Below, one piece after another: positions 1-64,000 of a stretch of DNA of 64,000 bases (within the stretch, counting starts at the first letter, position 1; each line of letters opens with the position of its first letter). The notes under the pieces are model-generated. The model was not told the DNA's origin. It did not search any database and saw only the letters and a program-made list of their open reading frames with translations. The translations under genes were made by a program, and so were the position numbers. The DNA lies in contig CAWFYQ010000009.1 of the NCBI GenBank assembly GCA_963820005.1, positions 19,063 to 83,062 of the forward strand. Reading direction: 5' to 3'. Source of the DNA: an uncultured Alphaproteobacteria bacterium (GTDB lineage Bacteria; Pseudomonadota; Alphaproteobacteria; Rhizobiales; Methyloligellaceae).

Positions 1-322
1 CGGGATCGGCGAAGCAGCCGACCGGTACGCCGACCGCTCCTGGCAGGCCTTCGGCGCGGAACGTGACCGTCGTACCGCAATTCGGGCAGAAGAGACTGTC
101 GACGAATCGTCCCGAGTCCCCACGCTGCCGGTAGGTTCGCTTGTCGCCCGCGATGCTCACGGCGGACTCAGGGAAGAAGGCCGAGTAAGAGAATGCACTA
201 CCGCTACCGCGCTGGCAGTCGGTGCAACTGCACAGATGGACATAACTCGGCTCGCCGCGCGTCGTGACCGTGAAATTGCCGCAAGCACAACGGGCGAGGC
301 GCGTGTCGCTTTCCTCTACCAT
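1..322 (-). CDS. GFA family (glutathione-dependent formaldehyde-activating/CENP-V-like) Zn-binding protein, 3' end truncated by the window edge
   Basis: Hand translation from ATG at 322: MVEESDTRLARCACGNF...HLCSCTDCQRGSGSAF...FCPNCGT. This has the CxC, CxCxxC and FCxxCG pattern of GFA proteins, with GGAGG upstream. Not in the ORF track. Confidence 0.85.
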   Translation of the reverse strand, partial: MVEESDTRLARCACGNFTVTTRGEPSYVHLCSCTDCQRGSGSAFSYSAFFPESAVSIAGDKRTYRQRGDSGRFVDSLFCPNCGTTVTFRAEGLPGAVGVPVGCFADP

Positions 323-337
323 GTCGACCTCCGTTGC

Positions 338-1938
338 CTAGGCCGCGACGGCGCCGTCGCGGATCAGCTTGTAGTTGATCGAGTCTAACAGCGCCTCGAA
401 TGACGCATCGACGATGTTGGGTGAGACGCCGACCGTGTACCAGCGGTTCCCCTCGCCGTCGCGGCTCTCGATGAGCACGCGGGTGACGGCGTCGGTGCCG
501 CCGGTGAGGATGCGCACCTTGTAATCGACCAGCTCGAGATCGTCGATATAGCTCTGATAGGGACCGAGATCCTTGCGCAGCGCGTTGTCGAGCGCATTCA
601 CCGGACCGTTGCCCTCGCCGGCCGAGAGCATCGTCTCGCCGTCGATGCGCACCTTGACGGTCGCCTCGGAAATGGTGACGAGCTCGCCGAGCGCGTTGTG
701 CCGCCGCTCGACCGTGACGCGGAACGAATTGACGTCGAAGAATTGCGGCACGTTGCCGAGCATGCGCCGCGCCAGCAGCTCGAACGAAGCGTCGGCCGCC
801 TCGTAGGCATAGCCGACCGCCTCGCGCTCCTTCACCTCATCGAGCAGGCGCAAGATGCGCGGATCGTCCTTCGGCACAGCGATGCCGATGCGCTCGAGCT
901 CGGCCAGGATGTTCGAGCGCCCGGCCTGGTCCGAGACGAGCAGCTTCCGCCTGTTGCCGACCGATTCCGGGGGCACGTGTTCATAGGTGCGCGGGTCCTT
1001 CTGCACGGCTGAGACATGGATGCCGCCTTTATGCGCGAAGGCCGACTCGCCGACATAAGGCGCGTGGCGGTTTGGGGCGCGGTTCAGGATTTCATCGAGG
1101 ATGCGCGAGGCATGCGTCAGCGTCCTGAGCTTCTCCGGCGTCACGCCGGTCTCGAAGCGATCGGCATAGTCCGATTTCAGCATCAGCGTCGGGATGATCG
1201 AGGTGAGATTGGCGTTGCCGCAGCGTTCGCCGAGACCGTTCAGCGTGCCCTGGATCTGGCGCGCGCCGGCGCGCACGGCGGCGAGCGAGTTGGCGACGCC
1301 GTTGTCGGTGTCGTTATGCACATGGATGCCGAGGCGATCGCCGGGGATGGCCTTGACCACCTCGTCACGATCCGCTCGATCTCCTCGGGCAACGTGCCGC
1401 CATTGGTGTCGCACAGCACGACCCAGCGCGCGCCGGCCTCGTACGCCGTCGTGGCGCAGCGCAGCGCGTAATCGGGATTGGCCTTGTAGCCGTCGAAGAA
1501 ATGCTCACAGTCGAGCAGCGCCTCGCGGCCGCTGGCGACGACGGTCGCGACCGAGTCTTTGATGCCCTCGACATTCTCGTCGAGCGTGATGCCGAGCGCG
1601 ACATCGACATGGAAGTCCCAGCTCTTGCCGACGAGACAGATGGCCGAGGTCTTGGCGGCGAGCAGCGCCTGGAAGCCCGGATCGTTGGCAAGCGAGCGGC
1701 CTGGCCGCTTGGTCATGCCGAACGCGGTGAGCCGCGCATGCCCTAGCTCGCGCGTCTCGGCGAACAGGCGCGTGTCGGTCGGGTTCGCGCCGGGATAGCC
1801 GCCCTCGATATAGTCGATGCCGAGCGCGTCGAGCTGCTGGGCGATCAGCCACTTGTCCTCGACCGAGAAATCGACGCCGTGGGTCTGGGCGCCGTCGCGG
1901 AGCGTGGTGTCGTAAAGCGAGAGCCGTTCGCGGGTCAT
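338..1938 (-). CDS. cimA: Citramalate synthase (LeuA/CimA family), split by an apparent 1-nt deletion near 1365
   Basis: ORF 1240..1938 has DTTLRDGAQ, DYIEGGYPGANP and LCDTNGG. ORF 338..1414 has HxHND, GERCGNA and the C-terminal regulatory domain GNGPVNALD. The frames join at ATC GTG ACG AGG. Confidence 0.9.
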
Positions 1939-1947
1939 GGTCCTGTC

Positions 1948-2070
1948 CTACACCACACCAAAGAGGAAGTGCAGCGCAAGCAGCACGGCGAGCGCGAGCA
2001 CCGCGAGCTTGATGGCAAGATAGACGCCGCGACTGCCCTTGAACGGCGCATCCTTGAGGAACCGGATCAT
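1948..2070 (-). CDS. 40-aa putative single-pass membrane protein
   Basis: Hand translation MIRFLKDAPFKGSRGVYLAIKLAVLALAVLLALHFLFGVV*. GC-rich codon usage, basic N-terminus plus one hydrophobic helix, stop 9 nt before cimA. Confidence 0.6.
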   Translation of the reverse strand: MIRFLKDAPFKGSRGVYLAIKLAVLALAVLLALHFLFGVV

Positions 2071-2090
2071 CTTGATACCTGGAGCCTCGC

Positions 2091-2183
2091 CCTGAGGAGG
2101 CGCGAAACGCGCCGTCTCGAAGGGTGAGCCTGACTTGATCTCATGCTTCGAGACGCGCCCTGCGGGCGCTCCTCAGCATGAGG
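2091..2183. repeat. Palindromic intergenic REP-like element (Rhizobiales type)
   Basis: Arms CCTGAGGAG...GTCTCGAAG and CTTCGAGAC...CTCCTCAG are inverted repeats. Each arm has its own hairpin (GGCGCG-AAA-CGCGCC; GCGCCC-TGC-GGGCGC). Confidence 0.75.
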
Positions 2184-2203
2184 CTCTGATTGCTTGGAAC
2201 GAT

Positions 2204-3835
2204 TCATCGGGCGACCTCCCAAGTGGTGACCAGCTCGCCGGTCTTGGGGTCCTTGGCGTCCTTCAGCATGATGCCCATCGCTTCAAGCTCGCCGCGGATG
2301 CGGTCGGCCTCCTTGAAGTCGCGTGACTGACGCGCAGCGACTCGCTCCTTAATTTGTGAGTTGATGGACTCGACCGCGCCGTTGACCCGCCTAACGTCGC
2401 CCACCCGCAGAGCCGGGCCAGCCCAGCGAAGCGCTTCGTTTATTGCGGCAACTTCGGCCTTCAGGTCTTCAAGGTTCGAGTTGCGCAGTACAGCGAGAGC
2501 ACGCGACACCGGATAGTTTTGCGGGAATAACAACATGAATCCGCGTATGACGCTGCGGATATCTGCGCCTTGCGCTAACTCAGGCATTGCGTACCCTTGA
2601 TCACGCACACGCTGGGCTAAGCCGACGAGTTCTAGAGAAGCCCTGAGCGCGGCTCCAGCGTCGATGTCTCCGCCGCGCGCCTCTGAAGAGAGTTCGTACA
2701 GGCGAGTGATCGCAGCTGGACTGTTGAGATCATCCATCATCAGAGCGAGAAATTCGGCATCCGGCTCACTCGACGCGTAATCCTCGGCAACATCGAGAAG
2801 CTCAAAGTAGGATTTGAATGACTCCTCGAGTCCCGTCTGTGTCCAATTTATGGGTTGCCTGTAGTGGGTGCGAAGCATGTTGAACCGAAGAACGTCGCCG
2901 GGCCACTCCTCGAGCAATTCATGCACGGTGACGAAGTTGCCGGCCGACTTCGCCATCTTCTCTCCCTCGACCTGGAGGAAGCCGTTATGCATCCAGACCT
3001 GCGCCATGATCGGCGTGGCGTTGGCGCAGCGCGATTGCGCCAATTCGTTCTCGTGATGCGGAAACACGAGGTCGATGCCGCCGCCATGGATGTCGAACAT
3101 ATGCGGCTCGGCCAGCCCCGCCGGTGACAGGGTCGGCTTAGCCTCCTCCCACAGCCAGCGATCGGCCATGGCCGAGCACTCGATATGCCAGCCCGGACGG
3201 CCAGGGGTGGCGATGCCCGCGGGCGAAGGCCAAGACGGCTCGCCCGGCTTTGACGGCTTCCACAGAACGAAATCCATCGGGTCGCGCTTGTAGGGCGCGA
3301 CCTCGACCCGGGCGCCGGCGACCATCTCGTCCAGCGAGCGGCCCGACAGCTTGCCGTAATCCGGCATGGACGCGACATCGAACAGCACATGGTCCTCGGC
3401 GACGTAGGCTGAGCCGCGCTCGACCAGGCGCTCGATCATCGCCTTCATCTCAACGATATGCTCGGTCGCCCGCGGCTCGACGGTCGGATCGAGCGCGCCG
3501 AGCGCCTTCATGTCGGCGTGGAACTGGTCGGTGGTCTTGGTGGTGACCAGCCGGATCGCCTCGTTCAGGGGCAGGCCTGGATAGTCTTGGCCCGCGCGCG
3601 CGTTGATCTTGTCATCGACGTCGGTGATGTTGCGGACATAGGTGACGTGCTCAGGGCCATAGATGTGCCGGAGCAGCCGGAACAGCACGTCGAACACGAT
3701 GACCGGGCGCGCATTACCGATATGGGCGAAGTCATAGACCGTCGGCCCGCAGACATAGATCCGCACATTGGCAGGATCGAGCGGACGGAACTCGTCCTTC
3801 TTCCGCGTCAGCGTGTTGTAAAGCTTAAGCGCCAC
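2204..3835 (-). CDS. cysS: Cysteine--tRNA ligase with an elongated C-terminal linker
   Basis: [46 protein letters not shown] and DDLNSP motifs. GTG start. Confidence 0.97.
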
Positions 3836-3838
3836 AGT

Positions 3839-3857
3839 CCAAGCCCCTTCGGCTTGG
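3839..3857 (-). promoter_or_regulatory. Hairpin overlapping the cysS ribosome-binding site
   Basis: On the minus strand CCAAGCC-GAAGG-GGCTTGG forms a 7-bp stem ending 3 nt before the GTG. The SD-like AAGGGG lies in its loop and 3' arm. Confidence 0.55.
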
Positions 3858-3925
3858 CCCGCCCCAGCGTTCTTGACAAGATCGAGTTTGGATAAAGAAG
3901 GAACGACCCGGGCGAGCGATGTTTG

Positions 3926-3979
3926 CTAGCCAGGAATGATGCCGCAGGAAATGATAAGGATGGGTTGCTCTTGCATCAT
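3926..3979 (-). CDS. Putative 17-aa leader peptide (uORF) of cysS
   Basis: ATG ATG CAA GAG CAA CCC ATC CTT ATC ATT TCC TGC GGC ATC ATT CCT GGC TAG = MMQEQPILIISCGIIPG*. It starts 10 nt after a predicted -10 box. Confidence 0.6.
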   Translation of the reverse strand: MMQEQPILIISCGIIPG

Positions 3980-3989
3980 CTTGGGGGTG

Positions 3990-4018
3990 CTTATGGCGGG
4001 AATTGGTGAAACCGTCAA
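3990..4018 (-). promoter_or_regulatory. Predicted sigma70 promoter for the leader-cysS transcript
   Basis: TTGACG (4018-4013), 17-nt spacer, CATAAG (3995-3990). Confidence 0.65.
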
Positions 4019-4111
4019 GCGAGCCTGCTTTCCGGCCCTTTCTCGAACGGGACCTTGCCGGCCATCTTATTGATGCCTCATTGACCCCCGAGTTTAGCCC
4101 TGCATAATGCG

Positions 4112-5374
4112 TTGGTGGCTTCCCGGGGATTGGAACCAGTCGTGAGGGTCAATCGCGATTTTCGGCGCGTGATCGCGTCGTCCATTCGGTCGATCGGCGG
4201 GCGCCGGCTCGCCGCATTCGCGCTTGGCGGCATGGTTGCCGTTGCCGCCGGTGCCGGGCTCGCGCTGGCGCAAGGGGCTAACGACCAGCAGATTCGCTGC
4301 ATGCAGCTCCAGCAGGAATTGGTTTCAGCGTCGCAAGGCGGCGGCGGCAGCAGCGACGACCTCGCCCGCCTCGACCAGCAGATCGCCCAGAACGACCGCG
4401 TGTTCCAGGGTACCCAGGCAGCCATGCAGGATGCCGGCTGCTTCGAGAGCTTCTTCATCTTCGGCAAGGCGCTGGTGCGCAGCCCGAAATGCCTCAAGAT
4501 GAACGACCGCGTCGAGGATGCGCGCCGTCAGCTTGCCGCGCTCCAGCAGCAGCGCGCGGCACTTTCGGGTGGCGGCGGAAACAGGCGACGCCAAGCCGAG
4601 CTTCAGGATGCGATGGTGCGCAGCGGCTGCGGCGGTCAGGTCCGCGCGCCGGCACCGAGGCGCGGCGGCGGCTTGCTCGACTTCTTCGGCGGCGGGCAAG
4701 AGCAGGACGACGAGCAGCAGCCCGAAAGCCCGGTCTATCGCAGCATCGACCCGAACGGGCGCTATCGCTCGGTCTGCGTGCGGCTCTGCGACGGCTTCTT
4801 CTATCCGATCAGCTTCGCCACCTATTCCAGCCGTCTGGCGCAGGAGCAGGACCAGTGCCAGTCGAGCTGCGCCGCGCCCGCCGAACTCTACGTCTATCGC
4901 AATCCCGGACAGGAGATCGAGCAGGCCATCTCGCTGAACGGCTCGGCCTATATGGACCTCCCCGTCGCGCTCAAATATCGCAAGTCCTATGTGACCGGCT
5001 GCTCCTGCAAGCAGGCCGAATACAATCCGACCGAGATCGAGGCCGCCAACAAGCGCGCTGAGGCCGATGCCGCCGCGCAGCCCGGCAAAAACAAGGGCAA
5101 GGGAAAGGTCGCGGCGAAGCCTGCTCCCGCCACGGCCGCCGCCACGGCAGCCCAAACCGGCGCGCAGGGCAATCCCGACGTCACCGGCAGCAATCAGGCG
5201 GCGGGCGCTGCGCCGCAAGCTCCGCCTGCCGTGCCGCAGGCGCAGAAGCAGCCGGCGCCGGCCAAAGCCGCCGCGGTAGCGCCACCACCGGCGCCGTCAC
5301 AGGCCGATGCCGCGGCCAGTCAGTCGACCGTCATCAAGAAGGTCGGCAAGCCGGCCCCGCCTCCCGCGCAGTAG
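4112..5374 (+). CDS. DUF2865-domain secreted protein with an Ala/Pro-rich tail
   Basis: RSVCVRLCDGFFYPIS...CQSSC...YRKSYVTGCSCK signature and an N-terminal hydrophobic signal. True start uncertain, possibly further downstream. Confidence 0.8.
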   Translation: MVASRGLEPVVRVNRDFRRVIASSIRSIGGRRLAAFALGGMVAVAAGAGLALAQGANDQQIRCMQLQQELVSASQGGGGSSDDLARLDQQIAQNDRVFQGTQAAMQDAGCFESFFIFGKALVRSPKCLKMNDRVEDARRQLAALQQQRAALSGGGGNRRRQAELQDAMVRSGCGGQVRAPAPRRGGGLLDFFGGGQEQDDEQQPESPVYRSIDPNGRYRSVCVRLCDGFFYPISFATYSSRLAQEQDQCQSSCAAPAELYVYRNPGQEIEQAISLNGSAYMDLPVALKYRKSYVTGCSCKQAEYNPTEIEAANKRAEADAAAQPGKNKGKGKVAAKPAPATAAATAAQTGAQGNPDVTGSNQAAGAAPQAPPAVPQAQKQPAPAKAAAVAPPPAPSQADAAASQSTVIKKVGKPAPPPAQ

Positions 5375-5380
5375 ACGTCA

Positions 5381-6718
5381 TTAAGCAATCTTGCCGTCGA
5401 GCCGCGCCATGGCGCGCGCCCTGCCGATCAACGGCAGCAGCAGCTTGAGCTCGGGCCCGTGCTCGCGCCCTGTCAGGGCAAGCCGCAGCGGCTGAAACAG
5501 CGCCTTGCCCTTGGCGCCGGTCGCCTGCTTCACGTCGGCCGACCATCGCTCCCAGGTCGAGCCGTCCCACGGCTCTGGCGGCAGCAGGACCGAAGCCTCG
5601 GCGCAGAGAGCGGCGTCGGCGATCACCGGCTGCAAGGGACCGGTGACCACCTCCCACCAGATCTTCGCATCGCTTAGAACGGCAAGATTGCCGCGCACCG
5701 CCCCCCAGAACGATTCACCCCCGCCGACCCCCATCGCCTTGAGCCGCGCCGCCACCGCTTCGAACGGCAGCATGTGCAGGAGCTTGGCGTTGAGCGCGCG
5801 AAGCTCAGCCGGATCGAAGCGTGCCGGCGCGCGTGACAGCTTGGCGAAGTCGAAGCCGGCCACCAGCTCGTCGAGATTTGCGTGCGGCGCGATCGGGTCC
5901 GATGTGCCGATGGTCGCGACATAGCTCGCCAGCGCCAGAGCCTCGATCCCCTCCTCGCGCAACCCCTCGATGGCGAGCGAGCGGATGCGCTTGGAGAGCG
6001 CCTGCCCCTCGGCGCCAACCAGAAGACTATGGTGGCCGAACGCGGGGGTAGCCGAACCCAGCGCCTCGAACAGCTGGATCTGCGGCGCGGTGTTGACCAC
6101 GTGGTCCTCGCCGCGAATGACATGGGTGACGCCGAGATCGATGTCGTCGACGACGCTCGGCAGCGTGTAGAGATAGCTGCCGTCCTCGCGCACCAGAACG
6201 GGGTCCGACAAAGAGGCGGCATCGACATGCTGACGCCCGCGCACGAGATCGTCCCAGGCGACGTCGCGGCTCTCCAGCTTGAAGCGCCAATGCGGCTTGT
6301 GGCCCTCGGCCTCGAGCTTGGCGCGGTCAGCGTCAGTCAGCGTCAAGGCGGCGCGGTCATAGACGGGCGGCCGCCCGCGCCCCAGCTGGCGCTTGCGCCT
6401 CAGCTCAAGCTCATGGGGGGTCTCGTAGGCGGGGTAGAGCCGCCCCGTCGCCTTCAGCTTCTCGACCGCCGCGGCATGGCGCGCGAAGCGATCCGACTGG
6501 CGCACTTCCTTCGCATAATCGATGCCGAGCCAGGCAAGGTCTTCGCGGATGCCTTCGGCGAATTCCTCGGTCGAGCGCTCGCGGTCGGTATCGTCGAGGC
6601 GAAAGATCAGTTGGCCGCCCATCTTGCGCGCGAACAGGAAATTGAGCAGCGCGGTGCGGATATTGCCGGCGTGAATGCGACCGGTCGGGCTCGGCGCGAA
6701 TCTCACCGTCACGCTCAT
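5381..6718 (-). CDS. gltX: Glutamate--tRNA ligase
   Basis: [12 protein letters not shown] (HIGH-like), RLDDTD, IRGEDH and LSKR motifs. Confidence 0.95.
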
Positions 6719-6720
6719 CG

Positions 6721-8395
6721 CTAGAGCTTCTCGCGGAATTTGTTGGTGATGGGATAGCGGCGGTCGCGGCCGAAATTCTTGGCCGTAATCTTCACCCCCG
6801 GCGCCGCCTGCCGCCTCTTATACTCGGCGAGATAGAGCATGCGCTCGACCTTCTTGACAAGCTCGGGCGCGTGCCCGCGCGCGACAATGTCAGGCAGCGG
6901 CAGCTCGAGCTCGACCAGGCAATTCAAGATATCGTCGAGCACGTCGTAAGGCGGCAGAGTGTCCTGGTCGCGCTGGTTGGGCTTTAGCTCGGCGGTCGGC
7001 GCCTTGGTCAGCACATTCTCCGGGATGACGATGCCCTCAGGCCCGAGGCAGGTTTTGGGCCGCGCCTGATTGCGATAACGCGCCAGCGCGTAAACCTGCG
7101 TCTTGTACAGGTCCTTGATTGGATTGAAGCCGCCATTCATGTCGCCATAGAGCGTGGCGTAGCCGACCGAGACTTCGGACTTGTTGCCGGTGGTGATGAC
7201 CATCGGCCCGAATTTGTTGGAGAGGCCCATCAGAAGCGTGCCGCGCGCGCGCGACTGCAAATTCTCCTCCGTCGCGTCGGGGCTCGTGCCGGCGAAGGCT
7301 TTGGCAAGCGAAGCGGTCAGCCCCTCGACCGCTCCGTCGATCGGCATGATGTCGTAGCGCAGATGCAGCGCCTCCGCGGTTGCCGCGGCGTCGGCCAGGC
7401 TTTCATTGCTGGTGAAGGTGTAAGGCAGCATGACGCCATGCACGCGTTCAGCGCCGAGCGCATCAACGGCGATCGCCGCACAGAGCGCCGAGTCGACGCC
7501 ACCCGACAGCCCGAGCACGACACTGGGAAAGCCGTTCTTGGCGACGTAGTCGCGCAAGCCCGTGACGCAAGCGAGGTAGTTGGCGGCCTCCCCCTCCTCG
7601 ACCGCTGCGATTTCGCCCGGAACACAGCGCCAGCGCCCGGCCTCGCGACGCCATTCCGTCATGCCGACCGCCTGCTCCCAGGCCGGCATCTGCACGGCGA
7701 GCGTGCCGTCGCCGTTCAGCACGAATGACGCGCCGTCGAACACGAGCTCGTCCTGGCCGCCGACCTGGTTGACGTAAGCGAGCGGCAGCCCGGTCTCGGC
7801 GACGCGCGCCGCGGCGACGGCACAGCGCACCTCCTGCTTGTCGATCCAATAAGGCGAGCCGTTCGGCACGATGAGCAGACCCGCGCCCCGCTCGGCGAGC
7901 GCCGTGCACACCTGCTCGCTCCATATGTCCTCGCAGACGGGTACGCCGAGTTTCATCCCGCGCCAGTCGATCGGCTCGGGCATGGGGCCGGCTGCGAACA
8001 CGCGCTTCTCGTCGAACACACCGTAATTCGGCAGGTTGTTCTTGGTGCGCACCGCCTCGATGCGTCCGTGGTCGAGCAGGCGCGACCGCGTTATAGACGA
8101 ACGGCGGGTCGCCCCACGGCAGCCCGACCAGGATCGCAGGTCCGCCGTCTCCGGTGTCGCGCGCAAGCTCCTCGGCCGCCTCGCGCGCCGCCTCCTGCAA
8201 CGCGGGCTTCAGCACCAGGTCCTCGAGCGGATAGCCGGTGAGGTAGAGCTCGGTGAAGGCGATCAGGTCCGCGCCGGCTGCTGCCGCGCGGGCGCGGACC
8301 TCGCGGGCCCTGGTCACGTTGCCGGCAAGGTCGCCGACGACGGGGTTTAGCTGCGCGAGCGCGAGCTTGAATGAGTCCTTGATCTGATGCGCCAT
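6721..8395 (-). CDS. nadE: Glutamine-dependent NAD+ synthetase, apparent +1 indel near 8080
   Basis: Nitrilase-like domain ([32 protein letters not shown]) and synthetase domain ([23 protein letters not shown]). Two ORFs join at GCG C CTG CTC. Confidence 0.93.
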
Positions 8396-8400
8396 GATCT

Positions 8401-8500
8401 TGTCATTGCCCGGCTTGACCGGGCAATCCAGTAACCCGGGAAGTCGGTAAGATAAACTGAGGTCGGTGGTTACTGGATGCCCGCTTGCACGGGCATGACA
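8401..8500. repeat. REP-like palindromic element, TGTCAT...ATGACA family
   Basis: TGTCATTGCCCGGCTTGACCGGGCAATCCAGTAAC...GTTACTGGATGCCCGCTTGCACGGGCATGACA. A near-identical copy lies at 59619-59716. Confidence 0.8.
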
Positions 8501-8509
8501 GCCGCCGAT

Positions 8510-9905
8510 TTACTCGCCGGCGGCGATCGAGAACTCGGGCTCCGGCCGCCCTTCCCGCTCGCGCTTCAGCCGCTCGGCCATGATGAAGGCAAGCTCGAGC
8601 GATTGGTCGGCGTTGAGTCTCGGGTCGCAATGGGTGTGGTAGCGGTCCGACAGGTCGGTTTCGGTGACCGCCTTGGCGCCGCCGACGCATTCGGTGACGT
8701 TCTGCCCAGTCATCTCGACATGGATGCCGCCCGCATGCGTGCCTTCGCTGCGGTGGATGTCGAAGAAGCCCTCGACCTCCTTGAGGATCAGGTCGAACGG
8801 CCGCGTCTTGTAACCGCTGCTGCCGGCCTTGATCGTATTGCCGTGCATCGGATCGCACGCCCACACCACGATCTTGCCTTCGCGCTCCACGGCGCGAATG
8901 AGCGCCGGGAGATGCTTGCCGACGTTATCGGCGCCGAAGCGCGTGATGAGCGTGAGCCGCCCAGGCTCGTTCTGCGGATTGAGCGCGTCGATCAGCTTGA
9001 GCAGCTCGTCGGCGGCGAGGCTCGGGCCGACTTTCGCCCCGACCGGATTCTTGATGCCGCGGAGATACTCGACATGCGCGTCGTCGAGCTGGCGCGTGCG
9101 GTCGCCGACCCAGAGCATATGGCCCGACGTCGCGTACCAGTCGCCCGAGGTCGAAATCGACGCGGGTGAAGGCCTGCTCGTAGCCGAGCAGCAGCGCCTC
9201 GTGGCTCGTATAGAAGCTCGTAGTGCGGAGCTGCGGCGTGTTGTCGGCATTCAGCCCGCAAGCGCGCATGAAGCGCAAGGTCTCGGCGATATGCTCGGCG
9301 AGCTCCTGATAACGGTGCCCGGCCGGGCTGTCCTTGACGAAGCCCAGATTCCACTGATGCACGTGCTCGAGATTGGCGTAGCCGCCCTGCGCGAAGGCGC
9401 GAATGAGATTGAGCGTGGCGGCGGACTGGCGATAGGCCATCAGCATGCGGTTGGGATCGGGCACGCGCGCCGTCTCGTCGAACTCAATGCCGTTGACGAT
9501 ATCGCCGCGATAGCTCGGCAGCTCCTTGCCGTTCTGCACCTCGGTCGGGCTCGACCTCGGCTTGGCGAACTGGCCGGCGACGCGGCCGAGCTTCACCACC
9601 GGCGAGCCGCCGGCATAGGTGAGCACGATCGCCATCTGCAGGAACACACGGAAGAAGTCGCGGATCGCGTCCGCCCGATGCTCGGCGAAGCTTTCGGTGC
9701 AGTCGCCGCCCTGGAGCAGAAAGGCATCGCCTTGCGCGACGCGGGCAAGCTTGGCCTTCAGCTCGCGCGCCTCGCCGGCAAACACGAGCGGCGGGAAGGT
9801 CGCAAGCTGCTTCTCAACCTCGGCGAGCGCGGCAGTCTCGGGGTAGGCCGGGACCTGCTCGATCGGTTTGGCGCGCCAGCTGTCTGGGCTCCATCGGGAC
9901 GCCAT
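8510..9905 (-). CDS. Class II DAHP synthase (3-deoxy-7-phosphoheptulonate synthase), apparent +1 indel near 9155
   Basis: [52 protein letters not shown] and CDPRLN motifs. Confidence 0.93.
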
Positions 9906-10038
9906 GGAAAGGCTCTCCTTCACGAAAGTGAACGCTATATAGGCGATCGACGGAACCCTGGCTAGGCAGGGGACGCTCGATTGCCTCGCGCCGCCGAGCA
10001 TGCCACATAACCCTTAAGAGCACGGGAAGGGAGCGCCA

Positions 10039-10764
10039 TTGGATCGCCACCTTGAGCACGACCACCACCCGCGCGAGATCGCGAGGCGCCTGGCAGAAGG
10101 CCCGACCGCGAGCTATCTCCGCGACTGGGTCTATGGCGGCATCGACGGCACGGTCACGACGTTTGCCATCATGGCGGGCGTGGTCGGGGCAAGCCTCGAC
10201 GCCCGCGTGGTGCTGATTCTCGGCGCCTGCAATCTGCTCGCGGACGGCCTGTCGATGGCTGCCGCCAACTACTCCAGCACGACGACCGAGATCGAGGAAT
10301 ATGCACAGATTCGCCGCATGGAAGAGCGCCATGTCGAGCTCGCGCCGGAGGGCGAGCGCGAGGAGGTTCGCCAAATCTTCATGGCCAAGGGCTTCAAGGG
10401 CGGCGCGCTCGAGACCGCGGTCGGCGTCATCACCGAGCAGCGCGAGCGCTGGATCGACACGATGATGACCGAGGAGCACGGCATGCCGCCGATCACCCGC
10501 TCGCCGGTCAAGTCGGCGATGTTCACCTTTCTCTCCTTCGTGCTGTGCGGCAGCGTCCCGCTCTTGGCCTATCTGCTACGGCTGAGCGACCCACTCGCCG
10601 TTGCGAGCGTGATGACCGGCGCCACCTTCTTCGCCATCGGCTCGTTGCGCAGCCGCTGGTCGCCGACGCCCTGGTGGCGCGCCGGGCTCGAGACCTTCGT
10701 CATCGGCATGACCGCCGCCGGCGTCGCTTATCTGGTCGGCGACTTCCTGCAAAGCATCGTGTGA
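10039..10764 (+). CDS. VIT1/CCC1 family iron/manganese transporter
   Basis: DWVYGGIDGTVTTFA, NLLADGLSMAAANY and multiple TM helices. Confidence 0.9.
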   Translation: MDRHLEHDHHPREIARRLAEGPTASYLRDWVYGGIDGTVTTFAIMAGVVGASLDARVVLILGACNLLADGLSMAAANYSSTTTEIEEYAQIRRMEERHVELAPEGEREEVRQIFMAKGFKGGALETAVGVITEQRERWIDTMMTEEHGMPPITRSPVKSAMFTFLSFVLCGSVPLLAYLLRLSDPLAVASVMTGATFFAIGSLRSRWSPTPWWRAGLETFVIGMTAAGVAYLVGDFLQSIV

Positions 10765-10811
10765 GCTAATCCGCTACCGCTCGTTTCAGCAATCGTGGCA
10801 CAAAAGGCGCC

Positions 10812-11996
10812 ATGGCCATCAAGGAACCAAGCTTCACGGTCGGCATCGAGGAGGAATATCTCCTCGTCGATAAGGACACGCGCGACCTCGCGCAGGAGCC
10901 GCCGCCGGCCCTGCTCGCCAAATGCGAGGAGGCGCTGCGCGGCCAGGTCAGTCCCGAATTCCTGCGCTCGCAGATCGAGGTCGGCACGCGCGTGTGCAAG
11001 TCGATGCAGGAAGCGCGCGACCAGCTCGCCCATCTCCGCGGCACGGTCGGCCGCATCGCCGGCGAGTTCGGTCTTGCGCCAATCGCCGCCTCGACCCATC
11101 CCTTCGCGCAATGGTCGGACCAGCAGCACACCGACAAGGAGCGCTACAATGTGCTCGCGGCCGACCTCCAGCAGGTGGGGCGGCGGCTCGTCATCTGCGG
11201 CATGCATGTTCATGTCGGCATCGAGGACGACGATCTTCGCATCGACCTGCTCGGCCAGGCAGCTTATTTCCTGCCGCATTTGCTCGCGCTCTCGACCTCA
11301 TCGCCGTTCTGGCAGGGCGCGCAGACCGGGTTCAAGTCATATCGTTTGTCGGTGTTCGACGAGCTCCCGCGCACCGGCATGCCGCATCAATTCGCGAGCT
11401 ACGGCGAATATGAGCGCGCCATTGAGCTTCTGGTGAGCGCGGGGCTGATCGAGGACGCGACCAAGATCTGGTGGGACATGCGCCCCTCGGCGCGCTTCAA
11501 GACGCTCGAGATGCGTATCACCGATGTCTGCCCGCTGATCGACGACGGCATCGCCATCGCCTCGCTCTATCGCTGCATCTTGCGGCTGCTCTATCGCTTG
11601 CGCCGGCGGAATCAGCGCTGGCGCTATTACCCGCCATTCCTGGTGCGCGAGAACCGCTGGCGCGCGCAGCGCTACGGCGTTGAGCAGGGCCTGGTCGATT
11701 TCGGCAAGGGGGCGGTCGTCCCCTTCCCCGCCCTGCTCGAAGAATTGTTCGATCTGATCGCCGAGGACGCCGCCTATTTCGGCTGCGTCGCCGAGATCGG
11801 CCATGCCCGCACCATCGTTCAGCGCGGCACGAGCGCCGACCGTCAGCTTGCCTGCTATGCAGACGTGCAAAAACTGGGCGGCAGCGACCAAGCGGCGCTG
11901 ATTGCCGTGGTCGACGGCATTATCGAGGAGACCATGACGCTGCCGACCGGCGCGCCAAACGTCATCGCGGCCGTGAGAGCGCATCAATCTAGCTAA
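10812..11996 (+). CDS. Carboxylate-amine ligase (GCS2/YbdK family, glutamate--cysteine ligase-like)
   Basis: FTVGIEEEYLLVD, QIEVGT, GMHVHVG, SSPFWQG and TLEMRITD motifs. Confidence 0.9.
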   Translation: MAIKEPSFTVGIEEEYLLVDKDTRDLAQEPPPALLAKCEEALRGQVSPEFLRSQIEVGTRVCKSMQEARDQLAHLRGTVGRIAGEFGLAPIAASTHPFAQWSDQQHTDKERYNVLAADLQQVGRRLVICGMHVHVGIEDDDLRIDLLGQAAYFLPHLLALSTSSPFWQGAQTGFKSYRLSVFDELPRTGMPHQFASYGEYERAIELLVSAGLIEDATKIWWDMRPSARFKTLEMRITDVCPLIDDGIAIASLYRCILRLLYRLRRRNQRWRYYPPFLVRENRWRAQRYGVEQGLVDFGKGAVVPFPALLEELFDLIAEDAAYFGCVAEIGHARTIVQRGTSADRQLACYADVQKLGGSDQAALIAVVDGIIEETMTLPTGAPNVIAAVRAHQSS

Positions 11997-12748
11997 AGCG
12001 TGGTGGCCATGCCGCCATCGACATTGAGGCTGGCGCCGGTGATGTAGGCGGCCTCGTCGGAAGCCAAGAACAGCGCCGCATTGGCGATGTCTTGCGGCGT
12101 GCCGAACCGCCTGAGCGGCGTCTGGGTTAGCAGCCCCTTGGCGATCATCGGATTTGCGATGTAGCGGCCGATCAAAGCTGTCTCGATATAACCTGGCAGC
12201 AGCGTGTTCACGCGGATGCCGTAAGGCGCGTACTCCACTGCCAAGCTCCGCGACAGGGCGGACACCGCGCCCTTGGTCGCCGAATAGACGGCCATCTGGC
12301 GAGTGTGCTTGGTCGCCATGATCGATGATAGATTGACGATCGAGGCCTTGCCCGACGCTTTCAACAGATCGAACGCCTCGCGCGCGCAGCGCACCGTGCC
12401 GTCGAGATTGACGGCCCACACCCGGTCCCATGCCTCGTCGTCGAGATGGCGGAAGTCCGAGCGCTCGCCGATTCCAGCGTTGTTGACCAGCACGTCGAGC
12501 CGGCCATGCGCCGCGCCGATCTCCGCCATCAGCGCTTTCACCTGCGGCGTGTCGGTGACATCGACCTGATGCGCGGAAGCCGCGCCGTTAGACTTGACGA
12601 TTGCCGCCGCCACGTCCTTGGCGGCCTCGCCGTCGCGGTCGACCACAACCACGGATGCGCCCTCGCGCGCGAAGGTCTCGGCGATGGCGCGTCCGATCCC
12701 TGCGCCGCCGCCGGTGACCAGGGCGACCTTGTCCTCAAGCCGCCGCAT
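11993..12748 (-). CDS. SDR family oxidoreductase
   Basis: TGGGAGIG, NNAG and YSATK motifs. Confidence 0.92.
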   Translation of the reverse strand: MRRLEDKVALVTGGGAGIGRAIAETFAREGASVVVVDRDGEAAKDVAAAIVKSNGAASAHQVDVTDTPQVKALMAEIGAAHGRLDVLVNNAGIGERSDFRHLDDEAWDRVWAVNLDGTVRCAREAFDLLKASGKASIVNLSSIMATKHTRQMAVYSATKGAVSALSRSLAVEYAPYGIRVNTLLPGYIETALIGRYIANPMIAKGLLTQTPLRRFGTPQDIANAALFLASDEAAYITGASLNVDGGMATTL

Positions 12749-14135
12749 CTGACCCCGCCACTGGCGCCGGCATTTCCCATTTATGGCGCATCGTCACCAG
12801 CTCCTCGGCGGCCGAGGGGTGCAGCGCCATGGTCTTGTCGAAATCGGCCTTGGTCGCGCCGAACCTGAGCGCGACCGCCGCCATCTGCACGATCTCGGCG
12901 GCGTCGGGGCCCAATATATGCACGCCGAGCACCTTGTCGGTCTTCATGTCGACAACGAGCTTCATCATTGTCCGCTCGTCGCGGCCGCTGACCATCGAGC
13001 GAAGCGGGCGGAAGCTGATCTTGTAGATGTCGATGACGCCCGCGCCTTGCCTCTCGCGCGCCTGTTGCTCGGAGAGCCCGACCGTGCCGATCTCCGGCTG
13101 CGAGAACACCGCGGTCGGGATGACTCCGTAATCGACCTTGGTCGGCTTGCCGTTGAACAGCGTCTCGGCGAAGGCGTTAGCGTCATGGATCGCGACCGGG
13201 GTCAGATTCTTGCGGTCGGTCACGTCGCCCACGGCATAGATACTGTCGACCGAGCTTTTGGAAAACTCGTCGACCACGACGCGCCCATTCCCGCCCAGCT
13301 CCACGCCGAGCCGCTCAAGCCCGAGCCCGGAGGTGTTGGGCACGCGCCCGGTCGCCGCCATGACGAGACCGGCGGCAACAGAATTGCCGCGCTTGAGCTT
13401 GACACGATAGCCGTCGCCCTCCTTCTCGACCGAGGCGACGTCGGTATCCATGCGGAGATCGATGCCGCGATTGCGCATGGCCTCGGCCAGACCGTCACGG
13501 AGATCGATGTCGAAGTCGCGCAAAATCTGGTTGCCGCGATAGAGCACGGTGACGGCGACGCCGAGCCCCTTGAAGATCGAGGCGAACTCCATGCCGATAT
13601 AGCCGGCGCCGATGATGACGATGCGCTCGGGCAATTTCTCGAGCAGGAAGCATTCGTTCGAGGTGATCAGGTGCTCCCGTCCCGGCAGGTCGGGGATCAT
13701 CGGATGCGAGCCGGTGGCGATCAGGATGGTCTTGGCGGTCACAGCGGCGGTGCCGTCGCCGAGCTTCACGGTGTGGGCATCTTCGAGCGCGGCATGCGTC
13801 ATGAAACTGTCGACGCCCGTGCGCTCCAAGGTACGGGTATAGACGCCGTTCAGCCGGTCGACCTCACGCCTGACATTGCCGATCAGCGTCGGCCAGTCGA
13901 ATTCGAGGTCATCGCAAGTCCAGCCGAAGCCGCGCGCGTCGGGAAACTCGGTGCCGTAGCGGCTGCCATAGACGAGCAGCTTTTTGGGCACGCAGCCGCG
14001 GATCACGCAGGTCCCGCCGACGCGATATTCCTCGGCGATGCCGACCTTGGCGCCGAGCTCGGCAGCAAGCCGCGCAGCCCGGACCCCGCCCGAGCCCGCG
14101 CCAATGACGAACAGATCGTAGTCGTACTCGGCCAC
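12735..14135 (-). CDS. gor: Glutathione-disulfide reductase
   Basis: GAGSGG, GGTCVIRGCVPKK, GAGYIGMEFA and ALHPSAAEE motifs. Confidence 0.95.
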   Translation of the reverse strand: MAEYDYDLFVIGAGSGGVRAARLAAELGAKVGIAEEYRVGGTCVIRGCVPKKLLVYGSRYGTEFPDARGFGWTCDDLEFDWPTLIGNVRREVDRLNGVYTRTLERTGVDSFMTHAALEDAHTVKLGDGTAAVTAKTILIATGSHPMIPDLPGREHLITSNECFLLEKLPERIVIIGAGYIGMEFASIFKGLGVAVTVLYRGNQILRDFDIDLRDGLAEAMRNRGIDLRMDTDVASVEKEGDGYRVKLKRGNSVAAGLVMAATGRVPNTSGLGLERLGVELGGNGRVVVDEFSKSSVDSIYAVGDVTDRKNLTPVAIHDANAFAETLFNGKPTKVDYGVIPTAVFSQPEIGTVGLSEQQARERQGAGVIDIYKISFRPLRSMVSGRDERTMMKLVVDMKTDKVLGVHILGPDAAEIVQMAAVALRFGATKADFDKTMALHPSAAEELVTMRHKWEMPAPVAGSDAAA

Positions 14136-14141
14136 TTGGCG

Positions 14142-14849
14142 TCAGGCTCCCGGGCGGCGCAACAATCTGACCCCGCCGCTTCCCGCCACGATAGCCAAAT
14201 CGGCGAGCCCGAGAAACAGCCCATGCTCGACCACGCCCGGCACCCGCTTCAGCGCAAAGGCGAGCACTTCGGGCTCGAGAATCGCCCCGAACGCGCAATC
14301 GAGGATGAGATTGCCTTGGTCGGTGACGAACGGCGCCTCGCCCTCCCCGGGCCTGAGCCTGATCTCGCCGCGGCAGCCAGCCTCGATGGCGATCGCCTCG
14401 ACCAGGCGCATGGTGGCGAGCAGCCCGAACCGCACCACCTCGATCGGCAGCGGGAAGGTGCCGAGCGTCTGGACCATTTTGCTGTCGTCGGCGATGACCA
14501 CCATCTGGTCCGACGCTGTCGCCACGATCTTCTCGCGGAGCAGCGCGCCGCCACCACCTTTGATCAGGCGAAGCTGATCGTCGATCTCGTCGGCGCCGTC
14601 GACGGTGAGATTGAGCTCTGGCGTCTGGTCGAGCGTCGAGAGCGGAATACCGAGCTGCTCGGCCTGGAGACGGGTCGTCTCGGAGGTCGGCACGCACAGC
14701 ACGCGAAGCCCGCGCGCGACCCGCTCGCCAAGCGCCGCGACGAAGCGCGCCGCCGTCGATCCGGTGCCGAGCCCAAGCCGCATGCCGTCCTCGACGAGAT
14801 CGAGCGCGGCGCGGGCGGCCTCCTCCTTAAGCTCGTCGGCCCTGGCCAA
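14142..14849 (-). CDS. rpiA: Ribose-5-phosphate isomerase A
   Basis: [29 protein letters not shown] and GVVEHGLF motifs. TTG start inferred at 14849; the upstream part of the track ORF is antisense to gph. Confidence 0.95.
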
Positions 14850-14890
14850 GCGTTTCCCCCATGCCCTGTCGGCAACGACGACGCCGTTGC

Positions 14891-14991
14891 CTAGAGCGAA
14901 ATCGCCCGAGATCGAATCACGATTTCGCTCTAGTTGTCTGTTTATGACGCACGATCTTATCCGAAAAGTCTGCAACTTTTCGGGATCGTGC
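14891..14991. repeat. Two adjacent palindromic elements in the rpiA/gph divergent region
   Basis: CTAGAGCGAAATCG...CGATTTCGCTCTAG (14891-14933) and GCACGATC...CCGAAAAG...CTTTTCGG-GATCGTGC (14949-14991). The second resembles the 52240 element. Confidence 0.7.
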
Positions 14992-15023
14992 CTAGCCGGA
15001 AGCTGCCGTGTGACAGAGGGTGC

Positions 15024-15722
15024 ATGCTCAAGGACACCACCATCGTGTTCGACCTGGACGGGACGCTCGTCGACACGGCGCCCGACCTGACCAACGCCTT
15101 GAATCATGCGCTCGCCCGCGCCGGCCAGGCGCCGGTCTCGGCGGCCACCGTACGCAGCCTGGTCGGGCAAGGTGCCCGCGTTATGATCGAGGAGGGTCTG
15201 CGGCGGGCCGGCGTCGCGGGCGACCTCGACGCACTGCTCGGCGATTTCCTCATCCATTACGAGGCGAATATCGCCGCCGAGAGCCGGCCCTTCCCCGGCG
15301 CGGTGGCGGCGCTCGATCGCCTCAAGCGCGACGGGGCGCGGCTCGCGGTGTGCACCAACAAGCGCGAATCCATGTCGCGCCGGCTTCTGCAAGAGCTTGA
15401 TCTTGACCGTTATTTCGGCGCAATCGCGGGGCGCGACACCTTCCCGGTGGCGAAGCCCGACCCAGGCCATTTGACCGGCGCGATCCGACTTGCCGGCGGC
15501 GACCCAACCCGTGCCGTCATGGTCGGCGACAGCTCCATCGACCTCATGGCCGCCAAGGCCGCTTCTGTGCCGATAGTGATGGTGAGCTTCGGCTACGCCG
15601 GCGAGGCGGTCCCCGGAACGACGCCCGAGGCCGTCATCGACCATTTCGATGAGCTGCACGCGGTCCTCATCTCGCTGGTGCGAAACGGTGCGGCATACCG
15701 CTTCGGCGCGCAACCCGCCTAA
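15024..15722 (+). CDS. gph: Phosphoglycolate phosphatase (HAD superfamily)
   Basis: [20 protein letters not shown] and MVGDS motifs. ATG at 15024. Confidence 0.85.
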
Positions 15723-15836
15723 ATCCCGCCAAATATCAGTCTTAATCCGACCTGATCGCTCTCAACGAAGAGCCATAGTGAAAGCGCACACCTTAACCGC
15801 CCCCCATAACCGTTCGAGTTCATCTTAGAGGGAGAG

Positions 15837-16118
15837 ATGGGAATGCTGAGACGTGTCGCGATCGGCGTCGCACTGGGCTGCCTCATGGGAGGGACCGCCT
15901 ATGCCGTGGACGAGGATGTCGATAATCAGTGCACCGAGCAGCTGACCGCCGCCGAGGAAGCCGTGCAGAACAAGATCGACGCCAATGCCTTGAACGAGGC
16001 TGACGCCGAGAAGGTGAACGAGCTTCTCGACCAGGCCGATGCGCTGTGCACCGAGGGGAACTTCAAGGACGCAAGCGCGGCGCTGGCCCAAGTCAACGGA
16101 ATGGTCGGCAAGAAGTAG
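15837..16118 (+). CDS. Small secreted hypothetical protein, helical with two Cys
   Basis: Signal peptide ending in AYA, strong RBS (GAGGGAGAG), acidic helical mature region. Confidence 0.75.
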   Translation: MGMLRRVAIGVALGCLMGGTAYAVDEDVDNQCTEQLTAAEEAVQNKIDANALNEADAEKVNELLDQADALCTEGNFKDASAALAQVNGMVGKK

Positions 16119-16291
16119 CTGCGCTCAAGAAGGACGGCGCCGGGCGTGCCGTGCTTCCCGGTTTGAAGGTGTCGCATCCACTGGCTGTTCGCGTCGCGGC
16201 CGGCGCTATGCCGGCTTGCCGGTATTCGCGTGCCCGTTCCTTGACTTACCCAGGGGCCAATCGCTAAATCCATCCGCGCATCAGCCGCAAT

Positions 16292-16371
16292 CCGGTTTTC
16301 CGATAGGGCGAGGCTGAGACAAACCATCACCCGGAAAAGTGGGAACCGGTTTTCCGATAGGGTGAGGCTGA
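16292..16371. repeat. Tandem degenerate RPE-like repeat upstream of tRNA-Val
   Basis: CCGGTTTTCCGATAGGG(C/T)GAGGCTGA at 16292-16317 and 16346-16371. The core CCGGAAAAGTGGGAACCGGTTTTCCGA resembles the 52240 element. Confidence 0.7.
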
Positions 16372-16389
16372 TATATAGAGACTCGCGAC

Positions 16390-16465
16390 GGGCGGTTAGC
16401 TCAGCTGGTAGAGCACTGTGTTCACATCGCAGGGGTCACTGGTTCAAGTCCAGTACCGCCCACCA
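16390..16465 (+). tRNA. tRNA-Val (anticodon CAC)
   Basis: Acceptor stem GGGCGGT/ACCGCCC, D arm GCTC/GAGC, anticodon stem CTGTG/CGCAG with loop TTCACAT, T loop GGTTCAAGTCC, encoded CCA. 76 nt. Confidence 0.97.
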
Positions 16466-16599
16466 CTAAATACCTGATCAATCATCAAGTTTGCTCATCC
16501 CAGCGGAAGCAATTACCGTCCTGCAGCGTGTCGGCACGCTGTCGGCAGCGAGGTCGCCGGCGCCGGGTTTAAGCAGCGCGGCCGCCAGGTAGACTCATA

Positions 16600-17467
16600 A
16601 TGCGTGAGACCCGAAAACTGATCGTCACGGCCGACGATTTCGGTCTCTCCGTCCCCGTGAACGAGGCCGTCGAGAGCGCGCATCGACAGGGCGTCCTCTC
16701 TGCCGCAAGCCTGATGGTCGGCGCCAAAGCCGCAGCGGATGCCGTAGAGCGCGCGCGTAGACTTCCCTCATTGGGCGTCGGCCTGCATTTGACGCTGCTC
16801 GATGGGCATCCGGTATTGCCCCCCGAGGCGATCCCGGACCTGGTTGGGCCCGACGGCAGATTTCGCAGCGACCCTTTTCGCTTCGGCGTCGCTCTCTATT
16901 CTTCACGCAAGATGCAAAGCCAAGCCGACGCCGAGATCGACGCCCAGTTCGAGCGCTTCTCGGCGACGGGCTTGCCCATGGACCACATCAATGGGCACAA
17001 GCATTTCCACTTGCATCCGGTGGTGTCGCGGGCGATTGCGCGGGCTGCTCCCCGTTTCAATCGGCCACCGGTCCGTGTCCCGCTCGAGCCGTTCGGTCCA
17101 TCGTTTAGAGCCAATCGGAATCGCGCTCTCGGGCGCTTGGCAAGCTGGCTCTTTTATTATGTCCAAACACGGCGCATCCGCAGGGAGTTGATGGCCGGGT
17201 CGATTCCATCGAACGACCATGTGTTCGGTCTCTACGACAGCGGCGCAATGACCGAAGATCGCATCTTGCGGCTTCTCGATCAGTTGCCGGGAGGCGTCTC
17301 CGAGATCTATTGCCATCCCGCGACGCGGCGCTGGGAAGGACCTGACAATTCTCCCTGCCTCCTACCAACCTGAGAACGAGCTCGCGGCGTTGCTCAGTCC
17401 GGAAGTCAAAAGGAAGATGACGGCGCAAGGGCTGCGGACATCATCGTATCGCGCGGCGCTTTCGTGA
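16600..17467 (+). CDS. hpnK: Hopanoid biosynthesis-associated deacetylase HpnK (YdjC family), apparent +1 indel near 17350
   Basis: LIVTADDFGLS, VGLHLTL, DHINGHKHFHLHP and SEIYCHPAT motifs. Removing one T restores ...YQPENELAALLSPEV...ALS*. Confidence 0.88.
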
Positions 17468-17491
17468 AACGTGTTGCCGGGCGAGCGGCTG

Positions 17492-19450
17492 CTAGAGACG
17501 GTAAATCGTCGGCTTCACCGCAGCAACGCGATATGGCTTCTCGGTCGCGTCGCCGAGAGCAGCCAGCGCGGTCTGGACGATGGCCGAGGCATTCAGTCCG
17601 GCAAGCTCGTACATCTGGTGCGGTTGGCCGTGGTCGATGAACACGTCCGGCAGAACCATGCTGCGAACTTTGAGGCCGCGATCGAGAACCCCCGCCTCGG
17701 CAAGATAGTGCAGCACATGGCTGCCAAAGCCGCCAATCGCGCCTTCCTCGACCGTGACCAGCACCTCGTGATTGCGGGCGAGATCGCGGACAAGATCTCG
17801 GTCGAGCGGCTTCATGAAGCGGGCGTCGGCGACGGTGGCGGAAAGACCGAAGGCGGCAAGCTGCTCGGCCGCCTTGAGAGCCTCGGCAAGACGCGCGCCG
17901 AGCGAAAGGATGGCGACCGACGTGCCCTCGCGGAGAATGCGCCCCTTGCCGATCGGCAAGACCAAGCCTTGCTTCGGAAGCTCAACTCCCGTTCCCTCCC
18001 CGCGCGGATACCGCAAGGCTGATGGACGATCGTCGATCGTCACTTGGGTCGCGATCATGTGGCAGAGCTCGGCCTCGTCGCTTGCCGCCATGATGACGAA
18101 ATCGGGCAAGCAACCGAGATAGGCAAGGTCGAACGACCCGGCATGGGTCGGTCCATCGGCGCCGACGAGGCCGGCGCGGTCCATCGCGAACCGCACCGGA
18201 AGTTTCTGTATTGCGACGTCGTGCACGACCTGGTCGTAGGCGCGTTGCAGGAAGGTGGAATAAATCACGGCGAAGGGCTTCATCCCTTCGCATGCGAGAC
18301 CCGCGGCGAACGTCACGGCATGCTGCTCGGCGATGCCGACATCGAACGTTCGTTCGGGAAATTCCTTGGCGAAGCGATCGAGCCCCGTGCCGTCGGGCAT
18401 CGCCGCGGTGATGGCAACGATCTTCGGGTCCTTCTTCGCCTCGGCGATCAGACTGTCGGCGAACACCCGCGTATAGGTTGGCGCCTTGGCCTCCGATTTC
18501 GTCTGCGCACCTGTGAGCACGTTGAACTTGCTCACGCCGTGATATTTGTCCTCCGACGCTTCGGCGGGGGCGTAGCCCTTGCCTTTCTTGGTAACGACGT
18601 GGACCAGAATCGGTCCCTCGGCGGCATCACGGACGTTTTTGAGGACCGGCAGCAATTGCTGGAGATCGTGCCCATCGATGGGGCCGACATAATAGAAGCC
18701 GAGCTCCTCGAACCACACGCCGCCCTGCCAGAAATGGCGAGCGAATTGCTCCATCCGCTCGACCCTGCGCTCCCAGCTCTTCGGCAGGCACTTAGCGACG
18801 CGCTTGGCGAGATTGCGCCAAAACAAATAAGAGCGGCTCGACGTGGTGCGCGCAAGATAGGTGGAAAGCGCGCCGGTGGGTGGCGCGATCGACATGTTGT
18901 TGTCGTTGAGGATGACTATCAGGCGCGCGCCGAGAGCGCCGGCATTGTTCATCGCCTCATAGGCCATACCCGCACTCATGGCCCCATCGCCAATGACGCA
19001 GACGACTTTATTGCTGTCCCCGCCAAGATCGCGCGCCACCGCCATGCCGAGCCCGGCCGAGATCGAGGTCGAGGAGTGAGCTGCTCCGAACGCGTCGTGC
19101 TCGCTTTCGACGCGCCGTGTGAAGCCCGACAGGCCCCCCGGCTGACGGAGCGTGCGGATTCGGCTTCTCCTGCCGGTCAGGATCTTGTGCGGATAGGCTT
19201 GGTGGCTGACATCCCAGATCAGCCGGTCGCGCGGCGTGTCGAACAGATAGTGGATGGCGACCGTCAGCTCGACCACGCCCAGTCCGGCGCCGAGATGGCC
19301 GCCGGTCACGGAGACGGCGTCGATCATCTCCTGGCGAAGCTCGGCGGCGAGTTGCGGCAGCTCGGTCTCCGGCAGAGCGCGCAGGTCCGCAGGCGTGACG
19401 ACTTTGTCGAGAACGGGCGTCTCAGACGCCCGGACTGCCCCTAACTCCAT
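17492..19450 (-). CDS. dxs: 1-deoxy-D-xylulose-5-phosphate synthase
   Basis: [44 protein letters not shown] and [13 protein letters not shown] motifs. Confidence 0.97.
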
Positions 19451-19520
19451 TCCCTGCCCCCCGCTCTTGCCGCCCTCTTCGCCCCGTGCCGGGCGATGCG
19501 GCTTGTCTTTGACGCCCCGA

Positions 19521-20138
19521 TCAGCTCCCCGTCAGTAATTTGTCGCCTTGTTTTGTCAGCGAGCTGACGAGGGCATCCGGCCCCCCCGATTTCAGGATCA
19601 CTCCAAACTCCGCCCGGCGGTTTGCCAGCTCGCTGATCGTGCCATCGAGATAGATGTCGACGATCTTCCAGTCCGAGCCGGACTTGCGCATGAGGTAATT
19701 GAGCGGCACTGCGCCGCCGTCGGATTTGATGATCTGCGTCTTGACGATCTTGTCACCGTTAGGCCGGTCGACCGTCTCCAGAATTTGGAATTGCTCGCCC
19801 GAAAAGCCGTCAAAACGGCTGGCATAAGTGGCGACCGTCATCCGCGTGAACGCGCTGGTGATGCCGGCCTGTTGCTCCGGCGTCAGCGTGCTCCAACTCG
19901 GTCCGACGGCAATCCGCGACATTGCGTTGAGATCATAGGTCTTGGCCAGCACGGGAGAGAGCTTTTGAAAGCGCCCTTTCACGCCGAGCTGCTTTGCCTG
20001 CTTCATGGTGTCGAGCAGGCTGCCATAGAGAGTGGTGATGCTGGATGCAGCCGGGTCGGAGCTTGCACCAAGAGCCGGCGCCTGGATAAGCGCCGCAAGC
20101 CCGAGCGCAATGACGAATTTTGTGATGGTCGACGACAT
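19521..20138 (-). CDS. hpnM: HpnM / MlaC (Ttg2D) family periplasmic lipid-binding protein
   Basis: Signal peptide, [14 protein letters not shown] and [22 protein letters not shown] motifs. Confidence 0.85.
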
Positions 20139-20198
20139 GAGGCCCCTACTCACGCAACTTCCTCTGGCGTTCGGCGTAATCAGTTGTCGGCAATCGCG

Positions 20199-21188
20199 TT
20201 ATTGTACGCTGGTCAGGACGTTGGTCAGCAGCTCCTCCTCCTTGGCCGCTCGCGCGGGATCGCGCTGAAGAAGCGTGCTCGGCGGTGCGGAGGCTGCCGT
20301 TCCAGCACTGGCGGGCGCCGTCCACAGGCTCGCCGCCAGCGCCTCCTGCAACTCGGCCTGCCGCTTCTGCTCAACGACGCTGCGCAACATCGTATAGAAG
20401 TCGAGCGAGCTGTCCTCGAGCACCTGCATCTGCTGCACGTCGTCGAGCTTGGTGACCGGTGAGGCAATCGACCCCGCCACGGTTACGGTATTGACCGTAT
20501 TGGCGGCCTGGGTGGCGAACTGGCTGGCTGCGAGCCCCGACTGCAGCAGACCTCCGGCCGGTATGGTCGCCACGAAATCGACGGTGGTTCCGATCAGGTC
20601 GCGGACATTGGTCGGGCCGATGATCGGCACCACGAGATAGTTGCTCTGACGCATTCCCAAAACGTAGAGCGTCTGGCCGAAATCGCCGGTCTGCTTTTCC
20701 AGCTTCTGCTGGCTGGCGACGTCGAACAGACCGCCGACGCCGATCGTCGAGTTCAGCGCGAAGCGACCCGCGGTCGTCGCGGCGGCGCCCAGGCGGAGTT
20801 GGAGGACATCGTTGGCAAAGACCATGGGCTCGGCGAGATTGCCGGCGAAATTCGCCACGGATTTGCGCACGGGATCGGGCAGCGTTTCGTGATAGGCCTT
20901 GGCGACCGGATAGATGACGGCGTGATTGATCCCCTGATTGCGCTCGAACATCGCGCGATTCATTTTCTCGTAGGGGTCCGCGGTCTCGCTCGTCGCCTCG
21001 GGAAGATCGGCGACGTCGGTCGGCGCCTCGACGGGAGCGGCGGCGCTGTTCATGGACTTGGCTGGAGGCTGGGACGCGAGAAACTGGGGAGACGGCACAA
21101 CACCGCCCCCTGAGGCGCAGGCCGAAAGCCCGCACACCAGCAACAGGGCCGCAGCGCGGCTGAAGATGCTAAAGTTTGTTGCCCTCAT
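20199..21188 (-). CDS. vacJ: VacJ/MlaA family lipoprotein
   Basis: Lipobox LSAC, DPYEKMNR, NSTIGVGGLFDVA, DFGQTL and PIIGPTNVRD motifs. Confidence 0.9.
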   Translation of the reverse strand: MRATNFSIFSRAAALLLVCGLSACASGGGVVPSPQFLASQPPAKSMNSAAAPVEAPTDVADLPEATSETADPYEKMNRAMFERNQGINHAVIYPVAKAYHETLPDPVRKSVANFAGNLAEPMVFANDVLQLRLGAAATTAGRFALNSTIGVGGLFDVASQQKLEKQTGDFGQTLYVLGMRQSNYLVVPIIGPTNVRDLIGTTVDFVATIPAGGLLQSGLAASQFATQAANTVNTVTVAGSIASPVTKLDDVQQMQVLEDSSLDFYTMLRSVVEQKRQAELQEALAASLWTAPASAGTAASAPPSTLLQRDPARAAKEEELLTNVLTSVQ

Positions 21189-21235
21189 GTCCCTACCCGG
21201 CCGGCAGGCTCCCTGCGCCGAAACCAGGCTCGCTA

Positions 21236-22398
21236 ATGCTTGAGTTTATACCGAAATCGCTGATGTGGTTGTGGCCAATTTGCACTTTCTTTGTGTTTTT
21301 AGGCAGCCTCTACGCGCTGTTCGCGGCCGCCATTCTACGGCGATTTGCCAAAAATAACGTCGCCGGCCGTTCGGGCGGCTCGGCCGTCTCGATTCTCAAG
21401 CCGCTTTACGGCATGGAACCCGAACTCGAGGCCAATCTCACATCGTTCTGCCAGCAAAACTATGGCGGACACGTTCAGTTGATCTTCGGTCTTCAGGATC
21501 CGGCTGATCCCGCGGCGGAGATCGTCGAACGGCTCCGGCAGCGGTTTCCCGAACGCGAAATTATCCTCTGCGTCGATCCGACCCGGCATGGCACAAATCC
21601 GAAAATATCTAACGTAATCAATATGTCAGCTTACGTGAGCCACGACCTCATCGCACTCTCGGATAGCGATATAAGGGTCCACCCGCTCTACCTCGATCAG
21701 CGTGACCGCGACGCTCGCCGAGCCCGGTGTCGGGCTTGTGAGCTGCCTTTATCGTGGCATGCCGGCCGCCGGGATTTGGTCCCGTCTCGCGGCCGAAGCG
21801 ATCAACAGCCAGTTTCTGCCAAATGCCCTCGTCGGACTGAAGCTCGGCCTCGCCAAACCCTGCTTCGGCGCAACCATCGCCCTTCGGACCGACACATTGG
21901 CTCGAATCGGTGGATTTGCGGCTTTTGCCGACCAGCTTGCCGACGACTATGCGATCGGGATGGCGGTTCGCCGGCTCGGCCTTCGGGTGGCCATTCCGCC
22001 CATGCTGGTCAGCCACGTCTGTTACGACCGGACTTTCGCCGATCTCGTCCGGCATGAGCTCCGGGCTGCCCGCACCATCCGCAGCATCGACCCGCTGGGC
22101 TATGTTGGCCTGGTGGCGACCAATCCCACGGCTTTCGCCCTCGCCGCCATTGCGCTCGGCGGCTTCAACTTGGCCAGCCTGTCGCTCCTCTTGCTCGCCC
22201 TTGCCTCAAGGGCGATAGTCTCGATACAAGCAGGCAGGCTCTCCGATGAGCCTGCGGGGCGCGGCGCATTTTGGCTTAGCCCATTTCGCGATCTGCTAAG
22301 CTTTGTCGATCTTCCTGGCGAGCTTCTTGCCGGGGCCGTTGGTCTGGCGAGGCCGTCGCTTCGAGCTGCGCTCGGACGGAACACTGAGACCGAGCTGA
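21236..22398 (+). CDS. hpnI: Bacteriohopanetetrol glucosamine biosynthesis glycosyltransferase HpnI (GT2), two apparent +1 indels near 21700 and 22307
   Basis: VSILKPLYG, NPKISN, SDSDI, LADDY and RHELR motifs. Corrected end ...FLASFLPGPLVWRGRRFELRSDGTLRPS*. Confidence 0.88.
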
Positions 22399-22412
22399 GG
22401 GACAGGACGCCG

Positions 22413-23837
22413 ATGCGAACGCTCTTCCTGCAAGCTCCGTCTTATGACGGCTTCGACGGTGGAGCCGGCGCGCGCTATCAGGCGAAACGCGAAATCCGTT
22501 CGTTCTGGTATCCGACATGGCTCGCCCAACCGGCCGCCCTCGTTCCCAATTCAAAGCTGATCGATGCGCCGCCGCACCGGCTGAGCTTCGCCGATGTCGC
22601 GCCCTATGCGCGGCAGTATGAGCTTCTCGTCCTGCACACGTCATCGCCGTCGTTCCTCGGCGACGTGAAGACGGCCGAGGCGATGAAGGCGCTCAATCCC
22701 GATCTCAAGATCGGCTTCATCGGCGCCAAAGTCGCGGTCCAGCCCGACGATTGCTTCAAGGCGTCGGGCGCCATCGACTTCATCGCTCGCAACGAGTTCG
22801 ACTTCACCATCAAGGAAGTCGCCGACGGACGGGACCTCGGCAAGATCGCAGGCCTGTCCTATCGCAATCGCGACGGCGTCGTGGTGCACAACCCCGATCG
22901 CCAGATGCTCGAAGACATGGACTCGCTTCCGTTCGTGACGCCGGTCTACCAGCGCGACCTCACCATCGAGAATTATTTCATCGGCTATCTCCAGCACCCT
23001 TACGTGTCGTTCTATTCAGGCCGGGGCTGCAAATCGCGCTGCACCTTCTGCCTCTGGCCGCAAACCGTTGGCGGCCATCGCTACCGCGTGCGCAGCGTCG
23101 GCCATGTGATCGATGAATTGCGGTGGGCAAAGTCGGCCTTCCCGCAGGTGAAGGAATTCTTCTTCGACGACGACACGCTGACCGACAATCTGCCGCGCGT
23201 CGAGGCGCTGGCGCGAGAAATCGGCAAGCTCGGGCTGACCTGGTCCTGCAACGCCAAGGCCAATGTCCCGTATGAGACGCTGAAGGTCCTGCGCGACAAC
23301 GGCCTCAGGCTGCTGCTGGTCGGCTATGAATCCGGCAATCAGCAGATTCTCCACAACATCAAGAAGGGAATGCTGGTCGACGTCGCTCGCCGTTTCACCA
23401 AGGATTGCCACGATCTCGGCATCGTCATCCACGGCACGTTCATTCTCGGCCTGCCGGGCGAGACCAAGGAGACGATCGAGGAGACGATACGCTTCGCCAA
23501 GGAGATCAACCCGCACACCATTCAGGTGTCGCTCGCGGCGCCCTATCCGGGCACCTTCCTCTATAACCAGGCGCGGGAGAACAATTGGCTGCACGAGGAC
23601 GAGGAGCTGGTCACCGATCTCGGCACGCAGATCGCGCCGCTGTCCTACCCGCATCTCAACCATACCGAGATCTTCGATTCGGTCGAGGCGTTCTACCGAC
23701 AGTTCTATTTCCGCGCGCCCAAGATCGCCGCCATCGTCGGCGAGATGGTGCGCAGCCCCGTCATGATGAAGCGGAGGCTGCGCGAGGGCGTGGAATTCTT
23801 CCGCTTCCTGCGCGAGCGCCGCGACCTCGCCGTCTGA
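22413..23837 (+). CDS. hpnJ: Hopanoid biosynthesis radical SAM protein HpnJ
   Basis: [39 protein letters not shown] start and GCKSRCTFC (CxxxCxxC) motif. Confidence 0.95.
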   Translation: MRTLFLQAPSYDGFDGGAGARYQAKREIRSFWYPTWLAQPAALVPNSKLIDAPPHRLSFADVAPYARQYELLVLHTSSPSFLGDVKTAEAMKALNPDLKIGFIGAKVAVQPDDCFKASGAIDFIARNEFDFTIKEVADGRDLGKIAGLSYRNRDGVVVHNPDRQMLEDMDSLPFVTPVYQRDLTIENYFIGYLQHPYVSFYSGRGCKSRCTFCLWPQTVGGHRYRVRSVGHVIDELRWAKSAFPQVKEFFFDDDTLTDNLPRVEALAREIGKLGLTWSCNAKANVPYETLKVLRDNGLRLLLVGYESGNQQILHNIKKGMLVDVARRFTKDCHDLGIVIHGTFILGLPGETKETIEETIRFAKEINPHTIQVSLAAPYPGTFLYNQARENNWLHEDEELVTDLGTQIAPLSYPHLNHTEIFDSVEAFYRQFYFRAPKIAAIVGEMVRSPVMMKRRLREGVEFFRFLRERRDLAV

Positions 23838-26452
23838 TCGAAATCGCCGGCTCAGGTGTCATTTCCCGGCTTGGCGCGGCCTGTCGCGGCGGACCCATCA
23901 GGATCGGCTGGAACAGCACGGCTGCGATCAGCGTGGTGACGAGCGACAGGCTGAGCAGCTTGCCCATGCTCGATGTCCCGGGATGATTGGACAGCCACAG
24001 GCTGGCAAAAGCCGAGGCCGTGGTCAGCGCGCTGAACAGCACGGCGCGAGTGAGCGATGAGGCAAGCAGGCTGGTTTCCCCCTCCCGCCACGCCAGCACG
24101 TAATAGATCTTGAAGGCGACGCCGACGCCGAGCAGCAGCGGGAGCGCGATGATATTGGCGAAATTGAGCGGCAGACCGACCAGCACCGTCAGCTCCAAGG
24201 TCACGACCCCGGCGAGCAGCAAGGGCACCAATGTCACCAGAACGTCGCCGATCCGGCGCAAGGCCAGAAACAGCGTGATGGTGATCAGGAGCAAGGCCAA
24301 CGCGCCGGCCTGAAAAAACGCGCGCACGATGGTCTTGGCCGATTCCTGAATGAGGATCGGCGTGCCTGTCGCGTCCGGCGCGACTTGGAGCACCGCGGCG
24401 GCAAAGCGCTGCATCGTCTCGTTGTCGTTCTGGTCGCCCTTCGGCCTCACCTCGACTCGCGCCCGTCCGTCCGCGGCAACCCAGTCGCGCGTGAGGTCCT
24501 CGGGAAGATCGGCGAGAGACACGCGTTCCGGCTGGAGGCTCGCCCTGATTTGCTCGAGCCGCAGCTTCAGGCCGTTGAGCAGCGTGCTCTCGATGCTGGC
24601 GCGCCGCCCGGCGTCCGTCTCCGCCAATGCTCTCAGCGATCTTTCAATAGCGGCCCCCGAAACCCCGATGCCGTTCGTGCCGCCGGCGAGAAAGGCGTCG
24701 GCCGCCTTATTGAGCGCGACGCGCGTCTCGGCGTCGCTAGGCTGTGTCTTGACCTCCGGCGGATCGAGCGTCGGCTCGAGCAAAGCTTCGGCATCGCCGA
24801 TGATCGCGAGCTTCTCGTCCTGGTCGTCGGGCACAAAACTCCGGATCGTTACGGTGCCCGACACCTCCGGAAGCTGGTCGAGACGCCGCGCCAGCGACGC
24901 GGCCTGGTCGATATTGGGCGTCAGCACGTTGACCACGTTCGGCGTCGTCTCGGGATCTTTCACCAGGTCGAGAAGCGTTGCGACCGATTCGACTTTGGCG
25001 CTGCGCAGGTTGAGCGGGTTGAAATCGAAGCTGAGCTGTCTGAACAGCGGTAGCCCCGCGACAATAGCGAGAGCGGCGAGAACCAGGATGGGAACCCGGT
25101 GACGCGCCATGAAGCGATCGACGGGAGCAAGCCGCCGGTAGCCGACCGCCGCGGGCTCGGGCGGAGGCTTGAGCGACACGAGCAGCGCGGGCAAAAGCGT
25201 GATGCTGATGAGGAAGGCGACGATCATCCCGGTGCCCGAGATGAGGCCGAGCTCCGACACGCCGCGATAGTCGGTCGGCAGGAAAGCGTAGAACCCGGCG
25301 GCGGTTGCGGTCGCGGCAAGCGTGAGAGGCTTGGCGATCCTCGCGGCGGTCGCGGCAAGCGCGTCTTCCAGACCGCCCTTGACGTGCCGCTCCTGGCGAT
25401 AGCGCACGGCCACCTGGATGCCGAAATCGACCCCGATGCCGACAAACAGGACGGCGAAAGCGATCGATATGAGATTGAGCGCGCCGACCATGGCGAGACC
25501 CAGCGCGGCCGTCACCGCCAGCCCGACGAAGAGACTCAGCACGACGGCGAACATAAGCCGGCCCGAGCGAAGCGCGAACCACAGGATGAGCAGAACCGCC
25601 GCCACTGTGAGGATCACATTGATCAGGGCGCCGTCGGCAACCGTTCCGAACTCGTCATCGGCCATGGCCACCGGCCCGGTGATGCGCACCCGCACGCCTT
25701 TGTCTTGAGTGAGGCCAAGCTCCGCGGCCGTCTTGCGGATCGTGTCGGCAGCAGCAGCGCCCGGCTGAAGCGAACCGAAATCGAGGATCGGCTTGACGTT
25801 GACGAAGCGGCGCAGCTCGCTCGGGCGCGGCGCTTCGCCGGTCATCAGCTCGTCCCAGGAGAACGTTGCTGGACGCCCGGCAATGAGCCCGTCGATTGTG
25901 GTTGAGAGGCGGTCAAGCGGCGTCGCGAAATCGGCGGCGTCGATTTTACCCTCCTCCACACCTTTCGGGATGTAGCCGAGCGCTTGAGCGAGACCACGGA
26001 GCGTGGGATCGGCGGCGAGCGTACCGAGAAACGGCTGAGAGCGAATAAGCTGCTCGGTGGTGTGCCGGACCTCGCCGGTCGACAGGAACAACAGACCGTT
26101 GTGCTCGAAGAAGGGACCGCCCCCGATCTCGCGTCACCGCCGCGATATGTTCGCGGTCATTGGCGAGCGCGGCTGCCAATTGCTTGGCGCCGGAGTTGGC
26201 GAGCTCTGGGCTTGCGCCATCCACCACCACCAACAGCGCGTCAACCTGTTGCGGAAATGCCGCATCGAGCTGCAATTCGCGCTGGCGCCAGGGCAGGCGC
26301 GAGGAGATGAGCTGGCTGGTGTCTGTGTCGATGGCGAAATTTTCGTAGGTGAACAAAACCGCGCCAAGAGCGAGCAGCAAGTATAGGATCAGCGTCACCG
26401 CCGGACGCGCGCAGCAAATCCTGAAGATCTTGAGGACTACGGTCTCAATCAT
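23761..26452 (-). CDS. hpnN: Hopanoid transporter HpnN (MMPL/RND family), apparent indel near 26130; exact 3' end uncertain
   Basis: WRQRELQLDAAFPQ, QPFLGTLAADPTLRGL, GIGVDFGIQ and HPGTSSMGKLL motifs, with two TM bundles. Confidence 0.9.
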
Positions 26453-26775
26453 TATTCAATCGCGGGGATTCAACCAGGTTAGCGATCATTCCGATTGTTG
26501 CCGATTTCCATCAGGTTTACGTCCCTGGTTTCAGTCCAGGCGCCACGCTCGGGGAAAACTTGCGCGATCGGTGTCTATTGGCGATTGGCAAGCCGGTTCT
26601 GTCTTCCACGCGCGCACTGTGCTCTCCCGGTCTGGTTAGATTTAGCCGACCGCTCCGCAAGGACAATGGCTCACGAGGATTTCGGCACAACAGTGACACC
26701 GAACCATCTTGACCGTTCGCGGCGTTGGCGGGCTAATGCACTCACGGTTGGCAACCGGGGGTCGGGGGCCTGGTC

Positions 26776-27702
26776 ATGAAAATCATCTTGGCACAGCCAC
26801 GTGGGTTCTGTGCCGGCGTTGTGCGCGCGATCGAGATCGTCGAGCGAGCACTCGAGAGACATGGCGCGCCGGTCTATGTGCGTCACGAGATCGTGCACAA
26901 TCGGCACGTCGTCGAGAGCCTGAAGGCCAAAGGCGCGCTGTTCGTCGAAGATCTTTCCGAAGTGCCTACGGGTGCGGTGACGATATTCAGCGCGCACGGC
27001 GTATCGCGTGCGGTCGAGATGGATGCCGAGGCGCGAAGCCTGTCGGTGCTCGATGCCGTCTGCCCCCTGGTCGCCAAGGTCCACCATGAGGGCCAGCGTT
27101 ACCTCGACCAGGGCCGCATCGTGATCCTCATCGGCCATGCCGGGCATCCCGAGATCGAGGGCACGATGGGTCAGCTAAAGGGCGAGGTTCATCTCATCGA
27201 GAGCAGTCGGGACGTGGAACGGCTCGATGTTCCCGACGATGCTCCGGTCGCCTACATCACCCAAACCACGCTGAGCGTCGACGACACCCGCGCCACCATC
27301 GAAGCCGTCAAATTGCGGTTCAAGGATGTCATTGGACCCGAAACGCGCGACATTTGCTATGCCACGCAGAACCGCCAAACCGCCGTGCGGGAGCTCGCCA
27401 CGCTGGTCGATGTCATCCTGGTCGTTGGCGCCGCGAACAGCTCGAACTCGAATCGATTGCGGGAGATCGGCGAGGAAGCGGGCATCCCGAGCTATCTCGT
27501 CGCCGACGGCCGCGACATCAACAAAGAATGGTTCGACGGCAAGACCACCATCGGTCTGACCGCCGGCGCCTCGGCGCCGGAGGTTCTGGTCGACGATGTC
27601 ATTTCCACGCTGAGGCGGATCGGACCGCTTGAGGTTTCGGCGCTCTCTGGTATGGAGGAGCGGGTTTATTTCCGGCTGCCGCGCGAGCTCGCCGACGCCT
27701 GA
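26776..27702 (+). CDS. ispH: 4-hydroxy-3-methylbut-2-enyl diphosphate reductase
   Basis: [43 protein letters not shown] and TAGASAPE motifs. Confidence 0.97.
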
Positions 27703-27750
27703 ACCAAACATACCTGTGGTCCGACCAAGACCACGTCAACGGAGCTTTGC

Positions 27751-28899
27751 ATGGGTATTCCGCTTCGGCAGGCTGTAACGATCGGGGCCTACGTGGTCGG
27801 CCAGCATTTGCGCGGCCGCAAGCGCTACCCCCTCGTGCTGATGCTGGAGCCTCTGTTCCGGTGCAACCTCGCTTGCGCCGGCTGCGGCAAGATCGACTAT
27901 CCCGACAAGATCCTGGATCAGCGCCTATCGGTCGCCGACAGCCTGCATGCGATGGACGAATGCGGCGCGCCGGTGGTGGTGCTCGCTGGCGGCGAGCCGC
28001 TCCTGCACCGGGAGTTGCCCGAGATCGTAAACGGCGCTCTCGCCAAGGGCAAATACGTCACTGTCTGCACCAACGCCTTGTTGATGGAGAAGAAGCTCGG
28101 CGAGTATCGACCCGACAGCCGTTTCAATTGGTCGGTGCATCTCGACGGCGACAAGGCGATGCACGACAAGTCGGTCTGCCGGACGGGAGTCTACGACCGG
28201 GCGGTCAAAGCCATTGGCACCGCCAAGGCAAAGGGCTTTCGCGTGAACATCAACTGCACGCTGTTCAGCGATGCCGATGCCGAGCGCGTGGCGAACTTCT
28301 TCGATAGCGTCGTTGAGCTCGATGTCGACGGCATCACGGTGTCGCCGGGTTACGCCTATGAGCGCGCGCCCGACCAGCAGCATTTCCTCAATCGCACCAA
28401 GACCAAGCAACTGTTCCGCGATATTTTCCGCCGCGGTTCCGGCCGGCGGAAATGGCCGCTGTTCCAATCGGGCCTGTTTCTGGATTTCCTTGCCGGCAAT
28501 CAGACTTATCACTGCACCCCGTGGGGAAATCCGACCAGGACCGTGTTCGGCTGGCAACGCCCCTGCTATCTGCTTGGCGAAGGCTACGCCGAAACCTTCA
28601 AGGAGCTGATGGAGGACACCAATTGGGACGCCTACGGCACCGGCAATTACGAGAAATGCGCCGACTGCATGGTGCATAGCGGTTTCGAGGCTTCAGCGGT
28701 GATGGATGCGGTGAAGCGCCCGTGGAAGGCGGCAGCGGTCGCGCTTGCGGGAATCAAGACTGACGGGCCGATGGCCCCCGACATTCCGCTCGCCGGCCAG
28801 CGTCCGGCCGAATACATGTTTTCGCAGCACGTCCAGCAGAAGCTAACCGAAATCGCCGAAGCCGAGTCCAGGCCCGAGAAGGTTGTGGCAGCGGAGTAG
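27751..28899 (+). CDS. hpnH: Adenosyl-hopene transferase HpnH (radical SAM)
   Basis: YPLVLMLEPLFRCNLACAGCGKIDYP and YEKCADCMVHSGFE motifs. Confidence 0.97.
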   Translation: MGIPLRQAVTIGAYVVGQHLRGRKRYPLVLMLEPLFRCNLACAGCGKIDYPDKILDQRLSVADSLHAMDECGAPVVVLAGGEPLLHRELPEIVNGALAKGKYVTVCTNALLMEKKLGEYRPDSRFNWSVHLDGDKAMHDKSVCRTGVYDRAVKAIGTAKAKGFRVNINCTLFSDADAERVANFFDSVVELDVDGITVSPGYAYERAPDQQHFLNRTKTKQLFRDIFRRGSGRRKWPLFQSGLFLDFLAGNQTYHCTPWGNPTRTVFGWQRPCYLLGEGYAETFKELMEDTNWDAYGTGNYEKCADCMVHSGFEASAVMDAVKRPWKAAAVALAGIKTDGPMAPDIPLAGQRPAEYMFSQHVQQKLTEIAEAESRPEKVVAAE

Positions 28900-29539
28900 C
28901 GTTGCCCTGGCGCGCGCCGTATCGACCGCCAGCCGCATCAGCGCGAGCAGTTGACCTGGATTTGCCGCGAGCGAGGCGAGCACCGCGCGAAAATCGATCG
29001 CTCCATCGTTCCGCATGCCGACAAGCGCCGCCGGTGGCAGCTGGCGCTCCGCCGGATCGGCGATCACGCGCAAGATGGCAAAGGGCAATCCGCTTTCGGC
29101 GGCGATCCGCCCGACGATGTGGCTTTCCATGTCGGCGGCGACGGCACCGCCCTCGTTCATGAAGCGCACGCTTGTCGCCGACAGCGCTCAAGGGCCGATC
29201 GACGCCGGCAATCCTCGCCATCTCCGCCCGTTCGATCGCTGTCTTCAATCGCGACGCCCACATCAGGTTGGCCGAATAGCACTTGCCGCCATGCACCACT
29301 TCGCGGCCGATGATGCAGGTTCCCGCAGCCATGTGGGGGTCGAGACCGGCGGCGAGACCGAAGCTGATGAGAGCTTCGCCTCCGTCCGCGATCGCTCGCC
29401 AAAGCTGGTCTTCGAGCTCGTCAGCGGCCCCGCCACCCGCAATGGCTCTGACGCGAGGCGAGCCCGCAACAATGCGAGCCTCGGCGCGGAGTCCCGTTGC
29501 CACGACGACAAATCCCGTGGCTCGCAGCGCCTCGCTCAC
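28843..29539 (-). CDS. hpnG: Adenosylhopane nucleosidase HpnG (phosphorylase family), apparent +1 indel near 29151
   Basis: TGLRAEARI, SFGLAAGLDP, AADMESHIV and LRVIADPA motifs. GTG start overlaps the shc stop. Confidence 0.88.
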
Positions 29540-31495
29540 ATTCCAACCAGAACGGAGCTGGTGTTGGCGGCTTTGAGATTGCGGTAGCGAGCAAGCGCCC
29601 AAAGCGGAAAGAACTTCGCGTAGCCGTGATAGCGCAGGTAAAAGACGCGCGGGAAGCCCGTGGCGGTGAAGTAAGGTTCGGCCCAGAACCCGTCGTCTCC
29701 CTGCCGTTGCAAGAGATAGGCGATGCCCTTGATGACGGAGTGATGGTCGACCTCGCCGGCTGCCATGAGAGCAAGCAGAGCCCAAGCCGTCTGCGAAGCC
29801 GTGCTCGGTGCAGGGTCATACCCCCGATAGTCAAGTCCGTAGCTGTCGCCGCCCTCGCCCCAGCCACCGTCGGAATTCTGGATGGATAAGAGCCACTGCA
29901 CGGCCTTCCGTACCTCGGGCGACGAGGGCTCGACGCGCGCCGCATTGAGAGCGCACAGCACCGACCAGGTTCCATAAATGTAGTTCATGCCCCAGCGGCC
30001 ATACCAGCTGCCGTCCTTCTCCTGGGTGCGCAGCAAATAAGCGAGCCCCTTGTCGAGCGGTTCGCTTTCGCCGGAACTGGTCCCAAGCTGGGCGAGCATC
30101 GACACGCAACGCGCCGTGACGTCGGCGGTGGGAGGATCCAGCAAAGCGCCGTGATCAGAGAAGGGAATCTGGTTCAAATAGTAATATTCGTTGTCGGCAT
30201 CGAAGGCGGCCCAGCCGCCATTCTCGCTCTGCAAGCCGACCACCCATTCCACGGCGCGATCTATCGCTGCCCCGAACCTGCCCGGCTCCGGCAGACGGGC
30301 CGTGATCCGGTCCATGGCCATGACCACGACAGCCGTATCGTCGAGATCGGGATAATGCGGATTGGCGTATTGGAAGGCCCAGCCGCCTGGGCGAACGCCC
30401 GGACGCGTCGCTGCCCAATCGCCGGCAATATCCAAGACCTGCAACGGACGCAGCCATTCGAGGCTCGTCAACGTTCGCCGCTGGCATTCCTCGCCGCCGA
30501 CCTCCTGCAAAGCGTGCGCCACGAGCGCCGTATCCCACACCGGTGACAGGCAAGGCTGGCAATAGGCCTCGTCGGTATTGACCACGAGCAATGCCTCGAT
30601 CGCGGCTCTCGCCGTGCGAACCCTTGGATCTTCAGCGCCATATCCGAGCGCGTCGAACATCAGCAGCGCATTCACCATCGCCGGAAAGATCGCGCCGAGC
30701 CCGTTCACTCCGTTCAGCCGCTCGGTGACGAAAGCGACGGCGCGCTCGATCGCCCGCTTGCGCGTCGATTTCGGAAAAAAAGGCTGCAGCACGTGCAACA
30801 CGCGATCGATGCCGCCGAAAATCTGCGCCCAGGGCCGCGTCTGATGCGCGCCCTTTGGCCAATGCCGAACGTCGTTCGGCGGCGTCACGAACAGCTCGTC
30901 GATACCGATGGCTTTGGCGTTGACCGCGCGTGGCTTCAACGCGTTCAGACACCGTCAGCGGCACGAGCACGGTGCGCGCCCAATAGGACACTTTGTCGAG
31001 ATGGAACGGAAACCAGCGCGGCAGAAGCATGATCTCGACCGGCATCACCGGCACGCCCCGCCAAGGAATTGCGCCATAGAGTGCGAGCAGATTGCGGGTG
31101 AACACGTTGCTGTTGGCCGCGCCGCCCTTGCCGAGGATGAAAGAGCGCGCGCGCGCCATATGCGGCCCATCGATCGGGTCGCCGATCATCTTCAGCGCGA
31201 AATAGGCCTTCACGCTGGCGCTGATATCGGACGTGCCGGCGTGAAACAGCGGCCAACCGCCATCGGCGGATTGAACTCGCCGGAGATAGCGCGCGATCTT
31301 CGCTTCGAGCACCGCGTCGACGGGCTCGCCGCGATAGTGGCGCATCAGCACGTATTCGGCGGGGATGGTGGCGTCTGCCTCGAGCTCGAAGATGAAATGT
31401 CCATCAGCGCGCTGCAACCCGCAAAGCGCTGTCGCCGCCTCGGCGATCGACGCGTCGAGCGCCCCGTTCGCTTCAAGTGTCACGGCCGCTCTCAT
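29536..31495 (-). CDS. shc: Squalene--hopene cyclase, apparent +1 indel near 30949
   Basis: ELEADATIPAEY, QW-type repeats, GGWAFQYANPHYPDLDDTA (DxDD motif) and TGFPRVFYLRYHGY motifs. Confidence 0.96.
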
Positions 31496-32769
31496 CCAAC
31501 CGAGCTTCCCTGCATTGATCGCCCGGCGGCGAGCGCGAGATCGGCCGCGGCGTTGCCGGAGCGAATGGCGCCTTCGATTGTTGCGGGGAGTCCGGTCGCT
31601 GTCCAGTCGCCGGCGAGAAGGAGATTGGGCCAGTTGGTGACCGCGGGCGGGCGCTTGGCGTTCTCTTCGGGCAACGCCGCGAACGTGGCACGGCGCTCCT
31701 TGATGATGATCCACGGCGGCAGGTCGCCCGTGGCGCCGATGAGCTTGGCGATGTCGCCCCAAATCTTCTGGGCAAGCTCCTCGCGCGGGGTCTCGATCCA
31801 CCGATCGGCGGCGCTGATGGTCGCCGATATGCGGTCGGGAAAACTGAAAAGCCATTCCGCCGTTCCATTGATGACACCGAGCAGCTTCGGAAATCCCGGC
31901 GGCGGCTTCAGCTTGAAGTGGGCATTGACGATCGCGCGGAAGGTCGTGGGCGTGGCGATGCCGGGCAGGACGAGGCGCGCCACCGAGCCCGGAATGGCGA
32001 GAATGACCGCATCGTCCGATGCGAGCTTGACCGTCGCCTCGCCGAAGTCGAGCGCCTCGACCCGATCGCCGGCAAGATCCAATTTGCGAAGTTGATGGTC
32101 GAAGCGAATGGTCGCGCCGTTACGCTCAAGATAAGACAGCGCCGGATCGATGAAGGCGGGGCCGAGACCGTGTTGCGCGATCAGTGGACGGCAGGCGCGG
32201 CCGCCACGCGCCAGCGTCTCGCGCATGATGGCGCTGGCGAGCGAAGACGATGCCTCGGCGGGATCGGTGTTGAGCGCGGCGAGAAAGATCGGGCGCACGA
32301 GCTTTTCGTAGAGTGGACCTTCGCAGGCGATAATTTCGCCGAGTGGTCGGTCGGGCGTTCCGCGCAGCAAACGGCCAAGCGGCAAATAGTCGAACACGCT
32401 TGTGCCGGGCACGCGGCGCCGCTTCGAGAAGACCCACCAGGGCAGACGGCCGTTGTTCGGGTGGAGCAGCCAGCGCTCGCCAGAGGCGAGATCGGCAAAG
32501 GCGAATTCGGCCTCGTTCGGCCCAACCAGCTTGCCCTCGCTGCCAATGGTCCGCAAGAATGCGAGTGCCGCGACATTGGCCGACAACAGCAGGTGGTTAC
32601 CGTTGTCGAGAGTCAAATCCAGCGCGGGCTCGAAATAGGATCGGCAGCGGCCGCCGGCGTGACGGGCGAGCTCGTATACGACCACCTCACGTCCCGCGCC
32701 GGCAAGCCGTACTGCGGCGGCGAGCCCGGCCAGACCGGCGCCCACGATATGCACCGTTCCCCGGACCAT
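31492..32769 (-). CDS. hpnE: Hydroxysqualene dehydroxylase HpnE
   Basis: VGAGLAGLAAA, AGGRCRSY, DNGNHLLL and GDWTATGLPATIEGAIRSG motifs. Confidence 0.93.
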   Translation of the reverse strand: MVRGTVHIVGAGLAGLAAAVRLAGAGREVVVYELARHAGGRCRSYFEPALDLTLDNGNHLLLSANVAALAFLRTIGSEGKLVGPNEAEFAFADLASGERWLLHPNNGRLPWWVFSKRRRVPGTSVFDYLPLGRLLRGTPDRPLGEIIACEGPLYEKLVRPIFLAALNTDPAEASSSLASAIMRETLARGGRACRPLIAQHGLGPAFIDPALSYLERNGATIRFDHQLRKLDLAGDRVEALDFGEATVKLASDDAVILAIPGSVARLVLPGIATPTTFRAIVNAHFKLKPPPGFPKLLGVINGTAEWLFSFPDRISATISAADRWIETPREELAQKIWGDIAKLIGATGDLPPWIIIKERRATFAALPEENAKRPPAVTNWPNLLLAGDWTATGLPATIEGAIRSGNAAADLALAAGRSMQGSSVG

Positions 32770-33620
32770 CAGATGACGCCGTAGCGCAGCACAGCCGAGA
32801 GAAATTGCAGCTTGGACGGGGAAACCTTCCGCCGTGGCGGCGCCCAGCCGCGCTTGACGAGCTCTCCGAGCAGCGCGCCATAAACCGAGGCCATGATGCG
32901 CGGCGAGCGCACGCTGCGCCTGCCACACCGCGCCATCACCGCCGAGGCTTGCGCAAAATGCCGGTCGGCCTCGGCAACGATGGCGCCGCAGGCCTCGCCC
33001 AATCGCGGATGCGCGAGAACCTCGCCGATATTGCCGTTGGCGATACCAGCGCCCGCCAGCGCTTCCTTGGGAAGATAAAGCCGGCCCCTTTTGGCGTCCT
33101 CATCGAGGTCGCGCAGAATATTGGTCATCTGCAATGCGCGGCCGAGATGATGCGAGAGCGCTTGCCCCTTGTCCGTCTCGATTCCGAAGATCTTGACGGA
33201 AAGCCGGCCGACCGCCGAAGCGACCCGGTCGCAATAGAGGTCGAACGCGTCCCAGTCGGGTGCGCGAATATCGCGGCGAACGTCCATCTCCATGCCATCG
33301 ATGATGGCAAAGAAATCCTCTTGCCGCAGGGCGAAGGCGACGACCGGCATTGCCAGCGATTGGGTAAGGTCGGTCGCCCCGTGCCCGGAATAGAGGCGGG
33401 CGATATCGGTGCGCCAGCGATCGAGCATGGCAAGGCGCGTATCCTGCGGACCTTCGTCGTCGGCAATATCGTCGACGGCGCGGCAAAAGGCGTAGACCGC
33501 ATACATCGCCTGACGCTGCTCGGGCGGAAGAATGCGCATGGCGAGATAGAACGAGCTCCGCTTCGCGACCGGTGCACGCGCTGTCCCCGTATTGATCTGG
33601 CGATCGCGTCCGCTCATCAT
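32769..33620 (-). CDS. hpnD: Presqualene diphosphate synthase HpnD
   Basis: SSFYLAMR, FCRAVDDIADD, YCDRVASAVG, LQMTNILRDLDED and GRLYLP motifs. Confidence 0.95.
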   Translation of the reverse strand: MMSGRDRQINTGTARAPVAKRSSFYLAMRILPPEQRQAMYAVYAFCRAVDDIADDEGPQDTRLAMLDRWRTDIARLYSGHGATDLTQSLAMPVVAFALRQEDFFAIIDGMEMDVRRDIRAPDWDAFDLYCDRVASAVGRLSVKIFGIETDKGQALSHHLGRALQMTNILRDLDEDAKRGRLYLPKEALAGAGIANGNIGEVLAHPRLGEACGAIVAEADRHFAQASAVMARCGRRSVRSPRIMASVYGALLGELVKRGWAPPRRKVSPSKLQFLSAVLRYGVI

Positions 33621-34492
33621 TGCCGCCTCGGGCGCGGCGAAGCGGAAGGGCCCATGAACCGCTCGGCAAATGTCGAGGCGACGCCTCGCGCTGCTTGCAG
33701 CAGCGCAGCCGGCTTCGTGAGATGCACTCTCTCGCTCAACGGATCCCGCGTCATCAACATGGCGACCAGTTTATCGGCAAGTCCGACGATGACCCCCGTC
33801 TCAAGGCCAAGCCGCGTGTCCTTTACAGCTTGCGGGAGCTTCGCCGCCTCGGGCAACAGCGCGGCGGTCCTGCCGGCGACAATTCTAAGGCAATTCCGCA
33901 AAGCCGGCTCGGCCTTGGGTAACCCCAGGGCTTCCACCGTCGTTCCCTGCGCCGCCATGATGTCGAGCGGCACATACACCCGGTCGAGCGCGCGATAGTC
34001 CTTGGCGCAATCCTGTAGATGATTGATCACTTGCAGCGCCGCACATAGCGGATCGGAATAGGTCCACGTGGAACGCTCCTCGCCATGCAGATCGAGCACG
34101 AAGCGTCCGACCGGCATGGCGGAATAGCGGCAATAGTGCATCAGCTCGTCCCAATCCGCGTAACGGCGCTTGGTCGCGTCGCTACGAAACGCGGTGAGAA
34201 GATCGAGCGGATGGGTTGGAGCAAGTCCCCTCTCCGCCAGAACCTGCCGCAGCGCAAGCGCGGGCGTGGCGGCATCGGACTTGCCGAGAAGAGTGTGTTC
34301 GAGCTCATCCAGTCCAGCCAATTTGTTTTCTTCAGACAGGCCCGGATGATCGGCGATGTCGTCGGCGGCGCGCGCAAAACGGTAGAAGCTCAGGATCGGC
34401 GCTCGGTGGCGCGGCGCAATCAAATGCGACGCAACAGGAAAGTTCTCGCCGTGCTCCGTCTTGCTCGGATCGATCAAGTCGGTCAGCGTCAT
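33617..34492 (-). CDS. hpnC: Squalene synthase HpnC (hydroxysqualene synthase)
   Basis: ENFPVAS, FARAADDIADH, YCRYSAMPVGR and LQVINHLQDC motifs. ATG overlaps the hpnB stop. Confidence 0.95.
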   Translation of the reverse strand: MTLTDLIDPSKTEHGENFPVASHLIAPRHRAPILSFYRFARAADDIADHPGLSEENKLAGLDELEHTLLGKSDAATPALALRQVLAERGLAPTHPLDLLTAFRSDATKRRYADWDELMHYCRYSAMPVGRFVLDLHGEERSTWTYSDPLCAALQVINHLQDCAKDYRALDRVYVPLDIMAAQGTTVEALGLPKAEPALRNCLRIVAGRTAALLPEAAKLPQAVKDTRLGLETGVIVGLADKLVAMLMTRDPLSERVHLTKPAALLQAARGVASTFAERFMGPSASPRPRRQ

Positions 34493-35652
34493 CGCTTCGC
34501 CAACGACGCCTGGCTGCGCCCCTTCCATTGTCCGCCCCTGCCCCGCCAATGCAGCCATGCCGAATCCAAGGTGAACGTCAAATAGGCCAAGGCAATCAGC
34601 GGCAAGGCTGCTGCCCACATTAGGGATCGGCGATAGAAGCTCAGAATCGGCAAATAGGCCAATGTCATCAAGGCCCAGGCCACGGCCGCAACTGCATTCG
34701 CTGGATAGCCGCCAAATATAGCGAGAACCGGTGGTGCGAGAAACGTCAGCGCCATGCCAGTTATGGTAGCCGCAAGCAGCAGCGGCGAATACCGCAGTTG
34801 CGCGTAGGCGGATCGGGCGATCATCTGACGCAGGTCGCGAAGATGAGGATAGGACCTGAGGCTCACGACATCGCGGCTCAGACCAAGCCAGATTGGTCCT
34901 TGCCGCTTCATCAGATTCGCAAGTGCGCAGTCGTCGATCAGCGCTCCAGAGATGCCGGCAATCCCGCCCGCTCTTGCCAGCGCTCGGCGTTCGACCAGCA
35001 TGCACCCTCCCGCTGCGGCAGCCGTCTTTGCGCTGCTCCGGTTCACCCAAGCGAACGGATAAAGCATCTGGAAAAAGAACACGAAGGCTGGGATGAGCGC
35101 GCGCTCGGACGGGCTCGCGCAATTGAGCTCCACCATCAGAGAGGAGAGTACGGTGCGTGAGGCCGTGGCGCGCGCAACGAGGCGCGTGACGGCGAACGGC
35201 GCGTACGCGATGTCGGCATCGGTGAGCAGCAGGTAGTCGGGAGCGTCTTTCACCGCTTCGGCATGAGCAATGCCCTGCTGCATCGCCCAGACCTTGCCGG
35301 TCCATGCTGGCGGCGGCGGCTTACCGTGTATCACGGTGATTTCGCTGGCCGCATCGGCGGCAATCGCTGCGGCCACCTCGGCCGTACCGTCGCTGCTCCC
35401 ATCATCGACAATGACGATGGCAAGCTTGCCCGCATAGTCTTGCGCCAGCAGCGAGCCCAGGCTCAGCGGCAGCATCGCTGCCTCGTTGCGGGCCGGGATC
35501 ACGACGGCCACGCTCGGCCAGTCTGAGGACGGCCGCGGCGCCGGCTCGCCCCGGTCTTCGCGTTCGCGCGCAAGCCAGAACAAGCCGCGAAACGCGACGA
35601 GGTAAAGCCAGATGCCGAGCGCGAGGCCGGCGATGACGAGGGACGGCGTCAC
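34489..35652 (-). CDS. hpnB: Hopanoid-associated glycosyltransferase HpnB (GT2)
   Basis: VVIPARNEA, VDDGSSDGT, WTGKVWA, LTDADI, AAAAGGCMLV and LIDDCALA motifs. GTG overlaps the hpnA stop. Confidence 0.9.
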   Translation of the reverse strand: MTPSLVIAGLALGIWLYLVAFRGLFWLAREREDRGEPAPRPSSDWPSVAVVIPARNEAAMLPLSLGSLLAQDYAGKLAIVIVDDGSSDGTAEVAAAIAADAASEITVIHGKPPPPAWTGKVWAMQQGIAHAEAVKDAPDYLLLTDADIAYAPFAVTRLVARATASRTVLSSLMVELNCASPSERALIPAFVFFFQMLYPFAWVNRSSAKTAAAAGGCMLVERRALARAGGIAGISGALIDDCALANLMKRQGPIWLGLSRDVVSLRSYPHLRDLRQMIARSAYAQLRYSPLLLAATITGMALTFLAPPVLAIFGGYPANAVAAVAWALMTLAYLPILSFYRRSLMWAAALPLIALAYLTFTLDSAWLHWRGRGGQWKGRSQASLAKR

Positions 35653-36648
35653 TTGAGGTAGCCCGCGGAACCGAACCAGTCGACGGCATCGCGAATACCC
35701 GCCTCGGCCGGCCGCGGCTTGTAGGCGAGCTCGCGCTCCGCTTTCGCCGAGGTGAAAAACATGACGTGCTTCGACATTCTGAGGCCGTCCACGGTCAGCA
35801 ACGGCTCGCGCTTCGTTACGCGGGCCATCGCCTCGGCCGCGAAAGCAAGCGGGTAGAGCGGTCCGCGCGGCAGACGGATGCGCGGCGGCGACCGCCCCGT
35901 CAGGCGAGCGATCTCGCCGAGAAGCTCGGCCAGACGTCATGTTCTTCCCGCCGAGAATATAGCGCTCGCCGATCCGGCCATGCCTCAGCGCTCCGACATG
36001 GCCTTCGGCGACGTCATCGACATGCACCAGATTGAGTCCGGTATCGACGAAAGCCGGAATACGACCTGAGGCCGCCTCGACGATCATGCGTCCGGTCGGC
36101 GTGGGCCGGCGATCGCGCGGCCCGACCGGGGTCGAAGGATTGACGATCACGGCCGGCAGGCCATTCCCGACCATCCTTTCAACCAATCGCTCGGCGGCGA
36201 TCTTGCTGCGCTTATAGGCGCCGATCGCTTCGCTCTCGGCGAGCGGCATGGTCTCGTCGGCAGGCGCGCCGTCAGGGCAAGGCCTTAGGGCGGCGACGCT
36301 CGATGTGTAGACGATGCGCTCGGTTCCTGCCGCCTGGGCCGCCTCCATGACGACGCGGGTTCCCTCGACATTCGTCCGCAGAATTTCTTCCGGATCGGGC
36401 GCCCACAGCCGATAATCGGCGGCCACATGAAATACGTAACGCGCGCCGTTCATCGCCGACAGGACTGCGCGGGCGTCGCGCATGTCGCCCTCGACGATGT
36501 CTGCACCGAGACCATCGAGATTTGCGCGGGGCGAACCGGGGCGGACGAGCGCGCGCACGCCAATTCCAGCCGCGCGAAGCACTCTCGCCACGGCGGATCC
36601 GACGAAGCCGGTGGCCCCGGTTACGAAGGCATAATCCTCGTTCGGCAC
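35649..36648 (-). CDS. hpnA: Hopanoid-associated sugar epimerase HpnA, apparent +1 indel near 35934
   Basis: VTGATGFVG, FHVAADYRLW, YKRSK and NPSTPVGPRD motifs. Corrected end ...DAVDWFGSAGYLK*. Confidence 0.92.
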
Positions 36649-36759
36649 GGACAAAACCCCGCTCGCAGCCCGTCTCACCAGCCTAATGGCTTTCCGAGAG
36701 AGAGGTTTAGCAGGTCTTGGGCGGCGTCTTGAATCGACGATTTTTCGCTGCGGCGCGTC

Positions 36760-37218
36760 TCATTGAAGCCGGGTCCAGGTCTGGCTCCTGCCGAAGATCG
36801 ACAGGCCGAGATAGCCGCGGACGTTAAGCTTGGTGCCGTCAGGACTGAGATGCATGTTGGCGCTGTAAATCTTCCCACTCTCGGGGTCGAGGATCTTGCC
36901 GTCCTCGTAGTCGAGACCGGACTGCTTCATCTCCTCGATGAAGACGAGCCCGAGGAGCGGCTGGTTGTGCCTGTCGCCCGGACATTCCGTGCAGATCGGG
37001 TTGGGGTCGTCGTCCGGCCCGAGATACAAATGCGAAAGCCGCCCGACATACACGCCGTTCTCCTCGGTAATGGTGACCAAGGCGCCCACGTTGCCGTCGT
37101 CGTCGACCTGCTGCCATACGCCTGCCGCGGTCGGCGTTTCCGCCGCGCCGACTGCCGCTTCGCCAAAAAGGAGCGTGCCGACGATCCCGAGTGCGAGGAC
37201 CGGAAGACCTAGTCTCAT
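36760..37218 (-). CDS. DUF2147 domain secreted protein
   Basis: Signal peptide, AGVWQQVDD, ICTECPG, GKILDPESGKIY and VRGYLGLSIFGRSQTWTR motifs. Confidence 0.9.
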   Translation of the reverse strand: MRLGLPVLALGIVGTLLFGEAAVGAAETPTAAGVWQQVDDDGNVGALVTITEENGVYVGRLSHLYLGPDDDPNPICTECPGDRHNQPLLGLVFIEEMKQSGLDYEDGKILDPESGKIYSANMHLSPDGTKLNVRGYLGLSIFGRSQTWTRLQ

Positions 37219-37304
37219 GAACGGCTCTTGGACCCTTACGCCACAACCTAAACAATAGCCGCTCGGCGGAGCAACTGTCAGCACCTACGTGCGAATCACG
37301 CCGC

Positions 37305-37523
37305 CTAAGCGTCGTCGAGGCCGAGCGCTGCCTTCTTGAACAGGTGGCGCGCCTTGCGCACGATGTCCTCCTCGATCCGGCGCCGCGGCAGCCGCGCCGT
37401 GGTGCGGAAGGAGAACACCGCCACCGTCAGGACCTCACCGCCGTCGTCGTCCGTGTCCCGCAGCTCGACATAAGCGCGTTGCGTCTCGCGGTCGTATTGC
37501 GCGTGCACCAGCCTGAATGCCAC
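37305..37523 (-). CDS. Hypothetical protein, ~72 aa
   Basis: Open frame with GC-rich codon usage (VAFRLVHAQYDRETQRAYVELRD...). GTG start inferred from the upstream GGGG. Confidence 0.55.
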   Translation of the reverse strand: MAFRLVHAQYDRETQRAYVELRDTDDDGGEVLTVAVFSFRTTARLPRRRIEEDIVRKARHLFKKAALGLDDA

Positions 37524-37649
37524 CTCTGCCCCCGACGAGGAAATCCTCGGCCGGAAAATGAGCCAAGGCGCGCAAGTCATCAGAAGACCGATGTTAGCGG
37601 GGCATTGTTACAGTGATGTCACAAAACCGGAGGCGCGTGGCCGGGGCGA

Positions 37650-38051
37650 TCAGGCCCTTCGGCGGAGCAGGGCGTCGAGGCTCCACGGTCCGCCGCCGGC
37701 GAAGGCGAGATAGAGGAACACGAAGCAATAGAGAATCGCCGCGTCTCCGCCATTCACCACCGGGAACGGGCTTTGCGGGGCGTGCGCCATCCAATAGGCG
37801 AAGGCCATCTCGCCCGACAGGATGAAGGCTACCGGGCGCGTGAACAGCCCGACGATCAGGAGCGCGCCGCCGACCAGTTCGAGCACGCCGGCGATCCAGC
37901 CGAGCGACAGGAATACCGCTCCGGAGTGATCGGACGGCGGAAAGCCGAGCAGCTTCGTCGCGCCGTGCTCGAAGAACAAGAGCGCCGCGACGATGCGCAA
38001 GACGCTCAAGATGCGTGGGGCCCAAACGGTTTCCAGCGTGTCGATGGTCAT
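37650..38051 (-). CDS. DoxX family membrane protein
   Basis: LSVLRIVAALLFFEHGATKLLGFP, ELVGGALL, GLFTRPVAF and NGGDAAILYCF motifs. Confidence 0.92.
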   Translation of the reverse strand: MTIDTLETVWAPRILSVLRIVAALLFFEHGATKLLGFPPSDHSGAVFLSLGWIAGVLELVGGALLIVGLFTRPVAFILSGEMAFAYWMAHAPQSPFPVVNGGDAAILYCFVFLYLAFAGGGPWSLDALLRRRA

Positions 38052-38152
38052 GTGCGGCTTCCTTCCCTGAATGGCGCCCCAGCCTTGGTTTTGCAACGTC
38101 TGGGCTTTGCAACCCGGCCTTGGTCGTCATCGTAGCGACGCTGGCGCATCCG

Positions 38153-41100
38153 CTAAAGCGCGGCGTCGATGCGAGCGATCAATTTCCTGGCACCGATCTC
38201 TTCCGCGATGGCGCGGGCCTCGTCCAGAAATTTCCGCGCCGCCGGCAGCTGCCCGGTCCATTTGCACAGCGAGCCGAGATCGGCCAGCGCCTGGGCCAGG
38301 ATGCCGGGCGTGCCGGCATCGCGCGAATAACGCACCGCCTGATCGAGATGCCTGCGCGCGCGGCGCTTGGCGGCCGGGATCGCCCGCACGAAGAAGCTCG
38401 CATTCTGCCGCAGCACCTTCGACGGCGGCAATTTGCCGTCGGTCGCGAGCTTGAGATAGACCTCGCCGAGCGCGAGATGTCCCCAGGCCAGCATGCGCTT
38501 GTTGCGCCAGCTGGCGAACCGCGCCAGCGTGTTCTCGAGATCGGCGACGCCATCCGCGTAATCGCCGGACTGCACCATGGCGACGCCGCAAGGAATCTCG
38601 ATCAGGGTCAGCTGCACGAGATAGCTGCTCTCGATGACCTCGCGCCTCAGCCGCTGGAGAATGCTCAACGCTTCCACCGGGCGCCCGGCACCCATCAGGA
38701 CCACGCCTTGCGCGCTCTCCGCCATGATGCTCTCGAAATGGCCATGCGAGGTGCCGACCGCCAGCTTGCTGTCGCCCAGCGCCTTGTCGTGGTCCTCGGC
38801 CAAGGAGGCGGCGAAGGCGGCGTACACCCAGCCGAGCGACTGGGCCGGGGCATAGCGCCTGCGCCTACCGAGCTCGATCAGCTTTGCCGCCCACTTTGCC
38901 GCGAGCGTCGCCTGGCCACGCTGCAGGCCTTCGGAGCTGAGCAAGAAATAGGTGAGCGTCTCCAGATAAGGATCCTTCAAGCGTTCGGCGGCCTGGAGCA
39001 CCCGCTTGGTCATCGTCTCGATGACATCGGGCGGGCGGCCGTCGGGCGTCACCATATAGAGCCACATCTGGTCCCACATTGCGTAAGCGATGCATTCCTC
39101 GTCGTCGAGCTCCTCGCCGATCTTCAGCGCGCGATCCAGCACCTTCTCGGCCTCGTCGAAGCGCGCGGCATTGAGATAGGCCTCGCCGAGCCAAGCCAGG
39201 ATGCGCGACAGCTCGCGGCTGTCGCCCGCAGCCTCGAGCCGCGGCCGGTATTTGTCGGCGATGCCTCGCATGCCGATGAAGTCGGCCTCCCAGCAGCACA
39301 CGAGCAGCCGGTCGACGACAATTTCGGCGAGCAGTCGGTCGTCGGCGCAAGCCGGGTCGGCGGCGATCTTGGCCAGCGCCTGGTCGAGATAAGATTGCGC
39401 CTCGGCCAGCGAGAACACGCGCAGGCTCTTCTTCGCCGCTAACGACAGGTAGTAGACCGCCTTCTCCGCGCGATGAGTGCGGACGTAGTGATGCGCGAGC
39501 GTGTCGGCGGCATCGCCAGCCTTGTCGCCGTAAAGCTCCTCGAGCGCCTCCGCCGCCTTCTGATGCAGGCTCGCCCGTTGCGGCGTGAGCAGCGAGCCGT
39601 ACAGCGCATCCTGCACCAGGGCATGCTTGAAGGCATAGTCGGCAGGGGCTTCGCCGAACTCATGGTCGACGCGGAAGATGAGCCCATGCAGCTCGAGCTG
39701 CGGCAGAAGACCGACCATCTTGCCGTTGAGATCGGCAACCTGCTTGGCGAGATTCATCGGGAACTGCCGGCCAAGCACCGAGGCCGCCTGAAGGAAGGTG
39801 ATGGTGTCGCGCCCGAGCCGGTGGACATTGTCCATGATCAGATTCTCGAGGCTCGACGGGATATCGCCGAAGCCGCCCAGTGCGCCCTCGCCCACGCCGG
39901 CGTCGCCCGATTGCTCGCGCTGATAGCCCTTTTGCGAGAGATAGCTGGCGAATTCCTCGGCGAAGAGCGGGTTGCCTTCGGACTTGGCGACGCCGAGCTC
40001 GACCAGATCCTCCGACAGCGCGTGCCCCTCGAGCCGCTCCCGAATGATCTCGGTGGCGATCACATTGGTGAGCGCGCGCAAGCGGAGCTCGAGGCCGACG
40101 CCGGCGAGCATCCAGATCGGCTGGAACTGCGGCCGGAAGCTGCACAGCAGGAGCAGTTTCTCGTCGTTCGCGCTGCGCACGATGTCATCGAGCACGCCTT
40201 GCGAGGCCGAATCGATCCAATGCAGATCCTCGACCACCAGCACGACCGGCGAGCCCTGTTCGCACAGCCGGAAGATGAACGCGCGGAGCGCCTCGCGAAT
40301 GCGCAAGCCGGTAAGCTCGGACGCGGGGAGTGCGAGCGCATCGGCAGAAGCGCCGCCGATCACCAGGTTGAGCAGATAAGAGAGCGTCGTCTCCTGATCG
40401 AGCTTCAGTCGAGCAAGACCGGCCTTGAGCCTTGCTTCGGCAAGGTCGCGCGAGGCGTCTGGCGGGATACCGAACCAGCTTCGAATGACCTCGATCAGCG
40501 GCAGGAACGGCATGCCGGCGCCCTCGGGGCGGCAGATCGCCTCCAGCAGCAGGACCGGCTGATCGTGCAGCGACTCGGTGAACTCGAAGATCAGCCGGGA
40601 CTTGCCGAGCCCGGCGTCGCCGATGACGTTGACCGGTCGGAAGCGGCCTTCCTTCACCACGTTCCAATGCTCATGCAGCAGCGCGAGCTCGACGTCGCGA
40701 CCGCGCAATCGCGTCAGCCCATGCCGTCGCTTGGCGCCGAAGCGGGTCATACCGGAGCGCAGCGCATCGAGCCGGTAGATCTCGACGCGCTGGGCCTTGC
40801 CTTTGAATTGCCGCGTGCCGAGAAACGTGGTGTCGACGAAGCCTTCGACCAGGTCGAGCGTGGCCTTGGTGATGCAGACCGAGCCGGGCTCGGCGGCGGC
40901 CTGGAGGCGCGAGGCAACGTTCACCGTGTCGCCGAGCGCGCTATAGGACATCGGCTTGCCCTCGCCGATCTGGCCGACCACGGCGGGGCCGGTATGGATG
41001 CCGATGCGGAGCAGCGGCCTGACGCCGTAGCTTGCCTCGAGCTCGCCCTGAAGGCGGGCGACGCGGTCCTGAATGTCGAGCGCGGCGCGACAGGCTCGGA

Positions 41101-41353
41101 GTGCTGCATCCTCCATGGCAACCGGCGCGCCGAACACGGCCATGATGCCGTCGCCGGCAAAGTCCTGCACCACGCCGCCATGAAACTCGATGGCCTTAGC
41201 CTGCTCGCCGGCGATGCGGCGGGTCAGCCCGAACACGGACTCCTCGCTCAGGCTCTCGGCCATCACGGTGAAGTTCACCATGTCGGTGAACATCACAGTT
41301 AGATGGCGCCGCTCGCCCTCCAGATGGAGTGCGGCGGTGGACCCTCGTGCCAT
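38153..41353 (-). CDS. Class III adenylate/guanylate cyclase fused to an AAA (STAND-like) ATPase and a TPR-like helical region
   Basis: Cyclase motifs FTDMVNFT, FAGDG and GDTVNVASRL. Walker A GDAGLGKS, Walker B VVEDLHWID, SEGNPLFAEE, and C-terminal helical repeats. Confidence 0.9.
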   Translation of the reverse strand: MARGSTAALHLEGERRHLTVMFTDMVNFTVMAESLSEESVFGLTRRIAGEQAKAIEFHGGVVQDFAGDGIMAVFGAPVAMEDAALRACRAALDIQDRVARLQGELEASYGVRPLLRIGIHTGPAVVGQIGEGKPMSYSALGDTVNVASRLQAAAEPGSVCITKATLDLVEGFVDTTFLGTRQFKGKAQRVEIYRLDALRSGMTRFGAKRRHGLTRLRGRDVELALLHEHWNVVKEGRFRPVNVIGDAGLGKSRLIFEFTESLHDQPVLLLEAICRPEGAGMPFLPLIEVIRSWFGIPPDASRDLAEARLKAGLARLKLDQETTLSYLLNLVIGGASADALALPASELTGLRIREALRAFIFRLCEQGSPVVLVVEDLHWIDSASQGVLDDIVRSANDEKLLLLCSFRPQFQPIWMLAGVGLELRLRALTNVIATEIIRERLEGHALSEDLVELGVAKSEGNPLFAEEFASYLSQKGYQREQSGDAGVGEGALGGFGDIPSSLENLIMDNVHRLGRDTITFLQAASVLGRQFPMNLAKQVADLNGKMVGLLPQLELHGLIFRVDHEFGEAPADYAFKHALVQDALYGSLLTPQRASLHQKAAEALEELYGDKAGDAADTLAHHYVRTHRAEKAVYYLSLAAKKSLRVFSLAEAQSYLDQALAKIAADPACADDRLLAEIVVDRLLVCCWEADFIGMRGIADKYRPRLEAAGDSRELSRILAWLGEAYLNAARFDEAEKVLDRALKIGEELDDEECIAYAMWDQMWLYMVTPDGRPPDVIETMTKRVLQAAERLKDPYLETLTYFLLSSEGLQRGQATLAAKWAAKLIELGRRRRYAPAQSLGWVYAAFAASLAEDHDKALGDSKLAVGTSHGHFESIMAESAQGVVLMGAGRPVEALSILQRLRREVIESSYLVQLTLIEIPCGVAMVQSGDYADGVADLENTLARFASWRNKRMLAWGHLALGEVYLKLATDGKLPPSKVLRQNASFFVRAIPAAKRRARRHLDQAVRYSRDAGTPGILAQALADLGSLCKWTGQLPAARKFLDEARAIAEEIGARKLIARIDAAL

Positions 41354-41559
41354 GACCGAACGTCCCTCCCCGGACTCCGCGCCTTGAGACCCGTCTCGGC
41401 TGTTGCTCGCCTGTATATCCCGCGAAAGCTCACATCGGCGCCGACTATCGCCGACCGAGCATAGCAAATCCAAGGGGACTCTTGTCGAATCCCGGCGGCG
41501 CAGGGAGTTGACCCCGGCATTTCACAGGTTGGATGAAGCTTAAGGTGCGCCGAAAGGCC

Positions 41560-41597
41560 GGTGGCGTGAGCCGCCGGTCAGGACCGCTCACGCCACC
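41560..41597 (-). terminator. Hairpin downstream of glnII, likely a terminator
   Basis: Perfect 12-bp stem GGTGGCGTGAGC / GCTCACGCCACC, about 25 nt after the glnII stop. The U-tract is weak. Confidence 0.55.
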
Positions 41598-41620
41598 AGA
41601 CAGGATTGAAGCCGGCGCGA

Positions 41621-42658
41621 TTAGGCGGCGGCGCTGACCTTCTCGGCCGCGACCGATTCGATCGTCTTCAGGATCTGCGAGGCGATCTGGTAGGGATCGC
41701 CTTGAGAATTGGGGCGACGGTCCTCGAGATAGCCTTTGTAGCCGTTGTTGACGAAGCTGTGCGGAACCCGGATCGAGGCGCCGCGATCGGCAACACCGTA
41801 GGTGAAGGTGTCGATCGAGGCGGTCTCGTGCTTGCCGGTCAGGCGCATGTGGTTGTCAGGGCCATAGACCGCGATGTGATCGGCGCGGTTGGCCTTGAAC
41901 GCTTCCATCAGCTTCTCGAAGTACTCCTTGCCGCCGACCTCACGCAGATAGGTGGTCGAGAAATTGGCGTGCATGCCCGAACCGTTCCAGTCGGTGTCGC
42001 CAAGCGGCTTGCAGTGGAACTCGATGTCGACGCCGTATTGCTCGGTGAGCCGCATCATCAGGTAGCGAGCCATCCACATCTCGTCGGCGGCCTTCTTGGA
42101 ACCCTTGCCGAAGATCTGGAACTCCCACTGACCCTTGGCCACCTCGGCGTTGATGCCTTCGTGATTGATGCCGGCGGCGAGGCAGAGGTCGAGATGCTTC
42201 TCGACGATCTCGCGCGCGATCGACCCGACATTCGCGTAGCCCACGCCCGTGTAGTAGGGCCCCTGCGGGGCGGGGTAGCCGTTGTCCGGGAAGCCGAGCG
42301 GGCGGCCGTCCTTGTAGAAGAAGTATTCCTGCTCGAACCCGAACCACGCGCCCGGATCGTCGAGAATGGTTGCGCGCTTGTTCGTGGAGTGCGGGGTCTT
42401 GCCGTCGGGCATCATGACCTCGCACATGACAAGGACGCCGTCCGTGCGAGCGGCATCCGGATAGACCGCGACCGGCTTCAGCACGCAGTCGGAGCTATGA
42501 CCCTCAGCCTGCTTCGTCGAGCTTCCGTCGAAGCCCCACAGCGGAAGTTCTTCCAGCTTTGGAAAGCTGTCATAGGCTTTGATTTGCGTCTTGCCACGCA
42601 GATTGGGCGTGGGCGTATATCCGTCGAGCCAGATATACTCGAGCTTATACTTTGTCAT
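41621..42658 (-). CDS. glnII: Glutamine synthetase II
   Basis: KLEYIWLDG, WGFDGSST, FGFEQEYF, INAEVAKGQWEFQ, DWNGSGMH, RLTGKHET and YLEDRRP motifs. 345 aa. Confidence 0.96.
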   Translation of the reverse strand: MTKYKLEYIWLDGYTPTPNLRGKTQIKAYDSFPKLEELPLWGFDGSSTKQAEGHSSDCVLKPVAVYPDAARTDGVLVMCEVMMPDGKTPHSTNKRATILDDPGAWFGFEQEYFFYKDGRPLGFPDNGYPAPQGPYYTGVGYANVGSIAREIVEKHLDLCLAAGINHEGINAEVAKGQWEFQIFGKGSKKAADEMWMARYLMMRLTEQYGVDIEFHCKPLGDTDWNGSGMHANFSTTYLREVGGKEYFEKLMEAFKANRADHIAVYGPDNHMRLTGKHETASIDTFTYGVADRGASIRVPHSFVNNGYKGYLEDRRPNSQGDPYQIASQILKTIESVAAEKVSAAA

Positions 42659-42744
42659 CGCGAGTCCTCTTGAGCTGTTGACGCAAGATTTTTTGAATCC
42701 CTAAGCCGCCTCCCGTCGACTGGCGGCCAATAGCGCCCGATTCA

Positions 42745-42761
42745 AGCATCAACCATGCCAA
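42745..42761 (-). promoter_or_regulatory. Predicted sigma54 (-24/-12) promoter of glnII
   Basis: Minus strand TTGGCATGGTTGATGCT matches TGGCAC-N5-TTGC with two mismatches. Rhizobial glnII is known to be RpoN/NtrC-dependent. Confidence 0.7.
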
Positions 42762-43070
42762 GGTACGATGCTTGCAGGTCGATCCGTCGCGCCAGGTTCA
42801 GGCGCGGGCGCGCACCGCACGCCGACGGCCCCGTTCGTGAGGGAAATGCGCCATTTGGCAAGGTCGTGAGGGTCGCTCGCGCGTGCGAGGTCAGCACCGA
42901 GCGCGCACAGGTCCGGCTTGAGTTGTGGGTGGCGCGCGTCTGAGCAAAGGAAAGAATGCTGAAATGATAGTCATTCTGCGAGTTTCTTATGCACCGCCCC
43001 TTGCGACTCCGATATAGCGGAGCCTTATCTACTATCCGACGCAATCAGGCATCGAGACCAAGAGCGGAGA

Positions 43071-43271
43071 ATGACAATGACGGAAAATGTTTTGGGGCAG
43101 TCTGCCCAGATTTTGCAGTTCCCTGCAGGTGGTCGCTCGGCTCTGGGCGGCCGCCGCGACGACGTGAAGCCCGCCGAGCCGTTCGTTGCGCCGCGAGTGA
43201 CCAAGGTGGTGACCGGCGCGTGGTATCACGAAGAGGCCGTTCAGGAAGCTCGCCGTGGCTGTAACCGCTGA
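43071..43271 (+). CDS. DUF2735 domain small protein
   Basis: SAQILQFPAGGR...GAWYHEEAV signature. Confidence 0.8.
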   Translation: MTMTENVLGQSAQILQFPAGGRSALGGRRDDVKPAEPFVAPRVTKVVTGAWYHEEAVQEARRGCNR

Positions 43272-43308
43272 TCCGGATCCGAGCAACATCGGAGCAGGTG
43301 TAGACAAC

Positions 43309-43346
43309 AAGAGGGCTAACTTCGCAAAGTTGGCCCTCTTTCATTT
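43309..43346. terminator. Intrinsic terminator between convergent genes
   Basis: AAGAGGGCTAACTT-CGCA-AAGTTGGCCCTCTT (14-bp stem, one G-T pair) followed by TCATTT. Confidence 0.8.
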
Positions 43347-43370
43347 GGTGGCGACTTTTTCGCGCCGCCG

Positions 43371-44561
43371 CTAAGCCCGCGCAGATTTCAGCGCGACCGG
43401 CCCAGCATCCTCCTCGCCCATATACATCGACAGCATGGGCTCGTCAGTGAGGATCACCTCATCATACTCGCCGAAGCCATTGAAACGAGTGGCCAACACG
43501 CGGCCATAGGCGCCGAGCTGGCCGATTTCGATATAGTCGCCCTCGCGCACACATTCAGGCAGCAGGAACGGACCCTTCATGTGGTCGTCGCTGTCGCAGG
43601 TCGGCCCGTAGAGTGAGAACTCGGCGAGCGGCTTCGGCTTCCGGCGCGAGCTCGGAATGAGCCTGGTCGGAAAGGTGAAGCCGAGATAGGCGGCATCGAA
43701 CAGCGTGCCGAACGACCCGTCATTGACGTAGAGCGCGCGGTCGCGGCGGGCGTCGACGCGCACGATCACCGATTCAGACTCGGCCACCAGCGCGCGGCCG
43801 GGCTCGCACATCAGCTCGCAGGAATGCTTGACGGCAAGCTCGTCCGCCGCCCGCACCACCTCCGCCATGAAGCTCGCAAGCTCTGGCGGGTCGGAATGCG
43901 GATAGCGGCTGGGAAAGCCGCCGCCGATGTCGATGGCATCGACCATGACGCCGGAAGTGACGATCAGCTGGCCGATCTGGCATAGCGCCTCGCCGAACGC
44001 GGCCGGGACGACGGCCTGCGAGCCGACATGGAAGGTGATGCCGAGCCTTCGCGCAAGCTGCCGGGCCCGGAGCAGAAGGGCCGGCGCCGCTTCCGCCGAG
44101 GCGCCGAACTTGCCTTCGAGCGGGATCAGGCTGTGCGTGTTCGGGCAGGCGACCCTGAGATAGAGGTCGAGGTCGCCGGCGCCGCCGGTCTCCTGCACGA
44201 TCTTGTCGAGCTCGTCGTCGCTGTCGAAGGCGAAGCTCCGCACGCCGTAATCGCGATAGGCGCGCACGATGGCGCCGCGCGACTTGACCGGGTTCATGAA
44301 GAACAGCTCTGAGCCCTCGACCGCCGCCAGCCGCTCGATCTCCACCAGCGAGGCGACGTCGAAGCCGCAAATGCCGGCCTCGACCAGAGCCGCGACGATT
44401 TCGGGCGCGTCATTCGCCTTGGCGGCGTAGAGCACCCGGCCAGGAAAATTGGCGATGAACCAGTTCGCCGCGCGGCGCGCGGCGTGCGGCCTCAACGCTA
44501 GGACTGGCCGCTCCGGGCGACGATCACGGATAAGCTCCGCGGCAGAAGTGAAAACGTCCAT
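43371..44561 (-). CDS. Ornithine/lysine decarboxylase (fold type III PLP enzyme)
   Basis: YAAKAN (PLP Lys), FDVAS, KFGA, TFHVGSQ, DIGGGF, CEPGRALV, GPTCDS and GAYG motifs. Confidence 0.92.
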   Translation of the reverse strand: MDVFTSAAELIRDRRPERPVLALRPHAARRAANWFIANFPGRVLYAAKANDAPEIVAALVEAGICGFDVASLVEIERLAAVEGSELFFMNPVKSRGAIVRAYRDYGVRSFAFDSDDELDKIVQETGGAGDLDLYLRVACPNTHSLIPLEGKFGASAEAAPALLLRARQLARRLGITFHVGSQAVVPAAFGEALCQIGQLIVTSGVMVDAIDIGGGFPSRYPHSDPPELASFMAEVVRAADELAVKHSCELMCEPGRALVAESESVIVRVDARRDRALYVNDGSFGTLFDAAYLGFTFPTRLIPSSRRKPKPLAEFSLYGPTCDSDDHMKGPFLLPECVREGDYIEIGQLGAYGRVLATRFNGFGEYDEVILTDEPMLSMYMGEEDAGPVALKSARA

Positions 44562-44750
44562 CCCATGTCTACTCCCACACGAGACTGCCGATGTCAGTTG
44601 CTGCCCTTGAGCGATATCGCCTACGAGCCCGCGTCCCGTATGAAATCTGTCATGCAATGTAAAGCGGTTTTCGAGCGCGCCAGCAAATATCCGTCGCAAT
44701 CGCCAACAAAGTTTTTTGTCGCACCCGACTCTGCCTAATCGCGCAGCATG

Positions 44751-46604
44751 TCAATTGGCGCCGGCGGCCTGCGGACCGGCGCTCGAGACCACGCTCGCGG
44801 GGCCGCTCGAATAAACGGGATTTTGCAGCATTCCGAATGTCTTGCGCGCGGCGAGGCGCACCATCGCGCCGGTATAGACATAGATCTCAGCGCTATCGAG
44901 CTTGCCGTCGCCGTTGCCGATCGGCGGCAAATCGGCGCTGCCCGCCATGCCCTCGATCAGATAGCGGGTGAAGAGACCGATGTCGTAGGTCGAATCAGTG
45001 AGCCGCCTCTGGCCCCGATCGGCGGCGAGCAGCACGGTCAGTCCCGGCAGCGGCGAACGGGGCAGCGCGGAGTTGACCGTCTCGGGCAGATTGGGCGGCA
45101 GGAGGTAAGGGCTGTGGTCGCGGCCATACTCGGTCTCGAGCAGCAGCAGCACCGACTTGGCGCCGAGCTTGGCGAGGTTGGCGTAGAGTGTCGAAAGCTT
45201 GTAGCCGCCGAGTTCGTCGCGATAAGGCTGCGTGTCGACCGGCAAGAGATAGGTGTCGGTCTGGGCGAGGTCGGCCGCGCCATGACCCGAATAATAGACC
45301 AGCACCTTGGCGCCGGGATTGGCGCGCACGAGACGGGCGAGCTCGCCGTCGGACCCGGCGACCGCGCCGAACAGCCGCTCGAAGTCGGCCTTCTTGGCAT
45401 CCCTGAGGTCGATGATGTTGTCCGGGCGGTAGCCGAGATGCTCGGTGAGGAACGAGTACATCGCGCCCGCGTCGTTGCGTGAGGTCTCGCTCGGCGCGAG
45501 CTTGGCATAGCTGCGATTGCCGATGATCACCGCGATCGCGGTCTGGTCCTCCTCGGCGGCGGGGAGTGCGCGGTAGAGCTCGCGCGTGCGCGTGTAGCTC
45601 TTGACGTTGATGCTCGGTCCGACGCCGCTATGACGCGGCAGTTGCAGCGGCGGGGTGGCGCATAGCGTGAGATTGCCCGCCTTCTCGATGCGGCGCACGT
45701 CGTCGAGCGAGAGATGGCCCTCGACCGGGACGCAATCGCGGCACCATACGATGCTGGCGCGCTTCTGAAGATCGTCGAGATAGGATTGCGGCAGACCCTT
45801 CGGCGTCGGCAGGCAAATGTCCTCGCAGCGCTCCGCGGTAACGGCTTGACCGTGTGCACGCCGCAACGTCGCCAGCAGGTCGTCAGGCAGGCAGTCAATG
45901 TCGAGCCGCACGGGCGGGGCCGGCGTCCCCTCCTCGGCGACCGGCGCAGCCGGGACCGGAGCCACCTCCACTTGCGGTGCGGGCTCCGCCGCCGGAGCGA
46001 CGGCAGCGGTCGTGTCCAGAGTCTTGCACAGCTCGGTCATCTTCTGCTGCACGCGCTCCGACAGGAGATCCTTCTGCCCGGAGAGTCCGTTGTCGTGCTT
46101 GAAGCTCCAATAGGCGGTCCACGTGTCCTTGCCCCGCTTGCCGTCGATCGGCCCCTTGTAATAGCCGAGCTCGGTCAAGCATCTCTGCGCGCGCGCGACC
46201 GCCTGCACCTGCTCGTCGCTGAGCCCGACCGGTGTTGCGGGCGGAGACGTGACGGGGTCGGCGACCGCTGTCACGGTCTCCCCCGGGGCGCAGGTCCCGC
46301 CGATCCGCTTCAGCCCATTGCCGCACACGCAGGCGCTTCGCTTCGGCGACCAGCGCTCGTTGTCGTCACATGAGGTTGAGGCGCCCGCCTGGCTGGAGGT
46401 AGGCGCCTGATTGGCGCTTTGCGCCGGATTGGCCTTCACCCGCTGCCTCTTCCCAAAGAAGAGCGACGGCTTGCCCTGCGTTGTCTGCGCGCCGGAACGG
46501 GTCGCAGGCTCGGCGACCGATAATTGCGAGAGCGCGACCGCTCCGGCAGCAATAAGCGCGAGCCCAAGGACCAGGCCCCGCGCGCCTCCTCGTCTCCCCG
46601 CCAT
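44751..46604 (-). CDS. Secreted protein with a PG-binding domain and a C14 caspase-like domain lacking the catalytic Cys
   Basis: Signal/TM segment, AQRCLTELGYYKGPIDGKRGKDT (PG_binding_1-like), AVIIGNRSY, YYSGHG, LLLETEYG in place of LDACFSG, GLFTRYL. Confidence 0.8.
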   Translation of the reverse strand: MAGRRGGARGLVLGLALIAAGAVALSQLSVAEPATRSGAQTTQGKPSLFFGKRQRVKANPAQSANQAPTSSQAGASTSCDDNERWSPKRSACVCGNGLKRIGGTCAPGETVTAVADPVTSPPATPVGLSDEQVQAVARAQRCLTELGYYKGPIDGKRGKDTWTAYWSFKHDNGLSGQKDLLSERVQQKMTELCKTLDTTAAVAPAAEPAPQVEVAPVPAAPVAEEGTPAPPVRLDIDCLPDDLLATLRRAHGQAVTAERCEDICLPTPKGLPQSYLDDLQKRASIVWCRDCVPVEGHLSLDDVRRIEKAGNLTLCATPPLQLPRHSGVGPSINVKSYTRTRELYRALPAAEEDQTAIAVIIGNRSYAKLAPSETSRNDAGAMYSFLTEHLGYRPDNIIDLRDAKKADFERLFGAVAGSDGELARLVRANPGAKVLVYYSGHGAADLAQTDTYLLPVDTQPYRDELGGYKLSTLYANLAKLGAKSVLLLLETEYGRDHSPYLLPPNLPETVNSALPRSPLPGLTVLLAADRGQRRLTDSTYDIGLFTRYLIEGMAGSADLPPIGNGDGKLDSAEIYVYTGAMVRLAARKTFGMLQNPVYSSGPASVVSSAGPQAAGAN

Positions 46605-46836
46605 CCGTAGACCTCGCCGCTCAGGCGCTCCTTCGCGCCACGCGAGCAATTAACTCAATTACATCTGCCCTGACGGGCAGAGGCTGCAACCGCCGCGCCC
46701 GTCACCATCATCACCTCGAAATGGCGCTAATGATGGCAAAGCGGCGCGGGGGAAGCGACGCTTTTATTTCACCGTCAGCTTGATCGCCGAGGTCTCGCCC
46801 CAGCCGCGACGCCTGTGAACGCGAAGCCGCCTCCCA

Positions 46837-47820
46837 TTACTTCGTGCCGGCACCCGCGTCAGGTTTATCCTCGTCGGATTTCTGCTCGGATTTCGCTACG
46901 GCGTCGGGCCTCGGCGGCAGCGATTTCAAGAAGGCGGCGATCGCATTGCGGTCCTCTGGCGTGAGCTTGGCCATGTTCTCCTGCACCGCCACCATGCTGC
47001 CGCCGACGGTGTCGTAATCCGGCGTGCTGCCTGTCTCGAGGAAATAGGCGATGTCCTGCTGGCTCCATTCGCCGATGCCGTCGCTGCTCGGGGTGATGTT
47101 GGGCACGGTCCCCTTCCCTTCGGGATTTCTTGCTCCGGCGAACGCCTCGTCGGCGATGATGCCGCCGATGATATTGCGCGGCGAATGGCACTCCGTGCAG
47201 TGACCCGGCGCCGTGACCAGATAGGCGCCGCGATTGAGCTCGGCGCTCGCTTGCGGGTCGGGAACGTAGCTCTTGCCGTCGACATAGAGCCTCTGCCAAA
47301 GGCCCAGCCCGCGGCGAATGTTCAATGGAAACGCAAGATCGTGCTCCGGCACCTCGTTCTTCACTGGTGGCAGGCTGTCGAGATAGGCCTTGAGGTCGAT
47401 CAGGTCCGCAAAGCTCATGCGCTGGTAGGACGTGTAGGGAAACGCGGGATAGAGATGCTCGCCCTCTGGCGCCATGCCGAGCTTCATGGCGTTGACGAAG
47501 TCAAGCGTGCTCCATGCGCCAATGCCGGTCTCCTTGTCGGGAGAGATATTCGGCACGTTGAAGGTGCCGACCGGCGTCTTGAGGCAGCGCCCGCCGGCAA
47601 GCAGCTCTTTGGCCTTGGTCTTGCGATCGTCGCACGCCTTGAGCGGCGCGGCGTGGCACTCGGCGCAGCCGCCGGCGGTGAAGATGTATTTGCCGTTGGC
47701 GAGATCGGGGGTGTGGGCCGGAAGCGCCGAGGCCTCGATGGCGCGCGGCATGGTCAGCACGTAGAACGCGACTGCGCCCACGGCGGCAAGAGCGAGCAAC
47801 GCCAACAGCGGCCTGCGCAT
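46837..47820 (-). CDS. Diheme c-type cytochrome
   Basis: CAECH and CTECH heme motifs, PNISPDKETGIGAW and YPAFPYTSY. Confidence 0.9.
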   Translation of the reverse strand: MRRPLLALLALAAVGAVAFYVLTMPRAIEASALPAHTPDLANGKYIFTAGGCAECHAAPLKACDDRKTKAKELLAGGRCLKTPVGTFNVPNISPDKETGIGAWSTLDFVNAMKLGMAPEGEHLYPAFPYTSYQRMSFADLIDLKAYLDSLPPVKNEVPEHDLAFPLNIRRGLGLWQRLYVDGKSYVPDPQASAELNRGAYLVTAPGHCTECHSPRNIIGGIIADEAFAGARNPEGKGTVPNITPSSDGIGEWSQQDIAYFLETGSTPDYDTVGGSMVAVQENMAKLTPEDRNAIAAFLKSLPPRPDAVAKSEQKSDEDKPDAGAGTK

Positions 47821-47871
47821 CGCCTGCTTTCCTTTAAATGACGCCGACCGCCGTCCGGACCGAGCTCGCGA

Positions 47872-48342
47872 TCACTCCTTCTCCTTGGCGCGATAGGTCT
47901 CGTGGCACTCTTTGCACACCTTGGTCATGTCGGTGAATGCCGTCTTGAACGCGTCCTTGCCTTGCGCCGCCGCAGTCGCCGCCTTGGCTGAGGCTTCCTT
48001 CAGCTTCTGCGCCTCGGCTTTGAAGCCGTCGAAATCCTCCCAGATCTTGGGCAACGCCTCGCTGTCGGCGACGGCGCCCTCTTCGCTGCCCGTGGGGAAC
48101 AGCTTCACATATTGATCGGGGACGCCGCTGATCTCGTTCATGGCCTTCTCGAGCTTGGCGGCATCGTAAGTCACGGCGCCCTTGAGCATGTCGCCGCCGA
48201 GCTTGGTGTCGACGCGGACGATGTCCTTCATCAGATGCCGCCGCTCCTTCACCGCCTTGGCGAGATCCTCGGCCGACATGGCGAGCGTCGTGAACGCCGC
48301 CACGCCGAGCAGCGTACACACCGTCATTTTCAGTTTCTGCAT
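47872..48342 (-). CDS. Cytochrome c'/c556 (cytochrome C_2 family)
   Basis: Signal peptide, ALPKIWEDFDGF and C-terminal CKECHETYR. Confidence 0.92.
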   Translation of the reverse strand: MQKLKMTVCTLLGVAAFTTLAMSAEDLAKAVKERRHLMKDIVRVDTKLGGDMLKGAVTYDAAKLEKAMNEISGVPDQYVKLFPTGSEEGAVADSEALPKIWEDFDGFKAEAQKLKEASAKAATAAAQGKDAFKTAFTDMTKVCKECHETYRAKEKE

Positions 48343-48440
48343 GTCCCTCTCCGCATATCCCAGGGGCACGGCCCAGCCGCCGCATCGCGTCGAATCCTGC
48401 CACAGTCGCAGCGCCGCACGCCAGCGCGCTCGATCGGCAA

Positions 48441-49070
48441 TCACGGCATTGGGATGGCGCGGCCTTCCTTGAGCACGTCCCAGCCGCGCTTGACCGCTGG
48501 GCGCTCGGCGATGGCGCGATACCAGCGCATCACATTCGGATGCTCGGCAAATTCGATCCTTTGCCAGGCGAAGCGCGAGATCCACGGCCAGATCGCGATA
48601 TCGGCGACGGAGTAGTCGCCTGCGACATATTCGACCTCGCCGAGGCGCCGGTCGAGCACGCCCCATAGCCGCTTTGCTTCCTTCGCGTAGCGGTCCTCGG
48701 CATAGCCGCTCTTGCCGGGGTTGAACTTCACGAAATGGTGGACCTGACCGAGAAACGGTCCGATCCCTCCCATCTGCCACATGAGCCACTCGACCACCCG
48801 CCATTTGGTCGGGAAGTCCTGCGGCCAGAGTTTGCCGGTCTTCTCGGCGAGATAGAGCAGGATGGCGCCGGACTCCATCAGGTGCATGCCGTTATCGGTG
48901 TCGACGATGGCCGGGATCTTGTTGTTGGGGGCGATTCTGAGGAATGCCGGATCGAACTGCGCGTCGTTGAGGATGTCGACCGGGTACGCGCGGTACGGGA
49001 GACCGACCTCCTCCAGCATGATCGACACTTTCTGCCCGTTCGGCGTGGTCCAGGTATAAAGCTCGATCAT
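48441..49070 (-). CDS. Glutathione S-transferase family protein (YfcG-like)
   Basis: TTPNGQK, PNNKIPAIVD, ESGAILLYLAEK and YSVADIAIWPW motifs. Confidence 0.92.
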   Translation of the reverse strand: MIELYTWTTPNGQKVSIMLEEVGLPYRAYPVDILNDAQFDPAFLRIAPNNKIPAIVDTDNGMHLMESGAILLYLAEKTGKLWPQDFPTKWRVVEWLMWQMGGIGPFLGQVHHFVKFNPGKSGYAEDRYAKEAKRLWGVLDRRLGEVEYVAGDYSVADIAIWPWISRFAWQRIEFAEHPNVMRWYRAIAERPAVKRGWDVLKEGRAIPMP

Positions 49071-49313
49071 CGTCCCCCCTCGGCTCACCTCTCGCGGTCG
49101 CGTCAACGGATGGACGCGAAACGCCGCACTGTCAAAGGGCTGCAGCCGCTGGCGCGCGCGGTCTTTCGCACTTGCGGAAAATTTGATTCACCAAGTGTTC
49201 ATCCCTCGGCCTCCCTATCGCCTAGAACCTGTCGCTCCACCGCCACAGCAGAATGTTAGCCGTAATCGCATGAGCGCCGCCCGAACTCAATGCGCGCGCC
49301 TAGGGAGGAATCG

Positions 49314-50063
49314 ATGCTCAATTGTGCTCATGTCGAGAGCGAACGGACAGGCGTTGCCGCCAGCCGACCGAGCTTCGCCCGCTACGCCATCTATTTCACG
49401 CCGCAGCCAGGAACGGCGCTCGCCGCGTTCGGGCGCTCGTGGTTCGGCCGCGCCAATGACGGCGCCACGCTGGAGGCCTTCTCGGATGCCGGGTTCGCCG
49501 GCACCGGCTTCGCCAAGATCGCCGCCGTGCCCGCGCGCTATACCGGGCTGCACGCGCTGTTCAGGGCGCCGTTCGCGCTCCGCGACGGGGTTGCGCTCGA
49601 TGCGCTCAAGTCGCGGCTGGTCAGCTTCGCCTCGCGCCGCAAGCCCGCCGAGACCGGTCCGCTGACGCTGGCGCGTGCCGGGCGCTTTCTCGTGCTTCGC
49701 CCGGTCGAGCCGACGCCGCTGCTCGAATGGCTCGCCGCGCAGTGCGTCGGCGCCTTCGACGATTTCGCCGCGCCCACAACCGAAACCGAGCGCTCGGCCC
49801 ATGCGAGCCCCAATCTCAGCGACTATCAGCGCCTCCTGCTGGAAAGCTTCGGCGATCCTTTCGTGCTGAGCGAGTATCGCTTCTACATCACGCTCACCGG
49901 CCCGCTCGATGCGGCCCATCTGGAGCGGGTGTCGCAGGCGCTGTGGCCCGTGCTCGAGGAGATTTGCGCCTCGGGCGTCACGGTCGACGGCCTGTCGCTG
50001 TTCGGCGATTCAGGCGGCCGCCCGCCGATGCGGCTGATCGGCCGCTATCGCTTGGGCGCTTGA
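49314..50063 (+). CDS. DUF1045 domain protein with degenerate motifs
   Basis: RYAIYFTP, HALFRAPFAL and FGDPFVLSEYRFYITLTGPL motifs. RBS AGGGAGG. Confidence 0.8.
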   Translation: MLNCAHVESERTGVAASRPSFARYAIYFTPQPGTALAAFGRSWFGRANDGATLEAFSDAGFAGTGFAKIAAVPARYTGLHALFRAPFALRDGVALDALKSRLVSFASRRKPAETGPLTLARAGRFLVLRPVEPTPLLEWLAAQCVGAFDDFAAPTTETERSAHASPNLSDYQRLLLESFGDPFVLSEYRFYITLTGPLDAAHLERVSQALWPVLEEICASGVTVDGLSLFGDSGGRPPMRLIGRYRLGA

Positions 50064-50176
50064 TCTCCATTTCACTCGAGGGTTTCGGCCGGGGCGCGCA
50101 TGCGCCCGGCGGGGCCAAAGTTTTGACACACCCCTTGGCCACCCTCGCCTCTGCTGGGGAAATGACGGGGGTTGCA

Positions 50177-50362
50177 ATGCCCGCCTATGGCGAAATCCTT
50201 TCGTTCCTCGCCGCGAACCCGCCCGAGCTCGCCGACGAGCGCGAGCTGCATGCCTCGCTGCTTGAGCTTCTGGCCAAATGTCTGCGCTCCGACGAGCAGG
50301 TCGAGGATGTCTCGGTCGAGGATTTGCCGGCCGGGCATTTCCGCTGGGTGAACGTCAACTAG
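50177..50362 (+). CDS. Small acidic hypothetical protein, ~61 aa
   Basis: MPAYGEILSFLAANPPELADERELHASLLELLAKCLRSDEQVEDVSVEDLPAGHFRWVNVN*. Typical codon usage. Alternative ATG at 50162. Confidence 0.55.
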   Translation: MPAYGEILSFLAANPPELADERELHASLLELLAKCLRSDEQVEDVSVEDLPAGHFRWVNVN

Positions 50363-50548
50363 GCTCGCCTTGCGCCTGATCAAGGCGGCGGCGCAGCTGC
50401 TGATCTAGGTCTGAAGCTAGCGGTGAAAGGCCGGTTCCCCGGGGCATTTGCGCATGAGAGCCACGGGTGGTATTGAGCCTAGAGGTGGGTCGCCTGGGCG
50501 CTGGATGGCCAGCAATTTGAACCGTTTCGAGGAAAGTGGACGGGGATC

Positions 50549-51247
50549 ATGAGGGAAAGCGTCGCGGTCAAGCATCCGGTTGGGCACAGGGCCAGCCAGG
50601 CGGAAGACGTCGTCAAGAGCTTCGTCAGAAGCGTCGATACCGCCAAACGGTCCGAGCAGCCTTACCGCAACTGGTCGCTCCAGGCCTGCTTCCCCGCCGA
50701 TACGGTCGACGACATCCTGGCGCTCCCGTTCGAGCCGCCGTCGCTCGAGGGCGTCTCCGGCAAGCGCGAGCTGCACAACAACACCCGCAGATATTTCGAC
50801 GCCGACAACCGGAAGGACTTCCCGGTCTGCGAGGCGGTGGCGCAAGCCTTCCAGGACAAGCGCGTCACCAGCCATATCGAGAAGATATTCGGCACCGATC
50901 TCAGCGGCACCTATCTCCGCATCGAGTTCGCCCAAGACATCGACGGCTTCTGGCTCGAGCCGCACACCGATCTCGGCGTGAAGGTGTTCACCTTGCTGCT
51001 CTATCTGTCGACGGACCCGAGCCATAAGGATCTTGGCACCGACATCTATGATGGCGACAAGAAGCATGTCGGCCGTTCCGCCTTCGCCTCTAACGGCGCC
51101 ATGGTGTTCGTGCCGGGCAACAACACCTATCACGGCTTCGAGAAGCGCCCGATCAAGGGCGTGCGCACCTCGCTCATCATCAATTACGTGACCAATGAGT
51201 GGCGGGCGCGCGAGCAGCTGTCCTTCCCCGAGACGCCAATCGCCTGA
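50549..51247 (+). CDS. 2OG-Fe(II) oxygenase family protein
   Basis: WLEPHTD (HxD), YHGFE (distal His) and RTS (2OG-binding RxS) motifs. Confidence 0.82.
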   Translation: MRESVAVKHPVGHRASQAEDVVKSFVRSVDTAKRSEQPYRNWSLQACFPADTVDDILALPFEPPSLEGVSGKRELHNNTRRYFDADNRKDFPVCEAVAQAFQDKRVTSHIEKIFGTDLSGTYLRIEFAQDIDGFWLEPHTDLGVKVFTLLLYLSTDPSHKDLGTDIYDGDKKHVGRSAFASNGAMVFVPGNNTYHGFEKRPIKGVRTSLIINYVTNEWRAREQLSFPETPIA

Positions 51248-51271
51248 GCGTCCTCATACCGCTCAGAAATT

Positions 51272-51351
51272 CGTCATGCCGGCCTTGTGCCGGGCATCCA
51301 CGCTTTGGCACAACGAAGACGTGGATGGCCGGGACAAGCCCGGCCATGACA
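51272..51351. repeat. REP-like palindromic element
   Basis: GTCATGCCGGCCTTGTGCCGGGCATCCACG...CGTGGATGGCCGGGACAAGCCCGGCCATGAC. Confidence 0.8.
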
Positions 51352-51367
51352 ATGCGGTGGGTGCTAG

Positions 51368-52240
51368 ATGAGCAAGATCGGCTTTATCGGGCTCGGCGTC
51401 ATGGGCTTTCCCATGGCCGGGCATCTCAAGACGCGCGGGCACGATGTCGTCGTATTCAACCGCACCCGCGCCAAGGCCGATGCATGGGCCACGCGCTTCG
51501 GTGGCCTGATCGCCGCCACGCCTGAAGACGCGGCGAAGGACGCCGACTTCGTCTTCACCTGCGTCGGCAACGACGACGACCTCCGCAGCGTAACGCTCGG
51601 GCCGCATGGCGCGTTCGGATCGCTTCGCTCCGGCGCCGTGTTCGTCGACCACACTACCTCCTCGGCGACCATCGCCCGCGAGCTTCATGCCGCTGCCCAA
51701 GACCGCGGCGCCGGCGCGCTCGATGCGCCGGTTTCGGGCGGCCAGTCTGGCGCGGAGAACGGCACGCTGACGGTGATGGTCGGCGGCGATGAGAGCGACT
51801 TTGCCAAGGCCCAGCCGGTGATCGCGTCCTACGCCCGCGCCGTGAACCTGATCGGTCCATCCGGCTCGGGCCAGCTCACCAAGATGGTCAACCAGATCTG
51901 CATCGCGGGGCTGATCGAGGGCCTCGCCGAGGCGCTGCATTTTGGCATGCGGGCCGGCCTCGACATGGAGAAGGTCATCGACACCATCTCAAAGGGTGCG
52001 GCGCAATCCTGGCAGATGGACAATCGCTGGCGAACCATGGTCGAGGGCAAGTTCGAGTTCGGCTTCGCCGTGGATTGGGTGCGCAAGGACTTCGCCATTC
52101 TGCTCGAGGAGGCTAGGGCGAACGGCGCGAGCCTGCCCGTCACCGCGCTGGTCGATCAGTTCTATGCCGAGATTCAGGAGATGGGCGGACGCCGCTTCGA
52201 CACCTCGAGCCTCATCGCCCGGCTGGAGCGGAAGCGCTGA
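51368..52240 (+). CDS. NAD(P)-dependent beta-hydroxyacid dehydrogenase (3-hydroxyisobutyrate dehydrogenase family)
   Basis: GFIGLGVMGFPMA, DAPVSGG and KMVNQI motifs. Confidence 0.9.
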   Translation: MSKIGFIGLGVMGFPMAGHLKTRGHDVVVFNRTRAKADAWATRFGGLIAATPEDAAKDADFVFTCVGNDDDLRSVTLGPHGAFGSLRSGAVFVDHTTSSATIARELHAAAQDRGAGALDAPVSGGQSGAENGTLTVMVGGDESDFAKAQPVIASYARAVNLIGPSGSGQLTKMVNQICIAGLIEGLAEALHFGMRAGLDMEKVIDTISKGAAQSWQMDNRWRTMVEGKFEFGFAVDWVRKDFAILLEEARANGASLPVTALVDQFYAEIQEMGGRRFDTSSLIARLERKR

Positions 52241-52286
52241 GCATGATCCGGAAAAGCGGGAACCGGCTTTCCGAAAAGATCATGCT
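52240..52286. repeat. RPE-like palindromic element
   Basis: AGCATGATCCGGAAAAGCGGGAACCGGCTTTCCGAAAAGATCATGCT, terminal inverted repeat AGCATGATC/GATCATGCT. Confidence 0.8.
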
Positions 52287-52374
52287 CAAGTAGGAGGCTC
52301 CTCACCCGGCTCGGACCGAAAGTCTTCGAACCGGTCTCGCCGAGGAGGAGACACTGGTCGGAAAATTCTGATCG

Positions 52375-52854
52375 CTAGAGGCGCTTGTCTTCGGCCGCGT
52401 AGTCGAGCGGCAGCGCGGTCGTGTACTTGATCTGCTCCATGGCGAAGGACGAGCTCACGTCCGACAGCTCGATCTTGGTGATGAGCTTCTTGTAGAAGGC
52501 GTCGTAGCGCTCGATGTCGGGCACCACCACGCGCAGCAGATAATCGACCTGCCCGCTCATGCGGTAGAACTCGACCACTTCGGGAAAGTCCTTGAGCGCC
52601 TCATGGAAGCGGTCGAGCCACTCCTGGGTGTGATGGCTCGTGGTGATCGAGACGAACACCGTCACCCCGACATTGACCTTCTTGGCATCGAGCACCGCGA
52701 CGCGGCGCTGGATCACGCCGGACTCTTCGAGCTTCTGAATGCGACGCCAGCAAGGTGTGGTTGAGAGCCCGATCTGCTTGCCGATCTCGGCGACCGGCAA
52801 CGTGCAGTCCTTCTGCAAAATGTCGAGAATTTTGCGGTCCATACGATCGAGCAT
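52375..52854 (-). CDS. Lrp/AsnC family transcriptional regulator (DecR-like)
   Basis: DRKILDILQ, GLSTTPCWRRIQKLE and FYRMSGQVDYLL motifs. Confidence 0.92.
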   Translation of the reverse strand: MLDRMDRKILDILQKDCTLPVAEIGKQIGLSTTPCWRRIQKLEESGVIQRRVAVLDAKKVNVGVTVFVSITTSHHTQEWLDRFHEALKDFPEVVEFYRMSGQVDYLLRVVVPDIERYDAFYKKLITKIELSDVSSSFAMEQIKYTTALPLDYAAEDKRL

Positions 52855-52963
52855 GGCTGACCTGATAATATTTTTGCGCGACTCTAGCAAGTTCAGGAAC
52901 CTTTTGCTATATACCTGAATCTCTATCAATTTAGTAGATTATTTTTTACCCGTGCGCAAGCCC

Positions 52964-53608
52964 CTAATTTTTGAGCAGCTTTCTCACCTCGCGGCGCAGG
53001 ACCGGCAGCAGCTCTTTCTCGAACCAAGGGTTGGCGGTGAGCCAGCCATTGTTGCGCCAGGACGGATGCGGCAGCGGCAGCACGCGAGGGCGCCGCTTGC
53101 TTTTGAGATGACGGCGCCAGTCACCCATCGTGGCGGTGAGCGATTTGCCGGCGCCGTCGCCAAGATGCCAGACTTGCGCGTAGCTTCCGACCGCGAGCAC
53201 GAGCTCGATCTGCGGCAGCATGGCGAATACTCGCGCGCGCCAGAGCGGCGCGCATTCCCGCCGCGGCGGGAGGTCGGCGCCCTTGGCATCCTGGCCTGGA
53301 AAGCAGAACCCCATGGGCACGATCGACACGCGCGTGTCGTCGTAGAACTCTTGCGGGGTCACGCCGAGCCAATCGCGCAAGCGGTCGCCCGAACGGTCGG
53401 TGAATGGTATGCCCGAGGCATTGACCAAAGTGCCGGGCGCCTGGCTGCAAATGGCAAGCCGCGCCGTGACGCTCGCGCGCAGCACGGGACGCGGCTCGTG
53501 CGGCAAAAGCTTTCCTTGCGGGGTCTCGACGCAGTTCCGGCAGGAGCGAATGGCGGCGAGCAGGCGCTCGAGCTCCACCGCTCGCGTCTCCGCCGCGTCG
53601 CCGGTCAT
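52964..53608 (-). CDS. Uracil-DNA glycosylase family protein
   Basis: SQAPG, PFTDRSGDRLRDWLG, MGFCFPG and PLPHPSWRN motifs. Confidence 0.9.
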   Translation of the reverse strand: MTGDAAETRAVELERLLAAIRSCRNCVETPQGKLLPHEPRPVLRASVTARLAICSQAPGTLVNASGIPFTDRSGDRLRDWLGVTPQEFYDDTRVSIVPMGFCFPGQDAKGADLPPRRECAPLWRARVFAMLPQIELVLAVGSYAQVWHLGDGAGKSLTATMGDWRRHLKSKRRPRVLPLPHPSWRNNGWLTANPWFEKELLPVLRREVRKLLKN

Positions 53609-54348
53609 AGGTCGAGGATCATGCCGTCTTCAGCGAGGAGATAGCGGGATCGATCGACGTGTCCGGTCGCTGACAGCATAGCCTCCCCCATATGGGTGAG
53701 GAGAACGCGCTTGGCACCGAGCCGCGCGTAGTTGGCATCGATGGTCGCGTAGTCGAGATGGATAGGGATCGTGACGTCGTATTGGAAGCATTCGCTGATG
53801 AAGAGATCGGCGCCCTGCGCCACCTGATAGAGCGTATCGACCCAGCCGGTGTCGCCGGTGAACGCGACCACCTTGCCATCGATCGTGAACCTGAGCGCAT
53901 AAGGCGGTGCGCCGGAAGGATGTTTCACCTCGAACGGCGTGACGCTGACGCCGCCGGCCTCCAGCGGAACCTGCTCCTGATATTCCCGGAAGATGAGATC
54001 GAAGCCGCGCTCGGCCGTGGTGATGCCGGGATAGAGCGCCTCGGCCGCGGTGAGAAAGCGCGTCTCGATGCCGCGCGGGCCAGTCACCACCAGCGGCCGC
54101 GTCCGCTTGCTGACATATTGTCCGTCGATCAAGAGCCAGGGCAGCCCGCCGAAATGGTCGCCATGCAGATGGGTGACGAACACGGTGTCGATGTCGTTCG
54201 GCTCGAGCCCCAGCCGGCGCATGCCGACAAGCACCGTCACCCCGCAATCGATCAGAAATGTCGACTGCGGCGAGCGCACGTGAAACGAGGTGTGGAGGCG
54301 GCCGCCGGCGCCGAAAGCATCGCCGCAGCCGATAATGGTCAGTCGCAT
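53605..54348 (-). CDS. MBL-fold metallo-hydrolase (RNase Z-like)
   Basis: LIDCG, THLHGDHFGG, FTGDT and LLTHM motifs. Confidence 0.9.
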   Translation of the reverse strand: MRLTIIGCGDAFGAGGRLHTSFHVRSPQSTFLIDCGVTVLVGMRRLGLEPNDIDTVFVTHLHGDHFGGLPWLLIDGQYVSKRTRPLVVTGPRGIETRFLTAAEALYPGITTAERGFDLIFREYQEQVPLEAGGVSVTPFEVKHPSGAPPYALRFTIDGKVVAFTGDTGWVDTLYQVAQGADLFISECFQYDVTIPIHLDYATIDANYARLGAKRVLLTHMGEAMLSATGHVDRSRYLLAEDGMILDL

Positions 54349-54529
54349 GGCGGGCGCATCTTAGAGCCTCGTGTCAGTGCGGGGCGAGAGTAAACGCGCC
54401 ATTAGGGATTTCCGCACATAGTTTGTTGGGGAGCCTTCAATTCTGGGCGGGGGCGACGCCGTCGGGGCATATGCCCTTGGCGTTCTGGTCTTTTTGTTAG
54501 TCAGTCAGGTTGTAGCGGGTCAGATAAGC

Positions 54530-56077
54530 ATGTCAGGGGGCGCCTCAGCCGGGGCTCAACGCGCCGTGTCGGCAGCGGCCAAGGGCAAGCGGCGCTCGTT
54601 CCGCAGCGTCCAGGAAGCCCGCGAGAAGCTCACCTACAAATCTGGCGCCAAGCCGGAGTTCGAGTACGAGCTCCTATTGATGTTCGTGCGCAACGAGCTG
54701 TCGGCCGCCGTGACCACGCCGTTGCTCGCCGTCATCGTCGCCATGGGCGCGATGTTCTGGGCGCCACCGCGCGAGCTGCTGCTCTGGCTCTGCACCGTGT
54801 TCGTGTCCAAGGGCATCCTGATCAGCCTCTGCCGGCAATTCAGCAAGGCGCCGCGCGACGACGCGGCCACGCCGGTCTGGCGCGCCAAGATCACCGCGGC
54901 GGAGTTCCTTTACGGCGTCACCTGGGCGGCGGTCGCGTTCATCAACCCCGACAGCCAAGGCGAGGCGGCGAACACCTTCATCTTCGCCTCGCTCCTCGTC
55001 GTCATCTCGATGCGCATGCTGTTCGCCTCGACGGTGATGCCGATCGTCTACGCCGGCACGCTGCCGATGACCGCGGCCATCGTCATCCGCTTCGCGTTTC
55101 TCGACAACCCGTTTTATTGGGCGATGGCCGCCATGGCGGTCGGCGTGCACATCTATTTCATCTGGCTGACCAGCGGGCTGAACTCGACCGTCGTCGCCAT
55201 GCTCGAATATCGCGCCGAGAAGGACGCCTTGATCGGCGAGCTCGAGCAGGCCAAGGCGATCTCAGACGAGGCCAGGCTCCGCGCCGAGGAAGCCAATCTC
55301 GCCAAGTCGCGCTTCCTCGCCACCATGAGCCACGAGCTGCGCACCCCGCTCAACGCCATTCTCGGCTTCTCCGAGATCATGCGGTCGGAGATTCTCGGTC
55401 CGCACAACAACCCGACCTACAAGGAATACGCCAACGACATTCACGAGAGCGGCCAGCACCTGCTCAATCTCATCAACGAGATCCTCGACATCAGCCGCAT
55501 CGAGGCCGGCCGCTACGAGCTGCATGAAGGCCCAGTTGCGCTCGCCGAAGTGGTCGAGGATTGCCATCGGCTGATACGGCTCCGCGCCGAGCACAAGGGT
55601 CTCAGGATCGTCGAGGATTTCGAGGAGGCCATGCCGCAGCTCTGGGCCGACGAGCGCGCCGTCCGGCAGATCTGCCTCAACCTGCTGTCGAACGCCATCA
55701 AGTTCACCCCGACCGGCGGGACCATCACGCTCAAAGTCGCGCGCACCGGCACCGGCGGCCAGTCGTTGAGCGTCAAGGATACCGGCCCCGGCATCCCCGA
55801 GAACGAGATCCCGCGCGTGCTCCGGAGCTTCGGCCAGGGCTCGCTGGCCCACCAGACGGCTGAAGGCGGCACCGGGCTCGGCCTTCCCATCACCAAGGGC
55901 CTGACCGAGCTGCATGACGGCGCCTTCGAGCTCAAGAGCAAGCTCCGCTACGGCACCGAGGTGATCATCACCTTCCCGCGCAAGCGGGCGATGGAGGCCC
56001 TGCCCCGCGTACCGGAGCCCGGTGAGATCCAGCCCGAGAAGCCGCAAGTCTCCTGGCGCGCGGGCGCCAAGCGGTAG
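54530..56077 (+). CDS. Membrane sensor histidine kinase (PleC/DivJ-type H-box)
   Basis: Several TM helices, FLATMSHELRTPLNAILGFSE, NLLSNAIKFT, DTGPGI and GTGLGL motifs. Confidence 0.93.
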   Translation: MSGGASAGAQRAVSAAAKGKRRSFRSVQEAREKLTYKSGAKPEFEYELLLMFVRNELSAAVTTPLLAVIVAMGAMFWAPPRELLLWLCTVFVSKGILISLCRQFSKAPRDDAATPVWRAKITAAEFLYGVTWAAVAFINPDSQGEAANTFIFASLLVVISMRMLFASTVMPIVYAGTLPMTAAIVIRFAFLDNPFYWAMAAMAVGVHIYFIWLTSGLNSTVVAMLEYRAEKDALIGELEQAKAISDEARLRAEEANLAKSRFLATMSHELRTPLNAILGFSEIMRSEILGPHNNPTYKEYANDIHESGQHLLNLINEILDISRIEAGRYELHEGPVALAEVVEDCHRLIRLRAEHKGLRIVEDFEEAMPQLWADERAVRQICLNLLSNAIKFTPTGGTITLKVARTGTGGQSLSVKDTGPGIPENEIPRVLRSFGQGSLAHQTAEGGTGLGLPITKGLTELHDGAFELKSKLRYGTEVIITFPRKRAMEALPRVPEPGEIQPEKPQVSWRAGAKR

Positions 56078-56107
56078 CCAGTCGGCTGTCGACCCCTAGC
56101 CTTAGCC

Positions 56108-56392
56108 TTACTCGCTCGGCTTGACGTCGGCTCCGCACCGAAACGTCACGTCCCTCCCAGGCTGCGGGACGATAACCAGCTTCTGTCCTTTCGCGTGGCA
56201 ATATTGCCCCGCTTGGTCCACGGCGGCGTTGGTTGCGTCGTTCCCGCCGATGAGCACAGAGTTGCCCGCAGCGCCGACGACGATTTTATAGGTCCCCGGC
56301 TCGAGCTCTTTCACTTTTCCGACGTCGGAATTTGCCATGGCGCAAGCCGTCAGGCCGGCCGCCATGAGCAGAACGAATTGGGCTCTGAGCAT
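56108..56392 (-). CDS. Small lipoprotein
   Basis: Lipobox LTAC, plus a YCHAKG...TFRC Cys pair. Confidence 0.75.
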   Translation of the reverse strand: MLRAQFVLLMAAGLTACAMANSDVGKVKELEPGTYKIVVGAAGNSVLIGGNDATNAAVDQAGQYCHAKGQKLVIVPQPGRDVTFRCGADVKPSE

Positions 56393-56556
56393 CCTAGGGT
56401 TCCATTCCATGGCCAAGGCATAGCAGCAGCGCGGTGGCCAGGGAAACGGACCTTAAGTTGCCCCCCTTGGGGCTCAGCTGGGCAAAACGCCAGGTTTCTG
56501 GCGTTCCGTCGAAACCATGCTTACATAGCTCAAGGAGCTCGAACCGGATCCCCGCC

Positions 56557-56742
56557 TTGGAAACGCCTTGCGTCAATGTCTGCCTGCTCGATTCCGAGCT
56601 TGGGCTGTGCGTCGGTTGCGGCCGCAGCATCGATGAGATTGCCAATTGGGGGGCGATGAGCGATGCCGAGCGGCGGGCCATCATGGCGACGTTGCCCGCG
56701 CGCCTCGAGAGCTTCGTCAAGCCTGAGAGTGAAACCGCGTGA
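56557..56742 (+). CDS. DUF1289 domain protein
   Basis: TPCVNVC...LCVGCGRSIDEIANW signature. TTG start inferred. Confidence 0.85.
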   Translation: METPCVNVCLLDSELGLCVGCGRSIDEIANWGAMSDAERRAIMATLPARLESFVKPESETA

Positions 56743-57440
56743 CGACCTGGCTTGCCCTGTTCATCCTCGCTCTTGGCGCCATGCTGCTCGTCAGCAACGA
56801 GTCCGGCATGATCGCTGGGCTCGACGCGACGACCTTCGGCTATCTCGCGGTCTTCCTCGCCCTCCTCGTCTATCTCCTTGGCGGGCTGATGGCGCGCTAT
56901 GGCGGCCGCGCGAGCGCGCTGGTGCGCGACGCCGTGACCTGGGTGGCGCTCGGCCTAGCGCTCGTCACCGCCTATTCCTACAAGGAGGAGATCGCGCCGA
57001 TCGCCGCGCGCGTGGTCAGCGAGCTTCTGCCGGGCACCGCCATGACCGTCGAGCAGAGCGCCGGCGGGCTCACCGAGATTCGCATCCGCAAGCGGCTCGA
57101 CGGCCACTTCAACGCCAATGTCGAGGTGAACGGCAAAGCGATCGGCATGATTGTCGATACCGGCGCCTCGACCATCGTGCTCAGGCCCGAGGACGCGGTC
57201 AAAGCCGGGATCGATATCGACCACCTCACCTATAGCGTGCCGGTGCTCACCGCCAATGGCCGGACTTTCGCGGCGCGCATCCGCCTCGACACCGTCTCGA
57301 TCGGCCCGCTCGACCGCAAGAATGTCGATGCCCTGGTCGCCAAGCGCGGCGCCATGACCGAGAGCCTGCTCGGTATGAGTTTCTTAAGCCGCCTCCGCTC
57401 TTATGAGTTTTCCGGCGATTTCCTGACTTTGCGCGGCTGA
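56739..57440 (+). CDS. TIGR02281 clan AA aspartic protease, membrane-anchored
   Basis: DGHF, MIVDTGAS, TANG and LLGMSFL motifs, with three N-terminal TM helices. Confidence 0.92.
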   Translation: MTTWLALFILALGAMLLVSNESGMIAGLDATTFGYLAVFLALLVYLLGGLMARYGGRASALVRDAVTWVALGLALVTAYSYKEEIAPIAARVVSELLPGTAMTVEQSAGGLTEIRIRKRLDGHFNANVEVNGKAIGMIVDTGASTIVLRPEDAVKAGIDIDHLTYSVPVLTANGRTFAARIRLDTVSIGPLDRKNVDALVAKRGAMTESLLGMSFLSRLRSYEFSGDFLTLRG

Positions 57441-57476
57441 CGCGCTTCGTTTGGCCTCGATGGAGCGGGTGCGGTC

Positions 57477-58028
57477 GTGAGTCCAGGCGCGAGACATGCG
57501 CTGCAAGAGGCGCTGATCTGGAGTGCGGCGGCGCTCGGCGGCTTCATGCTGTTTTATTTCTTCGACGACGTCAGAACCACGCTCGGCCTCTCCGGCAAGC
57601 TACCCTCGATCGCCGAGATCGTTGCGCCACGCGCACAGGAGCCGAAGCCCGGCTTCGGCGGCGAGGTGCACCTTAAATCCAACGCGGTCGGCCATTTCGT
57701 GTTCGAGGCCTATATCAACGACCGCCCGGCGACCGTCATGGCCGATACCGGCGCGACCATTGTGGTGCTCACCTACGAGGACGCGGCCCGGCTAGGCCTG
57801 TCGCCGCAAAGCCTCGACTTCTCCGGCATGGCGCAGACAGCGAACGGGGTTGCGCGCATGGCGCCCGTCATGCTCGACCGCGTGCGCGTCGACGACATCA
57901 CGCTCCGCGACGTGCAAGCTGCGGTCGCCGAGAAAGGTGCGCTCCCCACCAACCTGCTCGGCATGAGCTTCCTCGGCCGGCTCAGAAGCTTCACCAAGCA
58001 GGGCAACGAGCTCGTGCTGGTGCGCTAG
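57477..58028 (+). CDS. Second TIGR02281 clan AA aspartic protease
   Basis: GHF, VMADTGAT, TANG and NLLGMSFLGRL motifs, with a single N-terminal TM. Confidence 0.9.
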   Translation: MSPGARHALQEALIWSAAALGGFMLFYFFDDVRTTLGLSGKLPSIAEIVAPRAQEPKPGFGGEVHLKSNAVGHFVFEAYINDRPATVMADTGATIVVLTYEDAARLGLSPQSLDFSGMAQTANGVARMAPVMLDRVRVDDITLRDVQAAVAEKGALPTNLLGMSFLGRLRSFTKQGNELVLVR

Positions 58029-58098
58029 ACCCGGGCCGGGAACCCTGGCGAAACACTCGCTGTTGGTCCTTCAGGCAAAATCGCCTATGAGGGGGACC

Positions 58099-59601
58099 AT
58101 GTTCCCAAAGCCCAGCCAAGACCTCGTTCCCAACACTGTCGAATTCGAGCGGCTGCCTCTCGTCAAGGCGACCGGATTTCGCGAATACGATGCGCGCTGG
58201 CGCTTCCCCGAGGAAATCAACCTGCTCGGCCTCGAAGCGGTCGGGCTCGGCCTTGCCACGCTGATGCGGCAGCGCGGCGTGCCGGTCCGCATCGTCGTCG
58301 GCCACGATTACCGCTCCTATTCGGCCGCGGTCAAAGCCGCGCTGATCACCGGGCTTTTGGCCGGCGGCGCCGAGGTGCACGACATCGGGCTGGCGCTGTC
58401 GCCGATGGCCTATTTCGCCCAGTTCGAGCTCGGCGTCGAAGGTGTCGCCATGGTCACCGCCAGCCACAACGACAACGGCTGGACCGGCATCAAGATGGGC
58501 GTGCAGCGTCCCCTCACCTTCTCGCCAGAGGACATGACGGCGCTCAAGGAGATCGTCATGGAAGCGCGCTTCGCGAGCCATGCCGAGGGCGGCCGCTACG
58601 TGTACGTGCCCGATCTCGCCGAGCGCTACATGGCCGATCTGCTCAAGCGGCCGAAGCTGCTGCGGCCGATCAAGGCGGTCGTCTCCTGCGGCAACGGCAC
58701 GGCCGGAGCGTTCGCCCCGCGCGTTCTGTCCGAGCTCGGCGTCAGCGTCATTCCGCTGAACTGCACCCTCGATCACTCCTTCCCCGCGCATAATCCGAAC
58801 CCCGAGGATCTCGGCATGCTGCACGCGACGCGCGATTGCGTGCTCGAGCATGGCGCCGATCTCGGCCTCGCCTTCGACGGCGACGGCGACCGCTGCGGCG
58901 TAGTCGACAACGAAGGCCACGAGATTTTCGCCGACAAGGTCGGCGTGATGCTCGCCCGCGACATCGCCGCCCGTAACAAGGGTGCGCTGTTCGTCGTCGA
59001 CGTGAAATCGACCGGGCTGTTCCTCACCGATCCCGTGCTCAAGGAGCATGGCGCGAAGACGCTGTACTGGAAGACCGGGCACTCCTACATCAAGCGCTAC
59101 AGCCACGAGACCGGGGCGCTGGTCGGCTTCGAGAAGTCGGGACATTTCTTCTTCAACCCGCCACTCGGCCGGGGCTATGACGACGGGCTGGTGGCGGCGC
59201 TCGCCGTGCTCGACATGCTCGACCGCAATCCCGACAAGACTCTCGCCGAGTTGAAGGACGCGCTGCCGAAGACCTGGCAGTCGCCGACCATGTCGCCGCA
59301 TTGCGGCGACGAGGTGAAATACGGCGTGGTCGATCGTGTGGTCGATCACTTCAAGAAGGTCGCGGCCAATGGCGGCGAGCTCGCCGGGCAGAAGATCCGC
59401 GAGCTGATTACCGTCAACGGCATCAGGATCGTGCTCGACGACGGCACCTGGGGCCTGGTGCGCGCTTCGTCCAACAAGCCTGAGCTGGTCGTCGTGGTCG
59501 AGAGCCCGACATCGGAGGCCAACATGCGCGCGATCTTCGCCGAGATCGACGCCGAGCTCGCCAAGCAGCCCGAGGTCGGCGCCTACAATCAGAAAATCTG
59601 A
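58099..59601 (+). CDS. Phosphomannomutase/phosphoglucomutase
   Basis: FREYDAR, TASHN (phosphoserine loop), FDGDGDR, FEKSGH and VRASSNKP motifs. Confidence 0.95.
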   Translation: MFPKPSQDLVPNTVEFERLPLVKATGFREYDARWRFPEEINLLGLEAVGLGLATLMRQRGVPVRIVVGHDYRSYSAAVKAALITGLLAGGAEVHDIGLALSPMAYFAQFELGVEGVAMVTASHNDNGWTGIKMGVQRPLTFSPEDMTALKEIVMEARFASHAEGGRYVYVPDLAERYMADLLKRPKLLRPIKAVVSCGNGTAGAFAPRVLSELGVSVIPLNCTLDHSFPAHNPNPEDLGMLHATRDCVLEHGADLGLAFDGDGDRCGVVDNEGHEIFADKVGVMLARDIAARNKGALFVVDVKSTGLFLTDPVLKEHGAKTLYWKTGHSYIKRYSHETGALVGFEKSGHFFFNPPLGRGYDDGLVAALAVLDMLDRNPDKTLAELKDALPKTWQSPTMSPHCGDEVKYGVVDRVVDHFKKVAANGGELAGQKIRELITVNGIRIVLDDGTWGLVRASSNKPELVVVVESPTSEANMRAIFAEIDAELAKQPEVGAYNQKI

Positions 59602-59618
59602 ACGCATTCACCAACGTG

Positions 59619-59716
59619 TGTCATCGCCCGGCTTGACCGTGCGATCCAGTAACCCCCCGCAGATTCTATCGCACCAAGACCGCGGGTTACTGGATGCCCG
59701 CCTTTGCGGCATGACA
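59619..59716. repeat. REP-like palindromic element, same family as 8401-8500
   Basis: TGTCATCGCCCGGCTTGACCGTGCGATCCAGTAAC...GTTACTGGATGCCCGCC...GCATGACA. Confidence 0.8.
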
Positions 59717-59795
59717 TCGCGCAGCGCAGCGCCACAGAACCTTCAGCGTCCTGTCGCAAATTTGCAAAACGAATCTGGTCTTTACGCCATCGACC

Positions 59796-60416
59796 ATGAT
59801 GAATTTCGATGTCACCCATCTGATCTTCGCAGCAGGCCTCGCCGCCGGCGTCACGCTCGATTTTCTCCTGCTGCGCACCCTGATCGCTCCACCCTTCCGC
59901 ATCTGGCCGACGCCGGAGCCCGGCAGCTGGCAGAGCCTGACCTTCTGGGGCTTGTTCCGCGGCGCCTGGATCGCGACCTTCGTCACCGCCGCGCTCGACT
60001 GGAACTCCACACCGCTGCTCGATTGGACGCGCTTCATCCCCGGCCTGCCGCTCGGACTGATCGGTTTGGGCATCACGATTTGCGGCTATTTCAATCTCGG
60101 CCTCGGCAACACCTATTGCGGCTCCGACGGCCTCGTGACCGGGGGCCTTTACCGCTTCAGCCGCAACCCACAATACACCGCCTCGATCGTCGGACTGATC
60201 GGCCTGTCGATCGGCGCCAATTCGGTGCTCACCATCGTGCTGGCCAGCGTGATGATCGGCGCCAACGTCTTGATGGCCATGGTCGAGGAGAGTTGGCTGA
60301 CGCAGCTCTACGGTGCGCCCTATCGCGACTATTGCCGCCAGACCGCGCGATTTCTCGATGTCCAGGGACTGCTCGCTCTCGCCGAGCGCAGGAAACCGTC
60401 ACGCCAAACGAGTTGA
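59796..60416 (+). CDS. ICMT/PEMT family membrane methyltransferase
   Basis: LVTGGLYRFSRNPQY and VEESWLTQLYGAPYRDY motifs, with TM helices. Confidence 0.85.
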   Translation: MMNFDVTHLIFAAGLAAGVTLDFLLLRTLIAPPFRIWPTPEPGSWQSLTFWGLFRGAWIATFVTAALDWNSTPLLDWTRFIPGLPLGLIGLGITICGYFNLGLGNTYCGSDGLVTGGLYRFSRNPQYTASIVGLIGLSIGANSVLTIVLASVMIGANVLMAMVEESWLTQLYGAPYRDYCRQTARFLDVQGLLALAERRKPSRQTS

Positions 60417-60437
60417 GCAAAGCGTTGCAGTGAAATT

Positions 60438-60492
60438 CGTCATGGCCGGGCATTCGGGATCGCCGACCGAGACCCCGGTGCCCGGCATGACG
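60438..60492. repeat. Short REP-like palindrome
   Basis: CGTCATGGCCGGGCA...TGCCCGGCATGACG between convergent genes. Confidence 0.65.
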
Positions 60493-60526
60493 AGATGGGT
60501 CAAATCCGTTCCCCCGCATCAAGTCG

Positions 60527-61342
60527 TCAAACTCTCGCCCAGCCGCAGAACTGCGGTGGCATGATTGCCTGACCGTGTGCCTCCGACACGGCGTCGCGCA
60601 AGCGGTCCTCCAAACTATCGATATCGATCTCCGCCGCGGTGGCGATCCCCATCTTCTCGATCTGCGGCATTAGGCTCCGAACTGACAACGCCAGCCAGGC
60701 GTAGAATGGCGATTCGCGGCCGCCATCGACGGGAATCTCCGCGAACACGACCGGCCTGCCGAGATCGGCATCGTGGAAATGCGCCATCATTTGCCCGCCG
60801 GCAAAGGGGTGCTCCATCACCGATGCGAGTCCCGTGATCGCCCAATGTATCGCCTGCCGCCACAGCGCGATCGGCACTAGAGTGCAATAGTCGTCATAGA
60901 TCGCGATCTCCTGGAACGCGACCGTCCCGCCCGGCCGGACGTGTGCCGCAGCCGCGCGAATGAAAGCGGCCGGATCGGATTGGTGGATCAGCACGTAGCG
61001 GCCAACGGCGAGGTCGAAGGGCCTCGAAGCAACGAAGTTTTCCGCGGCAGCTTGGTGAAATTCGACGTTCCTGAAGCCCAGGGCGCGCGCCCGCTGGCGC
61101 GCGAAAGCGACCGCGTCGGCGCTCCGATCGATGCCGACGACCGCCCCGCTCGGGCCAACCAACTCCGCGGCGAGAAATGCGACATCGCCGGCGCCGCAGC
61201 CAAGATCGAGCACGAGCAAGCCCGGTCCAATGCCGGTCTCGCGGAGCAGACGCTCGGTGGTCGGCTTCAAAACCGCGCCCTGAAGCGTCAAACGCCGAAG
61301 CTCGGACTCCGAATGGCCAAGTATATAAGGGATTTCGTTCAT
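60527..61342 (-). CDS. Class I SAM-dependent methyltransferase
   Basis: VLDLGCGAGDV, VVGIDRS and FDLAVGRYVL motifs. Confidence 0.9.
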   Translation of the reverse strand: MNEIPYILGHSESELRRLTLQGAVLKPTTERLLRETGIGPGLLVLDLGCGAGDVAFLAAELVGPSGAVVGIDRSADAVAFARQRARALGFRNVEFHQAAAENFVASRPFDLAVGRYVLIHQSDPAAFIRAAAAHVRPGGTVAFQEIAIYDDYCTLVPIALWRQAIHWAITGLASVMEHPFAGGQMMAHFHDADLGRPVVFAEIPVDGGRESPFYAWLALSVRSLMPQIEKMGIATAAEIDIDSLEDRLRDAVSEAHGQAIMPPQFCGWARV

Positions 61343-61444
61343 GCCGCCCTCCTGACAGGGCAGGAGAGGGTAGCCGGACGCGCGAAAATGGCTTTGCTGG
61401 GATTGCTGCGACTGCCGCACTCTTGCGGAGATTGTTGCGCGCCG

Positions 61445-62444
61445 CTAGGCCGCGGCGACGGCTTGATAATCTTCGCCCGCCACGATGCCGCGCGCCGCTT
61501 GCAGCACCTCGAGCCCCGCGCCGTCCAGATGGCCGTTTTCGGCGATATGGCGTCGGAAGGCACGCGCGCGCTTCTGGCCATGGAACAGTCCGAGAATATG
61601 CCGCGTCATGGCATTGAGCCGCGTGCCGCGCGCGAGCTCGGCCTCGACATAGGGCATGAAGGCGTCGAGCACTTCGAGCCGCGACGGCATGACCGCATTT
61701 GCGCCGAACAGCTCGCGGTCGACCTCGGCCAGCAGATAAGGATCGGCATAGGCCGCGCGGCCGAGCATCACGCCATCGACATGGGCTGAAATGAGCGCGC
61801 GCCTCATCGAGCGAGCCGATGCCGCCATTGATGACGATCTCGAGCTCGGGACGCCGCTGCTTCAAGCGATGGACGCGGGTGTGATCGAGCGGCGGGATGT
61901 CGCGGTTCTCCTTCGGGCTCAGGCCCTTCAGCCAGGCTTTGCGCGCGTGCACGATGAAAGTGCCGCAGCCGGCCCGCGCGACCATGTCGATGAAGCGGTC
62001 GAAATCCTGCTCTTCGTCCTGGTCGTCGATGCCGATGCGGCACTTGACGGTGACCGGCAGCCCGGAGCTTGCAGCCATCGCCGCGACGCAGTCGCCGACC
62101 AGCTCAGGCTCGGCCATGAGGCAGGCGCCGAACCGCCCCGACTGCACGCGGTCGGACGGACAGCCGACATTGAGGTTGATCTCGTCATAGCCGTAGTCCG
62201 CGCCGACCCGCGCCGCGGCGGCAAGCTTCTCAGCATCGCTGCCGCCGAGCTGAAGCGCGAGCGGATGCTCGACCGGCGAGAAGCCGAGCACGCGCGTCCG
62301 ATCGCCGTATAACACCGCGTCGGCCGTAACCATCTCGGTATAGAGGAAGGTCCGCTTGGAGATCAGCCGCAGGAAATAGCGGCAGTGGCGGTCGGTCCAC
62401 TCCATCATCGGCGCAACGGCAAAGCGGTGTGAGTCAGATTTCAA
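61445..62444 (-). CDS. dusA: tRNA dihydrouridine(20/20a) synthase DusA, apparent +1 indel near 61787
   Basis: VAPMMEWTDRHCR, LQLGGSD, NLNVGCPSDRVQSGRFGACLM, VHARKAWLKGLSPKENR and GVMLGRAAY motifs. Confidence 0.94.
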
Positions 62445-62486
62445 CGGCTTATGCTCTCAAAATGAATCCAGGTGTGAGGGTACGGC

Positions 62487-62805
62487 TTAGCCGTGATGCT
62501 CGCCCCAATTGTGCAGCGCCTTGAGCACCGGGCCAAGCGCCTTGCCCTTCTCGGTCAGGAAATACTCGTAGCGCGGCGGATGGTTCTCATAAAGCCTTGT
62601 GGCGACCACGCCATCGGCCTCGAGCGATTTCAGCCGCGCCGACAGGGTGTTTGGCGCGACCCCCGGCAAATTCGCTTCGAGCTGCTGGAACCGCAACGCG
62701 CCCCTTGCGGAACAGGTCGCGCAAAATCAACAGCGACCACCTCTCGCCGATCACGTCCAGCGCCTTAGCCACCGGGCAATCGCCTTGGTCATACGAGCTC
62801 GCCAT
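62487..62805 (-). CDS. HxlR family winged-helix regulator with an N-terminal Cys, apparent +1 indel in GGGG near 62702
   Basis: CPVAKALDVIGERWSLLILRDL, NTLSARLKSLE and PPRYEYFLTEKG motifs. Confidence 0.9.
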
Positions 62806-62819
62806 GGGGACTAGATAGA

Positions 62820-62866
62820 CAAGCCCCTTGATAAGTTCAAGTCGCTTGCTATTGACAAGTCACTTG
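62820..62866. promoter_or_regulatory. Three palindromic operator-like boxes overlapping a TTGACA -35
   Basis: CAAGcccCTTG (62820), CAAGtcgCTTG (62838) and CAAGtcaCTTG (62856). TTGACA at 62852-62857. Confidence 0.7.
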
Positions 62867-62915
62867 CTATTATATAGCTACAGGAAGGGGGCGGAACCTA
62901 CCAAGGAGACTTGTC

Positions 62916-63674
62916 ATGACCATCCCAACCTTTCTCCCTTATTTCGTCCTTTCCGGCACGGCGGCCATGCTGGTAGCCGTCCTCTACGGCTTGAACCGGG
63001 CGCTCGCCGCGGCGGCCTGGACGGCTCAAGATCGCTCGCGTGCCGTTGTCGCCTCGGCGGCGATTCTTATGAGCTGGCTCGCCCTTTCCATCGCCCTCGC
63101 CGCCTCCGGCGTCTATCACGTGACTGCGACTGGGATCCCCACCCTCCAATATGGTCTCCTGCTGCCGATCCTGATTGGCGTCATCTTGATCTGGCGCTCG
63201 GACCTCGTCAGACGAATCCTCGACGCCGTGCCACAGCCTTGGATCGTCGGCGTGCAGCTGTATCGCGCCCTCGGCGTGATGTTTCTCATCCTTTACGCGA
63301 GCGGCAGGCTTCCCGCACTATTCGCTTGGCCGGCCGGCGTGGGCGATATCGCCATCGGCCTGTCCGCGCCCCTCGTCGGCCTCGCCTATGCGCGGGCGCC
63401 ACGCGAGGCGGCAGGTCCGGTCCGCGCCTGGAACGTGCTCGGCATCCTCGACCTCGTCGTTGCGGTCACCACCGGATTTCTCACCGCCCCGTCGCTCATC
63501 TCGCCGATCGAGGTTCATCCTACGAGCGAGCTGATGACCATGCTGCCGATGGTGCTGATCCCGGTCTACCTCGTGCCGATCTCGATCGTGTTGCACATCG
63601 CCTCGCTCGCCAAATTGCATCGCGACGAAGCGCGAACGGCCGACAGCAAAGCCATCGTTCGCGCGCCAGCCTAG
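62916..63674 (+). CDS. Uncharacterised multi-pass membrane protein
   Basis: About 7 hydrophobic helices, GVQLYRALG, PAGVGDIAIG and WNVLGILDL segments, RBS AAGGAG. Confidence 0.8.
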   Translation: MTIPTFLPYFVLSGTAAMLVAVLYGLNRALAAAAWTAQDRSRAVVASAAILMSWLALSIALAASGVYHVTATGIPTLQYGLLLPILIGVILIWRSDLVRRILDAVPQPWIVGVQLYRALGVMFLILYASGRLPALFAWPAGVGDIAIGLSAPLVGLAYARAPREAAGPVRAWNVLGILDLVVAVTTGFLTAPSLISPIEVHPTSELMTMLPMVLIPVYLVPISIVLHIASLAKLHRDEARTADSKAIVRAPA

Positions 63675-63732
63675 GCATTGGCGCATGCAAGAAACGGCTC
63701 CCGCGTCTCACCTCGATGCGGGAGCCGTCGCG

Positions 63733-63999
63733 CTATTGGAGCTCGGAGCCCGTCTCGGCGGTCGCCGGCGGGTGCGGCTTGGAGATGATGAAGGCCGCCA
63801 CGTCCCAGGCCTGCTGCAAGGTGAGGACAGGATCGCGATAGGTGATGCCAAACGGCATGTTGTCGCGAATGTAGGAGGCGGCATAGGCCGTCTTGGCCAT
63901 GCCGGCGCCGGCGTTGAAGCTCGCATCGCCCCACAGCGGGGGGATGGAATAGCCGACGCCGGGGCTCGGCTTAAGCGCACCCTGCCCGTCCTCCTTGTG
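63733..63999 (-). CDS. C-terminal fragment of a TsdA-like (thiosulfate dehydrogenase family) c-type cytochrome; 5' part outside the window
   Basis: Hand translation HKEDGQG...PPLWGDASFNAGAGM...YIRDNMP...AWDVAAFIISKPHP*. Not in the ORF track. Confidence 0.72.
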   Translation of the reverse strand, partial: HKEDGQGALKPSPGVGYSIPPLWGDASFNAGAGMAKTAYAASYIRDNMPFGITYRDPVLTLQQAWDVAAFIISKPHPPATAETGSELQ

Positions 64000-64000
64000 A

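Follow-up and report, generated by a model that had tools for sequence, protein, structure and literature searches.

The cysS locus and its promoter

The window analysed here, a stretch of DNA of 64,000 nucleotides, carries on its minus strand a promoter, a short upstream open reading frame (uORF), a spacer and the cysS gene, all located where the original prediction had placed them. The sigma70-type promoter, TTGACG-N17-CATAAG, is present at 4018-3990 (-). Its -35 box, TTGACG (4013-4018), is kept across related loci. In 66 of 68 of these, TTGAC(G) stands 29-33 nt 5' of the uORF start codon, with no SD, and the uORF therefore appears to be leaderless or nearly so. The -10 box, CATAAG (3990-3995), follows 17 nt past the -35 box and belongs to a family pattern CATnnn. 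The window clade and Hyphomicrobium-type loci have CATAAG, and Xanthobacteraceae- and Bradyrhizobium-type loci have CATTGT, CATGGT, CATATG or CATTCT. The promoter at 4018-3990 was missing from the output of the promoter scan because CATAAG does not have the final T at position 6.

From the spacing, transcription is predicted to start at 3982-3984 (-), 6-8 nt past the -10 box, which would leave a leader of only 3-5 nt ahead of the uORF AUG. The -10 box and the ATG are separated by 10 nt (CACCCCCAAG), and this segment has no purine run resembling a Shine-Dalgarno (SD) sequence, in agreement with the earlier description of a uORF lacking an SD.

Sequence and conservation of the leader uORF

The uORF spans positions 3926-3979 (-), with ATG at 3979 and TAG at 3928-3926, and comprises 17 codons followed by UAG (MMQEQPILIISCGIIPG). 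As first described, its distal part is rich in Ile and Cys, with five Ile codons (7, 9, 10, 14, and 15) placed around codon 12, the single Cys codon. The proposed stall codons (3935-3946, (-)) are Cys12 (3946-3944), Gly13, Ile14 (3940-3938), and Ile15 (3937-3935), which lie three to six codons before the stop. When all six frames of the 64-kb window were searched, the uORF tail was the only stop-terminated stretch of nine residues with at least five Ile plus Cys.

The original prediction proposed looking for a conserved Ile/Cys uORF 5' of cysS across Hyphomicrobiales, and such a uORF was found in about 73 of 79 loci. These uORFs comprise 13-27 codons and end 70-140 nt before cysS. The uORF of locus L081 matches that of the window at 100%, and those of 14 clade members are nearly the same. 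Ten uORF lengths occur across the order, and the frame from the promoter-proximal ATG to the conserved UAG is always intact. The stop codon is TAG in 69 of the 73 uORFs, and the motif nGC-UAG-C is invariant order-wide.

The amino acid composition of the tail is the most persistent property of the peptide. In 19 diverse representatives, 39% of the last nine residues are Ile and 18% are Cys, and neither Leu (3.8%) nor Val (2.5%) is enriched over the whole peptides; general hydrophobicity or AU-richness is therefore insufficient to explain the Ile content. Codon -3 encodes Ile in all 66 unique uORFs and is ATT in nearly all of them, and ATT accounts for 71% of the Ile codons in uORFs versus 14% in cysS genes. 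Ile codons exceed Cys codons two- to five-fold, the window having five to one. Most relatives carry Cys-x-x-Cys or one Cys, and tandem Cys codons occur in a few loci (L009, L031, L036, L065). The N-terminal half of the peptide is variable and the sequence drifts between clades, whereas the Ile/Cys composition and its placement beside the stop persist.

At the codon level, the Ile and Cys positions of the 16-codon group vary mainly synonymously (ATC/ATT, TGC/TGT), with ATC and ATT alternating at position 7 and Ile retained, whereas codons 5 and 6 are free. Over the whole uORF, third positions do not dominate the codon-position entropies. Conserved local helices take in some of the Ile and Cys codons: in the window clade, AUGAUGC pairs with GCAUCAU, and in Xanthobacteraceae-type leaders, the codons lie partly inside the ICGICRE hairpin; RNA-level constraint therefore accounts for part of their conservation.

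The cysS-(40-aa ORF)-cimA operon

The cysS gene (2204-3835, (-)) starts with GTG and encodes a cysteine-tRNA ligase of 543 aa (TIGR00435, 417 bits against a cut-off of 340; PF01406). Its start codon is aligned in 78 of 79 loci. Between cysS and cimA lies a conserved hydrophobic ORF of 40 aa (1948-2070, (-)), which is called as a gene in L081, L083, L084, and L090, with a 4-nt overlap between its start and the end of cysS. The third gene is cimA (338-1938, (-)), encoding (R)-citramalate synthase, with which the citramalate pathway to isoleucine begins; the intact L001 orthologue of the gene scores 661 bits with TIGR00977 (cut-off 450). In the window itself, a 1-nt deletion near 1362-1367 breaks cimA in two. 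Public metagenome contigs carry an extra C at this frameshift site. The window also has a structured insertion of 136 nt between cysS and the 40-aa ORF; in the closest relatives, the operon genes overlap by 4 nt or stand 10 nt apart.

Linkage to cimA is widespread. Of 80 loci, 72 have the gene 3' of cysS in the same orientation, and five of the eight without it are truncated; it is also downstream in all seven long metagenome contigs. Among loci of sufficient length to judge, the one exception is the genus Ancylobacter (L052, L067), which has neither the cimA linkage nor the leader. The presumably co-transcribed cimA is the likely reason for the Ile codons, and through the Cys codons, CysRS could report on its own product.

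Metagenome and transcript data

The loose DNA pattern used for the metagenome scan matches many chance sites by itself (78/120) and is informative only because the Ile/Cys uORF and cysS co-occur perfectly among the matches. All 30 testable matches with an Ile/Cys uORF precede cysS, and none of the 78 matches without cysS carries one. The uORF recurs in 33 metagenome contigs, before cysS wherever this is testable.

In RNA-seq from a related organism, sense-strand reads run unbroken from the leader into cysS. Because of divergence in the upstream part of the reference, the alignments of raw RNA-seq reads from related organisms begin only at the 3' end of the uORF. The RNA-seq of one relative showed no excess of leader over gene-body coverage, in a type of library that loses short terminated RNAs. 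In run X26, leader RNA appeared to be in 27-fold excess; attenuation was considered as the cause and rejected, as the signal came from a second, more abundant organism sharing k-mers. A cysS entry was sought in the B. japonicum dRNA-seq supplements and not found. The public runs that contain the window organism are of metagenome DNA only.

Two mutually exclusive helices in the leader

The uORF stop region (GCUAGC) is complementary to a downstream segment, which is alternatively complementary to a third one. Region 1 (3925-3934, (-); CCUGGCUAGC) comprises the last two codons, the UAG and one more base, and forms the 5' arm of hairpin 1:2. Region 2 (3901-3917, (-); GCUCGCCCGGGUCGUUC) is the switch strand, whose partner is either region 1 or region 3. 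Region 3 (3857-3872, (-); GAACGCUGGGGCGGGC) forms a long helix with region 2, the proposed ON or anti-attenuator form. The sequences of region 1 (GCUAGCG) and region 3a (GCCAGCG) are almost identical. The alternative hairpins 1:2 and 2:3 are the strongest structural argument for attenuation. The first reading of the sequence had not spotted these conserved, mutually exclusive helices.

Helix 1:2 is 92-96% paired compared with 16-54% in slid controls, and its duplex z-score is -2.6 in the window and -3.1 on average over 66 sequences. No covariation was seen in this helix in the order-wide alignment because both strands are invariant. The duplex of helix 2:3 has an energy of -27.6 kcal/mol and a z-score of -4.1 in the window (mean -2.5 over 66 sequences), against an energy of -12.8 kcal/mol for helix 1:2. 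Order-wide, 83% of the cells of helix 2:3 with its apical hairpin are paired versus 35-44% when slid. The same structure has 26 double-change cells versus 7.6±2.5 in shuffles, none of 500 shuffles being as high, and a C-G to G-C swap in helix 2:3 was read by eye from the alignment in L003 and L006. Moreover, 78 Xanthobacteraceae- and Bradyrhizobium-type leaders fit both exclusive folds, with 94% and 90% of positions paired.

In simulated co-transcriptional folding, helix 1:2 forms earliest and is replaced by 2:3 once region 3 exists. Given the large energy advantage of 2:3 over 1:2, an OFF state could exist only as a kinetic trap. The nucleotide conservation of the leader is very strong, as in GCUAGC, GCUGGC, GCCGUC, and ACGCCC. 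RNAalifold applied to the order-wide alignment returned a meaningless consensus of six pairs, which is what a switch with shifted registers would be expected to give, and counts over the named structures were used instead. A further helix between uORF codons 2-5 and region 2b, which would give a terminator-like three-way junction before the U tract, was rejected for the window clade, where it is not significant (z -1.0). In Bradyrhizobium- and Xanthobacteraceae-type leaders, it is backed by correlated GAGG/CCUC and GGAG/CUCC variants, and it is a candidate closing helix.

Spacer, terminator search and cysS ribosome-binding site

The spacer is C/U-rich and G-poor, as noted at the outset: the 52 nt after the stop contain 18 C, 16 T, 10 A, and 8 G, in a window of 64% G+C. 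It is half enclosed by helix 2:3. Directly 3' of region 2 lies a pyrimidine- and U-rich tract, CUUCUUUAUCC (3890-3900, (-)), and a pyrimidine tract occupies the same position in every clade (CUUUUCUC, CCUCCUUUA, CCUUCUCCC). Possible roles are those of a weak terminator tail, of a portion of a rut-like stretch with more C than G, and of a weak anti-SD.

The scan found no terminator-like sites in 3300-4600, which bears out the initial view that there is no U-tailed terminator, and a canonical intrinsic terminator (3:4 hairpin plus U run) was not found in the window. A hidden 3:4 partner for region 3 was looked for in the first 150 nt of cysS and none was found (z -1.8 to +1.1). Pairing between region 1 and the cysS initiation region, suggested by the full-length MFE structure, was not significant in any clade and was discarded.

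The cysS SD (GAAGGGG, 3850-3844) is part of a hairpin, CAAGCC-GAAGG-GGCUUG (3840-3856, (-)), which is present in every predicted state. It is 93% paired in the window clade, with one-sided changes only, and appears to be constitutive. The unpaired probability of the SD is 0.41 under the OFF mask versus 0.45 under the ON mask in the window, and the mean gain order-wide is 0.05. For the window, the calculations thus argue against translational control through the SD, one of the two outputs first suggested, as SD accessibility is nearly equal between the states. In some Xanthobacteraceae-type loci, the pairing of region 3 with the cysS SD (3:4) reaches z-scores of -2.4 to -4, with accessibility changing by +0.2-0.3. 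In the window clade, the equilibrium always favours 2:3 and the SD hairpin stays the same, so the decision must be kinetic. Kinetic, Rho-dependent or weak intrinsic termination seems the likeliest output in the window genome.

Proposed mechanism

The conserved uORF, its Ile/Cys tail, and the cimA linkage together predict a dual Ile + Cys leader peptide for the cysS-cimA operon. Along with the leaderless spacing and the near-synonymous change, they support the leader-peptide reading proposed originally. We consider it probable, with fairly good confidence, that the element is a ribosome-mediated dual Ile + Cys attenuator with a leaderless or near-leaderless sensor of 17 codons, controlling cysS-(40-aa ORF)-cimA.

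In such an attenuator, the sigma-70-type promoter (4018-3990) would set the RNA 5' end 3-5 nt upstream of the AUG (3979), as judged from spacing, and a ribosome would translate the uORF, as the conservation of the frame, the start codon and the synonymous sites suggests. With ample Ile-tRNA and Cys-tRNA, the ribosome would reach the UAG inside region 1 and depart. Region 1 (3934-3925) and region 2 (3917-3908) would then pair once region 2 has appeared, giving the attenuated state, provided that the presumed timing holds. When either charged tRNA is scarce, the ribosome would be expected to stall with Cys12, Ile14 or Ile15 in its A site. The footprint of the stalled ribosome would cover region 1, leaving region 2 to pair with region 3 (3872-3857) in the read-through state.

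The decision would be made kinetically, during transcription of the pyrimidine-rich, G-poor spacer, either by weak intrinsic termination at hairpin 1:2 with the U-rich tract or by Rho binding to the spacer while it is exposed. Some of the Xanthobacteraceae may instead have a translational version of the switch, in which region 3 pairs with the cysS SD (3:4). A fuller model is offered tentatively, as we are slightly more inclined to doubt it than to accept it. In this model, the leaderless uORF integrates Ile and Cys charging and co-regulates cysS and cimA without a canonical terminator. A hairpin with the stop codon embedded in it (GCUAGC, nearly always with a UAG read by RF1) would compete with the stronger helix in a kinetic race that leads to Rho-dependent or non-canonical termination, and sister families would have been rewired to SD sequestration.

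Alternative explanations

The alternative that deserves most attention is an attenuator that responds to Cys only, in which Cys-tRNA autoregulates CysRS, the Ile codons act at the RNA level, and the cimA linkage is coincidental. The Ile codons might then provide an AU-rich unstructured approach to region 1 or pair with a 5' AUGAUG or AUCU segment. Cys-codon leaders of cysS with no stated role for Ile are indeed described in Rhodobacterales (PMC8632094) and in Deinococcus deserti (PMC4007540), several Ile codons lie inside conserved helices, and the ATT bias could be a nucleotide constraint. Nevertheless, Ile is both the most conserved and the most enriched residue (66/66 at codon -3; 39% of the tail), with two- to five-fold more codons than Cys, and its enrichment persists in clades with differing local helices. 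Position 7 alternates between ATC and ATT while keeping Ile, and the linkage to cimA is near-universal. We therefore regard a Cys-only device as unlikely.

A structured 5'-UTR element that binds a ligand, a protein or a tRNA, with an incidental reading frame, would fit the very strong nucleotide conservation, the two well-supported folds, and the substitution pattern of the whole uORF, which lacks a third-position excess. It is quite improbable given the leaderless promoter distance of the start codon (66 of 68 loci), the intact frame of all ten length variants, each closed by the conserved UAG, and a composition that is kept where the sequence varies. Moreover, Rfam gave no match for the window or five representative loci, and the stems are simple alternatives with no conserved junction or pocket-like core. 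Even less probable is that the ORF encodes a hydrophobic Ile/Cys micropeptide with a function of its own, such as binding metal or acting in a membrane, and is merely co-transcribed with cysS. The ORF is conserved, and its cysteine and hydrophobic residues could bind metal or enter a membrane; however, the peptide differs between clades in sequence, sharing only composition and the Ile/Cys placement by the stop. Its N-terminal half is variable, its length ranges from 13 to 27 residues, and its stop codon is embedded in a switch helix. That the uORF is a chance frame in a GC-rich intergenic region by an ordinary promoter is hardly credible. Short stop-free frames are common in DNA of 64% G+C and CATAAG is an imperfect -10 box missed by the promoter scan, but the uORF tail is unique in 64 kb over six frames, and chance is contradicted by the presence of the uORF at about 73 of the 79 related loci and on 33 metagenome contigs.

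Comparison with known systems

Searches against Rfam 15 gave no relevant match, either for the window at E-values up to 10 or for five representative loci at E-values up to 1, and no covariance model for T-box or known riboswitch leaders of aminoacyl-tRNA synthetase genes matched. The Ile + Cys, cimA-linked form of leader was found neither in Rfam nor in the literature searched.

The closest published relative is the uORFC-8-2 motif, a predicted ribosome-mediated attenuator 5' of cysS in Rhodobacterales, with 145 examples, proposed to raise CysRS at Cys-tRNA shortage (Brewer et al. 2021, RNA Biol, PMC8632094). It has two tandem Cys codons at positions 14-15, and two stems with a terminal U run as an intrinsic terminator. 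Its reported distribution is limited to Rhodobacterales, and Ile codons and cimA linkage are unmentioned (PMC8632094). Both elements stand directly 5' of cysS in Alphaproteobacteria and have a short uORF with a conserved AUG and Cys codons (mostly UGC) in paired RNA. Compared by published description, the Hyphomicrobiales element differs in having one or two Cys codons, usually non-tandem, together with three to seven Ile codons, and in its predicted leaderless start, its 1:2 / 2:3 switch and cimA downstream. In the window, there is one Cys, at codon 12, rather than a tandem pair at about 14-15, and there are no two stems ending in a U-run intrinsic terminator.

Leaderless Cys-codon uORFs are also on record. 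The cysS leader of Deinococcus deserti has one and is a proposed cysteine-responsive attenuator (PMC4007540), and mycobacterial polycysteine uORFs are leaderless and reported as cysteine-responsive attenuators of downstream genes (bioRxiv 10.1101/834739). The resemblance is that the transcript begins at or beside the AUG of a short ORF with Cys codons, a feature predicted here from spacing. These leaders differ in belonging to other phyla, in having Cys-only peptides and another RNA architecture, and in having no Ile and no cimA.

Leaders of cysS with Cys codons have been predicted earlier in Rhodobacterales and Deinococcus, and in the literature searched, the Ile + Cys form linked to cimA appears to be undescribed. 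If the attenuator operates as proposed, it would be a multivalent sensor that couples the synthetase's own amino acid (Cys) with the unrelated Ile, owing to the citramalate synthase of the operon, and the codon content of a leader could be read as a predictor of co-transcribed genes. It would also be a leaderless attenuator kept across Hyphomicrobiales, an order of soil bacteria, including Bradyrhizobium, Rhodopseudomonas, Hyphomicrobium, and Methyloceanibacter, genera that are genetically tractable and of agricultural or environmental relevance. One sensor, the uORF with its 1:2 / 2:3 switch, would have differing outputs in sister clades and would thus offer a natural system for the study of expression-platform exchange. 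Finally, the citramalate route to isoleucine, which has received little study in Alphaproteobacteria, would gain a concrete regulatory entry point.

Multivalent leaders are familiar from Enterobacteria, where the thr leader contains Thr and Ile codons and the ilvGMEDA leader Ile, Leu, and Val codons. The pheST leader places an aminoacyl-tRNA synthetase under attenuation, so a synthetase gene can be governed by an attenuator. The present element resembles these enterobacterial attenuators in that codons for several amino acids match the operon products, lie just 5' of region 1, and are followed by exclusive hairpins. It differs in its predicted leaderless start and in having no 3:4 terminator in the window, whereas theirs combine an SD-led uORF with a 3:4 U-run terminator, and in that Cys and Ile are biosynthetically unrelated.

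For the output, tnaC-tnaA and mgtL-mgtA are Rho-dependent attenuators controlled by a uORF, which respond to free Trp through the nascent peptide and to Pro/Mg2+, respectively. They may be output analogues, as the position of the ribosome on the uORF exposes or hides a C-rich, G-poor Rho site with no intrinsic terminator; the sensed signals are other ones, and there is no sequence relationship. A smaller likeness concerns codon choice, the rare CUA codons of the leu leader being comparable to the non-preferred ATT codons of the present uORFs.

Conservation of the leader in Hyphomicrobiales

Comparative evidence supports the original prediction of an attenuator ahead of cysS. The element is probably a ribosome-mediated Ile/Cys leader-peptide attenuator, judging from the compared sequences, and we lean slightly towards both amino acids, Ile and Cys, really being sensed. 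On the minus strand of the window, the -35 box TTGACG (4018-4013) is followed after 17 bases by CATAAG (3995-3990), and 10 bases without a Shine-Dalgarno (SD)-like run separate this -10 box from the uORF ATGATGCAAGAGCAACCCATCCTTATCATTTCCTGCGGCATCATTCCTGGCTAG (3979-3926), which encodes MMQEQPILIISCGIIPG. The simple promoter scan did not report this promoter because the -10 box lacks the final T. The 52 nt after the uORF stop comprise C18, T16, A10, and G8 by composition count, and the window has a G+C of 64%. The cysS gene (543 aa; TIGR00435, 417 bits) starts with GTG at 3835. Re-reading the sequence thus confirmed the predicted promoter, SD-less uORF, C/U-rich and G-poor spacer, and cysS start, and a simple terminator scan agreed that no U-tailed terminator is visible. 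In all six frames of the 64-kb window, only the uORF has at least five Ile+Cys in a stop-terminated nine-residue stretch.

Conservation of an Ile/Cys uORF ahead of cysS, the check proposed with the original prediction, was examined in 80 loci from a CysRS-based scan with one genome per species. All were of Hyphomicrobiales type (Xanthobacteraceae, Bradyrhizobium, Rhodopseudomonas, Hyphomicrobium, Methyloceanibacter, Methyloligellaceae, Rhodomicrobiaceae, Beijerinckiaceae, Methylobacterium, and many MAGs), the nearest having 75% CysRS identity. Upstream sequence was available for 79 loci, and about 73 of them have the uORF, an ORF of 13-27 codons with an Ile/Cys-rich tail ending 70-140 nt ahead of cysS. 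The peptide MMQEQPILIISCGIIPG of the window clade corresponds to MNGLNHICGICREIIR in Xanthobacteraceae-type loci, MNGLLAICAICREITS in Bradyrhizobium, and ...CCGIICCIISS, MKTTICICGIIIR, ...LCICEIIITG, MMICAITSGICIAC, and ...SICCIIIAS elsewhere. The 15 members of the window clade, gathered via near-identical CysRS, have an essentially identical leader; the CysRS of one relative (L081) is 98% identical to that of the window.

A TTGAC(G) -35 hexamer was present in 66 of 68 loci, 29-33 nt from its end to the uORF start codon. After a 17-nt spacer and a -10 hexamer, 6-10 nt remain; therefore, the uORF AUG coincides with the predicted TSS or lies only a few bases from it. None of these 68 loci has an SD ahead of the uORF. 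Ten uORF lengths occur, all with a promoter-proximal ATG in frame with the conserved UAG.

Among 19 mutually divergent representatives, the last nine residues contain 38.6% Ile and 18.1% Cys, and the whole peptides 3.8% Leu and 2.5% Val. In 40 distinct 16-codon uORFs, changes at Ile/Cys positions are almost only synonymous (position 7, ATC 22 and ATT 10; position 8, TGC 29 and TGT 5), and codons 5 and 6 are variable at each of their three bases. All 66 unique uORFs have Ile three codons before the stop. ATT accounts for 71% of Ile codons in the uORFs versus 14% in the neighbouring cysS genes. Of 73 leaders, 69 end the uORF with UAG, always within the palindrome GCUAGC. UAG is read by RF1 only, and the preference may reflect the pairing need of region 1 (below) alone or a release-factor-specific effect as well.

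Three loci from Hyphomicrobium and Xanthobacteraceae MAGs (L035, L041, and L079) have lost a recognisable Ile/Cys uORF and still have cimA after cysS; L035 retains a TTGACG-N17-CATAAG promoter. They are natural loss variants for comparing cysS-cimA expression.

Linkage to cimA

The orthologue of the window cimA (1938-338, minus strand) is a citramalate synthase (TIGR00977 equivalog, 661 bits; cut-off 450). This gene is located downstream of cysS, in the same orientation, in 72 of 80 loci (among the other eight, five are truncated) and in 7 of 7 long metagenome contigs. The closest relatives show a 4-nt overlap between the cysS stop and the start of a 40-aa ORF, and 10 nt separate this ORF from cimA. 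One locus (L082) shows a direct cysS/cimA overlap, and in two of Xanthobacteraceae and Bradyrhizobium type (L010 and L058) the gap is filled by same-strand ORFs with overlapping or abutting ends. Ancylobacter (L052 and L067), the sole genus without cimA beside cysS, lacks the leader too. A metagenome scan with a loose DNA pattern of the switch core gave 120 hits. Of these, 33 had an Ile/Cys uORF, and all 30 of those with enough sequence precede cysS; among hits without cysS, none of 78 had such a uORF. An Ile+Cys leader is the expected governor of an operon for CysRS and the first enzyme of a route to isoleucine, a link that is correlative.

In the window, the hydrophobic 40-aa ORF MIRFLKDAPFKGSRGVYLAIKLAVLALAVLLALHFLFGVV (2070-1948, minus strand) lies between cysS and cimA, where it is conserved. 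It had no match in Pfam or NCBIfam and is annotated as a gene in relatives; the L010 and L058 operons contain a comparable small-membrane ORF. In the window, a 1-nt deletion at 1362-1367, as compared with L001, breaks cimA into two overlapping frames (1938-1240 and 1414-338). Contigs of near-identical organisms from two public metagenome runs have one more C behind 1362, which repairs the frame, and cimA is intact (533 aa) in the closest relatives. An assembly error is the probable cause of the frameshift; otherwise, the gene would be a strain-specific pseudogene.

The window also carries a very strongly folded 136-nt insertion (2071-2206; RNAfold -69 kcal/mol) that separates the cysS stop from the 40-aa ORF, precisely at the site of the cysS-stop/small-ORF-start overlap in L081, L083, and L084. 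L001, L086, L003, and L006 have this element at the same position, and partial copies occur elsewhere (L003 6169-6256, L045, and L063). It resembles palindromic elements of the REP/MITE type. Its presence breaks the translational coupling of the genes and might influence cysS-cimA co-transcription.

Mutually exclusive helices and proposed sensing geometry

The original prediction overlooked three pairing regions that would form a switch; its attenuator interpretation is sharpened by them. On the minus strand, region 1 (CCUGGCUAGC, 3934-3925) is the uORF end including the stop, with xGC-UAG-C invariant order-wide. Region 2 (GCUCGCCCGGGUCGUUC, 3917-3901) and region 3 (GAACGCUGGGGCGGGC, 3872-3857) have the Xanthobacteraceae-type counterparts CGCUGGCUGCGGCCGUC and GGACGCCCGGCCAGCG, respectively. 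Region 2 is complementary to both others, GCUAGCG in region 1 and GCCAGCG in region 3a being near copies. Helix 1:2 is the proposed attenuated (OFF) state and 2:3 the read-through (ON) state.

Duplex energies compared with shuffles gave a mean z over 66 leaders of -3.1 for 1:2 and -2.5 for 2:3; the window values are -12.8 kcal/mol (z -2.6) and -27.6 kcal/mol (z -4.1). In the order-wide alignment, 83% of cells are paired in 2:3 plus its apical hairpin versus 35-44% with a slid partner, and both-side-changed cells number 26 versus 7.6±2.5 in shuffles (0/500 as high). Helix 1:2 is 92% paired order-wide versus 16-43% slid (window clade, 96%), and its support is conserved complementarity only, because it never varies. 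Reading the clade alignment by eye, we found a region 2 C-to-G change in L003 and L006 that has a compensating change in region 3 and improves 1:2 as well. Across 78 Xanthobacteraceae- and Bradyrhizobium-type leaders, the two exclusive folds are 94% and 90% paired; such an equal fit, as modelled, is what a switch looks like. Which fold wins in single-sequence MFE predictions changes from species to species. Simulated co-transcriptional folding of the window leader gave 1:2 first and 2:3 once region 3 exists.

In the window uORF, Cys12, Ile14, and Ile15 lie 6, 4, and 3 codons from the stop, and codon 16 is the first of region 1. Assuming a ribosome shield of ~14 nt from the first base of the A-site codon, a ribosome stalled at any of the three would reach or cover most of region 1, leaving region 2 free for region 3. 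A ribosome at the UAG would shield region 1 together with part of region 2 before departing, whereupon the freed region 1 would trap region 2. These positions appear to fit classical attenuation logic.

Additionally, in the window clade, the 5'-terminal AUGAUGC (3974-3979) can pair with GCAUCAU in the Gly13-Ile14-Ile15 codons (3936-3942) on the minus strand; across 15 sequences, 97% of this helix is paired, and its changes are one-sided and of G·U type. As modelled, it would hide the leaderless start codon after ribosome passage or without a bound ribosome, and it might limit re-initiation or serve as a pause hairpin.

The output step

The original prediction allowed Rho-dependent or translational control. 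For the window, our models argue against the translational option: the unpaired probability of the cysS SD/start was near-equal with regions 1 and 2 blocked (0.41) and with only region 1 blocked (0.45), and the SD sits in a small hairpin (3856-3840) present in every predicted state. No significant partner of region 3 was found in the first 150 nt of cysS, nor any pairing of region 1 with the cysS initiation region. Helix 2:3 is more stable than 1:2 by ~15 kcal/mol; therefore, any OFF state would have to be a kinetic trap. This stability, the unchanged SD, and the lack of a canonical terminator and of other partners point to a transcriptional decision, which would be made while polymerase passes over the pyrimidine-rich, G-poor spacer. 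Hairpin 1:2 with the CUUCUUUAUCC tract (3900-3890) could give weak intrinsic termination, or Rho could load on the spacer while 2:3 has not closed it. On these models we moderately favour a termination-type over a translational output in the window, with Rho and intrinsic termination both possible.

In some Xanthobacteraceae-type loci, a 3:4 helix joins region 3 to the SD region (z -2.4 to -4), and the ON mask makes the SD more accessible by 0.2-0.3. Because the summed 1:2 and 3:4 predicted energies roughly match 2:3, this clade may plausibly have a translational version. A further pairing, of uORF codons 2-5 with region 2b, occurs directly 5' of the CUUUUCUC tract in Bradyrhizobium- and Xanthobacteraceae-type leaders and is backed by correlated GAGG/CCUC and GGAG/CUCC variants; the predicted structure is a terminator-like three-way junction. 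The equivalent pairing was not significant in the window clade (duplex energy versus shuffles).

The window organism is known from metagenome DNA runs only. In stranded raw-read RNA-seq of a related organism, unbroken sense reads of similar depth run from the uORF 3' end through cysS; therefore, the leader belongs to the cysS mRNA in that organism. Upstream of the uORF 3' end the reference is divergent, so these reads give no TSS. In one run, leader RNA appeared to be in excess; this was rejected as an attenuation signal, its source being a second organism in the sample.

Relation to known leaders

The multivalent thr and ilv leaders and the attenuated synthetase operon pheST are textbook cases. 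A Cys-codon leader ahead of cysS is, as a general idea, already known. The predicted uORFC-8-2 motif of Rhodobacterales, exclusively upstream of cysS, has two tandem Cys codons and an intrinsic terminator (Brewer et al. 2021, PMC8632094), and Deinococcus deserti cysS has a leaderless 10-aa leader with two Cys (De Groot et al. 2014, PMC4007540). A preprint reports leaderless polycysteine uORFs as cysteine-responsive attenuators in mycobacteria (bioRxiv 10.1101/834739). The Hyphomicrobiales element has neither tandem Cys codons nor a U-run terminator, both defining for uORFC-8-2; we therefore class it, by its features, as a leader-peptide attenuator variant outside that motif. Our literature search found no description of the Hyphomicrobiales element, an Ile+Cys leader, or any cimA-linked leader, and no Rfam family matched the window or five representative loci. 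The element is conserved order-wide, apparently undescribed, unusual in its input pairing, and directly testable in model rhizobia.

Neighbouring features

The window CysRS (gene 2204-3835) carries ~55-60 extra residues (~410-481) between the DALR region and the C-terminal anticodon-binding domain, as defined against a 484-aa relative that shares 77% identity with it in the first 440 residues. With CysRS lengths of 460 to 563 aa in relatives, this linker is a hotspot of length variation. On the plus strand, a good sigma-70-like promoter (4081-4108; TTGACC-16-CATAAT, 10/12 matches) faces a divergent DUF2865 gene (PF11064; 4112-5374). Only 4 nt separate the end of its -10 box from the first possible start codon; by sequence, either this gene would be leaderless too or its true start lies further in. 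The gene order gltX-like, DUF2865 gene, cysS is kept in the clade (L081, L083, and L084).
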